From: Parasitella parasitica NRRL 2501
Lineage: Eukaryota > Fungi > Mucoromycota
Reading direction: 5' to 3'
Assembly (NCBI GenBank): GCA_025201805.1
Contig: MU619289.1
Span: 99,357 to 163,356, forward strand
DNA: 64,000 nucleotides
Part shown: piece by piece, positions 1-64,000 of the stretch
Numbering within the stretch: the stretch's first letter is position 1
Layout of the letters: each line of letters begins with the position of its first letter
The notes under the pieces: generated by a model
Databases searched by the model: none
The model's input: the letters and a program-made list of their open reading frames with translations, nothing else
Told to the model about the DNA's origin: nothing
Position numbers and translations under genes: made by a program

Positions 1-1
1 A

Positions 2-498
2 GGTGACAAAAGTAAGATGCCTCTGGTGGTCTTTGGTGACGGGTTAAAAAACAAAGATCATATAAAGTTCAGAGGTTTAAGACACGGTGTTTCGAACAAA
101 ATATACAAGCAACTACAAGCAAGAGAAAGAATTGGTGAACTATTGCTTGTAGATATTAATGAGTTCAAAACATCGAAGGTTATTAAGGAAAAAACACACA
201 TAATTCACATATTGCACTTTCAGCTAAAACCGATTATTCATAGATCTGCAACAACTGTCTCAAAGAAGATCTGGAGAATTTCAAGATAAGCCATGACAAC
301 GAAGAAACCAAAATCCATCAGGTATTGAAGTGTAAAACTTGCAATATTTACTGGAATCGCGATGCCATGGCCTCGAAGAACATGCTCACCATTGCCACAT
401 CAATTTGGTGTGGAAATGGCCGCCCCCAGGTTTTCAAAAGACATACCGCCACCTCCAATGTGGTTGTTGCTGCTCACTCCGGTGAGTCAGCAACTTAA
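2..498 (+). CDS. Fanzor (eukaryotic TnpB/IS200-IS605-like RNA-guided endonuclease), C-terminal part; 5' end lies outside the window
   Basis: Exon 2..178 reads ...PLVVFGDG...LLLVDINEFKTSK. A 65-nt GT..AG intron (179-243) joins it in frame to exon 244..498: ICNNC...VLKCKTCNIYWNRDAMASKNM...GRPQVFKR...SAT*. This gives the TnpB/Fanzor pattern E-x2-TS-x2-CxxC...CxxC-x3-NRD-x2-A-x2-N (RuvC-II Glu, Zn finger, RuvC-III Asp). Confidence 0.9.
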
Positions 499-509
499 AG
501 ATATTGCAG
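420..509 (+). ncRNA. Putative Fanzor omega-RNA scaffold overlapping the 3' end of the ORF (boundaries approximate)
   Basis: Hairpin GTTGCTG-CTCAC-tccg-GTGAG-t-CAGCAAC (466-494; 12 bp, one bulge) and a smaller GCCAC/GTGGT hairpin (448-464) lie in the low-information last codons. TnpB/Fanzor omega-RNAs typically sit at or overlap the ORF 3' end. Confidence 0.5.
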
Positions 510-554
510 GTAAGAAGCTGTAACAATTCTGATTCTTCTAAAAGATACTAACAT

Positions 555-678
555 TGTCTCCATGTTCGTACTCATGTCCCATTTTCATCTTGTTGTCCCA
601 TTTTCGTATTTGTGCCATTTTTGTATTCGTGACCCAACTCAATTTGAAAATGACCAAAATCTATTTTCATTGGCCCAA
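555..678 (+). repeat. Subterminal array of about 7 degenerate TG(T/A/G)CCCA units, 17-21 bp period
   Basis: Units start at 555, 575, 594, 611, 630, 651 and 671; TGTCCCATTTTC is exact at 575 and 594. Confidence 0.7.
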
Positions 679-1207
679 TCTAGTTTCGTCAACTGTAGTA
701 CGCACATGCAGTTGCAATTGTATTTAATAGAGTCCCTTTCAAATTACTACAATGAAAAGTTTTATAATATATTTTACCTAAAAGTCTATAAAATATTTCT
801 TATGTAGAGAATTCTTCGCAGAAAGAAGAAATAGGAGTTGGTATCTAAACCCTTTCAATAAAGTGAAATCTAATGGCTGTTTCTCTTTTTGCAGCTGTAA
901 ATCTACGAAAACGATGGCACGAAATGTATATCATCGGAAATTTTTATCTTACCTTTTTTCTCACTAGCAAAGATTCACTATATGTTACAATTTGCTGAAG
1001 CTATTATGTAGTGCTTCCAGACACTTCAAATGATTGATGAAGCCCAAAAGCGCATGCTAGTGACTCTTGATTAGCTACTCTTATCGGGTGTTATTTTTGC
1101 CATATACGGTGGAGGAGGATGGATTAAATTTCAATGTGAACATCCAAATTTTCATTCTCTCTATTTCATTTCTAAGGTTTAAAACTCTTGAAAAAGACTA
1201 AAGCAAA

Positions 1208-1906
1208 ATGTCAAGCATAAGAGAAAGGAAACAGCACTACCAGCTTGATCAAGGAACAGCACCGAATCAATTAAACTATAGTACAAATTGGATGAGTTAT
1301 AAAGGTAAGCATTGTAGTAGTTGTCATCCCATACTGCTTTCACACATGTCGTATAAACACTTGTAGGTGCTTGGATAACAATTGTATTGATTGTAATTGC
1401 TATCAAAATTTTATACTCGCTTATTCCATTCATATCCTCCGAGACAAGTTGGACATTGACCAACTTGACCTTTAATGCCGTAAGGAGATAAACAACATGC
1501 TTAATTTGGTGTCACGCTATATTATTGACATATGTTTTACATGTAGGGCCATTTCATTATGTTCCATTGGTTGCAAGGCACGCCTACATTAGATAACAAT
1601 CAAGGTGCATATGATGGGTTGACAGTGTGGGAGCAAATTGATGATGGAACTCAATTCACAGCAACAAGGAAGTTCTTGATGATAGTGCCAATAGTGTTGT
1701 AAGTACATTTTCTTTTTTTCTTTTTTCTGGAGATATCGACAGATTTTTTACACAGATTTTTGCTGAGTACACATTATACACATTATGATATGCTTCAATT
1801 CGCCATCAATTTCTGTTCTCTTGTGATTGTTTTGATAGCAAAATTGCCAGCCATGCATGAAGTTAGGATATTTGGAATCAACAAGCGTACGAACGAAGAA
1901 TTTTGA
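1208..1906 (+). CDS. ORM1: ORM1/ORMDL sphingolipid-synthesis regulator (4 exons; not in ORF track)
   Basis: Spliced translation MSSIRERK...NWMSYKGAWIT...SWTLTNLTFNA-GHFIMFHWLQGTP...NQGAYDGLTVWEQIDDGTQFTATRKFL...FLLSTHYTHYD...IAKLPAMHEVRIFGIN; classic ORMDL motifs. Confidence 0.95.
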
Positions 1907-2272
1907 GCAGTACTGACTCCCGGATGTACAGTACCGCTTGATAATACAGAAATGTACTCCTCCGCTCCTCATTCTTAATATGCATTACACATATAAATAT
2001 TCATTACATTTATAAATATTCATTAGACAGATATTCTTTTCTTTTTTGTACATTTGACAGATAAAAACATCTTGCATTAGATCAAAACATTTGGCTGTTA
2101 TCACATAGTGCGCTTGAGTCATAAATTTATAGGATTGTCTACCTGGTATACACGCGACGTGATATCAGTAAAGCACGTTAAATACCGTTAATACAGCTTC
2201 TTAAATCATATACTTTTATATTTTATTACGTATTAAGTAGTGAATTGTAAATTTTAAGGGAGTATTAGCTGT

Positions 2273-3588
2273 TTAAGTACTTGTCCCATTATTGTTGTTG
2301 TTGCTGTTGTCGCTACTATTATTACTATTACCTCCAACGCCCTATTTTGATGTTATTAGCAAAAAGCAGATTTTAGCAATAAGGATCTTCCTACCACATG
2401 GCCAAACGCAAACCACCACACCAGGATAGCGATCATAACACATATACCAATACAAAGGAAAAAACAGCACCATTTTTTCTAGATGATGAATACGAGATTA
2501 GACGCACGTTTCAATGTTACTGTACAGATAAATATATTACAGCTCGAGTTGATTTTGCAAGTGCAATGGCTCTAGTTAATTGTGAATTGCCTTCCTTTAG
2601 CTGAACAGCAGCTTCATCTGCATTGTTCTCAACCGTATTCAACATCTCTCCTTGTTGTTCTACCATCATTTGCATATCCATAAACAGTTGATGCAATTCC
2701 TAAGTTCAACATATGAGCAAAATTGAGATATCATTCAGAAGAAATACTTACAACAATGGTTTTTTCAATATGCTTAATGTCGTCGTGTCTTGTCTGTACT
2801 TCAGACAACACAGCTTTTGATTGACCTTGTCGACTCGCATTCATCAGCGACTGAGCAAATACTTGAGGCGTATCATCTGCATCTATGATGTCGTCTACTT
2901 CATCTTGACTAGCATCGGGCTTAACTAACAAATAGTCAACAGAATGTACGCCGCTACAGACCCAAAAACACACACAAACAAAAACACACACACACACACA
3001 CACACGTACCAATCCTGATTTGACGTTCGATACGCTGGCGATACTTTAGCTGATAATTTCTCTCTACATCTTGATAACGCTGAATTGTATCCAAAAACCT
3101 TTTTTTCAGAGCGACCGTCTAATTTAATTATATAACTTGAGTAAAAATCAACTACTATCAAGCATCTATTACCTGCGATCGACGCATTTGAGTGTCTGGG
3201 TTATTTGCAAGCTTACCGTTTGCATTTTCAAGTTCTACATAGCACAAGATAAAATATGTATTTTAAATATCTCATTCGTGTAAACAAATCATAACTCACC
3301 TTGGATTTGATTTTTAATCGTCGTGTTCTTTTGTTGTGTCTCAGTCTTTATTTTCTCCAGCTCTATGGCAGTTTGCTTTGATTGCTGTTCGTTAAAGCTT
3401 GCAAGCGCGTTGTTATGCAAGTTCCCAATCTGATCAACACGATTATTGATAGCGTCAATATCGTACTTCAACCTGTCAATCTAGTATAGGGTTTTTGAGT
3501 TATATGTTATTTATGTCATTTTTGTATATTTACTTGATCAAAGAATGCAGAGGTTGTTGATAGATCAGTTGGTGCTGGATTCTGCTGC

Positions 3589-3621
<33 letters not shown>

Positions 3622-3890
3622 CGATTCCTCATCTCATACGCCTCTCTCTCTGAATTACGTTGTTGTGGCGAATAGCCCCAGTCATGAGGTCTTTGTTGCG
3701 GGGGTAATTCTGCTGGCTGTGGTGGTGCAGGAGGCTGCTGAAGATATGGGCTTGCTGTGCCCAAAGGTCTTCTACTGGGCCCAAACTCATCTCGCTCATC
3801 ACTAAGTATTTCAATCAGATTCAATGCATGTAACAATGATTAATGGGCAAATTTACTTTTCATTGCTATAGGCATTGCTTGGCTTTGCAT
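2273..3890 (-). CDS. SSO1: Plasma-membrane syntaxin (Sso1/2-like t-SNARE), multi-exon
   Basis: SNARE motif 'AVLSEVQTRHDDIKHIEKTIVELHQLFMDMQMMVEQQG', Habc segment 'YRQRIERQIRIVKPDA', C-terminal TM 'WCCFFLCIGICVMIAILVWWFAFG'. Confidence 0.9.
2966..3005. repeat. Imperfect (CA)n microsatellite in a syntaxin intron
   Basis: Direct reading of the ACACAC... run. Confidence 0.9.
3582..3620 (-). repeat. (CAG/CAA)n polyglutamine tract in the syntaxin N-terminus
   Basis: CTG/TTG run on the + strand encodes about 13 Q. Confidence 0.9.
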
Positions 3891-4151
3891 GTAGAAAAAT
3901 GTCAATTATACATATTTTTTGTACAACCATCAACATACTTGTGCAGAACCTTTTAATTCTGCTGTTCTATCTCTGCTGAATGAATACGACATTCCACACA
4001 CGAAAATAATCGGTTTCTTAGAAGAAGATGGAGAAGAAAATGAAGAAGAGAGGGAGAGAGAGAGAGAGAGAAAAAAAAAGAAAAGAGAAACAACGAAGCA
4101 ATTGAAATTTCCTTTATTGTCTTGCGGAGGAATTCCCTCAGGCATTTCACA

Positions 4152-6245
4152 ATGACATTATCAAGTAGGCCAAGTTTTACCGTAAAACCACGCCAAAGAG
4201 TGTCACATTGGAAAACACTTTTTTCTTCTACTTTTCCTGAAAAAATGGCGCTTAATTTGCCTAAAAAAGCAAGACGTCTGAGACGAGCAGATGACAACGA
4301 TGAACAAGTTCAAAAGGTGGCAAAAAAAGCCAACACTAGGTATGATGATGTTCAAAGCATTTTAGAAAAAAATAAGCAGCGCCGAGAAATGAAAAAAGAA
4401 CTTGAAAGAGTTGGTATTATGACGGACGCACTTACACATACACACATTATACTGACATTTATGCACCTAGATGAGTTCAGCTTTGAAAGATGACATGTTT
4501 GAATCAGCTTCAAAAGACATGGCGATGATGAACGAAGAATACGATGAAGACGGGATCAGATCTAACGATGAATCAGTTACAAATGAAACCTATAGATCAG
4601 CGTTTGATGATGATTTCATGCTGGATAGTGCATTTCCTTCGGATGATGAAACAGAAGAGGAGGCTTTACGAGCAGCTATTAAAATCTACATGGAGAAAGA
4701 CCAAGAATTGCAAGCAAATATTGATCACGCAATCACAAATTCAAAGACGGTTGAAGTTGTTGAATCCACTGAAAATTGGCATCAGTCATTTTTCACACCA
4801 GGAAGCAAGGTAATTTGCATATTCAAGGGTTGCTCATTGTTCAAACTTCTACTCGTTGTAGAACATTAGACAGCCTAGACTGATCTCGCAGGAGGAAGGT
4901 ATTGGTGAAAAAGAAATCTATTTGTCTGAATTGTCTGCTAGTAAGTTTCAGAAATATCTTGTCAATGCGTCCGTTTCCATAATATTTCCATGCAGCTGCT
5001 AGTGCAAGAGCCTATTTACTGCAGCTGGGTTCGATGAAGGATTGGCATCATAGTGGATGGAAATGCCCAAGTTACATATATCAGTGGCTATATGAAGTCG
5101 GTAAGTTGTATCGATGGACCGAGCCTTAAAACCCAAGACTGAAAGAAATATACTAGTGGCGTTGGAATTGGACATGAATACCGCCAAAAATGCACTTTCG
5201 ACACTGTTCGTGCTATGGACTTTGCCAGGCAACCGAGTCGATACACAATTACCGTACATTTGCAAACAACGGCACATTCAGATATCAACGTTCAAAGGCA
5301 TTTTGTTAGCCTACGATGCTCTTCCAGCAGGCTTGGTTGAAAGCGTACTGCTGGATCCAGATGACGAAGATACACAAATCCAAGCCAAGAATGCCGAAAA
5401 CTATGATGGGGAACAAGCGCGGCACCTGCCAGTATCGCAGTTGGGCTGGATGGTCAAGGCGTTAGGGTTTTCTATTCGTCTCTGGTCCAAGGCATACACA
5501 GCCTACGAGATTAGATATGTAATTAGGCTTTTGACTCAAATGTCATTGGACGAAACTGGCTATTTAGTGTTGCAAGAAATCCAGATTGCCATTGATAACT
5601 GTTTAGCTGGCATGAAAGAGACAACATGGGAGACAGAACTGAAAACAATTGCAAGTGATATATGCGACATTGTTAGCTCAACAAAGCGACAAGTCCACAT
5701 ACTCGATTGTGTCAAGATGATAAACGAACGTTCCCACTATTTTAGACGCATTCTTGCAGTTACTTGCCTGGAGAGATGTTTGGAACAAGAAGTGCCCGGA
5801 AGCGTTGAGTACATTTCAATTGATCAGAGCCTGATTTGCCAAATTCATCAGATTTTCATGCATAAAGATGGATTTTTTATGAAGAGAGATGGTATGGATT
5901 TTGAGGAGTGCTTTGTACGGCTAGCCATATTAGACGCTGCGATTAGCGTCAATGACGATGAGATCAGGAGAGATGCAAGACCTGTGCTGGAAATAGCTGA
6001 TGAGCTTCACAAAATAGGGTTATCAATCGGTACGTTTTAGGAAAGGCTTTTGAAACAAATTTTAAAATTAATCAAATAATGTCAGGTACTCATATAGGTG
6101 TTATGAAAAAGACCTTGGTATATGCAGTTTTTATATAACGAGTTTGAGATTTCTAACCTTTTAATTCTAGGCTAAAGAGATTATTCAACGGGTATCAAGT
6201 CGATTAACATTTATTCTTGGAAAAAACGCACGGGTTGGATTTTAA
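4152..6245 (+). CDS. Uncharacterised multi-exon protein (acidic N-terminus, helical C-terminus); possibly SLF2/Nse6-like
   Basis: ORFs 4122, 4471 and 5114 are linked by short GT-AG introns; the last exon reads AKEIIQRVSSRLTFILGKNARVGF*. The family assignment is only a weak resemblance. Confidence 0.7.
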
Positions 6246-6349
6246 AACCACAATACATAAAAGGGCCCTTTTTTTTTTATTATTATTATTATTTGTTACA
6301 TCTCTTTTTCTTTCTTTAAATTTATTGTAGAATATTCACACAAGATACC

Positions 6350-7241
6350 ATGGTATACATATAAATAAAGATAACAACTATTTTCATAATGACGTTGTGT
6401 AAACAATAGGCTGAAGCGAAAGAATTTTTGTTCAAAATCCTCGTTGTAGGTGATTTGGGCACGGGAAAAACCTCCATCATCCGTCGTTATGTTCATAATA
6501 TATTTTCAAGCAACTACAAATCTACTGTAAATAGGACACATAACTGAAATGTATACGTTTACAGCAAAATGCTAATATGCATAAAAGATTGGAGTAGATT
6601 TTGCCCTCAAGGTAATCCAATGGGGCCCTGATGCGATTGTTAGATTACAGCTGTGGGATATAGCTGGGCAGGAGAGGTTCGGCAACATGACACGCGTATA
6701 CTATAAAGAAGCTCTCGGTGCAATCGTTGTTTACGATGTAACTAGACCGCAGACTTTTGAAGGCGTTACTAAATGGAAAAACGATATCGATACGAAAGTC
6801 TCATTATCAGAAGCATGGGGAGGAGGGCAGATTCCAGTCATACTATTAGCAAATAAAGTAGGTTATCCACCATTGACTATGGTACTAGCAGGTATATTGA
6901 TACTTTTTTATCACAAAAACAACAGAGTGATTTGATACAGGAAGGGCATGGACAGCATGTGAACCCTACTGAACTAGATCAGTTTTGTCAGGATAATGGA
7001 TTCATAAAATGGTAACAAGCTAAAAATGTCATGTTGCATGACCCTTTATTGACTAAAACAATCTAGGTTTGAAACTTCAGCAAAGGACAACACAAATATC
7101 GAAGAAGCCGCAAGCCATTTGATTACCTCCATCTTGAAATTACACGAAGAAAACGCAGATAACGTCGCAAATGATGAAAGCACTGTAAACCTAAACCAGC
7201 AGCAACAGCAACAGCATCAGCAAAACAATGGATGTTGTTAA
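6350..7241 (+). CDS. RAB32: Rab32/Rab38-subfamily small GTPase
   Basis: FKILVVGDLGTGKTSIIRRYVHNIFS..YKSTIGVDFALKV, diagnostic WDIAGQERFGNMTRVYYKEA, ILLANK, FETSAK, C-terminal GCC* prenylation motif. First coding exon is inferred to be ATG only (6350-6352). Confidence 0.92.
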
Positions 7242-7440
7242 TAAAATTATCCGGCAATTGAAATTTTTTCACGTCTTATCATGCGGCTAAAAAGTGCTTT
7301 CGCGGTGTATTTGTGCATTAGTAAAGCATTCTAGCAACAAAAGCATACAAGTGTAACATTGCAAGTACAATGTCTTTAATTGGTGTGCATTGCACTTCAT
7401 ATAATGTTTGTTTTTGATCCAATAATGCTGACATCTTTTT

Positions 7441-7780
7441 NNNNNNNNNNNNNNNNNNNNNNNNNNNNNNNNNNNNNNNNNNNNNNNNNNNNNNNNNNNN
7501 NNNNNNNNNNNNNNNNNNNNNNNNNNNNNNNNNNNNNNNNNNNNNNNNNNNNNNNNNNNNNNNNNNNNNNNNNNNNNNNNNNNNNNNNNNNNNNNNNNNN
7601 NNNNNNNNNNNNNNNNNNNNNNNNNNNNNNNNNNNNNNNNNNNNNNNNNNNNNNNNNNNNNNNNNNNNNNNNNNNNNNNNNNNNNNNNNNNNNNNNNNNN
7701 NNNNNNNNNNNNNNNNNNNNNNNNNNNNNNNNNNNNNNNNNNNNNNNNNNNNNNNNNNNNNNNNNNNNNNNNNNNNNNNN
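7441..7780. other. Assembly gap (N run)
   Basis: 340 N. Further gaps at 15543-15578, 43249-43258 and 45337-45346. Confidence 1.
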
Positions 7781-7927
7781 TGCTTTCCTTAATAATATTT
7801 CAAAGCTATCTCATTGATTAACTGGGTAGAATAACCATTTATCCGAACCGGGCTTTGTCAACTATCATCTTGTGCTCCCCTGGTATACTCCCAAGTTTAT
7901 TATTTTCTTTCCCTGTCAAAGTAAATC

Positions 7928-9310
7928 ATGACACTACTTGAGACTTTACAACAGCAGACACCATCAACATCAGCAGAGCCTTTACCTCCGGTTGAGCTTC
8001 CAGAGAAACAGGGACTTTGGAGCACCGTCACCTCCAATCCGTTGTTTTCAGCAGGTTTTGGTTTGATGGGTGTAGGTGCAGGCCTGACGCTTTTACGCAA
8101 AGGGAGTGTGCTGGGAGCAAGTGCGCTTCGTAGGAGGCTTTTGGTTACTCTTGAAATTCCATCCAAAGACAAATCCTACCACTGGTTTCTTCAGTGGATG
8201 TCACAACAGGCGCCTAAAAGACACGTTCAGCACTTGTCTGTCGAAACAAGCTATCTACAGCATGACAATGGCAGTGTCAGCACCAAATTCGGTCTAGTGC
8301 CAGGACCAGGTACTCACTTTTTCAAGTGGCGTAATACCTGGATGCAAGTTCAAAGACAAAGGGATGGAAAATTGATGGACTTAACAACAGGAGCCCCCTG
8401 GGAGACGATTACTATCACAACATTGAGTAGAGATAGACATGTGTTCAAGGAGTTGCTTTATGAAGCTCAGGAAATGGCGCTGAAGAAGCAAGAAGGCAAA
8501 ACAGTAATTTATACGTCTTATGGGCCTGAATGGAGACCCTTTGGAATGCCTCGACGAAGACGAATGCTTGATTCAGTTATTTTGGACAAGGGCATAAAGC
8601 AACGCATTGTGGAGGATGTAAAGACTTTTATAGGCAATGGCAAATGGTATAACGAGCGAGGCATCCCTTACCGAAGAGGTTACTTGTTATACGGACCACC
8701 TGGAAGCGGTAAAAGCAGCTTTATTCAAGCACTAGCAGTAGGTTTTCTCACTTGGTAAATTAACAAAGTTAACCCGCAGTAACGTGTACATGTGTTTTAG
8801 GGCGAACTTGAATACAACATTTGTATACTCAATTTATCGGAAAGAGGGTTGACAGACGATCGATTGAACCATCTGCTAAGCAATGTACCGGAACGCAGTA
8901 TCATGCTCTTGGAAGATATAGATGCAGCCTTTACAAAGAGAACGCAGTCTGACAACCAAGGATACCAATCAATGATTACATTTAGTGGTCTTTTGAATTC
9001 ATTAGATGGTGTGGCGTCGGCAGAAGAAAGGATTATCTTTCTCACAACCAATCATGCAGAGAAGTTGGACCCTGCCTTAATCCGACCTGGCAGAGTAGAC
9101 ATGAAGGAATATCTTGGAAATACAACAGAATACCAAGCTAAACAAATGTTTCTGAGATTTTATGACGATGTACCACTAGCTGATGAGTTTGTTGAAAAAA
9201 TTCGAGGAAAAGACATCAGTACAGCAAGTCTGCAGGGCCATTTTGTATATTATAAAGATAAGCCAAAAGAAGCTGTGGATCAAGCTGCATCGTTATGGAA
9301 TCAATTGTAG
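7928..9310 (+). CDS. BCS1: Mitochondrial AAA chaperone BCS1 (intron 8738-8800)
   Basis: [73 protein letters not shown]. Confidence 0.97.
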
Positions 9311-9439
9311 CACCAACGCTAGCATGGAATTTATGTTTTGCTCCACTTTAAAAAATGTTTACAATCGATTCTCCTTTTTTTCTTTTTTTTTTTTCTTCAC
9401 ACTTTTTGAAATAAAGGTTAATTACTCTACAGAGGGAAA

Positions 9440-10860
9440 ATGAATGAAACCGAGTCCAGCTACACTTGGATATTCTTGGTTGGTGTAGTTGTATTTCTAT
9501 TTGTTATAGTCATTTTGCTGTGCTTTACAAAGGCTAGTGGCGAGCGATTGTTTTACTCTGGGGAAGACTCGATATTCGAAGAAACCATCGTTGAAACGCC
9601 TGCATTGTTAGCTACCCTGTCAGAAGACGCTCGTCTAAGCTATGAACAAGCTAAATGTAAAGATACGAACATATGAATTGATTGAATTAAAATGACTAAC
9701 ATTAGCAACTAAAGCATTTCAAGCCAGACATCCTCCAGAAAGCGTCCCAACTGATATAACATTATCGCAGTATGTCAGCATCCAAGAAAAAGGCGTTTCA
9801 GCGTTCGAATTCGAATGGGATATGGAAACAACAAGCTTTGTATCCGCTAGGACCGAGATCCAGTTCTTTTCCGGCGAATGCTGTGTGCAAACAAATCTGC
9901 CATTGCCAAGAAATCAAGAAGTTTATTACTGGGAGGCTAAAATGTTTGAAAAGCCCACAAGCACGATTGTTTCGGTTGGTGTAGCTACCAAACCTTATCC
10001 TTATTGGCGACTACCAGGTATATATACATATATATAAATACACACACACATAACTGCATCTATTTTGTCGAGATATCTCACAACCAGCATTGCAAAAATC
10101 ATACACAGGCTGGAATAGGCACTCTGTTGGATATTTTAGTAATACTGGAAACAAGCATTTTAACAACCCGTTTGTTGGACGACCCTATGGATTCACTTAT
10201 GATGAAGGCGATGTGATTGGTGTTGGCTATCGTCATCGCACTGGCACCGTTTTCTTTACACGGAATGGGAGAAAGCTAGAAGAAGCTTGTTTTGGTCTAA
10301 GGTACAATCTATTCCCAACCATCGGAGCCAATGGTCCATGCCAAATTCATGTCAATCTGGGTCAAATGGGTATGTAGTGGTCTGTGTTTTATTTTTGCTT
10401 TCAGCTGGCTGATCTCTTGTGAACAGGATTTGTGTTTGTAGAGGCAAACGTAAAGAAATGGGGATTGGCGCCAATTCAGGGCACGTTAGCACCTCCACCT
10501 GCTTATGGTTATGAGGCTGGATCCTTGTTATTGGAAAGAGGAAGGACGGGTGAAACGAGCCATTTGTTAGGAGAGAGAGCCGAAAGTTGTAGCCATTATG
10601 ATATACCCTCGATCGTTGAACCAAATAACGCTGCCACCACAGATGACGACGATGACAATACGCCCTTAATCCATCATGCTGGTGGAGCTAACAATAACAA
10701 TTATGCATCCATACCTATACCATCGCGTCGTCGAGAAGAATCCGCGGCTTATTCACCGCCTTCATATTCTACGTTTATCAGGCCCTCATTATTAATGGGA
10801 AGAAGCAATAGTAGCGATCAAGAAGAGTACGAAAGAAATCGAAGAGCCCATCTAGTTTAA
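9440..10860 (+). CDS. SSH4: SSH4/EAR1-like single-pass SPRY-domain Rsp5 adaptor
   Basis: N-terminal TM; VQTNLPLP...YYWEAKM...GVATKPYPYWRLPGWNRHSVGY...GDVIGVGYRHRTGTVFFTRNG...FVEANVKKWGLAP; PY motifs PPPAY and PPSY. Confidence 0.88.
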
Positions 10861-12434
10861 GACGAATTCTAAAGGACAGAGACCGAGAAAATCAAAATCA
10901 TCATCAATTATTGCTTAATATACCTTAAACTGTCGCCTTTTTATGTCCACTACTGTTATATTACATTTATCTAATATCTTACACAAGTTGATGCAGCAAG
11001 TCAGATGTATGCCGCATCAAAAGAGCTATCAAGGCCCTACAGTGCACAAAAATCGAAAAAAAAAAAGTCTTGATATCTTCACAAAAATCAAATCTTAAAA
11101 AATTCCAATTATACCAATCCAACGTCATTTTCACTAGATTACAATGTACATCATATCCCAGTAGGTTTACTCGGTTAATTATCACAAACCATTCAGTTGT
11201 GAGCTTATTCAAGCGAATGAAAAGTATTAAAATTCCGATTTTTTTTCTACTGACAATTTTCGTTGTCCTTTCGCCCTTGTAACCCCTCATGAAAAATCGA
11301 CTTTTTACGAAAATTCAATTTTTCATCCCAAAAATGGCTTTTAAAGGGCCTACATTATGAGGTGAAATATTTGGTAAAAGCAATTCAAATTATTATAAAG
11401 CTTTAAAAGAAGATATTAAATATAAAAGTATCGAGTTTAAGGCAAGAAACGTTTTTTCGGTTAAATAATATTAGCTCGTTTTTTTTATAATAAAGGCTTT
11501 TTTATATTTATATCACTTGGTAGAGCACAAGAAATAAGACAGTTTTGTATTTTTTTTTTCCTGTTAACCTTCGAAATCCTTTCATATTACGAGAAAAGAG
11601 AAATTCTGGATCTCGTTTCGGGCAAATCTGGCCATTTTGGAAGAAAAAGAATCGAATGATTTAAAACTCAGTTAAGCAGCAATGGTCTTAAAATTGAAAT
11701 TTTTCATGTATTGTATTGTATACATTTAAGGTCGTTAACTCATTTGATCGTTTCCAAATGTTTGTGTATTTATATTTTCAGCATCTTGCCCACTCCAAAT
11801 AAAGTTTTCTCGTAAATATCTGTTCTCTATTCACGAAATTCTTCGAAACCCATTTCACAATGCCTAATGGGATCTTTTGATTACAGCAAAATCAGCAAGT
11901 GATGTTTTTTGTTTTTGACATCCAAAAAGCAAATCGGCAGGCATCTTGTCACTTGTGCCATATCATCTCTCTCTCTCTCTCTGCTATATATCGTATAAGA
12001 TATGCTAAATATCCATCCGACATGTAAAGTGAGCAGCAATATATTTATATTTTGTTACAGCGTAATGCTATACACATCTTATGCCTTAGGTTTAGAGCAC
12101 AGGTTACAAATTTGCCAATGTTGACCTTTTGATAATAACACTTCATCAGCAGAGTGTCTGTATGGTGAATTGATGAGAAACTGCACACTATAATATATAT
12201 TGCGATATCAGATTACCAAATTTCTCCTGCCTCAGAAAGAGGTTGAGTAGACGGAATGCTCTAATGTCAAGTAGAACTCAACGATTGTTGTGAAAGAGGT
12301 GTGGCGTTGTGGTAGGTATCGATATCCGTGACCTTTTATCATACACCAACACAGAGAGAGAAAAAGACATTGTTGTGCTTGGGAACCATTCGTTTTTAAC
12401 GGTATAAACCATAAAACAACATATATACAACAAG

Positions 12435-14144
12435 ATGGATTATCAAAAAACAGTTGTCAAAAAGTACGCCAAAGTCCATAGCTCAAAAAACACTGCCGAG
12501 GCAAAATATTGGAAGAGATTCAAGGCATGTATTGTAGCTTTTTTTTTTTTATTTTTTTATTTTTTTATTTTAATGAATGTGTCAAACATTAATGGTTTTA
12601 ACACTTTAGTCACCAATTGTCATTAAAGAATTTGCCAGCGTATCGTCTATTTTCTTCTCGCCAGTTGCACCATACGACTTTGCGGTTACTTCATCGACCC
12701 ATGTGCAAATCTACTCTTCTAAAACGCATCAGCCCAAGAAGACTATTTCTCGATTCAAAGACATTGCTTATTCGGGTGACTTTCGGCAAGATGGCAAATT
12801 GATCGTTGCTGGCGATGCTACAGGCCTGGTTCAAATGTTTGACGGCGGCTCTCGTGCTATCTTGAGATCGTTTAAAGGACACAGTTTGTATGCGTGTTGT
12901 TTTACGAGTCCATGTTATTGTTCATGTGTTGAACTTTTCTTTGTAGGCCTACACAAGTGACACATTTCTCTACCAACAAATCCAACATTTTATCTGCATC
13001 AGACGACAAAACTGTTCGCATCTGGGATATTCCATCTGGAGAGAGCGTTAACGTATTTGAGGAACACGACGATTATGTTAGAGCTGGTATTGTTAGCCAA
13101 GATAACCCCAATTTGGTTGTGAGTGGCTCGTACGATCAGACAGTCAAATTATGGGATATGAGACAGCGAGAAAGCGTAATGACAATGAACCACGGAGCAC
13201 CTATCGAATCGCTTTTGATATATCCCAACGGAGGTGCTGTTATATCGTCTGGTGGACCAGCTATCAAAGTATGGGATTTATTGAGCGGCGGACGCTGCAT
13301 GCATACGTTGGGTAATCACCAAAAGACAGTTACCAGCATGTGCTTTGATGGATCAGCATCTCGTTTGGTGACAGGTTCACTAGATCAACATGTCAAGATT
13401 TACGACGTCCAAGATTACAAGGTTGTGCACAGTGTCAAATACCCTGCTCCCATCCTCAGTGTTGGACTCTCGCCTGACGATACCCATCTTGCAGCTGGTA
13501 TGTCAAATGGCCTACTATCCATTCGCCAACGCCAAATCAAATCATCCGAAAAAGCGATAAAGAAGCAGAATCAGGACTACATTCGAGCAGGTACTTATAA
13601 ATACTTTATGCGTGGGCAATCGAATACGGCGGCCAAAGATGATTTTGTTGTGGAGCATACAAAGAGACAAAGGTTGAAAAAGTACGATCAGTTTATGAAA
13701 GCCTTCCAGTACTCGAATGCCTTGGACGAAGTTTTGCGAGTTAGCATTCAGACGCCAGTAGTGGTTGCTGCCGTGCTTCAAGAGTTGATCCATCGCGACG
13801 GTCTAAAGCAAGCGATCACGGGCCGTGATGATGTGTCGTTAGAGCCATTGATGCGCTTCTTGATTAGAAACATTCACCACCCTAGATTCACAAACCTGCT
13901 GGTCGATGTATCTGAAGCGGTTATTGGTAAGTTCTGATAGAGATAAACGGACAATTTTGACTGATTGTGTATCAAAGATTGCTACACTCGTGTGTTTGGT
14001 CAATCGCCACTCGTTGACGACCTGTTATCACGCCTAACATTAAAAGTTCAGCAAGAAATACAACTTCAAAAAGACCTTATTGAAACCATGGCAACTTTAG
14101 ATATGCTGTTTACCAAGTCGGGCTCTGCCAGTGTTAACAAGTAA
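12435..14144 (+). CDS. UTP15: U3 snoRNP/SSU processome WD40 protein UTP15
   Basis: AEAKYWKRFK, FRQDGKLIVAGD, WD repeats (SASDDKTVRIWD, SGSYDQTVKLWD), C-terminal UTP15 domain 'LKKYDQFMKAFQYSNALD...ELIHRDGLKQAITGRD'. Confidence 0.95.
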
Positions 14145-14318
14145 ATAATAAAACACCCTTGTGCATGATGTTTTTAGTCATGCCAAATTCTTCATGTGAA
14201 ATGCTTGCTTCTGTTTTCGGACCTTCAAGCCATGTATAATTCATGACAAAGATCATTTCTCTTTTTCCCATATCCTTTTCCTTTTCTTCTCGTCAAGAAC
14301 AAAATCAGTACATAATAA

Positions 14319-15508
14319 ATGTCTCCATATCAATACGAAACCGTTAAAGTAGACGTCTCTGCTGAAGGCGTCGCTCATGTACAATTGCACAGGCCCAAGA
14401 AACTAAATGCCTTCAATGACCAGTTAAGTACACAGACTGCAGCTCGCCAATTCAAGAGGATCCATTAACTGTTTCGTTATGTATGTGCATTAGACTTGTT
14501 TCCGATGTCAGAAAGGCATTCCAAGACATCTCGGTTGATAGCAATGTATTCTCTGTTGTTGTTTCTGGCACCGGTCGCATGTTTACTGCCGGTTTAGATT
14601 GTACGTAGAATGACAGTCGAGACGTATGAAATTTAAACATTTTTGTATTGTAGTGTCTGAGACTAGTTTAAATAGCCAAGATAGCACAGATCCTGCCCGT
14701 GCTGCTTGGAAAATTCGCTCTCATATCCAGGGTTTCCAGGCTGCTTTCACCGCCATTGAAGAATGCTCCAAGCCTGTGATTGCAGCAGTCCACGGCGCCT
14801 GTTTCGGTGCTGGTGTTGATTTGATCACTGCATGTGATATCCGTTACTGTGCAAAGGATTCATTCTTCTGCGTCAAGGAAGTTGACGTTGGCCTCGCTGC
14901 TGATGTTGGCTCTCTTCAACGCCTCCCCAAAGTAATTGGCAACAACAGCTTGGTTCGTGAACTCTGCTTTACTGGTCGCAAGTAAGTTGTTTGTGGTATC
15001 GTCGTCACCACACAGACCGCTTAACGTTTTTGTGTCTACATAGTATGTATGCTGCTGAAGCGTTGCAATGTGGATTTGTCAATAAAGTAGCTGCAGACCA
15101 AGAAGCCGTGTTGGGTAAGCAACTTTTAATCACCATGCATCGCAATTCCTTGAAATAATATCTAAAATACAATACAGCCGAAGCCTTCAAAACGGCCAAA
15201 CTCATTGCCTCCAAGTCTCCAATTGCTGTTTTGGGTACAAAGTACAGTAGCATTTACAGCATCACATCTTATGTTCACGACTAATTTGTGTGATACAATA
15301 GGCACCTGTTGAACTACTCTCGCGATCACTCGGTTGCTGAAGGTTTGAACTATACCGTTGCATGGAATCAAGGCATGCTCAACACTGAGGTTTGTAACAC
15401 AGCAGATGAAAAATGAAAAGCAAATCAACTCAAGCTGCATAATAGGACATCCCTCTCTCGATTCAGGCCTTTGTCACCAAGAAGCCTGCCACTTATTCTA
15501 AGCTTTAA
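14319..15508 (+). CDS. ECH1: Peroxisomal delta(3,5)-delta(2,4)-dienoyl-CoA isomerase (crotonase family), many short exons
   Basis: HVQLHRPKKLNAF, FTAGLD, KPVIAAVHGACFGAGVDLITACDIRYC, VKEVDVGLAADVGSLQRLPKVIGN, ASKSPIAVLGTK; ends ...YSKL* (PTS1). Confidence 0.92.
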
Positions 15509-16031
15509 TTACCTGATTTTTTTTTTTTTTTTTTTTTTTTTTNNNNNNNNNNNNNNNNNNNNNNNNNNNNNNNNNNNNGAATAAAATGTGTTGCATGTAT
15601 CGTACCAGTGCAAGTCCTGCCAGATGAGAGCTTGCAATGTAACAGCAAGGCTGACTGGAGGCTTTATGCATTCGTATTACTTGGAGATTGTCCAGCCTGC
15701 CATGATTAATGAAAATTGGGTCTCTCATGTCTCTTGCAAGTTCCGTCGACATGCAATGGGTTGTGCCATTCCAAAGGAAACATGGTCACAGGGAGCGTAG
15801 AATGGAATCAAGTTGACGAAAAGCACACAGTGATTGCACACACATACACACACACACCACATTGACTGACATCAGCGAACCTCAAACAGATATTTATCAA
15901 AAACATACACACGCAGCACATTTGATTTTTTTTTTCTTCTTTCTATTTGCATCGCTCTTTCCGGTCAAGTATACATAAACACATACATACATATATATAT
16001 ATAATATACATACATATATATATAAAGGCCA

Positions 16032-19000
16032 ATGTCGCATCGTATATCAACTTTGGAGAGCACAGGCTCATCACCTATTACGCCAGCACAGCTGAAAACA
16101 TTTCTGACTGAAGCGCCTCTCATGTTCAAAAGTAAGCTTCACAGAGGCGCCGAGAAGCAGATTCTCACAAACTGCTACCGCTCATTGTGGAGCAACGACC
16201 TGGACCTATTGCAGCGATACTTTTTCAAGGAGGGCTTATCTGACAGCGACAATCTGTCGCAACTGCTTGAAAAATACAACCTTTTTGGCTCTGAACATGA
16301 AGACCACGATACAGACAGAGACGACGAACAATTACCGAATCAGCAAAGTCTGGGCAGAGGCAGCAACGATGAACCAGAGTACTGGGAGAGCCAACGAGGC
16401 AAACAATGCGGCCATCTGTTCAAAAAGGGAGAGAGTGTCTATCGCTGCAGGTAATAGACGACTGTTCGTGACATGGCATTGACGCAACATTTCGCTGATA
16501 CTCTGTACTAGGAACTGCGGTTTGGATGACACGTGTGTCATGTGCTCCAAGTGCTTCCATTCAACAAACCACGACGGCCATGATGTCAAAATCTGGATTA
16601 GTAGAGGCGCTGGCGGCTGCTGTGATTGTGGCGACCCAGAAGCGTGGAAAATACCTTTGGTTTGTGCCATCCATTCACTAGACGCTGATTCAGCTATACC
16701 CGAGACATCCGCTCATCAATTGGAACCATTATCGTCTGTACCACCTAGCATTATCCAGTCGATTCGTGAGACTATCACAGTTGTGGCAGACTACATACTA
16801 GAGACATTTGCTACGTCTCCCGAAGATGTCGTCTCTGTCGGCACTGTTGAATCTATCAGGCAAGACTGCATCGATTCCCACGAAGCTTTGGGCTTGCCTT
16901 CAGATGCGCCCAACCAAACCTACGCTTGTATCTTGTGGAATGACGAAAAGCACTCGTTTGATAGTGTCATCAACATTGTTGTCAACGCAGTGGGGTGCAC
17001 CAAAGACCAAGCAGCTCATGCAGCAGAATGTGTTGATATATACGGCCGTCATATCATCAAAGAGTCGACAGACATTGCAGATCTCATTCGCATAGCTGAA
17101 ACTGTCAGCTCCATCAATCTTGCAGTAACTATATGCTCCTCACAAAAGACGGTTCGTGAGGAAATATCGGGCTTGTTGCTAGATTGGCTCAAAGAGCTAA
17201 CAGGAGGCCGTTACAAATTCTTCAACAATGTGGATGGCGGTAACTGCATTATACGCGACATTATCTGCCAAGTGTTTTCCACAGATTGGAGTCTTCGTCC
17301 TGAACTTGCCTGTTTATCTACTCGCTACAGAAGAGAAAGAATGCCAGAGGATGAAAACGACGAGTTTGACTTGGATGGCGCAGATGCAGACATGGACGAC
17401 GATGACCAAGACCAGGACATGTTGTTTGAAGACATGGATGAAATCAACCAAGATGCTCTGCTAGATGAGGATCAATTAGACGACTTTTTAAATATTCTTC
17501 AAAGCACACAAAACGGTGAAGAGGAAGAGGACGAGGAAGAGGATCAAGAGGATTCTGCCCAAGAGGATTCTGATGAAGATGAAGATTCTCAAGACATGTA
17601 TCATGACCCTGACAATTTGGCTGCTGCTCGGCCAGATCACCACAATTCTGACATGGAGACTGACGAGATGGACAGCGCCCCGTCCATACCCAGTGAAGCT
17701 TTATCAAGAAGAAGACAGAGCGATGCACCAAATCAGCCCTCGACTTCTGCTTCTACCAGCAATCAGGGCCGCAATATCGAGGTTCTTAAACGTAGACGAC
17801 TGTCAGCGTCTTCCCAGTCAAAGTCTTCCAAAACACAGAAGCCCCGCGATATCTTGGACATGGATTGGAGTCTGGATGCTTGGCTTGAGCATACAGAACG
17901 GCTGGAAGCTGAGGAGAGATCAATCACAAAGGAGTTACTTGTTCCAAATCAAGACACCGCATGCACTGATAAGGATGTTGCCAACACAAGCCTTGTCAAT
18001 GCCAATTTGAAAAAGGAATTCAGACGCAAACTACGCCTAGATTATTTGCTGCAGTTTGATTTACGTTTGTGGAAGACTGCCCGTGTCAGCATCAAGGATT
18101 TACTCATCGGCACCTTTATTTCCAATTTCCAATACAGGCCTGTGCTTGGTACTCGATTTGCCCGCAATTACCCAGAACTAGTGGATGCCTTCTTTTTCAA
18201 GGATAGAGAACCCGAAAACTCAGTAAGCACATTGTCAGTACAGCTTTTGACGGTTCCTACGGTAGCTTCAATGCTTGTTAAACAATACAAGTTCTTTGGC
18301 ATTGTATGCTCTATTCTCGAAAATTTCTTCTTGACAGATCACGTTCTGATGGTTCTGCCTGAAGAATACGTCCGCGCTCAAGTGGATTGCTCGTCAAGAG
18401 CTATTGGCCGCCATCGCTATGCTTACACGATTTTCGACCTCAGATATGTCATGAATGCTGAACAAGTCAAGGTCGAAATTTCCAAGAATCCTATATATCT
18501 TCGCCATTTCATGGATATGCTGTATCAGTTCCAAGAAATGGACGCCTTAAAACGACAAGTCGACACCCATGTGGAATTCGAATCGGAATCGTGGGTGACA
18601 GCCTTCAACATGACATTGCAGACCTCGAAATTGTGTCGTTTATTTGCTGGGTGCTTTGATTCCACCGAAAGTTCCATGGCTGAAGCGTCGCGCAATCTTT
18701 GTCGATCTATTTACCGCGTATTGAAAGAGATATCAGAATGGAAGCCGGTTCTAGTGCCACGCAAAGCAGGCGAGCAAATGCTGCCTGAAACACGCACGGT
18801 CATCAAGAGCTTAGACGAGCAAGAATTTCATCAGCTCAGTGCATTCAATACTGGGGACTATGAGATTGTAAAATACGACATTGCCTGCAGCCCTGTATCT
18901 TTCCACCATCCCTTTCACTGGCTACTATCAGAGCTATTTGAGAATGTGTCTCTTTTGCATCAAGGCGTCCTGAATGAACTTGGTTGGCTAGGAGGATTCA

Positions 19001-22000
19001 AACAAATGGTGAACAATGCCTTGGACAACAAGGATCACGATATGTTTTTGATGGCCTTGGAGTATCCCATCAGAACTATTGCATTGCTCTCACAGATCAA
19101 CTGCGGTGTTTGGGTTAGAAATGGCTATGCAATTAGAAACCAAGTAAGTAGTCCCTCTGTAGCAGTGTATTGAATGAAACTAAAGTAGCTATCTAGGCTC
19201 ATTCGTACAGAGACGTCAATGTTCGGGAAAGCACGTTGGATTGCGACATATACTTGCTTCAAGTTGGCCTTACAGTTTGTGATAGTAACCAGATGTTACT
19301 GACTTTGATGGACCGCTTCCAACTGATGGATTGGTTTAGAGGCAAGCCAAAGAAGCATAATAACTATGATTCGAGTCAGACGGTGTATATGGTCGAAGAT
19401 TTCCTCAATCTTTTGATTATTTGCGCTATTGAGCATGGATATGCATCGGGCACCAAGACTGAGGAGCGTATTCGCCAGTCCATCATTCAATTCTTGGGCA
19501 TTTCTAGTATGGCCTACTCTGAACTTTTGAAGCTCATACCCGAAAGTTTGACAGAGCACGAATCATTTGAAACGCAACTAAATACAATCGCCAATTACAA
19601 AGCGCCTGATGGTTTAAGCGATAAAGGGCTGTATGAGATAAAGCCAGAGTACTTGGATGAGATTGAGCCCTTTTACTGGCATTACACTCGTAACCAACGG
19701 GAAGAAGCTCAGAACGCGTTGAAAAAACGCTGGAATCAACTCCACCCAGACGAAAAGCTGGGTGACAATGAAGAGTTTTTGCTGATGCCACATAGCAAGC
19801 GTATCGAAGTGGGTCCATTCAGACATCTAGGAAAATTTCTGCATTCTCATGTGCTCTGCCAAATCATTGCCTATGCGCTATGGAACTCCAAATTCCACAA
19901 ACAATCCAAAAGCGATACCATTTTGGACGAGGCGCTCTATCTTGGCATGCTCGCTGTCACAGATCCCAATAGTTCTGCAAGCGAAGTAGCTGCTATGAAG
20001 GCTAAGGGCAAGAACAGGGCCGATGTTGTCATTGATGAATCCAACACCAAGCATTTTATCGACTTTGCCGAAAGCGACGAGTACTCTATTCAAATCAACG
20101 AGATCGAAAAGACGCATGCCTCCTTGCTGCTGATCCTGTTGCGTTGCTTGGAAGACGCCGACTTGGCTCATGCTCACAAGCGTTTAGGTACTATTGTTGA
20201 CAAGATTGAAGCACATTGTTCCGATGCTTCCAAGGATATTATTCACGACTGGAAAGAGAGGAAATCTAGAGAGACAAAGGCTGAAGTAGAGCGTGCAGGC
20301 GGTGCGAGCACTTCCGAGTACGAGCGAAAGAAGGCAGCTGCTAAAGCTAGACAGGCAGTCATCATGTCCCAATTTGCCAATGCTCAATCCAAGTTCATGG
20401 AGCAGCACGCTGATCTTTACAAAACCGAAGAAGACGAGGATGCAAAAGAGACATACAAGGACGTGTCTGTCGAAAATAATGAGCTGTCCACTGAAGATGA
20501 CCTCGAAATTGTGCGCAAATGCCACTTTCCAGCCGATACGTGTATTGTGTGCCAGGAAGAACTGGACAACACCAAGCTATACGGAATGCTTGGCCTCATC
20601 CAACAGACAAATATCCATCGCCTGTCGCCCCTCAACAACAAGGATGTTCTGGCAGACATCTTGGAGGCGAGCCAGCATGTTAATCCTTATCACTCTCGAC
20701 CTGAAACCTCAAACAAAACGCCTCTTTTTAACGGCTTTCCTACTGATGCTCATGCCAATGGTCTAGATATCTCATCTTGTGGCCATCTCATGCACTCCGA
20801 GTGCTTTGATACGTATCAAAGATCTGTAGAAAATCAGATCTTAGGCGATCTCACTAGGATGTTCCCCCTGTCAGCCTCTCCAAAGAGTCGATTCCTCTGT
20901 CCTCTCTGCAAAGCATTGGGTAACGTTCTGGTGCCTATCGTTTGGAAGGGCAAAAAAGAAGCTTACCCGGGCGTTATGGTGCCCTCTACGCCCTATGCAG
21001 ACCTGAGGAAGGCTATCGACGACGCTGCTGCTGATCTGAAAATGAGCTTTAAGCAATTCCCTGGCGCTTTTGACGAAGAACCACCGTTTGTGAATAACGA
21101 TCCTGACTTGATGATCAGCGACCAAGACAAACTGAAGCTCATTTACAATCAACTGATCAAAGTGATGCATGTTACTCTGAATCCTCAGTTGCACACGTGG
21201 AATTTGTCTGAATCCATCCAAAATCTGCAAGACATGTATGCCTACACCATCGCAGACTTTGAAATCGCTCAAAGAGGCACTCAAGGCACCCGAGCAAGAG
21301 ACCTCACGGTTGAGCATACAGGCACCTTTATCGACGACATTTCTAGTATCTCGCAAACACTGTTGAAGATCCTCGGCATGACCAATCTGCTGATCCAGAA
21401 CTTGATGAATTCTCCATGGCTGGCCGAAGACAGATTTACAAAGGAGAGACTAGCTTTGCAGGCAATGAATCAGTTCATCCCCAATATATCTACTCATCTG
21501 ATTGATGATATGGTTGAAGCTGATGCTTTGACGCCTCTCCTTGCTGACGATCCCTTTAAAGCCCTTGTTCGCCTAAGTTTCTCGACGGCTGAGGCACCTG
21601 CAGTCGAAATCCATCACTTGTTGCGCTCTACCTACATTGCCGAGCTGACCAAAACTGTTATTTTCCTTGTTCGCAGTATGCCGGAAATCGAAAAACTGGC
21701 CAAAGATGCTACTATTAGCCAGCTCTTGCAGACACTCAACACCGAAAAGCAGCAATCCCCTGGAGCAGAAGGTATCCAGCAGTTTGTCAGCTACGTGCTG
21801 GGGCTTTTGAAGGTGCCCCAGACTACCATTGACGAATTCTTTCAGCTGGTAAACCCAGAAGCCTTTGTTGCTCTTGTTCGCACCTTTGTTCTTTCCTTTT
21901 TACGCAAAGCACTCTTGTTTATGGTCGTTCACCATGGATTTATTCCTCAGAATCCATCAGACAATCTGGAAGAAAAGAGCGAATTTGATGGCATTTTAGA

Positions 22001-22639
22001 TATACTAAGACTGCCTGCCTTGGATTCCGTTTTTGATTTGCAGCCCTTTGAACAGGATTTGGTCAGCGGCTGGTGTCAGGATTATCTGACTCGTGAAGCA
22101 CCAAAGATCTCTCTCAATCTGCCAACTCAATTCAAAATGGCCGTCCTTCCCAATAGATTGGACCAACTGCTGGATGAAAGCTCTAAACGCGTGTGTAAAA
22201 AGTGCAAGACGGTGCCAGAGCATTCAGCTATCTGTTTGATTTGCGGCACCTTTGTCTGTGCTCGTCGCTTCTGCTGTACAGAAGGAACCAAAGGAGAGTG
22301 CAACACACACATGAAGAGGTAAGTTGAATGGCATTAGCACAGCTTGAGTCAGAGTTCTCAATTTGTCGTAATAGCTGTGGTGGCGAGATTGGTATTTACA
22401 TTATGATCAAGGACTGTTTCTTGCTACTTTTGCATGACAATGGAGGAAGTATCATGAATGCACCCTATTTAGATAGTCATGGCGAGGCAGACATCTTCTT
22501 TAAGCGTGGTGCTCCTCAATTCTTGAACGCAAAGCGATATGAACAAATTCGACAAATGTGGTTAACTCAGTCAATACCAGCATTTGTAAGAAGAAGAATG
22601 GAACTAGCTTATAGTGGCACTGTTTGGGAAGCGTTTTAA
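16032..22639 (+). CDS. UBR1: N-end-rule E3 ubiquitin ligase UBR1 (4 exons)
   Basis: UBR box ([26 protein letters not shown]...GGCCDCGDPEAW), ClpS-like LWNDEKHSF, WVRNG, RING-H2 (CIVCQE...SSCGHLMHSECF...FLCPLCKALGN), C-terminal APYLDSHGEAD. Confidence 0.97.
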
Positions 22640-22685
22640 ATTCTATTAAATATGTGTATTTATCATATTTCTATGCATCATTGAC

Positions 22686-23443
22686 TTAAAAGCCTATAAA
22701 ATAAAAACCAATACATTAATACAGTTGTACATATAGATATACTTATATCAAAAGCCCTTACAGCATTGACAATCAAAAGGACATTCCGGTGTATCCAAAC
22801 CATTTCCAATGTTCAAATCTTTCACATCATAAAGGGGATATCCATCTTCTGTAGTACGGTCTATAACATTGTTTTATCAGAAAATTGAATCCATGGTCAA
22901 TAACTTTTGCTCACTTGTTTTCTTGATGCCTCGAGAATCAGCAAATGTATCATCAGGAATTGATGGAGGTGCAGCACGCTTCTTTGAGGGCTTGCTGCTC
23001 TTCACAGCGGCCAGTTCAGCAAAAATAACCTCTTCGACCTTTTTAAACTGATCCTCTGTCAACTCATCCTGTTCTTCCTCTTCTTCTTCAGGCTGGGTTT
23101 GCTCTTCATGTTCAGATGTTTTAGATTTCTTTGCAGCCTTTCTCTTGGCATTCTTTGACAAGACTGGCTCCTTTTCAATCATTTCTCCTTTGATTTTTTT
23201 GGTATCAAAGATATCATCAATTTCAGAAGCATCTGTGATCTTTTTTTTCTTGAAAATATCCTCAATTTCATTTGCACCACTTGATACATGTTTTCCTTTT
23301 TTGTGTGCTGTCGCTTTATTGATACCAGCACTTTTGATGGAGATCTCTTTCTTAGTAGACGTCTTTTTGATATCTAAATTTGTGTTGATTGGAATACTCT
23401 TGGCTTGGCGAATCGACTACATACCTTGTGGTTGTTTTGCCAT
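22686..23443 (-). CDS. DUF1764-family lysine-rich protein
   Basis: NEIEDIF, FADSRG, TEDGYPLYDVKDLNIGNGLDTPECPFDCQCCF* (final residues on a tiny last exon). Confidence 0.85.
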
Positions 23444-24261
23444 GGTAATGTTGAAATTTATGCGAAAATTTGTGATGAGACCAGAAGAAAAGTTGATTAC
23501 TATGCTGAAAGTCTTTCAAGTCCTTTCTGTAAGCCACATGATTTCGACTTGTTTGGCACGACAGCATAAAAACAAGCAATCCAAATCTGAATATCTTATG
23601 GTGTGCCATCAAAGACAATTATCACTTGGATGCCCCCATTCAAAATTCGTGGATTGTCATATAAGTCGAAGATTATCAAGAGCAAGCAAAAATTTATGAC
23701 ATTGAACATCAAAATCAAAACCCTAAATTACATTGGATAGCCAAGACACAAAAGTATAATTTATACAATCTTTTATTTACAAGTACACATATTAGCAAAA
23801 ATAACTGCAAAGAAATTCAAGTCAGTGAAATGAATGAGGAAAGACAATAAGAAACAAAATAAGTGATAATCAGCAAGTTTATTAAAATCCTAGAAACCAC
23901 GGAAAGACAAGACTTCTAGAGATTATCCGCCTACTGTGCAATCAATAGGCATCCAAAATTTCGAAAGACTTGCCCCCACCCCTCAACGATAGAAACAAGA
24001 GTTGTTCTAAGCCTCGAAGAACTCAAGGAAAAGTTTCCCTCCTGCTCTGGTGTCGAAAAGATGTGGGCCTCACATCATAGAATGGATATAACTTGTTCTC
24101 ATCCTTTAAGAAACACTTATTTTGCTTCATAAAAAATAGAAAACAAACTTACCAAACACAGCGTAGCCAAGTCTCGTTTTCAATAAAGAAAAACAGAAAC
24201 TACAATGAATAATTAATAAACTATTTCCAAGAATATACTTGCAATATTGTGTAAAAAAAAG

Positions 24262-24347
24262 TATGCGTCAGGAAGCGATAGAGTCATTGTCGTCACAGCT
24301 AATCAGAAGCAGAACTGACGTTTGTACTTTGATTTCATCATAACATA
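24262..24347 (-). ncRNA. snR61: Box C/D snoRNA, snR61/U38-like
   Basis: Box C ATGATGA, D' CTGA, C' GTGACGA, D CTGA, terminal stem TATGT/GCATA. D' guide CGTCAGTTCTGCTT is antisense to LSU rRNA AAGCAGAACUG(G)CG. The +5 rule hits the A equivalent to yeast Am1133. Confidence 0.88.
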
Positions 24348-24548
24348 AAATTTTTTTACACAACATTGGAGCAACGTGTTTGTAGAATGATTTTTACCTT
24401 GCGCAAACACGATGAGGAACATTGCTAAAAAGAAACCAGCAGAATGACGGAATAAACCCCCAAATTGAATCAAGAATGATCAGATTTACTATACGAGAAA
24501 AAATCAATTAGTAAATCGATTCAAAATATGATAAAAAGTATAATGATA

Positions 24549-24636
24549 AAGAAGAATCAGATGGTGGTGCATGTATATTATATCCAATCTTTCAGTTATT
24601 TTCAGAAATGTGGATGCAATTCGTCATCTTCTTCTT
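24549..24636 (-). ncRNA. snR55: Box C/D snoRNA, snR55/U33-like
   Basis: Box C ATGACGA, D CTGA, 8-bp terminal stem AAGAAGAA/TTCTTCTT. D guide CATGCACCACCA is antisense to SSU rRNA UGGUGGUGCAUG. The +5 rule hits the U equivalent to yeast Um1269. Confidence 0.9.
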
Positions 24637-24804
24637 AACCAATACTCTGAGCAAAATAATGTACTTACGATTTAATAAAAACCATTCGAAAAGCCAAAAA
24701 GGAGGGATATGCAGACACTGTACAGGATATCTGTAGGATAAAATACAGGTTAGCATATGTCAAAATTAAAGCCATATTTAAAAAAAGGGAAACAAAAAAG
24801 AAAT

Positions 24805-24890
24805 GAATGCTCAGATACGAGGAATTCCATTATCGTTTCTTTCCACACGAATCATTCGGGATCATGATGTTCTCTTCGCCGCAATGATTC
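24805..24890 (-). ncRNA. snR57: Box C/D snoRNA, snR57-like
   Basis: D box CTGA preceded by GGAATTCCTCGT, antisense to SSU rRNA ACGAGGAAUUCC. The +5 rule hits the G equivalent to yeast Gm1572. Box C appears degenerate (GCGAAGA) with a TGC/GCA stem. Confidence 0.8.
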
Positions 24891-25557
24891 TTTTTATTTC
24901 CCATTTTTTTTATTTAAATGTATCATACTTGCCTTTTTGCTATAGTGTTATCAAAAAGGAAAACTCTACGCAAAGAAAAATCTTTTGGCTTTAAATGCGT
25001 TTTTTAGAATAAAAAATTTTTGGCCCACCGGTCACTTTTTGTTTTGCGATCAAGATTGGCAGTCGTTAGGGACGCCCATTAATTTTTGTGTGGAAAGCCA
25101 CTATTATATGGTTCGGTTCTGGATCATTAAATCATCCGGACTTTTTGTGTCATGGGCAAATTGTCGCTGGCGGCGGCTGCCCTGATCGTTATACCAAGGA
25201 GACGCATCGAATCTGCTAAACAGCAGATTGATTGGCAATCGACCCTTCTCATGTTAAAAATAGCATTTAAATAACATGTTTAATGAATCATTTGATTGAT
25301 TTCATGATATACATCTTGTGCTGAATGATGATATTAGTACAAATAACTTGAAAAGGACCATCAGTTGTTTGAAAAGATTGTAGCAGTGTTTAACAAAGTT
25401 AGAGGAGGTTATGCAGAAAATCAAACCCTAAACAGTTACTGTATATGTGAGTAAATAAGGAGGTGTGAAATGAACACTTTTTCATATAAAAAGAATGAAA
25501 TGGACAAAATCTTCGATTTAGATTCCTCTTCTCAAATATATACCATATACTTGCATA

Positions 25558-27664
25558 ATGAAAAAAGAATCGCTTCCTTCATCAATTAGCAACAATAGTG
25601 ACAAAACTAAAGTCTTTGCTGATCTGCATGATATGGAAGTCATCAAAGATAAAGAAGAATTGGCCAGTTACTGCAGTGGAGAAACCAAGATTTCTCTTGA
25701 CTTGAAAGATTTGGAAACCACTAAACAAAAGGAATACGACTTTGTGTCTCTTGAAAACAACGGCTCTTGTGTTAGCGAAATTGAGTTCGTGGAGCATTGC
25801 AATCAGCAAGATGAGAAGAAGCTGATCAGAAAACTAGATTTACGCATTATGCCATTATTCTGCTTGTTTTATTTTTCTGATTTTCTAGATCGTGCAAATA
25901 TAGGAAATGCAACGTACGTATATACATATGACGAAACCTGTTTTTGAGCGCTGATCTTGTGTCTATAATAGTTTGGCAGGTCTTAGGACTGATCTTGGGG
26001 TACGTGGAAGCATTGTTCAATGCAGTATTCACATTTACTAATGTCAAAGAACAGATGACTTCGAATGAACTAAGCACCGCTATATCCGCATTCTTTATAA
26101 CATTTGTAAGATGTTCAAGTATACATGCAATTATAGGTTTTCGAACATGTATTCTAAATTATATTTGCTTTACAGATCATTTTCGAGATACCTTCAAATG
26201 TTGTACTGAAAAACACTAATGCGGCAATGTGGCTGTCATTGACCATGCTCATTTGGGGAATAACGACTCTTGCTATAGCCTTTGTTAAAAATTTTGCAGG
26301 TCTACTGATAGCAAGACTCATTTTAGGGTAAACTAGCCGCCACTCAACTATCAATTGCCACCCCTTTTAACAGTACATAAATTAGAGCGGCACAGAGTGG
26401 TTATAGTCCCGGACTCATGTTTCTATTATCGAAAGCATATACACCTCAAGAATTTAGCATGCGTGTTAGTATACTGATAACCATGGCTACACTGTCAGGG
26501 ATTCTTTCAGGCCCTTTGGCATACGCAATGACCTTTTTAGATGGAAGACATGGCCTGCATGATTGGCAATATCTGTTTATATTCGAAGGAACCCCTACAA
26601 TTGCTCTGTCTATCGTCTCTTATTTTGTCTTGTTTGACGATATACAAAAGGTCAAATGGCTATCTACCAAACAAAAAGAGCTACAATTAAACCGAATGAT
26701 ACCTCATCAAAGTGCTTGTGCAGGCCATGATTCAATCTCTCTCAAAACATTCAAAATAGTGCTTTTTGACTGGAAAACGTGGGCTTTTTCCGTGGTCTAC
26801 TTGCTGAATCATATCAACCTTACCAGTATTACAGTCTTTGCACCAACTCTAATTGATGGTTTGTTTGAAAAATCATTTTATTGCATACTGTGCCTAAATC
26901 TGTGTTACGATTAGGATTTGGTTTTGACCATAAAACTGCCCAGTTATTAACGGCTCCGCCTTGTGTAATTGGCACAATTGGTATATTAGTTGGTGGATAT
27001 TTGGCTGGTCGTTACAACTGTCGATCGCCTTTACTTGCCATTGGTTCTCTTATTATTGCAATTGGCTATACTTGTCTTCTACTTCTCAAAGACAAATGGG
27101 GTACATAAACAGCTTTTGGAAAAAACCTTCCTGTAAATACTAAAACTTGTGTGTAGCTCTTTATAGTACCTTATTTTTCATTCCTTCAGGAATGGGTATG
27201 CAAGGTACGTGATGTGATTTTTATTATTGTGCATATACGTATTAACATATGTTTGTTGATTAGCTGCCGCTGCAGTCGGCTGGTCCGCAATCAACTATCA
27301 CGACCTAAATGTAAGAGCTGTCGCTGTAGCTTTAGTATTTATGGTGGGAAATGTTGGCAGTATAATTGCAGCATATCTATTCCGAGCCCAAGATGCACCA
27401 AGATACGGTATGTAGAAGTATGAAGCAAACTAGATTATGAATCCTTACGATATATACACAGCATTTGGAATGCTATTCAATTTAGGAACTGCACTCGTCT
27501 CGGGAATTTTATCTATATTGACGGGCTATTTTCTGTACAGAGAAAATTGTCGTCGTGACAAAAACCCTAATGAAAAGGTAAACATCTAGTCCTTTGATAC
27601 GTTCTCGCCGAAACTTAACATTTTTCTTCACTATCTATAGAATCAATTCAGATTTTTTCTCTAG
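25558..27664 (+). CDS. MFS transporter, anion:cation symporter (Dal5/Tna1-like) family, multi-exon
   Basis: EKKLIRKLDLRIMP...FLDRANIGNA, IFEIPSNVVLK, GRHGLHDWQYLFIFEG, AQLLTAPP, DAPRY, ENCRRD, FRFFL*. Confidence 0.92.
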
Positions 27665-30600
27665 TCATTGTGTGTAAGGAATTTTTAATCACTGCATTTC
27701 ACACATAAATGTGATATGCATGAATCACTCTCGAACTATAAAATTGGTAAAGAACATCAGCCACATATGATATGTATGATATGAGAAAGAAAGTAAATAA
27801 ATAAAGGCAAAGGCCATTCTGTACTATTATAGCTTGATATTTTTTCTTTCTACCGCTTATATGTACTGCTTGTAATGTTTAATATCCTTGCAAAATTTCT
27901 CGTTCTCTACATTCACCTCGGTAACGCTGAAATGTGCTTCCAGCTCAATGGAAATTGTCTCAGATACTCCCCTACTAAAACAATTTTATATAAGGCAACC
28001 CAACTTTAAATATACACCAAAAAGCTGCTCAATCAGTACGTTCAATCATCTCCCCACGGTATGATTTGCTCTTCTTCGGTGTTATAAGGTCTCCCTCATG
28101 TTCTATTTACGTCCCCACTTAAACTACAGGTTTGGTAAGAACGCATTCCATCCTATTTGACCCACTTCACTCTCACAAATATACTTAGGATCGTAATGCT
28201 CCATTTCCATTCTCTGATCTCTTTATATGTCAACTATTTTCATACACATTTTTGACGGTTTGGCAAGTTCATAGGGGTTGGAATTTCGACCGCATCCTGT
28301 TTCTTTCGACAGCTACTATATATCTTTGGCCGATCAGAAAATAGGGCTTCTCAGCTTCAAGTATTTCGCTTTATCATCTTTTTTCTTAATTGTAATTTTT
28401 TCTCTGATGTGGGGACTATGCGACAATTACAATAATGCGATAGCATCTACTTTTTAGTGTATTACTTTCAATTGTCGATTCCGATACTGGATCCCTATTC
28501 TTTTCTTAAATATTCGATCAACAATATAATAATAACATAAGTGGGTGATGCAATTGTTTTATCAATATATGATATTATTTTTGAAAATGAACTAGACTAG
28601 ATCCTCATCATAAAATATATTACTTATCTCAAGAATGGTACAAGTAGCAGGGATAAGAAATGACAATTATCAAAATAAAAGTGTTATGCCACAAATATAA
28701 GCGCTGAACCTGGAAAGATACATTTATTAATCAAGCTTTATTTTTTTAGATTATTCAAAATATTATTTGATAAGGGAAACAACACGGAGTGGTGGACCTC
28801 GATGAACAGAGAAACAAGATAAATTCATGATCAAGTACGAAGCAGTTTGTCATCTTGATAAACTAGCGGTTCTAATAAAAATCCTACACATCTATCAAAA
28901 GGTAGTAGAGATAGCGCCAATGTCTTTTTTCATGTCGTGAATGGAGCTTGGAGTATACAATAAGTATCTGATGATAGCGCTAAATATATAGAGGATACAG
29001 ACGAGAGTAAAACATAAAGTGGCAATACTAGATGTTGATAACGTCCTACCATACCACTCATTTGACATGGTAATCAGCACAACGACTTCCACTCTGAAAA
29101 CGTGCACCAGTCAGATGTTTTTAAATGCTTTTAATCGGAGAGCAGCCTATCAGCAATTATTATATGCAATATTCTGATATGAAAATTTGTGATATCATCT
29201 GATAACTTTATGAATATCAATAAAAACATGAATGCCAATGTTGCTGCTAAATAGCGCCAAATCAATGCTAAGTTTTCCAAGTTAGATCTCGGTTCTACTG
29301 TCATTTTAGCAGAAGTTATGAGCAAATATGTGATATTTATGATAAATATTGAAAAATATAACTGTTTTCGCAGATAACTTTAGATAGAGACATTGCCCAG
29401 TGGAAAGCAAGTTATGCTCAGATAGTGATGATTATGCCTGCTCTTATGGTGCATCAGGCCCAGGCTTTATTTAGTTCTTTACCGAAGTTTATCAGGAAAA
29501 AAAATTGTTAACTCACCAACACAACTGTTGGTTTGTCATCATTTTGGAATATCTTTTTAAATGTAGCATAATAGTATAATAATTTAAGTCTGATATAATG
29601 ATATTTAATAGGCCTTCTCACATTTTGAAAATCACTTTTTTTTTGCTTATTACTCATATGCGAACCTTGCTTTTGCTGTATCCACCATATAAAGGGTGTA
29701 ATAATTTGTCATATTATCCAACATAGTTATAATGTACGGATCATGATATTAATTGGTGGTGATAATTCTTTTACAAATAAGGAATAAGCTACACAAGTTG
29801 TCATTAAACATCTTTGCAAGAGGTTCGAGGATTATTCAAAGATTACATCACGATAAGATCGCAGAATGTTGGGGAGACATCTTACTCGCGATTTCTCTTT
29901 TATAATGTAAAAGACACTTTTCCTGTCAAACATCAAATGTTATGTAGATAAACATTGATTAGGATATATCTTAGTATAAACATTGATCATACCTTATGTC
30001 CAATTTTGTATCTGGTTTTATTCTACAGAGAAAGTCTTATTTACTTCTTTTCATATAACATTTACACAACATTTCGCTGCGCCCTTTACACTGGAACAGC
30101 AGCTTTCTTTAGGACACTCTGCGCATCCTTGCACAAAATAATAGCAGCAGGGTTCAGTAAAAAACGTCTGATAATTTCCAAAATGTATGATATTTGACAT
30201 TTTCATTTCAATCCAGGCGGGAGTTATGGAGCATAAAAATTATTGCTTGATTTTGGCTGATTACTTTGGATAGTAGCGACTACACCCCTACAAGTGTGGA
30301 GGATATAGTAGCTTATCGAGAAGGAAAAATATGAAATAGGCCCTTTGAGCAGACAGGATGATCGCAGCATATAAAGGATAGCTTGCTATGATAAGTGTGG
30401 GATTATATGGCCTTCTTTGCTTTAATCTCATCTTTATATATTTCCTGATGCATTGACAAGAAAAAGAAGAGAACACTGCCACCTTCTTTTTTCCATATTA
30501 TTTGGCCAATATCAGCTATTATTGTTACACTTCAAATGTTGATATATGCAAAGCGTAAGTAAGTTGGCACTAATTCCTGTTTCAAAAAATTGTGATATGC

Positions 30601-31273
30601 AATATAAAGCACAAAATAACTATTTTTTTTTTTTTTTTTTTTTAAATTTTAGATTTCGTTAATATGATATTATGATATCGTCTAGTATTTCTTGAAGAAA
30701 TAAGTGGTATAAACTTACTGTTAGTTAAGGTTTGATATTAGTTTATTAGGTCAGTAATGATGGATAATACTCCAAAAAAAAAAGATCATGCAATGGTTCA
30801 AAAATTTGTTAATTGAGTATAGCCTTGTTTGAATAAATAATACGTATCATGTATCACATACATAGTTAAAGATGCTTTATATACGGTATGGTATTTCTTG
30901 CTACATGTAAGGGAGTTATTACATTGACTGTTTGAACATTTACGCACACTTGAAAGCAACAGAATTGAATTCATTACATTCTTCACAGACCACGAAATTT
31001 CAAGATCAAGATCAGTTTCTGGGTGTTTAGGTAATCAAGTATCAAGGAGCCACGTAATTGAAGTTCATCATCTATGATTTTTTTTTAGCAGAAGATTCTC
31101 TGTACCATAAGGTGTCTACTAATACACGAGAGGTTTGAATTCCTCGACATGTGTCATCTTGCAAGCGTAATGCTGAATTCCGGACTTGCAATAACGGAGA
31201 AGAGGCGTCGCGAAACAAAAAAAAAACCACAGAACGAAACTTATTGTTGGAAGGTTTCTTTTTACTCCAAACA

Positions 31274-32086
31274 ATGAATCCTTTTGGCACTGAACTCGTT
31301 ATTGGTCTATTAGCTATAGCACTCAACTATGGTGCAACATTTAAGCTTCCAACTACATCTTTATTAAAAGATCCTGTTCAAACTCTTTCAACCACAGTCC
31401 CTGCACTGTTTATTGGACATGCTTTACTAGTTGTCTTTGCTCACGTATTAAGAGGCACTACCGGAAAAGCATTTGTAAGTAGAAGCTGAAACTCCAAAAA
31501 CTTATTTTATGAATTGAGTAAGTTTTTTTTTTTTTCTAGAAATCAGTAGGCTTTAGTATATTGTCTACATTTACAGTTACTGGTATACTGCATATTTTAA
31601 CAGTATTATTTGGTGCACCCTTGATAGAGTAAAATCAATTGCCTGCATGTAAATCTACGCTAAACTTACACCTTCCTGTCACATTTGTCATGTAGAAAGA
31701 TACCCAACACTTTTTTATTTGCAGCATATCTTTCCATCTTGACTGTCATGCCATGCTATGAATCTTTCCAGGAGACGGCTTGGGTCAAAGTTTTTTTACA
31801 ACATAGGTAACGAACATCATAATGCATGCATGCCATCGCGTCTAAGTAGTGTTCTTTATGTAGACCTACGACCACGCCTGAGATTTACGCATATTCTCAA
31901 GCTATATGTGCCCTTTCAGGCGCATGGATCGGCGCCATTGTTCTGCCTTTAGATTGGGACAGGGAATGGCAGGCATGGCCAATTTCATGCGTTATATCAA
32001 CTTATGTGGGCCATTCGGTTGGCGTCTTGGCTGCTTTTATTTGGGCGTCATTGAAATTAATGTTTGGTAAAAAGAAGAGCGAATAA
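31274..32086 (+). CDS. GPI11: GPI biosynthesis protein PIG-F/Gpi11
   Basis: HILTVLFGAPL, GAWIGAIVLPLDWDREWQAWPISC; C-terminal KKKSE ER-retrieval-like signal. Confidence 0.93.
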
Positions 32087-32202
32087 AATGTGTATGTATA
32101 TGTATAGTAGAAGCGTTTATTTGGATAATATAATAATAATAATAAAAAAAAAAAAAAGGTTTACAAATGTACAAATTAAGGAATCATGATTTACAAGGAT
32201 TT

Positions 32203-34071
32203 TCAGGATGAAGACGTAGTACTTTCTTCAAAGGGTGGTTGTTCATAGATGGAACTTGCGGGCATAGTCATATTTTTATCGTTAAATATGCAACCGAGAG
32301 CGTTAACCCAGGTTTTGCGTCTTTCCATAGCGAATACCGCATTTTCTGATAATACTGTTTTTGGGCCTGCTGATTTCCGTTTCTTTGATTTTTGAGGTCG
32401 CTACAAATAATGTGGTTAGTTTTGTATCTCTTGTTTTCAAATGTGTCAACTCACAAATCTTTTCAAATATCCTTGCTCAACTTGACTGTCTAATGTATCT
32501 AAAACTTGGCGATATTGTTCGAATTGTAACTGATGGTCGACTACTTCCAATAATCTTTTTTTTTGATGATCGTTCAACTTTATTTGATCTTTGAGTTCGT
32601 GTCCGAGGGTGCGAAGTTCTGCGCAAATTTCATCGTCTTCTTTTGCGTTCCAATCGATCTATACATTATGATGAGTAAAATAAGCTGCTGCAGACTAGTC
32701 AGTATGCTAACGTACATCTTCATCACCAAACAAACCAGCATAGCGAAGCTCTCTTTTTAATCTTTCCTCGAATCCTACTATATCTTCCGTAGGGTCTGGA
32801 CTTAGTTGTGTCACTGTTTTTGCATTGTATCTCTTCTCTAGAGCATCTGTCATTATGCCACTTGCTCGTCCTGTCTCATCGAGTTGTTCTTCCTCATCGT
32901 CGCCATCATCTTCACTATGAATAATCTCTTCGGGTAACAGGTTTTCCTTGACCAAACTTGAAATTAATCTATCTGTCAAGGAACTGCTATCAGCATCACG
33001 CTGTGAATCTGTTGACATTGTGTGTTGTAAATGTTTGAGCTTGCTTTCGGATGTGTGTAAGCCTAGGGATTGATCTTCCTCGGCCCATTTTTCCGCATAA
33101 TGCTGTCCCAATGGTGGAATCAAATAAGGTTTACATTGATCTGATTTCTGCATTAAATATTCTCGATCCTCCTCTGTCAAATTGCGAAAATACGGTTCCA
33201 GCGTGGTCCAAAACGTTGTGATGGGCACTTGATCTTTGGGTTTTACTCGCACAAAATCAACCTCCTCCAGAGGCTGTGATTTTTGTTTAGAATTATGATT
33301 TTTACTGTGCTTACTGTCAGTATGATTCCCTCTTGCTGATGACGGCCTTTTAACCTTTTTGACATCTGCCCTTTGCTTGGAGGCTACGGGTGGCGGCGAT
33401 TCACTTTGTGGTAACAATGGCGACGCTGCATCCACTTTTTTTAGTTTGATATTGACATGAGATGATTCGCTTCGACGTTCGTCAGAGCCTTCAGTTTCCT
33501 CTCTTCTTCGCCTTCTTCTTATGACCTCGAGGGCGCTATTGGCATATTTAGTGCTAGGTTAGTAATACGCATGTCAAAACTTACGCCTGTCTGCTTAATT
33601 CAGGTTTCGGTATACTAGATGAAGAGTTAAGCATGTCCAAATCGTCATCTATCCAGAGCGTAAATGATCAAATCATTGTCTGAAAATGCCACTTCCTTAC
33701 CCTTCTCTTGCTTGATTCCCATCCTGTTTATGGGCGCAACACCTTTACCAGATGAATTGTCATTTGAATCTACTTGAGCATTTAAAAACCAACTACTTTT
33801 GAGTCGACGTTGCTATTCATAAATTACCTCCATCGCGAATTTTGACATGTCTTTCCAACACAAGCTGATCTTTTTTCAGATTTTTAATCCTAGATTGCGA
33901 TGAGTGGAGCATAGATTCCAAATCAGCTTTTATGATGATGAGTTCTTGATTATCAGGAATGCATTCATCTTGTTGAGGGGATACTGTTGGTTTAAACTGT
34001 TTGATGATAGAATTGGTTGTATTCGATACTTTTTGCGGTATACCATATTGACGCGTTAAATCAGTATTCAT
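32203..34071 (-). CDS. ADA3: SAGA/ADA histone acetyltransferase subunit Ada3/Ngg1
   Basis: KPKDQVPITTFWTTLEPYFRNLTEED, PYLIPPLGQHYAEKWAEED, LTDRLISSLV, FEERLKRELRYAGL, REDDEICAELR. Confidence 0.92.
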
Positions 34072-34452
34072 GATGTCGTTCTATGATTGTATATGTATAT
34101 GTGCGTTCAAGTTAAATGGTCATAAAAAAAGATGATTTAGGAGTATTTTCAATTGATACGCACAATTTAAAAAAATTGATATGAGAGAAGTGAAGATTAA
34201 ATAATAGATAGCTTCTCCCTCTCTGTGTTTATGGCGATGAAGCTACGTTTTCTGATTTTTCCTTTCACAAAAAACAGTGAATATATGCTACAATACCAAC
34301 GAAAATGAAATGAATGCAATGAACACCACCTTCTGTTCAAATAGTAAAGAGCGTCACATTAAAAGCGAAGAATACATGATATAAAAATAAAAAAAAAATG
34401 AAAAAAAAAAATGAAAGAAAAGCCTTCCTCTTTCTCATTTACACTTTCATCA

Positions 34453-34935
34453 ATGGTTGCTGTTACAAAGAATGGTTCAAAAGCTGACGTTGGTGGTGTG
34501 ATCGATACTATCAATAAAAGAGTCTCTGGTGAGTTTTATATACTTGTACCCTTGCGGCCAAATCACTCATCGACATGTTCAGGTAAGAATTGGAAAATCC
34601 AAAAGACGGCAACTGGCCGTAATCAACAACCAAAACAGCTTCGTAAGAGCTGGGATCAACGTTCCAAGGAACGCGCTAGAAATGATACCACCAAGAACCT
34701 TGAAAGACAACTGAAGGCTGATAAACAAGCTGTAAAGGATGTATGTATAGGAAACTTGAGATCTGACGGGATCTCTAATGATTATAATGAAATGTAGGCA
34801 AAGCGTGCAGTCAGCCTGGAGCGCAAAAAGCTGAGAGAAGAGCAAGAAAGAATTGAGGCACTAGCAGCCAAGATGTCTGCCAAGCGTCTTGAAAGATTGA
34901 AGAGAAGAGAAGCTAGAAAGAAGGCTAGAGTTTAG
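34453..34935 (+). CDS. CGR1: rRNA-processing protein Cgr1 (3 exons)
   Basis: RVSGKNWKIQKTA...SWDQR...AAKMSAKRLERLKRREARKK. Confidence 0.88.
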
Positions 34936-35327
34936 AAATGATATTTTGTGAATACCACCACCAAGACGATTGTAATATATTAAATTGAACAAGTAATAGG
35001 AGATGCAGGAGATTTTCGTTTTTGCATTGCATTGTGAACGTTTCACGAATGTCAATTTCGAATGTTGTATTTTTTTCTTGCTGGTTTGTTGTTGTTGGTT
35101 TGTTGTTTGTACACAAAGAATACAACAACATGCATGTAAAAACAAACGAAACGAGAGCAATCGTTTTTGGCGTCATCATATCTCTCACTTTCTTTTAAGA
35201 CAAAGGTATTCTTTTTATTTTGCATTGCTTTTTCTTTCTTTTACTTTAAACTTTTTATAACCCCTCATTTTTTGTCTTACCCCACTACCTTCCTTAACAA
35301 ACAATTTTCAATCCTTTTTCAGATATC

Positions 35328-36234
35328 ATGACTAAAGATCATAGTATAAATTATTTGGACTATGCTTTAACTGATTACGTGATACCTCAGCAAGTGCAAC
35401 CTCAGCAGCAGCAACAGCATCAGCAGTTGAATGTTTTATTTAAAGGAGAAATCGATATGATGTATCAACAACCTCAGCAACAGCAACAGTCAGATCAAAT
35501 ACCAAATTATACAAACATTTTATTGCCTCAATCGCCCGATGCTCTTCAATGTGATGATAATAATTCCTATTGCACCTCACCTGCTTCCATGTTGTCTACA
35601 GCATCAAATCATCTTCAGCAGCAGTTCCCTTCTCCCTCACCATCTCCTTATCAACACGCGTCTGATAATGCAGTTAGTCCAGTTAATGTAGTTCCCATGG
35701 AAACGATCACCTTGGATACCAACGGTTTTTATCCTTCGTTCCTACCTTTTGATTCTTCAGTTGACACTCCTTGTCCTAATGTCGATGAATTTATTGCAAC
35801 TCACACTAACAATAATACCACCAACAATAGTAAAAAGAGAAAATTGGATAAAGTCGAAAAAGATGATAAAGTAAATAATTCAGAAATGAAGAGGCAAATT
35901 CATATTCAATCAGAACAAAAAAGGAGAGCACAGATCAAAGATGGCTTTGAGGATCTTCGAAATGAATTGCCAAGTTGCTTGAACAAGAAAATGAGCAAGG
36001 TTGCTCTGTTACATAGAACAGTTCAACATATTCAACATTTGAAAAACACGCAAATGACGATATTAGCAGAACTTGAAAGATTAGCTAGCGAAAATGATCA
36101 GTTGAGAAAGTAAGTTTTGTAAATTGTAGAATATATATGGATTAATTATTAATTTACTTGATGTATGATGAAAAAAAAAAAGATTTCAAGAAAACGTGCT
36201 TCAAAAGCAACAATCAATGTATTCGACAACCTAG
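35328..36234 (+). CDS. bHLH-zip transcription factor (MLX/Max-like) with Q-rich N-terminus
   Basis: KRQIHIQSEQKRRAQIKDGFEDLRNELP...KMSKVALLHRTVQHIQHL followed by a leucine zipper; short last exon. Confidence 0.9.
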
Positions 36235-36611
36235 TTTATTAACACTACAGTTCCCTTTCTATCTCTTTTTTTTTTTTTTTTTTTTTTAACCCATTCCATT
36301 CATTTACATATATATATCACACACAACATTTTATGTATGTCTTTTTATTTTATTTTTGTATATGCCTTCTTCCTTTATTTATAACAGACCTTTTTTTTTA
36401 CAAATATAACAGATGTTTTTTAAACACACAAATCCCACACCTGAAAAGCTTAAAAAATGCATTTTCTTTTATTTTTGGTGTTTTGTACCATGTAATTGCG
36501 AGTGAGTAAAAGTAAGGGGTGTCGAAATGAATATTTTAGAGCATCAGAGAGTGGTAAAAGGTGAATTAAGCAAATATAATACTAAAAAAAAAAAGGGAAA
36601 ACAACAAATAT

Positions 36612-39600
36612 TTATTCATAGACACCGCCTAATACATCAGTTTGTGCTAGTGCCAACAACATAGGATCGTCGAAATACTTATTTATACTAACATCTTCAG
36701 AAAGACCCTTTCTTCTTCTTGTCTTGACCATGAAATCTCTTGCTAAATGTTGAGCAGGGCTAGCTTCAAGAGGACGAAGCACAATACTTGTATCCAATGG
36801 ATCTCCAGGTACAATCTGCCAGTGATCAAAGATTTGTTGACAAAATGCCTGGCCCTCAGTATGCGTTCTAAGATCTGTTTCGAAGCCACAAGAGTCAATC
36901 ACGGGAATATATGCCTTGACAGTATATAATGGTGATCCAGGCTTAGGAATATCTTGAGTGACGTGACCTCTGTAAGGATTATTTGTTTTGATATCAGGAC
37001 AAGACGTTATATATGTATATATAATTTGTTTACCTTCGTCGTTGTAAAACTGCATAAACTGCAGATACACAATCGGCCGGTGCTTGAATCTCGACATAAT
37101 ATACAGGCTCCATCAAGCGAGGTGTTGCCTAGTAAGTTTGAATATTAGCGCAATGTAATATGTTTGCATACTTGAACGACTTACAGTCAAGAAGGATGAG
37201 TAGCACACACGACGTGCAGTGGGGATAATTTGTCCTCCGCCTCTATAGATGGGTTCATTTGCTAACACAGCGTCTAGGATTTTGAATTTAACATTACGAA
37301 TAGCTATCCATAGGAAAGATTAGTTATATACATTATGTGCAGTAGCTTTAGGCATTTACGTTCATCACAAAGAGGCCCTTCTCTTGTGCCCCATTGAAAG
37401 CCTTGACGAATAGAGTCTTTCACTGAGTATAATAGCTTTTTGTCCACCTCAGAGGGCAATGTGTCATCCATCAAGAGATTTGGGCCCATATCATCAGGAC
37501 CAAATGCCCAAACTGATCTTGAGGCAAGGACGTCCCAGCCATGTTTTGTCTCCAAGTAACCACCCAACTTACTCTTGGGCCAGCGAATACTTATGTCTCC
37601 ATTTTCAATTTCTTCTGCGATTTCTTTCTCAAGAGGCTCGGCAATAAAGGTCAATTTGTTCCTATAAAATTGTCAATAATTGCCCGTCTATATGTCTATA
37701 ATGCCTATAGGCATATATATATGGTAATAGAAGGAGGTCAACTTACTTTTTGTTTGGTGTTTCAGCAAAACATTTTAATGCAGATGTCTCCACGACAGTT
37801 TCACAAAATCTCACAACGGGGTCAGACACCTTGAGCTCAATTTCTGCGTACATGCGACGGAGATCATGCAATACACAATCCAAATATAATTCACCTGTGC
37901 CTAATACAATGTGTTCACCGGATTCCTCCACTTTGGTAGTAACAATAGGATAGCTCTTGTTGATTTTACGAAGGCCGTCCAGCATTTTAGGCAACTCTGA
38001 GGGATTAACAGGTTCAATAGCGACTTTAAGCGTGGCCGCTGTAGGGAAACGAAGCGGTTTGAAAATATATGCATCTTCTTTTGGCTTTTGATCGACAATC
38101 GTAGCTGTTTTCATAATAGAACTATCAACACCACCTAACAGTACCCAGCCACCAGCGGGAACTCCCTCTACCTGGACACGATATCTAGACTCAAAAAGCC
38201 ATGTATTCTCTACTTTTTGCATTGTCATATCTTCCTCATCCTCGACCGAATATCCTTCTCCCAAGACACGTACAATTTGTCCAGCTTTGATACTACCACT
38301 AAATACTCTTCCAAAAGCATGGAACTCTGTACTATGTTCATTGTTGAAGAGTTTGGTAACTTGCACCATAAGAGGTCCTTCCGCATCGCAATTGATCATA
38401 GATGCAACTGTTGCTGAGTTCATGGGCCCAGTATAAAAGCGTTCGACTTTGTGTGCGGCATTCTCAATAGGGGAAGGGATGTGCTTGGCAACCATCTCTA
38501 CAAAAGAACCAGCCAGGCCAAAGAACTGCGTCAAAACCAAATGAAGTAAGGGCTTTACGTTCAAGTCATAATCCTTGGCTTTCAAGTAGATACCCAAAGA
38601 ACGCAGTGTTTTTTTGAGCTCATCTGAACTTTCACCGAGAACTTGAGCATATATCTTGTAAAGAGGCTCTAGAATGAAATGAACAAATGAGCGTTTGCTG
38701 GCTCCATTTTGCGATTTGCGGTTGAATGAACCCTTTTCAGGGTTAAAGTAGATGTCGCCCCAAAGACGTTTAGCAAATTCATTTCCATCAAATTCGGCCT
38801 CGTAAGAATCAGCATAAAGTTTTGAAAATGACTTGAGTGAAAAGATCCAGCCTGTTTGACTTGAAGCAAAGCAAACATTACCTAATTCAGGCGAAAGGCG
38901 AACATGACTTCCACCAGGTACAGAGCTAAAAAAAAAAAGAAAAGAGAGGTTTTTTTTGTTCATTCCTCGTTTGAATTGCAAATTGTCACAATATAAACAT
39001 ACCGAATGACAGTATTCACCTCTTCTATGGTATGGCGTAATTTATAATAAGCATCGGCAGGCGGCAATTTCAGTTCCAAAATCAAACGATCAACTTTGTT
39101 TATGACCAAGGTCATAGCAAGGCCCTCTCGAACACAGTGCTTAATCACTTGTTCGGTACTCACCATAACACCTTCAACCACATCAACGACAATAACGACA
39201 CCATCGGCTAAACGTGTTGCTGCAACAACTTCATCAATGAAATTAGTGTGCCCAGGTGTGTCCAAAATATTGAGTAAATATGATTTTTCCTTGATATCCT
39301 GCATCACCAAGGTAACAGGCATACTTTTGATAGATACACCGCGCTCTCTTTCCAAAATATGTGTATCGGTATAACGTTCAGGCTGCTCGACATTGATTGA
39401 AATATCGTGTGTTTCTGAAATCAGCATATCTACGAATGATGTTTTGCCATGATGGAGATGGCCAACAACTGCAATGTTTCTAATCAAATCTGGATGGTTC
39501 ATCAGGTCTGACATGTATCTAATTTTGTGCGATTTTAATGAATGGTGGCGAGTTTGTACAGGCAAGTATATGTATATATACATATATATATGTAAAAAAA

Positions 39601-40079
39601 AAAGGATAGCTTACTCTTTACTGTAATGTGTCTCTGGCAGATCGGTTTCGGTTACATTGAACTTTCTAACTTTGATGGGTGCAATGATAGGTTCAGACAA
39701 TGGCTGCGTATCTTCTTCTTGGACCATAGTTTCTACTTCTTCGCCGTACACTTCTTCAGCAGAAGGATAGTACTTTTTCTCTTCGTGCAATACAATCTGA
39801 TTAGCAGGAATATCTAATGAGCAAAGCACGCGTGTGCCATATGAGAAAAACTGTACACTCAAGATACAGAGGGATTGCAACAGTTTGCCTACCATCTATT
39901 TGCATCATAGAATCCTCGTCGGCCTGCTCATTTGGCTGTTGTTGACCCCCCCGAGCAATGTCATCGTCGTCTTCGTCATCGATGTGTTCATCCTCTTGCT
40001 CTTCCATCAAATTCTCATCATCATCGTCGAGATCAGGGCCGAGGTAGTTACCAAACTCGTCATAAAGTGAGTCATCCAT
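36612..40079 (-). CDS. SNU114: U5 snRNP GTPase Snu114/EFTUD2
   Basis: [83 protein letters not shown]. Confidence 0.98.
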
Positions 40080-42853
40080 TGTTAATATCCCAAAAAGTTC
40101 GCGTTGAGCTACGTCTATAAAAGGGAGAGTCAAATGAAAAGAGGAGGAAAGAAATTTTTTGACAATTGGCCCTTTTGCTTCGCAAGCCCACGTCATATGT
40201 GACTAGTGCAGATGCACATGTTGAGAGCTCCATGCCTACATCCTTCCAAAGATACTGTACCTGAATAGCCCCAGTGAACATCAGGAAAGTCAATAGATCA
40301 AAAGCTCAATTGACTATAAAACACTTTTTTTTTTTTTTTGGGATCTAGACAAAGAAATTGCACTGCAAGCTGATCAAAGGATTCGGAATTAGCCATCTGA
40401 GCTGAGCAAGTCATTCACTTTTGCTCCATGGCAGATAAAACGAAGATATGACACGTTACTTATCCAGGCTACAATGACGATATACAACCTTATTCCGCTT
40501 AATTTATGTGAAAGCCAGTTTGAAAAGACATTGTGTTTACAATAAGCGTATAGCAGCACTCAAAGTTGCTTGGAATGCATACAGGATCGTTCCTATTAGA
40601 TCCAGGATTCTAAATACCTGCATAGTAACCCAAAATGCCCATTAAATGCTTTATTTAAACATTTAGTTTTTGTTTGAAAAATTTCGCCTTTTGGAACAAT
40701 ATGTACTATTCGCTCTATTTCTATAACATGAATACTGTAGCTATTACGTATATATTATATAAATTCTATCAAGATATCACATGAAAAGGAGGCAAAAAAA
40801 ACCTTTTGTTTCTGAACTACTTGAAATTTACATACAGTAGACATAGTTCAATCAATGAAACTTTGCTTTTGCATTCGAAACCACAATTTTAAGCTGAGGG
40901 AAACATTGCTGCTTAGGTGTTTTTTGAACCTCAAAAAATTGCATAGAATACAAGCCTAGGAAACCAATTGTCTTCCAGAGGCAAAGATATTCCCAATTGA
41001 ATCAAAAATTGTTTATGGAGATGTCAGCCATGAAACATGATTTTGATTTTGTGCTCTTCGGAGCAAAAAGGTTGCTTCTTGGCTTTTATAATTGGTATCT
41101 TTAAATCAAGTTATATTGATGACAACTCTACAATATCTATTGAGATATGTCCAACTTGTGAAATCGCAGATCTGAGTCCCTTATGCACCCTCATGAAAAA
41201 TCAGGGGAAAATTTGACGATGTCCGTGTTTGACACATTTTTACTAGTGTCTTGCTCAAAATCCAATATTTTTTCATGAAAAAAAAAAAACGCATCATATA
41301 GCTGTTGAAGTCTATTTGACATTTACTGGTATTCAAAGTGGTCTTGTTTATAAATTATGCCACTATTTTATTAAATTGATAAAACTAGGCAAACATTGTG
41401 AAAAAAAAATTGGAATGGCTTGGGATCAATTCGTATGTGCTAAAAAAAACACTAAAAAGCAGACATAGTTTTAATAGTAATCAGGTTGCTTTTTTGGGGA
41501 GAGGTCAACTGTCAAGATAGCATCATTCCAAGCGGGAAAGAATTAATCATTTAAATTCTCAAGTGTCCACTTCATACCTGTCATAATGCTTAGTGTAGAC
41601 GACTAAAATATATCTGTTTGTTTTTGTTTCATCCAAAAACATCAACTTTCCACCGAGAAATCACAATATTTATCATACCCCTTACTATATGTACCAGCAT
41701 ATAGTTTTATTAATTTCTGCATGGAAAATCCAGCTCTACCATATACATACCAATTAGTGCATTTATACACAAACAAGTTTTTTTAAAAAAGAGAGAAAGT
41801 GTTTTATCAAGTGCATTGTATGGTTGTATGGAAAGAGAATTAAATTTGTCAAGAATAATAAAGTTGTATCATATAATACCGAGATATCTGTACATGCAGA
41901 TGAATATGTATATACATGTACATGAACAATGACCCTTGTGATATGTATGTAGTTTAGAAAGCTTACTTGAGTTGAAAGGTACATGGCTCCATCGGTTAAC
42001 GAGGTTTAGCTTTCAGATTTAGTGGTACTACTTTACTCCTTACAAACAAGCTTTGATGCTGGAATTTGGATTCATTGCCTCAATATGCCTTGTATGTTTG
42101 TTGGCTGCCAGGCTTGAACATGATAAGATACTGAAGCCCGTTTCTGTTACTGCTGCATACCTTTCAAGGATTGGGTCGATTTCGTCTTTATTGTCAAGCC
42201 TGGAAAATGCTTGCCACGGAACGAATGATTAAGAAAAACCGAGGCGCATGTTCAAAAAATGCATGTATGGAGTAAAAGTAGACATGGAAAATGCTGAGGT
42301 TTGCCTAAAACAAAGCTTTATCGAATCAAATCAATGATCAACAGACCAAAAAGGCAGGAGGTGTACAATCGGCAAGCTATAAACTAGTAAACTTTGAATC
42401 TCTTGTACATTACTGCTTCAGATGAAATGAAGAAGCTCCATTGAGCATGAGAGCGTACCTATTTTCTGACGAGTCATTCAGCTTGGGGGCCACCTTACAT
42501 ATTTGTAATTAATAGGGAGGATATGTGTAATGTGCCCAAAAGAAATCAAGCATCATCTTGGCTTCTCAATGATGGTGGTGATGATGATATCACTTGTGAA
42601 TATGTATATAAATGTACTGTTTTATATGTACAACGTTCGTATTCCCTCAATTGTCAGCATTGCGCGTGTTCACACACTTTTTAATAAGAACAATTCATTT
42701 TTCTTTATTTCTTCTTTCCTTTCCCCTTTTCCGTTGTCTTTTCAACTGTTTAAAATAAAGGAGGGTTTATTGAAATAAGAAAATCTATATACACATAGTT
42801 TCCCTTTTTTATTCCTTTTCCTTTTTCTCTTATAATCTTTACACATCTTTCCA

Positions 42854-44483
<1,630 letters not shown>

Positions 44484-47400
44484 TAATTAAAATTATATTT
44501 CAAATGTATGTAAATTCACTATCGCAACAATATCACAGATTAAAAACACACACATATTGCAGAGCATTAATACATCCTCCACTCATCAGACAGCAAAATT
44601 TATATACAACCATATATCAGCCATGATTTTATTCCCTTATTTCTACTCATTCTTCCCCCATACCCTCTTATATCTTATTTTATAAAATTACGCTATACCA
44701 GCACTTTCCTCCCCCCCCCCAAAAAAAAAACTAGAGACAAGGAGTAAAAATAATATCATGATGGCAACACAATAACAATGAAAAACGACTATCCTTTTTA
44801 ACAATACCAATCAGCACATTTGACGACCTCAAATGACGTTATATAAAGGCCAAACTAAGACGGACATACCGAATAGCATGCAGTGACCTTATCAGAGGAT
44901 GGGCCTGGCGACATCCACAACAAAGCAGGCGTCTATAGATGAAGCCAGCAGTTGTGATGGTGCAATTTACATATCTGTAAATGCTCTCGCAACAATCAAA
45001 CAGCATGCTTTCTTCCTTTGCTAATGATGCGTTTATGTATGCTGTCCCTTGTCACTCAATACACATGAAACAGCATTTTGAACAATTACTGTTTATGGAA
45101 TCACACTTCACCAAGCTTGATTATCATAAGACTAGCATAAAACTTATGAGCTGAAATTCAATGATACTAATATAATATCGGCTCGAACCCCAATCAAAGC
45201 GACCACGCTACTCAGTTCTTAAAATGCAATCAGAGGATGTCCTGTTTTCATCTTCTGCGTAATTGACACAGTTTTAGATGCATTTTATATTCTTTTCCCT
45301 CTTCTCCTCGCGCTATTATCTTAGATTTATTTTATCNNNNNNNNNNCTGTTTTCATCTTCTGCGTAATTGACACAGTTTTAGATGCATTTTATATTCTTT
45401 TCCCTCTTCTCCTCGCGCTATTATCTTAGATTTATTTTATCTTTTTCTTTTCAGTATAATTATCCTTATCCATATTTTCACATTGTTGAGCACCGCTTCT
45501 GATGGTCATTTAAAAAAAAAAATCAAAGCGACAGAGCGAGCCCTGTGCCAAGCTGCATCATCATCGCGAACGAAATAACGGTATGCTACGGAGGCTTCGG
45601 CGGGAGAGAATCAAATGACACAAAAAAGGGTGCGCAGTAATACCTTTTCAGCGAATGGGGGAATTATGAGAAAGAAGCATCCGATCAAGATCACAAAAGA
45701 TCAAGTCAATATTTGAGGTAAAAAGTACTAAAATTCCCAATTTACAGAGGGTGGGAGGATCCATGTAGAGAACCTAGAGCATGAAATTCTGCCCAAAATG
45801 GTAGAACCGAAGCTGCCCATTGAGATGCTAATTGTTAGCAAACACATTCACATCATCAATCAATTAGATATTACCATTCAATCCTCGAAGATTAATGCAC
45901 CAATGTCACAAATATGCCAGAGTTAATGCCGGTCAAAGACACCTTGTTCATACCATCAAAATCTCCATTACTGTTTGCCATCGTTGAATTTGGTAAAAAC
46001 CTTACCTCCTGATCGTTTGTGTCACCATTTTATACATATCAGGATAATCATCTCCTTATATACAGTAAATATGCACAGTGTATTATAATTATTGTGCAAC
46101 AGTGATAGGGAGGAGGAGCAATTAAGCTCATATGACGTAAATCAGATGGGAGAAATAATAACATTGGCAGTGTCCTGAATGCCAAAGATTGCATATTTTG
46201 TCATTTAATAAATTTGTAGTTTTTAGACACTTTTTCAACACAAATTTGGAGACAGAGATTCAAGAAGAGGTGCACACGAACATAAAAATTGACCCGTACG
46301 AGTTTCCTTTGGATAAATCAATGAGTGGAAAACAATTACCACAATTATATTTGGAATCGACAAAGGTTCGCTACAGCGCTAGTTGCTCCCACGGAGGTTG
46401 GGATGCCCCGAAGCGCATCAAATGCCTTGAAATGACCATGAAATTAGGTTTTTTTTAACAAAGCAAAGCGAGGGCCAAAAAAAACAGCATGTTTGATATG
46501 TATAATCAGCTTATAACCTCACCTATCTACAACATTTACAATGAGACCGGCTTTTTGTAATGAATATTGCAAGCAACCACTGAATGGTTCTAAATAAGAA
46601 ATGCATTAGAGGCATGTAGTCTTGACACATATAATTGGCATCTAGTGCTTAGTCAACATACTGTTTCGCTGCAATTTAGATTATTGTTAATACTAGCTAC
46701 TTTTTCATCCAATAAACCAAAATCATTTCAAGTGCTCTTCCCAAACCAAACAGCCACACAAGACCCAAAAGGTTTCAAGTAGCAGTAGATCAACTCCTCC
46801 CCATCCAATTTTGGTTTCAGGCTGTTTCGAGTACCACTCTTTTTACCAAGAGAATGGGGAATAGCCGATTCAACAAAGCTGGCTACTGAAGGTCAGAAGA
46901 TATAGCTGGATGTGTATTGCTAGAGAATCAATCAAAATTCGGCCTCATACAAGGCTCCGAGCTTTAGTATAGAGTATTAGTGTCTATGATAGTATTACCA
47001 TAGATAGATCAATGAACACACTTGTTCACTCTGACAGCCTCAAAGATGCACGACGCGCTGACATTTCACTAATTCTTGCTTACAAACATTGTCGCTCTTA
47101 CATCGTCCACACAATACCAACCTGTCTATAGCAGAGCTCTATAACTGGCATACATCAAATTAATTGATTAATTTACCCATATCGTCTTTAAAAATGAATT
47201 TTGGTATGCTGATGTATGGTATTTCTCCTGTGCCGTAACTTTTTAATTCGGCTTGACAGTTTGAAACCGTTGGTCTTCCTGGATAGAGACTAGACATCTC
47301 TATGGAACTGTTTGGAGGAATAGTGGTAGATGAATGCAGCAAAGTGAGTCTGTGAGATGTAGATTTGATTCAATAAAGTCATGGGCAATATTTTGATATT

Positions 47401-49197
47401 TTATATCAAAAACACTGCTTTTTGCTGATTATTCTGGATCCAACTCGCCACGCCCTCATATGAGATCATATAAAGGAGTAGCAATAGTGCAGAAGAATAC
47501 ATTTGTGGGGATATGGATTTGATTCAGAATAGTTATGGGTCATACTCTCGTTAATTTTTGTAAATATCGCATTAAATCATTGTTCGATTCACTGTTTTCA
47601 ACAGCATCGGGTGTTTGATGCAGTTAAGATGCCTATATTTGTATTTTTTTATTGACTTTTATGCATGAACGATGACAAAGGAATAGTTAATGTTGGATTC
47701 AGTCATGTTTTTATGCTTCTATTTAGCAAATATGCATAGTCATTGTCAATTATATCCAAGTTTGATCGTTCCACACATCGATTATGGCTAAGACGCATTG
47801 TATCAGGTGTTACAAATATGCGCATGTCAATTCATGTACTTTAAGCTGTCTGCATGTTGGATTAACAAGAAAGTACGCAAAATCAACTTTAATGTTGGTT
47901 GATATACACACCTTGTGCAACAATTCCAACTGTACATATACAAGTTGCTAAAATGTGTGCGACATTTTGTTAAACCATGAGTGCACCATGCTCTTGAGGT
48001 GCTGCTCAACTATAATCATGTGTTTTACCACGGAGGATATGATATGTCGATCTCCATCATTGTTATACCTAAATAGTTAGTTCATCAAAACTACTATTTA
48101 CATGCCCCGCTGGGTTATCATTGTTTGACCGTAGTAGACGTTTGATCTTGTTGCTTGGCACCAAGGCCTTTTGTAGTTGACCAACTCAAAGAAGAGCTGC
48201 TTCAATTCCATGATGAGGATGAAGCAGACAATTAATTGAAATTCTTGTTCCTCTTACAAAACAGTAAGTTGTGTTTATAGGTTTTCTACTGGACTCAATA
48301 GATCACAGTTTCTTGATTGCGTCTTTCTCTCTTGATAGTTCCATGCGACCTATTCACACGGAGTAGTCAACAAAGACTGTTTCTTATAAAATTCTTCGTT
48401 ATTTGTATCTTCAAGTAGCATTTATAGATCTGGCAAAAGTATAAAAAGTCTATAAGCGTGTCAAATTGGTATATCTTGCTTATATTATTGTAACTGACGG
48501 AAAACTTGAGTTCTGTGCTGTATCGAGATAATTAACATGGCATGGCATCTAAAAGTCTATTTTTTTTATAGCTAATGCAACATACGGCAGACCTCAGAGT
48601 GTATCATAAAGCATAAAATTATATGCATTTACAACTAGTTGAATAGAAAATATGTCGTACATAAGCATCAAGATACAATGATGTAACTGTTTTTGCGTAA
48701 ATCTATGTACTTTGCTTGAAATATCAACGTGCTTCAATTGAGAACAGCATCCAAGGATTCAGGAATTATTCTTTTGAAGCCTTGTAAGTGCTACAGATTG
48801 CCATGGTAATTACAGCTCAATCAAGTAGCCATGCCATTGCTACACTTTGTGGCAGCATACATTGCCCCTGTATGCTGTTCGAGAAATGTCTCTGGTGGCC
48901 ATATGTTATTCTATACACAATCATGGTATATCTGTCAAGATAAACTAAAAGCCAAGATGATGCATAATTCATGTTATTAGACCAAGTTTAGCGATTTTAC
49001 TGGTGCCCTCACAAAAATTGATGTTTTCGTTGTAATTATGCTTTGTTTTGTATCATACAACGAGAAAACAAAAGATTTAGATATATTAGTCATCCTTTAT
49101 TATTATAAAGCTACGCGTGGGGTTATTGAATTTAAGAAGAGAGGGTCTCTTCCAGAGGATGGGTATTTACAAGTCATATACATATGTTATAGTATAT

Positions 49198-49911
49198 TTA
49201 TGAATGACGCTTGAAATACTGTAGCAATCGTTTTGAGAAGGAAGGCTTCTTTTGTTGACCTCCTGGCACCATGTTAAGCACTGGAGTAAAAGGATAGTCG
49301 TGATCTAATTTTGATTTTTTGGGTAAATGGAACACATTCATAAACGACTTGAATGAACTGAACGATGATGTTGAATTTCTCTTTGTCAGTGTTTGATTGA
49401 TACTGATATTTCTCACATATGTGGGTTGTTGGCGGAACGAGTTGGCATCTTCCGATGACATTGTTGCACAGGATGATATAGTTGACTCGATCAGAACTGG
49501 CGCAACCTTGGAGAACTTGGTCAAGCCCGGAAGAAAGGTAACACCATGATAATGATCTTCTATCGTCACCATGCCATCATCATTGTCTTCTTCTTCGTCA
49601 CTATTGCTGCTTCTGCTGGAGATATCTTCAAGGTCGGGCAAAGATAATTGATCATCTGTCATACGGAGATTGCTGTCATGCCATGATTCTGAGCATTGGT
49701 CAAGCAAGTCCAAGGTCGTGGCATCTGCGAGCTTTTCTTGCGGCAATAGCTCTGCAATTTGATTAGGTGTTATCAGTAGGTCATTACTATTCAACATTGC
49801 ATTGAAAAATTCCTGGAAAATCCAGTCTGTAGCTTCAGGGAGCTTAGTGGTTGGACATGCTGCTAGTTTGGACATGTTGGAAGCGGAGGGAAATGTTGTT
49901 GAGCCAGCCAT
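49198..49911 (-). CDS. Hypothetical single-exon Ser/acidic-rich protein (about 237 aa)
   Basis: Uninterrupted ORF from ATG (MAGSTTFP...) with TATATAAAAG about 75 nt upstream; no recognisable domain. Confidence 0.7.
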   Translation of the reverse strand: MAGSTTFPSASNMSKLAACPTTKLPEATDWIFQEFFNAMLNSNDLLITPNQIAELLPQEKLADATTLDLLDQCSESWHDSNLRMTDDQLSLPDLEDISSRSSNSDEEEDNDDGMVTIEDHYHGVTFLPGLTKFSKVAPVLIESTISSCATMSSEDANSFRQQPTYVRNISINQTLTKRNSTSSFSSFKSFMNVFHLPKKSKLDHDYPFTPVLNMVPGGQQKKPSFSKRLLQYFKRHS

Positions 49912-50860
49912 TTGTGTGTAGATGTACGTGGTAAAATATAGAGAAAGTGATAAAAGCAATAAGATCAAAATTGGAAGAATCCCTTTTATATACTCGCTGT
50001 TCCTAGAAAAATAAAAAAATTAAAAAAAAAAGAAACACTCAGAAAGAAATGAGTATACCCGCGTGTCAAACGCATGTATTTATCGTAGATAATTAACCGT
50101 TACAACGTGTTTTCAAATCAGTGCACGCTCATTACATTGTATAATGGCGTAGTAGTAGTAGCATGGGTTACACTCATAGTCAGTGTGAGGTTATAAGTTA
50201 TTGTTTAGTGTCACAGTATTTCAGCCAAGTTGGAAATGCTTCAGATTGTATGCGTTTTTCCATGTATCACAATACGGCTTAAACTAACTGCTGCTTATCA
50301 ACCCCAAAATACCAAAACATGCAAGAAATTCAGTTCGAGTTTCTATAGATATTTGTCATTACTGATCAGGTTTATGCCTTTATTTCGATTATCCCAGAAA
50401 GGCGTACAGCTGGATAAAGGATTGATACTCCAACTACCTTATTCTAGCAGAGCAGTTGCTCATTTTTGGCTCGTTAACAAGGATAAAGTGTGAAATTTAT
50501 AGCTTGCTGATTAGCAAATATATCATATATTGATCATAGATAGACATCATATGAGGATACACCTACTAAACAGAAATGAAACGTTTTTTCTAACAGTTAG
50601 ATTCTTACCAGAATCAGACACTTATTACAAAACACTGCTCTCCGCGTCATTGTCATGTAATTTTCTACTGGTGGCTATATTCGTCTAGATTCAGATGAAT
50701 TGCTCACAGGCTTCATCAAATATTATATAGCAGCGTAAACATTTGCTTTTAAAGGAAACTGTGATACTGATATTCATAATCCGTATTATCAAAGTAAGAC
50801 ACTTCAAGTATCTTTGCTATTTTGTTTAAAATCAACGTGAATAATCATCGGAAGCTTCCG

Positions 50861-50891
<31 letters not shown>

Positions 50892-51221
50892 CCAAGGGAA
50901 CCAATTTCTTTGCATGCTAATGAACGTCGATCATCCTGTACAGGTCGTGTCATCCATCATCTTGCAATTTTCCGTCTAGAACAACTGCCAATTAATGAGG
51001 ATAATTACCATGTCTATCCAGACGAAGTGAGGCAAATAATTTTTTTATAAACAAAAATGAAATCAACAAGACCACATATTGTTCTTTTCTTTTCTTTATA
51101 TTCATAGCAATTAAAAGGATCATGTGTAACTTCTTGGTTGATTCACTCGTCGATTCATTATAATCGTTATGTCAACAAGGTCTCTTCTTGTTGCTCTTCT
51201 TCTCTTTTTTGTTGATATAAT

Positions 51222-51557
51222 ATGACTCGTAGAAAAAACTCACCAGCAGCCCCAACGATGCACGCTTGCGAACGCCAAGATGCTGCAAAACACCCAGCCT
51301 CGTGCGTGGGGGCCACAACAACAGATGAAATTGATGACATTCACTATGACCAATTTGACAATGCGGAAACTCGCTGTGGTTGCGGTATGGTCTTGGCACA
51401 AGGCTGGGCTTGTGATAACTGCAGAATTAGCTGCCCTGGCTGCAATCGTAGCCTCACTGATGATCCTCAAGACTTTTGCTCTCGCTGTAGCTCTCAATGT
51501 CCAGAGCACGGCCTGTATAAAAACGAGGATTTCAAATCATGCCCTGAATGTGTTTGA
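51222..51557 (+). CDS. Small Cys-rich putative zinc-binding protein (true start may be 51169 via a short intron)
   Basis: RCGCG...WACDNCRISCPGCNR...FCSRCSSQCPEHG...SCPECV*: regular CxxC spacing. Confidence 0.7.
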   Translation: MTRRKNSPAAPTMHACERQDAAKHPASCVGATTTDEIDDIHYDQFDNAETRCGCGMVLAQGWACDNCRISCPGCNRSLTDDPQDFCSRCSSQCPEHGLYKNEDFKSCPECV

Positions 51558-51788
51558 TCAACAATAGTGTAAAATCCCATCTGTACATAGTGCTCGCAAA
51601 TGCGTGTCAATATCTTGAATTGTTACGAATAAATCTATTTGGGCTCATTCTCTGTCTTTAACCTCGGAGATGATGTATTGTATTTTATGCATCCTATTGA
51701 CTTTTTTTCGAGACGGTTTAAGGTATCTGCGGTTGAAAAACCACACTGCCAACGCGCTCCTTTCCTTTTCTTTCTTTTATTGACAAAT

Positions 51789-53356
51789 ATGCTTCAAGTT
51801 GGTTTCATTACACCTTTCAGAATAGTTTTGCTAGTCTTGATTGACAAGTTCTGCAAGTACAGCTTGCATGATTCACTACTACCGAAACTCGCCGTTTACA
51901 TCACAAAGAGTATTCTGGTAAGTGCATACACACTCCCGATTCAAACAGTGAATGCCAAAGATTGACATTTGCCAGAACGAGGAGCACATCAGAAACACCT
52001 GCTCTGAGCCGTCGATGAAAGACATATTTTCAGAAATATCAAACTGGAGTTACAAGAGATATATCATTGAGCCAACATTGCAGGATTTAGAGTTCAAAGT
52101 ATGCACAGCTGACAGCTTTGATTTATAACGGCAAATTGACACTCTCATAGTTGAATTCAATCAAAACACAACATGCCCTTAATGAATTCATGGACTGTAA
52201 GTGATCTACAATGAAAAAACGATCCTAATTTCGTACTACTGCTCACTGATTACGTCAATTGCAACAAAATAGCTCTCAAAAGTTTATTAGATGCTGAATC
52301 AGAGGTACATCTTTTTTTTTTAAAAAAAACCCCTCCCCCCAAAAAAGCAAGGGTATTAATTCTCTGTGTAGGAAGAGCGAGATAAATTGAAAATGGTAAA
52401 TGATGGGTTGCCATACCGTGTAAGCGATTTGATCATTAAACAGCCGTATACGCTAACAGGAGAAAACAAGTGTGATGGGTCTGTTTGTCAGGAAATGCAG
52501 AATTGAGTATACAATATTACCATTTGATCAATTACAGCATATCTTTCAAGCATACCAACAGTACCTCAATGGCGTAGCTGGAGACACCGAATTTGAGAAT
52601 CCAGACAAATCCACACACTGGATTTCTGACTACAATGTAGCCGAGTTCTTGCGATATCAAGCACAGACCATTGAACGAACAGGCACGACCAATATCAGCC
52701 CTCCTGTGCTGCACACCTACTTGGATAAATTTGAAAAGCAAGTGCCCTCCATCAATATCATCCGGCAAGTTCGATACCTCAATTATACCCGAACAAAGGA
52801 ATACATCCAGTCATTATCCCACTTGCATTTTTCGATTGATATGAGCTTGGATAAAGGAGTGTAAGTAGGATATCAACCATTGATCGACTATACAAAGCTA
52901 AACTGTTGGATATGCAGCAATGTACAGTACGCACTGCTGCATCTGGGAATTATGGAATACAAGTTTGGGCATTCATTTAATGCACTATCGGTATGTTTTT
53001 GGAGTGGTAATGGGCGACTCGTACAAAAAAAAAAAAAAAAAAAAAAAAGTAATATTGACTGGATTAGGCCTTGAATGATGCATTATCGGCTGCTAGATCC
53101 AACAAGGACGAGCTATGCTTACAAGAAGTCCAATTGTAAGTCTAGATTCATTCTGTACAGAACAAATAATTAACCGATTGCAAACGCTTAGCTGGATTGA
53201 GGTCTGCAGAAAAAACCACCCCTTCAATGAATTCAGTTCTTATTCAGATAATTATCTGAACAACCTCAAAATACTGACAAGAGCTCGTAACCTACTGCGA
53301 AATGTAAGTGCCTAGACATAAATCCAGACAACCGAAAACTTGGTGTATATAACAAT

Positions 53357-53388
<32 letters not shown>

Positions 53389-54767
53389 TATATGCATAAA
53401 AGGGAGAGCCATGCCGTTATGTCTTTGAATTACTGTACAAAAGTCTCATTCACATTATCATGAATGATATTCAAGATATGGATCGTGCACAGTTCTTGAC
53501 AACATCTTTAACATGGCAAAGATATGGGAACAGCGTCCTAGCAAAATCATTCCTAGAGTTGGCGAAAATTTCCAATGACAAATCGATTGACGATATCGAA
53601 AAGACAATCATCACAGAAGCAAACATGGTAAAGAAAACGAAAAAAAAATATATACATATCGTTTACACGAGCCTTGCCATGTAAACTAACACCTTTATAT
53701 ACTGCAGCTGCAAGCATCCGGTGATTCTGATCAAGCGATTAACGCGATAGACTTATTTACAAGACGGTATCGAAATGAAAGCGACTTCTTGATGGGATGG
53801 AGACAAATTAAAGCGCGGATCACACGACAGATGGAGCGAAAAAGGTACCGATGGTATATTTCAGCATCTGTGACACATGTGTAATTCTCTCTGATTAGAA
53901 AATTCAGTTTGATTGAATATCAAAACGATTTGCTTCAAGCAACAATCCCGCCGGATTCAGAGGAGTATTTTATAGCATGCCATGACCATGCCTATCATCT
54001 CATGTTGAAAAAGGAGTTTGAAAGGGCCCTATTGGTGCTAGACGAAGTGCATGATTTCATTCGAAAGACGGACAGGATATCTCAATTGGGCGATAATCTA
54101 GTCCTACAAGCGACTATACATTTGGTAAGAGATTGTGTATTGCCTCGGGGGGGGGGAATTTCGGTATTAAAAGAGAATGGTCCATATTAGAAACTGAATA
54201 GCCCATCTACTGCAATTCCACTTTTAACGCAAGCTATCAAGATTGCAAAGAATTCAGCTGATGCAAAAAACTATTATAGTGCTATTATCAAGTTGGCTGA
54301 GTCCTACCTACGTTTGAATCAATCTGCTGTAGTCGAAAGGTCTATTTTCATGCTCGAAAGCATTTTCCCCAAAGTGCTTGTCATGAAATCGAAACATTTA
54401 GAGTCTAACCTTTATCTGACATATGCAAAGGCTTTGGATACACATTGCACATCCCGTTAGTAATGAATCATAAGCAGAGGAAATGCTTATTAATATAAAT
54501 ATATTTAGAAACTGAACATGTTGTTCTTGAGTATGTGGAAAAAGCAGAGCAAGGTAAGCAATTTCTTTTTTCTTTTTTTACAGATATGTAGCAATAGACC
54601 TAAATTCTGGCGGTTTTTTTTTAGGTTTTCGAGACTTGAAATTGGTGGAAGAGCTGCTGCCAGTGCTACATTTCAAATCATTGATATTGGAGAAGCTGAA
54701 AATGACGTTGGAAAAGCACAAGACATTGAATGAAATAAGAAATCTACAGCTAAAAAAGGCATTATAG
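51789..54767 (+). CDS. APC5: Anaphase-promoting complex subunit 5, many short exons
   Basis: FITPFRIVLLVLI, GLFVRKCRIEY, YLNYTRTKEYIQSLSHLH, QYALLHLGIMEYKFGH..ALSALNDALSAARSNKDELCL (Apc5 motif); TPR-like C-terminus. Confidence 0.82.
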
Positions 54768-54890
54768 ATAAATAAAGGAAATTTCTTATTGATTAGTGCA
54801 AAGCACAGTGTTTTTATTTACATCTAAAAAAAAAAAGGCCAGTTTTGGTTATGGATATTTAATGCTACAACGACTACTACTATGCTACGT

Positions 54891-57800
54891 CTACTTTTTA
54901 ACACGACCAGTAAAAGTAACCTTTGTATCGCGTCTTCCCTTCTTTTTGATGACCTTGTTCAATGGCACATAACTGAAAGGATCCATTTGGCCCTTGCGTT
55001 TAACATCACCGCCGGCTCTCTGTTACAAGGTGTGTCAGCTCGCGTCCTTCTCAACCAACATTCAACGCAATATACATACCTTTGAACGGAATTCTTTGCC
55101 AATTCTTTCAAACTTCTTGACAGGCTTCTTTGCTTTCTTCGGACCCTCTGTGCCATCATCAACTTCCATAGCATCATCCACGGTGTCCTTGCCCTTCTTG
55201 AACTTAATTCTGTTCCTCTTGTCACGAGTAAAACCATCAGGATTTGTCATGTGTTGCAAGTAGTAATCTTCGCCAGCGTCCTCCCCGGCATCTTCATCTG
55301 CTTCTTGTGGTGATGTAGGCTCATTAATAACAAGACGGCCATCCTCGCCTTCGGCAAAGGCGCCCTTGCTGCTCTTTGTCTTGCGCTGTTGGGGTTTGTT
55401 GGACGAAATGCGGCCCAGAGCAGAGCGATCCAAGAAATCAAGAGGCCCGTCTTCGTCATCTTCGCGGATGAAAGCATTAGACACAGATTGCTTCTTTTTC
55501 TTTTGCTGTTTGAGAGCAGTGGCAGCCGCCTTGACAGTTTTGAGTGTTTCGTCTTCAGAGCCCTCATCATCAATCTCGCTTTCTGAGCCATACAGCACTT
55601 CTTCATACGCATCTTGGAATGCGCCCTTTTTGGCAGCGGCACGAGCAGAAACATCCTCCTCCTCGTCACTATCGTCATCGGCAGCATTTGCGTTCTTTCT
55701 TCTCTTGGCTCTCAAGCGACGCTTCTGAATGTTGACAATCATCTTTTTATCTTCCTCAGGCATGAGGGCAGCAACTGGATCGTATCCAAAACGACGAATC
55801 AGCCTTTCAAACAAATGGCGAACCTTGACCTTGAAATGGCTTTTGTGTTGGTGTTGGCATTTGAGCAAAGAGCGAACAATGTCGCCCAATTGAGGCTGCA
55901 AAATGCCCAAATCAAGCACAACGATACAGACCTTGACATAGCCAACAGCAGCCTTAACAATTTCTCGATTATTGGACGCAGCAAGAACATTGATCGTCTG
56001 CAGCAGTTCAGAGGCTAGTTCAATAGGCAAATCATCCTTGAATTCAAAAAAGACGCGAGACAAGGCTCCCACAGTAGCGCCGATCATATGCGCAGTGGTG
56101 CCAGCCAAACCCGCTGTGAGCATGGTAAAGAATTCGCCCAGTGTGGCATTGGCATCGGGGAAGGACTCGTCAAACCCTTCGAGATGGCTGTTCTTGACAA
56201 CACCACCAGTCTGCATCTTTTTGCCCATACTCACCAACAAATCAAATGCAAAGTTACGAGTCTTTTCATTGTTGTCCTTGGAGGCCAGCACTACCTCGGA
56301 CAGAATGGCCGGAATAAAGTGGAGATCAGTAGTAGGCAAGAGCTCCACGACTTCCTTCAACGTCTTGATACGGTCCTTCTTGGCCGAACCGGTGCAGCTG
56401 CCAGTAGCCTCTAACAAATAACTCTGCAACTCATCAATGTGCTGAGCGACAACCTGACGGCCATTGTCACAGCGCATGAGATGATTGAGGACTTTGTAGC
56501 CCTTCTTTTGCAGAGTGGGGTCGCTCTCCTTGCCCAAAAGAGATTGCAACGTGCCGTTATACAGGAGTTCCGCAGATTCAAGGTCCAAGAACGGAATCAT
56601 GATAGTGGCAAGATCCAGCATGGTATGAGACATAGGAGGCGGCACAGAGGGGTCGTTAACCACTGTTTCGTTGGATTCCAAAGCTTGAGAGAGCATGTCC
56701 AGAACCTTTTTGAACGTAGCATTGACGTCTTGAGGAGCAGTAACGGTCAAATAGGACTTGATCACCTCGGCCATGAAGCCACGGAATGCAGGCGCAATTT
56801 GGCTAAAGACGTTGAAAAAGACAGCCAAGTAGTTGACAGCAAATTTACTCATAAACTCCAAGTTTTGGCTCGCTTGCGCCTTGGTCAAGCCATAGGCTTT
56901 CAAAAGATGAGCATCGTCAGCAGAGGACTTGACAAGAGCCTGGTTCTTTTCAATCAAAAGTTGCAAAGATTGGGCGATAGTGGGACGCAAATCAGGCTGA
57001 GTGTAGAGCAGGGAACTGAAGCGCTCAGCAACAGTGTCGTTGAACGCACGAGTTAGGTCCACAGGCAAATCACAGAAGCCAGGAGCCAGACTCCAAATTT
57101 GGTTGACCAACGTTTCGTACACTTTAGCTTGCATCTCCAGCTCGCGAGCAGCAGCAGCCTCTCCCTTCTGAGCCAGTCTGTCGCCCAAAGGAATCAATAC
57201 ATTCACAAAATAGGAGAGGTCAGTGTTGGTAGTGTATGTCTTTAGCAAGGGGAGCAAGAAAGCACGGCCAACTTGAGACGAGGATGTGGGGCTTTCTAAA
57301 TTAAGAGGAAGGACTTGCAAGAAGAACTGGGGGCCCATAGTGGAGATGGCGACACCAAGAGTCTTGTCAAGCTGCTCTTTGTATGCTTCAGAGGGCGAGA
57401 GGCGAAGTTCGCCGAGCAGTGCCAAACAGCCGTTCATCAGGGGTGCCGCAAAATGGTTCAATTTGTTGAACATGGCTTGCTGCACAGTCATGACATGCAT
57501 CCACGAAGATTGGAAATGAACACCAAGACCGTTCTCAAGCAAGTGAATCATTTCCACGAGGCCGTTAGCTTGGCCAGCGCTGGCTTGTTCAATAAGGTCG
57601 TCAGTAACGCAGTATTCGATCAAGGTGCTGAGACAGTTGGCAATTTGACGGTGGCATCTGGAATCCTGCTGAAAATCGTTGAAAGTCAAAGCAAAAACCG
57701 GCGCTACATCGTTAGCACACTGAGCAGCGCTTAGCCTATACCATCTAATGAGTCTCATGTGGCCAGGGTATGTATGCGAGCATAAACTTACTTGGCATAT

Positions 57801-59127
57801 GAAGGGAAAGCTTTACCAACAATCAAAAGCCATGTAGGCAAAAGACGCTCGTCGACAGCGGCAGGTTTGAGCTCACAGATGGCCTACACATTCAAAAGAA
57901 AAAAATGTCAATCATAACCATCCTATCCTCTATCCAGTAAGCAAATTACACGAATTAATCCAGCAAACTTTTCAGTGTCCATGTCGGTTTCTTGGGCGTC
58001 AAAAAGAGCTTCAAACACATCAAATGCTGCTTTTGTGAGGAAAATGTTGTTGAATTTAGGAAGCTGCAGCAAAGTCTGGCATAAGGTCGAGAATTTCTGT
58101 AGAGAAAGGGGGCTGAGTATGCAAACGCCATCAGCATGATAATGCTCCAAAAAAAGAAAAAAGCCTTACATGAACTGGCCAGTAAGGGACAATGGTTTGG
58201 AGCAAAGCAAGCATTTGCTGGGCAGCGTGCTGGTCGGATTTGGAAGTTTCATGCAGAACTCTGAGGATAAACTCGGAGGTCATTTCAGCAGCAGGGTGGG
58301 TGGCAGTGGGAGGAGGAGGTCGAGATAAGACATTGCGTACAGCATCTTGAGCTCTCTTTCGGGCCTGTATTTATATCCATTCATGTCAATAATTCCTACG
58401 CATGTATCCATGACAACGGTTACCTTGGGAGACGCATTGGCGCTCAAAATGAGCAATTGCTGGAATGCTTTCTTGGTGACAGGCATGGTCCAATTAAGAG
58501 CGTCTTGAGCAGCCAAAAGCTCTTGGAGGCAGCCGATTATGGAGCGCACAATCGGTTGCTCATCCTTGTGTTGCTCAAATATGGTTTCCATAATGGCAAT
58601 GATATCAGCAAATTTTGATCGAAGCACCGAATGAGGAAGGCTGTCAGTAAAAAAAAAAAAAAAAGAGCGGGTTAATCAGTCTTCACTTTGAGAAATGTAG
58701 ATCTATATTGCCATACAATGGAAACACTTCGTCCAACAGATAAATCAAAGCACCTGTTAATTCAGCAGATCCTTGAGATGATTGCAAAGTGGTGATCTAT
58801 TTGTTCCGTTTGATGGCATTAGCTGTCAAGGATCCTAAAAATAGCTGTGATTTACTTGCCATAGCACCAAAATAAGCAGTGGGTGAAAGTCCCTCTCCCT
58901 GTTCACAAATAGTCTAAACGTTGTTCAGTCAGAAATAGTTCACATGTCATGCGAAAATAAGGTACCTCTTCAATAGCAATCAATGTTTGACCATACTACA
59001 AGGGAAAATTTGACATGTGTGCATTGAGTTGGTCTGCAAACGCTGTACAATTCAAGTATCTTACCAGTTTCTGGTTTGCCAGCTTTGAATTGGCTTGTTT
59101 TCTGATTCTATCCAACTTGGCCTCCAT
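54891..59127 (-). CDS. RRP12: Ribosome biogenesis HEAT/NUC173 protein Rrp12
   Basis: SPTAYFGAM, MGPQFFLQVLPLNL, RAFLLPLLK, QIWSLAPGFCDLP, LQKKGYKVL, HFKVKVRHLFERLIRRFG, GKEFRSKRAGGDVKRKGQMDPFSYVPL. Confidence 0.95.
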
Positions 59128-59428
59128 AATGTCGAGAAGGATGAAATGTGGTTGTAATGAAATGTCTTTTTGATCGAAGAGAGGAAATGAAGAAAATTTT
59201 CAATACCCGGACTGTTTGTGACTTTATGGGATCAAGATTCCCTCTATCAGAAGGAGAAAGAGGTGTAACAAAGCAACAAGCAAGAGCAGCAGCGCCCTAC
59301 GCCAGCATCAGCACCAGCATCAACAATAGCAGCAGCAGGAGGACCCTTTTTTTCGCTTTTTTTTTCTCTCTCTCTTTCTGTTTCTCTTTCTGATTTCCTT
59401 TTTTTTTTAAAAAGAAAAAAAAAGACTG

Positions 59429-60446
59429 ATGGCAGGACATTTACATTTCAAATCCGTGTCGTTGCCTTCACAAACAGCACCATTTCCGCCTATTCCTAAC
59501 AATTACGAAGCAGACGAAAGATCGAATCAAAACATGTACAATACGCAACTAGTTTGCCAATGGAACCATTGTCTCAAATTGTTTGCCAATCATGCTACGC
59601 TCGCAGAACATCTATCCGAAGACCACATTGGATGGAAAAAGGGAGGGTACTCTTGCGACTGGGACAACTGCTCTCGGCAAGGAGCTAAATGTCACAACAG
59701 ATTCGCCCTCATGATGCATTTGAGGATACATACAGGAGAGAAGCCATTTGAATGCATGGCGCCTCATTGTGGACAGACGTAATGCATAAAGTCTCTTTAT
59801 TTCGATACACGAAATACTAACTCCAATTAGCTTTGGTAGAATGGATGCGCTGACAAGGCACAAAAAAGCAGAGCACGGAGAGGGCGTTGCAGAGAAACCG
59901 ATCAAGCCAGCACAGACAGCCAACATCACACCACTTTTCCATCCTCCTACTGCCGCTTCTACTGCCGTGTCCAACAACCCAACGGCGACTAGCAAGCATA
60001 AAAGACCCACTACTAATCCAAACAACAAGCGAGCGGCAACGCCGTCCTTAGACACATTATCCAAAAAGAGATTGAATACGTTTGACGATTGGCATCCAAA
60101 GGACGGGGGATTCCAAGACTACAGCAGCAGCAAGGTACCCGAACAAACATCCAAAAAGGACCTGGTCCGAGGAACAGCATACAGCCAATATCGACTTGCC
60201 AAAGCACAACTTTCCTACATCTTACGAGAGAACGAAATGCTGCAAGAAGAGTATGAAACAATACAAAAGAAGCTGAAAAGATTGAAGACAGAAAGACGAG
60301 TTTTATTAGACGCACTCATGGTAAGAGAATTAGGGCAACAGAAGGGTCATGACGAAGGAGAGGAAGACGAAGAGGAAGACGGAGAGGAGGAACAAGAGAA
60401 AGAGGATATACAAGACGATCCGTTACCCAACATCCAATTAGCATAA
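59429..60446 (+). CDS. GLI-type C2H2 zinc-finger protein with C-terminal coiled coil; INO80-complex Iec1-like (intron 59779-59830)
   Basis: Three fingers (CQWNHC..H..H; CDWDNC..HLRIH; TGEKPFEC..C..H..H) plus YRLAKAQLSYILRENEMLQEEY...LKTERRVLLDALM. Confidence 0.75.
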
Positions 60447-60513
60447 GTTTTTCCTTCTTACAAAATGTGTATACGAAATAAATATCTTGGCAAAAGGGAA
60501 TATTCATAGCAGC

Positions 60514-60947
60514 TCAAGGGGGATTGGTATTGTTGTTATTGGCAGAAGACTGGATCCTTATGTCTTTGCTGGAATCCTGGTAAGATGGTGGTGGTGGTTG
60601 TTCTTCGTGAGGGTCGAATGTGGGAGGAGGAGGCTGAATTCCGTTTGTTTGAATGGGTGTGTATGCCGTATTGCTATTATTATTGCTCGCAGCATTGCTG
60701 GTTGGCATATGAATTCGCACGTCTTGTCCTGTGTGCCGTATGAACGTAGTGGTAGTGTGTAGCTGGTTATTTCGATCTATTTTAAATATCGACAGCAACA
60801 ATAAGCATTTATTTACGTTCAACAGCCCCATTTGTTATTACCGTCTGCACGAGCTGCAAGTCGACGTCTTCTTATTGCCAAAAAGAAAGCAATCAGTAGC
60901 AAGATAACACACAGTAGCCATAAGGCATTAAACCCTACAGTGGCCAT
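60514..60947 (-). CDS. Small single-pass membrane protein with PPxY motif (2 exons)
   Basis: MATVGFNALWLLCVILLLIAFFLAIRRRRL..., short intron, then ...EEQPPPPSYQD...PP*. Confidence 0.75.
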
Positions 60948-61483
60948 CTTTTTTTTTTATTAATGTCTGCAGAGATCGAAAGGAGAAGGGGGAAATAATA
61001 AATAGTTTCAAGGAAATTATATATATTGTGGAAAAAGAGAAATGTAAAAAAAAAAGCCTGAGAGCTAGTTTATTTTGCAGTTGCAATGCACACATTACTT
61101 TTGTTGCAAAAACTTGGCCAAATTCCCCTCGCTACCCGAGAACAAAAAATGCCGGTGGTATCGGGTCTGATATTAGAGTGCACAGCCATAAGACCTTCAA
61201 AAATGTGTAAATACAAAGACAAAAAAAACACACACACACACACACACAATAGACTACTATGAGCTATAAATAGTGGATATTCATCTAGAAACTCAAATGT
61301 TTATCACAAATTGATCCAGATAAAAGCCTTTGCCCTTTGCTTTCGTCGTGTGCAGCCTGGAAATGTCAAACCATTCCGCCACACAAAAGAAAAAAAAAAG
61401 TGCGTCCCCGGGATGTGTAACATGTTTTGAGCTGAAAGGTTTCATAAAAATATTTTCTTCTTATTGCCAACACTTGCCCAAGC

Positions 61484-62485
61484 ATGTCAGCAGAACGTCC
61501 AGATGCACCTGTAGCAGCCGATCCAAACTCTCCACCAACAGAGCCGAAAGGAAATATCCGTACTTACCAAGGAAAGCAATACGACATCACTGATCCCAAA
61601 TTCCAAGGCCTCAGTAAAAATGCCATCAAAAAGATTTTAAGGGACGAGATTTGGGAAGAGACAAAGCCAGAACGCACCAGAGGCAAGAGGGAAAAGTTCA
61701 AGAGAAAGAGAAAGGAGAGGCTTCGGCTTGAGAGGGACGGTGCTGTTGAGCCTTTGCCTAAAAAGCCCAAAGCAAAACACATGACAGTAGGCAAAGTAGG
61801 TGTCATTCTGGATTGTTCGTTTTCAAGCTATATGAACGATAAAGAGATCAGCTCCATGCGCCAGCAAATTGTGCGCTGTTACAGTGCCAATGTGCGCGCT
61901 GAAAAAGAATCCATGCAGATGGCACTAACTTCTTTGGATGAGCCGTTAAAAACGCAGCTGGATACCAAGGCGCCTTCCTGGGAGAATTGGAAGAATTTTC
62001 AAGTGACCTCTGAGCCTTACCTGAACCAGTTCAACAAGGACGACTTGATTTATCTTTCAGCGGATTCGGACAACATTACTCATGAGCTGGAAGAAGGCAA
62101 AACATACATTATTGGTGGCATAGTGGATAAGAATAGATACAAGGTAGGTGTTCAGCGTAAACAAACTCGGACTTGAAGCGATTAACGCTTTAAATAGAAT
62201 TTGTGTAAAGACAAAGCTGCAAGCCAAGGCATCAAAACGGCTCAATTGCCCATCAGTGATTATATCCACCTAGCTTCTAGAAAAGTACTGACCGTTAATC
62301 AAGTCGTTGAAATCATGGTGAAATGGCTTGATTGCCGCGATTGGGAAAAGGCGTTTATGGAGGTTATTCCAGAACGAAAGCTTAAAGACAGCACATTAAT
62401 CAATCAACAGGGCGATAACAGCGACGACGAGGATGAGGATGATGAACAACAAGAATCTTGTGATCAAGAGAGCCTCCAATCGTAA
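61484..62485 (+). CDS. TRM10: tRNA (guanine-N1)-methyltransferase Trm10
   Basis: LSKNAIKK, ILDCSFSSYM, IYLSADSD, YIIGGIVDKNRYK, TAQLPISDYI, RKVLTVNQVVEIM, WEKAFMEVIPERK. Confidence 0.96.
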
Positions 62486-62522
62486 AATGTACAAGCTTTT
62501 ATATTGTATTTGTATAAATAAA

Positions 62523-63161
62523 CTAGACTTCTTCAAACTCTACATCTTCGTCTTCGTCATTATCGTCCGCAGTATTGTCTCTGCCCGTAGTTTCGAGGTC
62601 TGTTGTAGTCTCTGGCACTACTATATCCGAGTCAAAATCAGTGCCATCTGTTCGCAGCGACACTGCCTTTTTGCTATTTTCTTTCAAGACGGGCACTTCT
62701 TTTTCCCAACCCTCTATTTTCGTCACGTATTTAGCAATTGTACTCTTTTTGATGTCAATATCTCGTTTAAGCAGTCTGTTGCTCTGTCGAATAGCTCGTT
62801 TGTTAAGCACGCTCTCTCTTGCATGTCATATTCGATGCATACCTCTATCACAGATAATTCCTTGCTTCCCAAAGCTCTTAGACGTATATCTCGAAGTTGG
62901 TTCTCTATTTCAAGAAACGAGCTTTTCAAGACGACTAATTGGGCATCCAGGCCGCCTACGTCCAAGTAAGATTTTGTGCGTGCAATAAACATTTGAGTAC
63001 GATTCTTTTTTTTTTTTACCATTTGTGTCTCCCTCTTCTTCTTCTTTTTGCTGTGGATCAGCGAGGATGCTTTCCAAACAGGCGTCAAAGCTCTTTGATA
63101 ATGCGTCTGTTAAGTCAGTCAAACTCATTTGCCAGTTGTCTGGTATGGAAAGAGAGGCCAT
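62523..63161 (-). CDS. MED28: Mediator subunit 28-like protein (3 exons)
   Basis: LTDALSKSFDACLESIL...KSSFLEIENQLRDIRL...SVIESNRLLKRDIDIKKSTIAKYVTKIEGWEKEV parallels the remembered Med28 pattern (LVDELESSFEACFASL...KFLDIARQ...[34 protein letters not shown]). Confidence 0.65.
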
Positions 63162-63303
63162 GGTGAATAAGGTACACACCAGTAGTAGTGGCTTTGGTGG
63201 ATGTTGGAGGCTTCGTGACAATGTTTTCTTCCTGCTTTTTCTTTTCCTGTGCAAAGTTTCATTCGTTTTTTTATTTTTTCTTTTTACTGCTTATTCGTAA
63301 ATA

Positions 63304-64000
63304 ATGTCTCGCAAACTTGATAGACTTGCCAAGAAGGCAAGCAAGAAAAACAACACTCCTGCTGCCAAAAAAGCTGACATTGTCAATGGAAGCTCTCCTG
63401 AAGAAATCCCTGAAGCTGTAGCCATTGAAGAAGAAGAGGATGAAGATGAGAATGAAGAGGAGGAGGAGGAGAATGATGTTGATGACGAAGATGAAAATGA
63501 AGATGAAGACAATGACGAAGAAGACTCCCTTAGTGAAGATGAAGAGAATGCGCAAGTGAAAAAACAAACTCGCACTCACAGACCCAAGATCAACGATGAG
63601 GTAGAAAGGATATTTCTATATTGCATACATGAATATTGACAGCTCCATTTCAGGCTGCCATGATCCGTATCACAGAAGCTTTCAAATTAGAAAATTTACC
63701 TTGGATTGAAACCATGACAATCACCTCCACAAAGCCTGTTGAGGTTGAGGATGTGGAAAATGACATGCAGCGTGAATTGGCATTTTATCAACAAGCCCTT
63801 GAAGCTGCTAAACTTGGCAGAGAACTTGTGAAAAAAGCTGGTGCCGAATTTTCTAGGCCTGAAGATTACTTTGCTGAAATGTTAAAGAGTGATGAGCATA
63901 TGGCCAAGATTCGTCAAAAGTTATTGGACGAAAGTGCATCTATCAAGGCTTCAGAAGATGCTAAGCGTCAACGCCAGTTAAAGAAGTTTGGTAAGAAGGT
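63304..64000 (+). CDS. EBP2: rRNA-processing protein Ebp2 (3' end outside window)
   Basis: Acidic N-terminus, LPWIET, DMQRELAFYQQALEAA, RPEDYFAEMLKSDEHMAKIRQKLLDE, RQLKKFGKK. Confidence 0.95.

Follow-up and report, generated by a model that had tools for sequence, protein, structure and literature searches.

A spliceosomal intron spanning most of the right inverted repeat of a Fanzor1 transposon, and its possible role in guide RNA assembly

Nucleases of the Fanzor/TnpB type need a guide RNA scaffold that touches flank-derived sequence, and how this arrangement is reached in eukaryotic transposons with long terminal inverted repeats (TIRs) has so far been unexplained. The question is raised here by the first 697 positions of the window (the whole stretch of 64,000 nucleotides that was analysed): they make up the right end of a Tc1-like TIR element that is flanked by TA, occurs in many copies and bears a multi-exon Fanzor1 gene.

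The start of the gene lies upstream of the window, and its penultimate coding exon, with ..LLLVDINEFKTSK in the region of the RuvC-II glutamate, is visible from position 1 to 178 on the + strand, as are the other transcript features given below. A coding intron of 65 nt (179-243, GT..AG), removal of which restores the reading frame, separates it from the last coding exon (244-497), which encodes the zinc ribbon CxxC..CxxC and the RuvC-III WNRD and ends in the stop codon TAA at 495-497. The C-terminal hallmarks of Fanzor1/TnpB-like proteins are all present in the translations (..VDINEFKTSK, CNNC..CKTC and WNRD), and a search of the PDB with the last-exon protein matched the C-terminus of SpuFz1 (8GKH) with an E value of 1.5e-4. 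The Pfam domain PF07282 (TNB), whose cut-off is 26.3 bits, scored 17.4 bits on the last exon alone, below the cut-off, and 35.8 and 31.5 bits, above it, on the homologues P0001 and P0068.

About 40 copies of the element were found in the genome. Twenty-four aligned copies are alike until ...CAACTGTA at 697 and unrelated beyond. The right TIR (555-695, about 141 bp) is built of repeated GTCCCATTTTCRTMTTG units with the terminus ..CAACTG, and inverted copies of it occur at the left ends of about 14 elements; that of the window copy lies at L031 1196-1337. The TA at 696-697, directly after the right TIR, is the target-site duplication. Ends of the Tc1/mariner type, with a TA target-site duplication and TIRs beginning CAGT, were seen in about 24 right and 14 left ends (TA followed by CAGTTGACG.., and ..CGTCAACTG followed by TA).

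Contigs from three public runs (X1, X2 and X5) reveal how transcripts cross this region. The runs were labelled RNA by guess, and the label is backed by an internal control: the coding intron 179-243 is missing from the X1 and X2 contigs, which span exon 1-178 and join 176/178 to 242/244, so these contigs represent RNA. In all three runs (X1, 415 nt at a depth of 901; X2, 2146 nt; X5, 298 nt) the match to the window ends at 509 and continues with TTTCGTCAACTGTA, which is 684-697, and then with flank. The 509^684 joint was absent from genomic DNA when searched for with a 20-letter gapped pattern across the junction. The ligated form was assembled at a depth equal to that of the upstream exon, and in X1 there is no depth over 511-570. 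The same 14 nt are followed in X2 and X5 by other, unrelated flanks not found when searched for in this genome, which are thus from other strains with other insertions. These contigs show that a 174-nt intron, 510-683, is removed by the spliceosome from a transcript that reads through the right TIR into host DNA. They represent this long spliced transcript, not processed omega-RNA. A separate X1 contig spans 581-836 unbroken, and RNA with TIR and flank therefore also exists.

This terminal intron in the 3'-UTR has the donor GTAAGA (510-515), 12 nt past the Fanzor1 stop codon, TACTAAC at 546-552 and the acceptor CTAG (680-683). Such GT..AG ends, a branch-point consensus and a joint found in RNA and not in DNA are those of a spliceosomal intron, and it contains almost the entire right TIR. 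TACTAAC may serve as the branch point, being the consensus candidate, with AAUGAC near 644-649, about 35 nt before the acceptor, as a second candidate. The first-pass annotation had correctly placed the donor and TACTAAC, a hairpin at 466-494, the 15 nt after it (495-509) and, inside the hairpin, a donor-like GTGAGT (482-487). The depletion of AG that it had described was confirmed as well, since the first AG after 552 is at 682-683 and the next at 697-698, leaving about 553-682 free of AG. It erred in calling the donor an orphan, as the 509^684 contigs give the intron its own acceptor, the first AG after TACTAAC and 14 nt inside the element end. Its suggestion that full splicing brings the flank to the scaffold stands for acceptor 683, and the contigs do not show use of the other acceptor it had considered, at 697-698.

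The AG-free stretch 553-682 has a probability of 0.013 under mononucleotide shuffling; 130-nt windows free of AG make up 0.6% within the 64-kb window, and only two such gaps on the + strand are longer. It is thus unusual yet not decisive alone, the RNA evidence being decisive. Among the 22 scorable copies, TACTAAC, an acceptor YTAG and the lack of AG between them (over 99 to 150 nt) were found in every one, and the donor GTAAGA in 20, with one GTTAGA and one GTAAAA. As these copies are only about 5% diverged, such conservation within the family says little. An ordinary AG soon after the branch point, which would have marked a mutated conventional intron, was found in 0 of the 22. The expectation that donor, TACTAAC and AG depletion would be kept while the 15-mer at 495-509 varied was borne out in its first part; the 15-mer is invariant.

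This invariance bears on the earlier proposal that the spliceosome carries out its first step only, so that the RNA released stops at 509 and its last 15 nt are a fixed, element-encoded guide. In fission-yeast TER1, a strong branch point and a distant acceptor favour release after the first spliceosomal step alone, which forms the RNA's 3' end. Here too the spliceosome would shape a non-coding RNA, and a strong branch-point sequence stands 131 nt from its acceptor; moreover, contigs are blind to RNA 3' ends, and hence to a minor released fraction. In TER1, however, the 5' exon is released without ligation, whereas here splicing proceeds through its second step to exon ligation, the ligated product being the assembled form and as deep as the exon upstream of it. 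All copies carry an identical 15-mer, and its core, UUA.A...U..CAG, is kept among families in which the last exon is just 40-57% identical, so that it behaves as scaffold and not as guide. The proposal is therefore unsupported, and we regard it as extremely improbable. A genome search for targets of the 15-mer gave exact matches only in copies of the element, and the few sites with one mismatch look like chance.

A conserved, structured RNA overlapping the 3' end of the nuclease ORF, as expected of an omega-RNA, was recognized at 448-509. It begins with the hairpin P1 (448-464; GCCAC/GUGGU, 5 bp), which lies inside the coding sequence and is nearly invariant in eight sequences from six assemblies. 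In locus L103, P1 falls after the stop codon and outside the ORF, so its conservation is that of an RNA or DNA feature rather than of protein. The next hairpin, SL1 (466-494), overlaps the last ten codons and folds into 12 bp with the loop UCCG and one bulged U. Of the 14 pairs predicted in the consensus structure from six assemblies, 7 show two-sided changes that preserve pairing, all of them in SL1, which accounts for nine of the 14. The following 15 nt, TTAAAGATATTGCAG, hold a motif common to the families and close exon 1 where the contig match ends; they comprise a linker with the stop codon (495-504) and UGCAG (505-509), the 5' arm of a short predicted stem, SL2. Its 3' arm (691-697) lies in the element-internal part of exon 2 (684-697), of which 696-697 is the TA. 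UGCAGUU would pair with AACUGUA across the exon junction, 505-509 with 693-697 and 684-685 with 691-692. The spliced 76-nt scaffold has a minimum free energy of -29.1 kcal/mol (z = -4.4), and only in the spliced transcript (X1, X2 and X5) does the scaffold directly abut variable flank.

It is probable, on balance, that splicing builds the omega-RNA by placing the scaffold next to a flank-derived guide, the guiding function of the spliced RNA being our inference. According to this proposal, the splice 510-683 would be the step at which the omega-RNA is made: the TIR, needed for transposition, would be deleted from the RNA, and P1, SL1 and the linker would be joined to the last 14 nt of the element, giving a spliced scaffold of 58-76 nt. 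SL2 would form across the exon junction with flanking DNA directly after it, and the guide would be the copy-specific flank, as in other TnpB/Fanzor systems. For the window copy the predicted guide segment is 698-717, in host DNA that differs in every copy; its length is assumed from the 14-21 nt published for Fanzor1 guides. If the protein behaves like TnpB, it would bind and trim the spliced RNA, then recognise the empty site (the left-flank (A)T plus TA, followed by the right flank) and, by cutting there, restore the element or let it spread. A search of the literature found no description of a guide RNA built by splicing a TIR out.

Variants of the SL2 5' arm are compatible with pairing (UGCAG, UACAG, UAUAG and UAUGG with CUGUA; UACGA with UUGUA in L051), and the 5'-arm pattern precedes only 0.75% of the GTRWG sites within the window. 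Three of the five SL2 pairs come free, CAG being splice-site consensus and CTG the Tc1-type terminus. The sole two-sided change in SL2 is that of L051, a decayed copy without acceptor, and two loci, L103 and L104, break the 5'-arm rule.

The same plan appears to be shared by diverged Fanzor families in this genome and by five other fungal assemblies, judging from their sequences, and splicing is predicted for families B to E and for those assemblies. Family D has a single intron of 162 nt with ACTAAT at +44 and no AG until CCTAG, 14 nt from the end; family E has two introns head to tail, meeting at CAG/GTAAGC; and family B has four or so. The introns of these diverged families, whether single or in chains, all stop 10-14 nt before ..CTGTA. 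A comparable layout was found in other assemblies, which we take to belong to Mucorales (L096 and L105 in GCA_000401635.1; L097; L098; L100). Being of common descent, these families do not count as fully independent cases. Branch points set far from the acceptor, with AG exclusion zones, and recursive splicing through zero-length exons are known from animal genes. Families A and D resemble the former, their consensus branch-point sequence lying 111-131 nt ahead of the acceptor, itself the first AG downstream, and families B and E the latter, their AG/GTAAG sites being potential ratchet points. The difference from the animal cases is the use predicted here, that of crossing a transposon TIR.

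These families also help in weighing whether 510-683 is simply an ordinary intron in the 3'-UTR of the Fanzor mRNA, unconnected with the making of guide RNA; the omega-RNA would then derive from transcripts that are unspliced or start separately, with a scaffold extending through the TIR to 697. Only the long spliced transcript is present in the contigs, published work places Fanzor guide RNAs overlapping the IRR/TIR, and the X1 contig 581-836 is an RNA containing TIR and flank, all of which would suit an ordinary intron. Yet an accidental UTR intron is unlikely to have been retained in families with a 40-57% identical last exon and in several assemblies, or to stop invariably 10-14 nt short of the terminus, in some cases as one long intron and in others as a chain of short ones. 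Folding left the region 525-690 almost without predicted structure, and the scaffold would be about 230-250 nt in length, compared with 49-75 nt in the characterised fungal Fanzor1s (SpuFz1 and PpFz1). An ordinary intron is thus an unlikely explanation, though one that should be kept in mind.

Sequences flanking the element suggest what its target may be. In gene orientation, T stands directly before the TA in 13 of 13 left ends, and AT in 9 of the 13. At right ends, the flanks of which are variable, the equivalent base is A in just 5 of 23 (Fisher P about 4e-6, calculated from the counts). Since the transposase alone should yield symmetric flanks, this asymmetry fits a TAM requirement better than the transposase alone, and the left-flank (A)T+TA is suggestive of a TAM. 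The flank of L096 is only 75% identical to this genome, too diverged for the empty site to be read exactly. A 16-nt direct repeat between L031 1567-1582 and window 516-531 was considered and put down to chance, as only about 10 nt of it would fall in a guide and its context is not TAM-like.

The intron might also remove the TIR for a reason that has nothing to do with guides, for example to avoid double-stranded RNA with left-TIR transcripts and hence RNAi. Read-through TIR transcripts trigger Tc1 silencing in nematodes, and the part removed here is almost exactly the TIR. Such a role would not explain why the acceptor is kept so close to the terminus, why the 5' arm stays able to pair, or why conserved hairpins lie directly upstream and the left flank is TAM-like, and as a full account we find it improbable. 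It is compatible with guide RNA assembly by splicing.

Among the systems described so far, one of the closest is SpuFz1 of Spizellomyces punctatus, which has a 75-nt scaffold, a guide formed by the variable 14-15 nt beyond the conserved end, and the TAM CATA, made up of two left-flank bases and TA (Saito et al., 2023; PMC10432273). Both are Fanzor1 proteins of TA-flanked elements with a flank-side guide and a scaffold of similar size, and the (A)TTA suggested here is comparable to CATA. They differ in that the SpuFz1 scaffold is one unbroken DNA stretch including a short IR, whereas here a 141-bp TIR intervenes and is spliced out.

The omega-RNAs of PpFz1 and a paralogue from Parasitella parasitica are likewise unbroken and come from expression in S. 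cerevisiae (Saito et al., 2023, PMC10432273; Xu et al., 2024, PMC11423790). Both published RNAs consist of a hairpin, a linker and UGCAG/GUAAGC. PpFz1 has a scaffold of about 49 nt, a solved RNP with a 4-bp SL2 directly before the guide, and the TAM ATN (PMC11423790), which is compatible with the AT+TA found here. Its hairpin, 12-13-nt A/U-rich linker ending in UGCAG and subsequent GUAAG are also those of the present element, and its host belongs to Mucorales, as does the fungus studied here. By contrast, the PpFz1 RNA is unbroken and yeast-defined, and the proteins are distant: querying the PDB with the last exon or the full-length protein of family E returned no PpFz1 chains, only SpuFz1, and a 25-nt pattern of the PpFz1 scaffold had no match in this genome at up to three mismatches. 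The 'guide' parts of the two Parasitella RNAs are identical at 29 of 33 positions (88%), and one of them runs on into ACTAAT plus a T-run. Because of this mutual identity, the UGCAG/GUAAG boundary, and the ACTAAT with its T-run, these 'guides' look like unspliced intron.

The solved PpFz1 RNP holds an RNA of the unspliced type and cuts DNA in vitro, so splicing may be unneeded for RNP assembly. Also set against the favoured reading is CUGUAA (518-523), within the intron, which can pair with 504-509 in unspliced RNA and leaves the donor in the loop; this look-alike of SL2 is equally stable by folding (-5.4 kcal/mol versus -4.9 for spliced SL2). Splicing could then oppose the guide RNA, the working RNA being unspliced (SL1, the look-alike 504-523 and a downstream guide) and splicing an off switch or a finishing of the mRNA. 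Competition of this kind is possible, as shown by IStrons, which combine a group I intron with an IS605/IS607 TnpB (Zedaveinyte et al., PMC10690162). There, as here, a transposon end doubles as intron and as guide RNA region of a TnpB-family protein, using the same nucleotides. The IStron intron, however, is a self-splicing one of bacteria that takes the entire element out of host mRNA, in competition with the omega-RNA, whereas the present one removes the TIR only and is proposed to create the junction of scaffold and guide. Its ends are spliceosomal, and Rfam gave just two weak, sub-threshold matches and no ribozyme in 1-1200. Moreover, the 'guide' of an unspliced RNA would be the fixed internal CAATTCTGATTCTTCT, found only in element copies and at three chance sites with one mismatch, conservation of the look-alike arm breaks down in L051 and in families B and E, and the left-flank asymmetry favours a flank-derived target. 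An antagonistic role of splicing is highly improbable on these grounds. The 16-mer following the look-alike was rejected as an element-encoded guide, its exact matches being confined to copies of the element and the few sites with one mismatch looking like chance.

Assembly of the guide RNA by splicing, which we prefer for this element, can tentatively be extended to Mucorales Fanzor1 in general, PpFz1 included. It is quite possible, if still rather doubtful, that the spliceosome assembles the native guide RNA throughout, with the TIR or chain of TIR units as intron and the ligated flank as guide, the published Parasitella 'guide' being unspliced intron. If so, this would be a eukaryote-specific way for a TnpB-type nuclease to live in TIR transposons. 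Contact between scaffold and flank would be explained by a spliceosomal intron equal to the TIR, and the assembly of guide RNAs would be a new job for the spliceosome. Guide RNAs taken from budding-yeast expression or from unbroken conservation may then be wrong for intron-rich hosts, and the two Parasitella entries already resemble such misdefined guide RNAs; editing reagents built on native spliced scaffolds may prove better or smaller. The TIR would also be under a double constraint, that of transposase binding and that of AG avoidance.

Left and right TIRs differ in two respects, which offer a hint only and probably trace to one or two events. Extra AGs lie 89-111 nt from the end in 5 of 14 left TIRs and in none of the 22 scored right ends, and a CAACAG terminus is present in 6 of the 14 left TIRs and in none of the right ends listed.

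A splice joining position 509 to 684 is present in RNA of at least three samples. Contigs of four public sequencing runs were aligned to window positions 1-900, and two of them, one from run X1 (one contig, depth 901) and one from run X2 (2146 nt), precisely lack a 65-nt coding intron and so derive from RNA. These two, with a third in run X5, match the window to 509, continue with TTTCGTCAACTGTA (684-697) and then pass into sequence unrelated to the window. X1 depth is zero across 511-570, and a pattern spanning the 509^684 joint had no match in the genome. One X1 contig is identical to the unique flank of the window's transposon copy, and X1 is therefore this strain or a very close one. The flanks of the X2 and X5 contigs have no match in this genome, indicating that different insertions, in different strains, give rise to the same splice.

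The terminal intron is thus 510-683 (174 nt, GTAAGA..CTAG), with its acceptor at the first AG past TACTAAC. The first-pass annotation had called the donor at 510 an orphan; since the RNA contigs join 509 to 684, it is real and has its own acceptor at 683. The motifs listed there are all in place (hairpin 466-494, 15 nt at 495-509, GTAAGA at 510, TACTAAC at 546-552, GTGAGT at 482), as is the lack of AG over 553-681, the following ones being 682-683 and 697-698. This AG-free stretch (shuffling P = 0.013; 0.6% of equal-size windows; third longest gap within the window) coincides with the T/C-rich terminal inverted repeat (TIR) and therefore proves little by itself. That the intron serves to avoid double-stranded TIR RNA seems improbable. 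TACTAAC is the likely branch point used, AAUGAC near 648 being an alternative candidate. In the minimum free energy fold of 430-717, GAAGCUG (514-520), just past the donor, pairs over 7 bp with UAGUUUC (681-687), across the acceptor, which would bring both splice sites together.

Full splicing, one of two models first proposed, holds with acceptor 683, whose junction is in the RNA contigs, rather than with 698. The other, a first-step-only cleavage at 509/510 leaving a fixed 15-nt guide, has lost ground: the contigs contain the ligated product, the 15-mer is scaffold-like, and a genome search for targets of 495-509 gave zero exact matches outside the element. A fixed guide carried by unspliced RNA was also rejected, the target search having found none, and splicing that antagonizes an unspliced guide RNA is improbable.

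We infer that the working omega-RNA derives from this spliced transcript. When the exons are joined in silico, the predicted fold comprises stem P1 (448-464), hairpin SL1 (466-494), a 10-nt linker containing the stop codon, and a stem, SL2, across the exon junction, in which 505-509 and 684-685 would pair with 691-697 (UGCAGUU x AACUGUA, loop UCGUC), with flanking sequence directly 3' of it. Once spliced, the scaffold 448-697 is 76 nt long (MFE -29.1, z -4.4), or 58 nt counted from 466; unspliced RNA has nearly no predicted structure over 525-690. Folding suggests that SL2 forms in spliced RNA. The SpuFz1 scaffold is 75 nt, with a 14-15 nt guide past the conserved end (Saito et al., 2023, PMC10432273), comparable with the 58-76 nt here, and that of PpFz1 (about 49 nt) consists of SL1, a 4-bp SL2 and then the guide (Xu et al., 2024, PMC11423790), as SL1, predicted SL2 and flank follow each other here. 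That 510-683 is simply an mRNA intron unrelated to guiding is unlikely, though the most plausible of the competing explanations.

Window position 1 is inside the Fanzor gene (translation of 2-178, ..LLLVDINEFKTSK); by translation, 244-494 encodes the zinc-ribbon/RuvC-III tail CNNC..CKTC..WNRD.. and the TAA stop is 495-497. The tail resembles the C-terminal end of Spizellomyces Fanzor1, whose structure is solved (8GKH, alignment E 1.5e-4), and the Pfam TNB model recognizes homologues both near and remote. Positions 1-697 belong to a family of about 40 repeats in the 32.8-Mb assembly (identity 84-98%). Because 24 aligned right ends are similar up to ..CAACTGTA (697) and unrelated beyond it, an inverted 555-697 precedes each copy by 3.7-5.4 kb, and the left end reads TA|CAGTTGACG, the element is TA-flanked and Tc1-like; its TIRs (about 141 bp) are made of GTCCCATTTTCRTMTTG units, and the gene is oriented towards the right end. 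The window's whole copy (L031 1191-6554) has about 5.4 kb between TIRs against about 3.7-3.8 kb in most copies, the extra length probably being an insertion. Among this family's left ends (L082-L095), CAACAG|TA replaces CAACTG|TA at 6 of 14 termini and 5 of 14 have a variant TIR unit in which AG appears (CCTAGTAGTGG), neither being found at scored right ends.

Read outward, left ends have A immediately after TA in 13/13 cases (AT in 9/13), compared with 5/23 for A at right ends (Fisher P ~4e-6, calculated from 13/13 vs 5/23). In gene orientation, (A)T-TA-[right flank] would be the empty site: a left-hand motif resembling a target-adjacent motif (TAM), followed by the sequence that spliced RNA would carry after CUGUA; the nuclease would presumably target such empty sites. 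The TAM is CA+TA for SpuFz1 and ATN for PpFz1; the TAM-like (A)T+TA here is suggested by the flank counts.

A last-exon search of this genome gave 76 relatives, among them families B to E; the window's family is A. The family D intron is 74% identical to the window's, with UAUGG|GTAAGT, ACTAAT at +44, 111 nt without AG, then CCTAG and a 14-nt terminus. In family E the donor is UACAG|GTATGT and ACTAAC lies at +37; the first AG belongs to CAG|GTAAGC, a zero-length exon, after which come a second branch-point sequence and CCCAG 10 nt before ..CTGTA, an end fixed by two copies. Family B has about four such units in series, and family C a 76-nt intron and a terminus of a different kind. Judging by these motifs, families B to E are probably spliced as predicted. 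Past the stop codons of L056 (family B) and L061/L062 (family E), TIR regions contain repeated AG|GTAAG, each after its own branch-point-like CTAAY, which predicts chains of short introns with zero-length exons (recursive splicing) across TIR units. Family C (L067, L070, L073, L076-L078) represents a third kind of Fanzor end: an ACAG|GTGAGT..AATTAG intron, then an 8-bp hairpin GCATCTCC..GGAGATGC and TCTA, copies diverging thereafter; L070 has lost the donor by deletion.

Homologues from a profile-free search led to further fungal assemblies, which we take to be Mucor and Rhizopus relatives. Conserved hairpins with covariation and the same architecture were found in diverged families: P1 is nearly invariant, and two-sided changes preserve SL1 pairing in 7 of 14 consensus-structure pairs. 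Loci L096 (5' arm UAUAG) and L105 belong to the window's own family, with the same branch-point sequence, AG-free TIR and acceptor. L097 (..CUACAG|GUAAAA) and L100 (..CUGCAG|GUAAAC) each have one internal AAAAAG|GUARG site and a predicted intron end 13 nt before ..ACUGUA; L098 shares the donor and internal site, its terminus having decayed. Save in L103 and L104, which do not fit, the five bases preceding the donor are always pairing-compatible with terminal CUGUA (background frequency before GTRWG 0.75%), although CAG is expected from the splice-site consensus, CTG from the Tc1 consensus, and the families share ancestry. In L051 both sides have changed (UACGA with UUGUA). P1 lies past the stop codon in L103 (2322-2405), the ORF ending about 30 nt upstream, so the whole scaffold is non-coding there; in the window's family P1 and SL1 are translated.

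A full-text literature search for Fanzor with splice terms, covering subscription papers in part, yielded no account of the spliceosome taking part in making the guide RNA. Jiang et al. describe an overlap between guide RNA and TIR. The closest parallel is provided by IStrons, which differ in being bacterial and self-splicing and in acting antagonistically (PMC10690162). In the orthologue table of Saito et al. (PMC10432273), entries from Spizellomyces and Naegleria have a common scaffold and wholly different last 14-21 nt, while the two Parasitella entries have UGCAG|GUAAGC in common; comparison of these two past that point showed 29/33 identical positions, one continuing into ACTAAT and a T-run. 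The Parasitella 'guides' look like element sequence resembling the start of an unspliced intron, and the yeast from which these RNAs came may be unable to use such donors. As PpFz1 is not close to the window's Fanzor in protein sequence, this reading remains a lead.

Two other RNA-supported introns nearby have weak GTT donors, GTTATT (179-184) and GTTGGT (837-842), unlike the terminal intron with its near-consensus GTAAGA and perfect TACTAAC. The second is removed (837-894) in a 1208-nt X1 contig (depth 70, sequence exactly that of the window's copy) that begins at 581 within the right TIR and runs unbroken through the element end towards a downstream plus-strand gene (ATG at 1208), so that TIR-derived or read-through RNA is joined to a host gene transcript.
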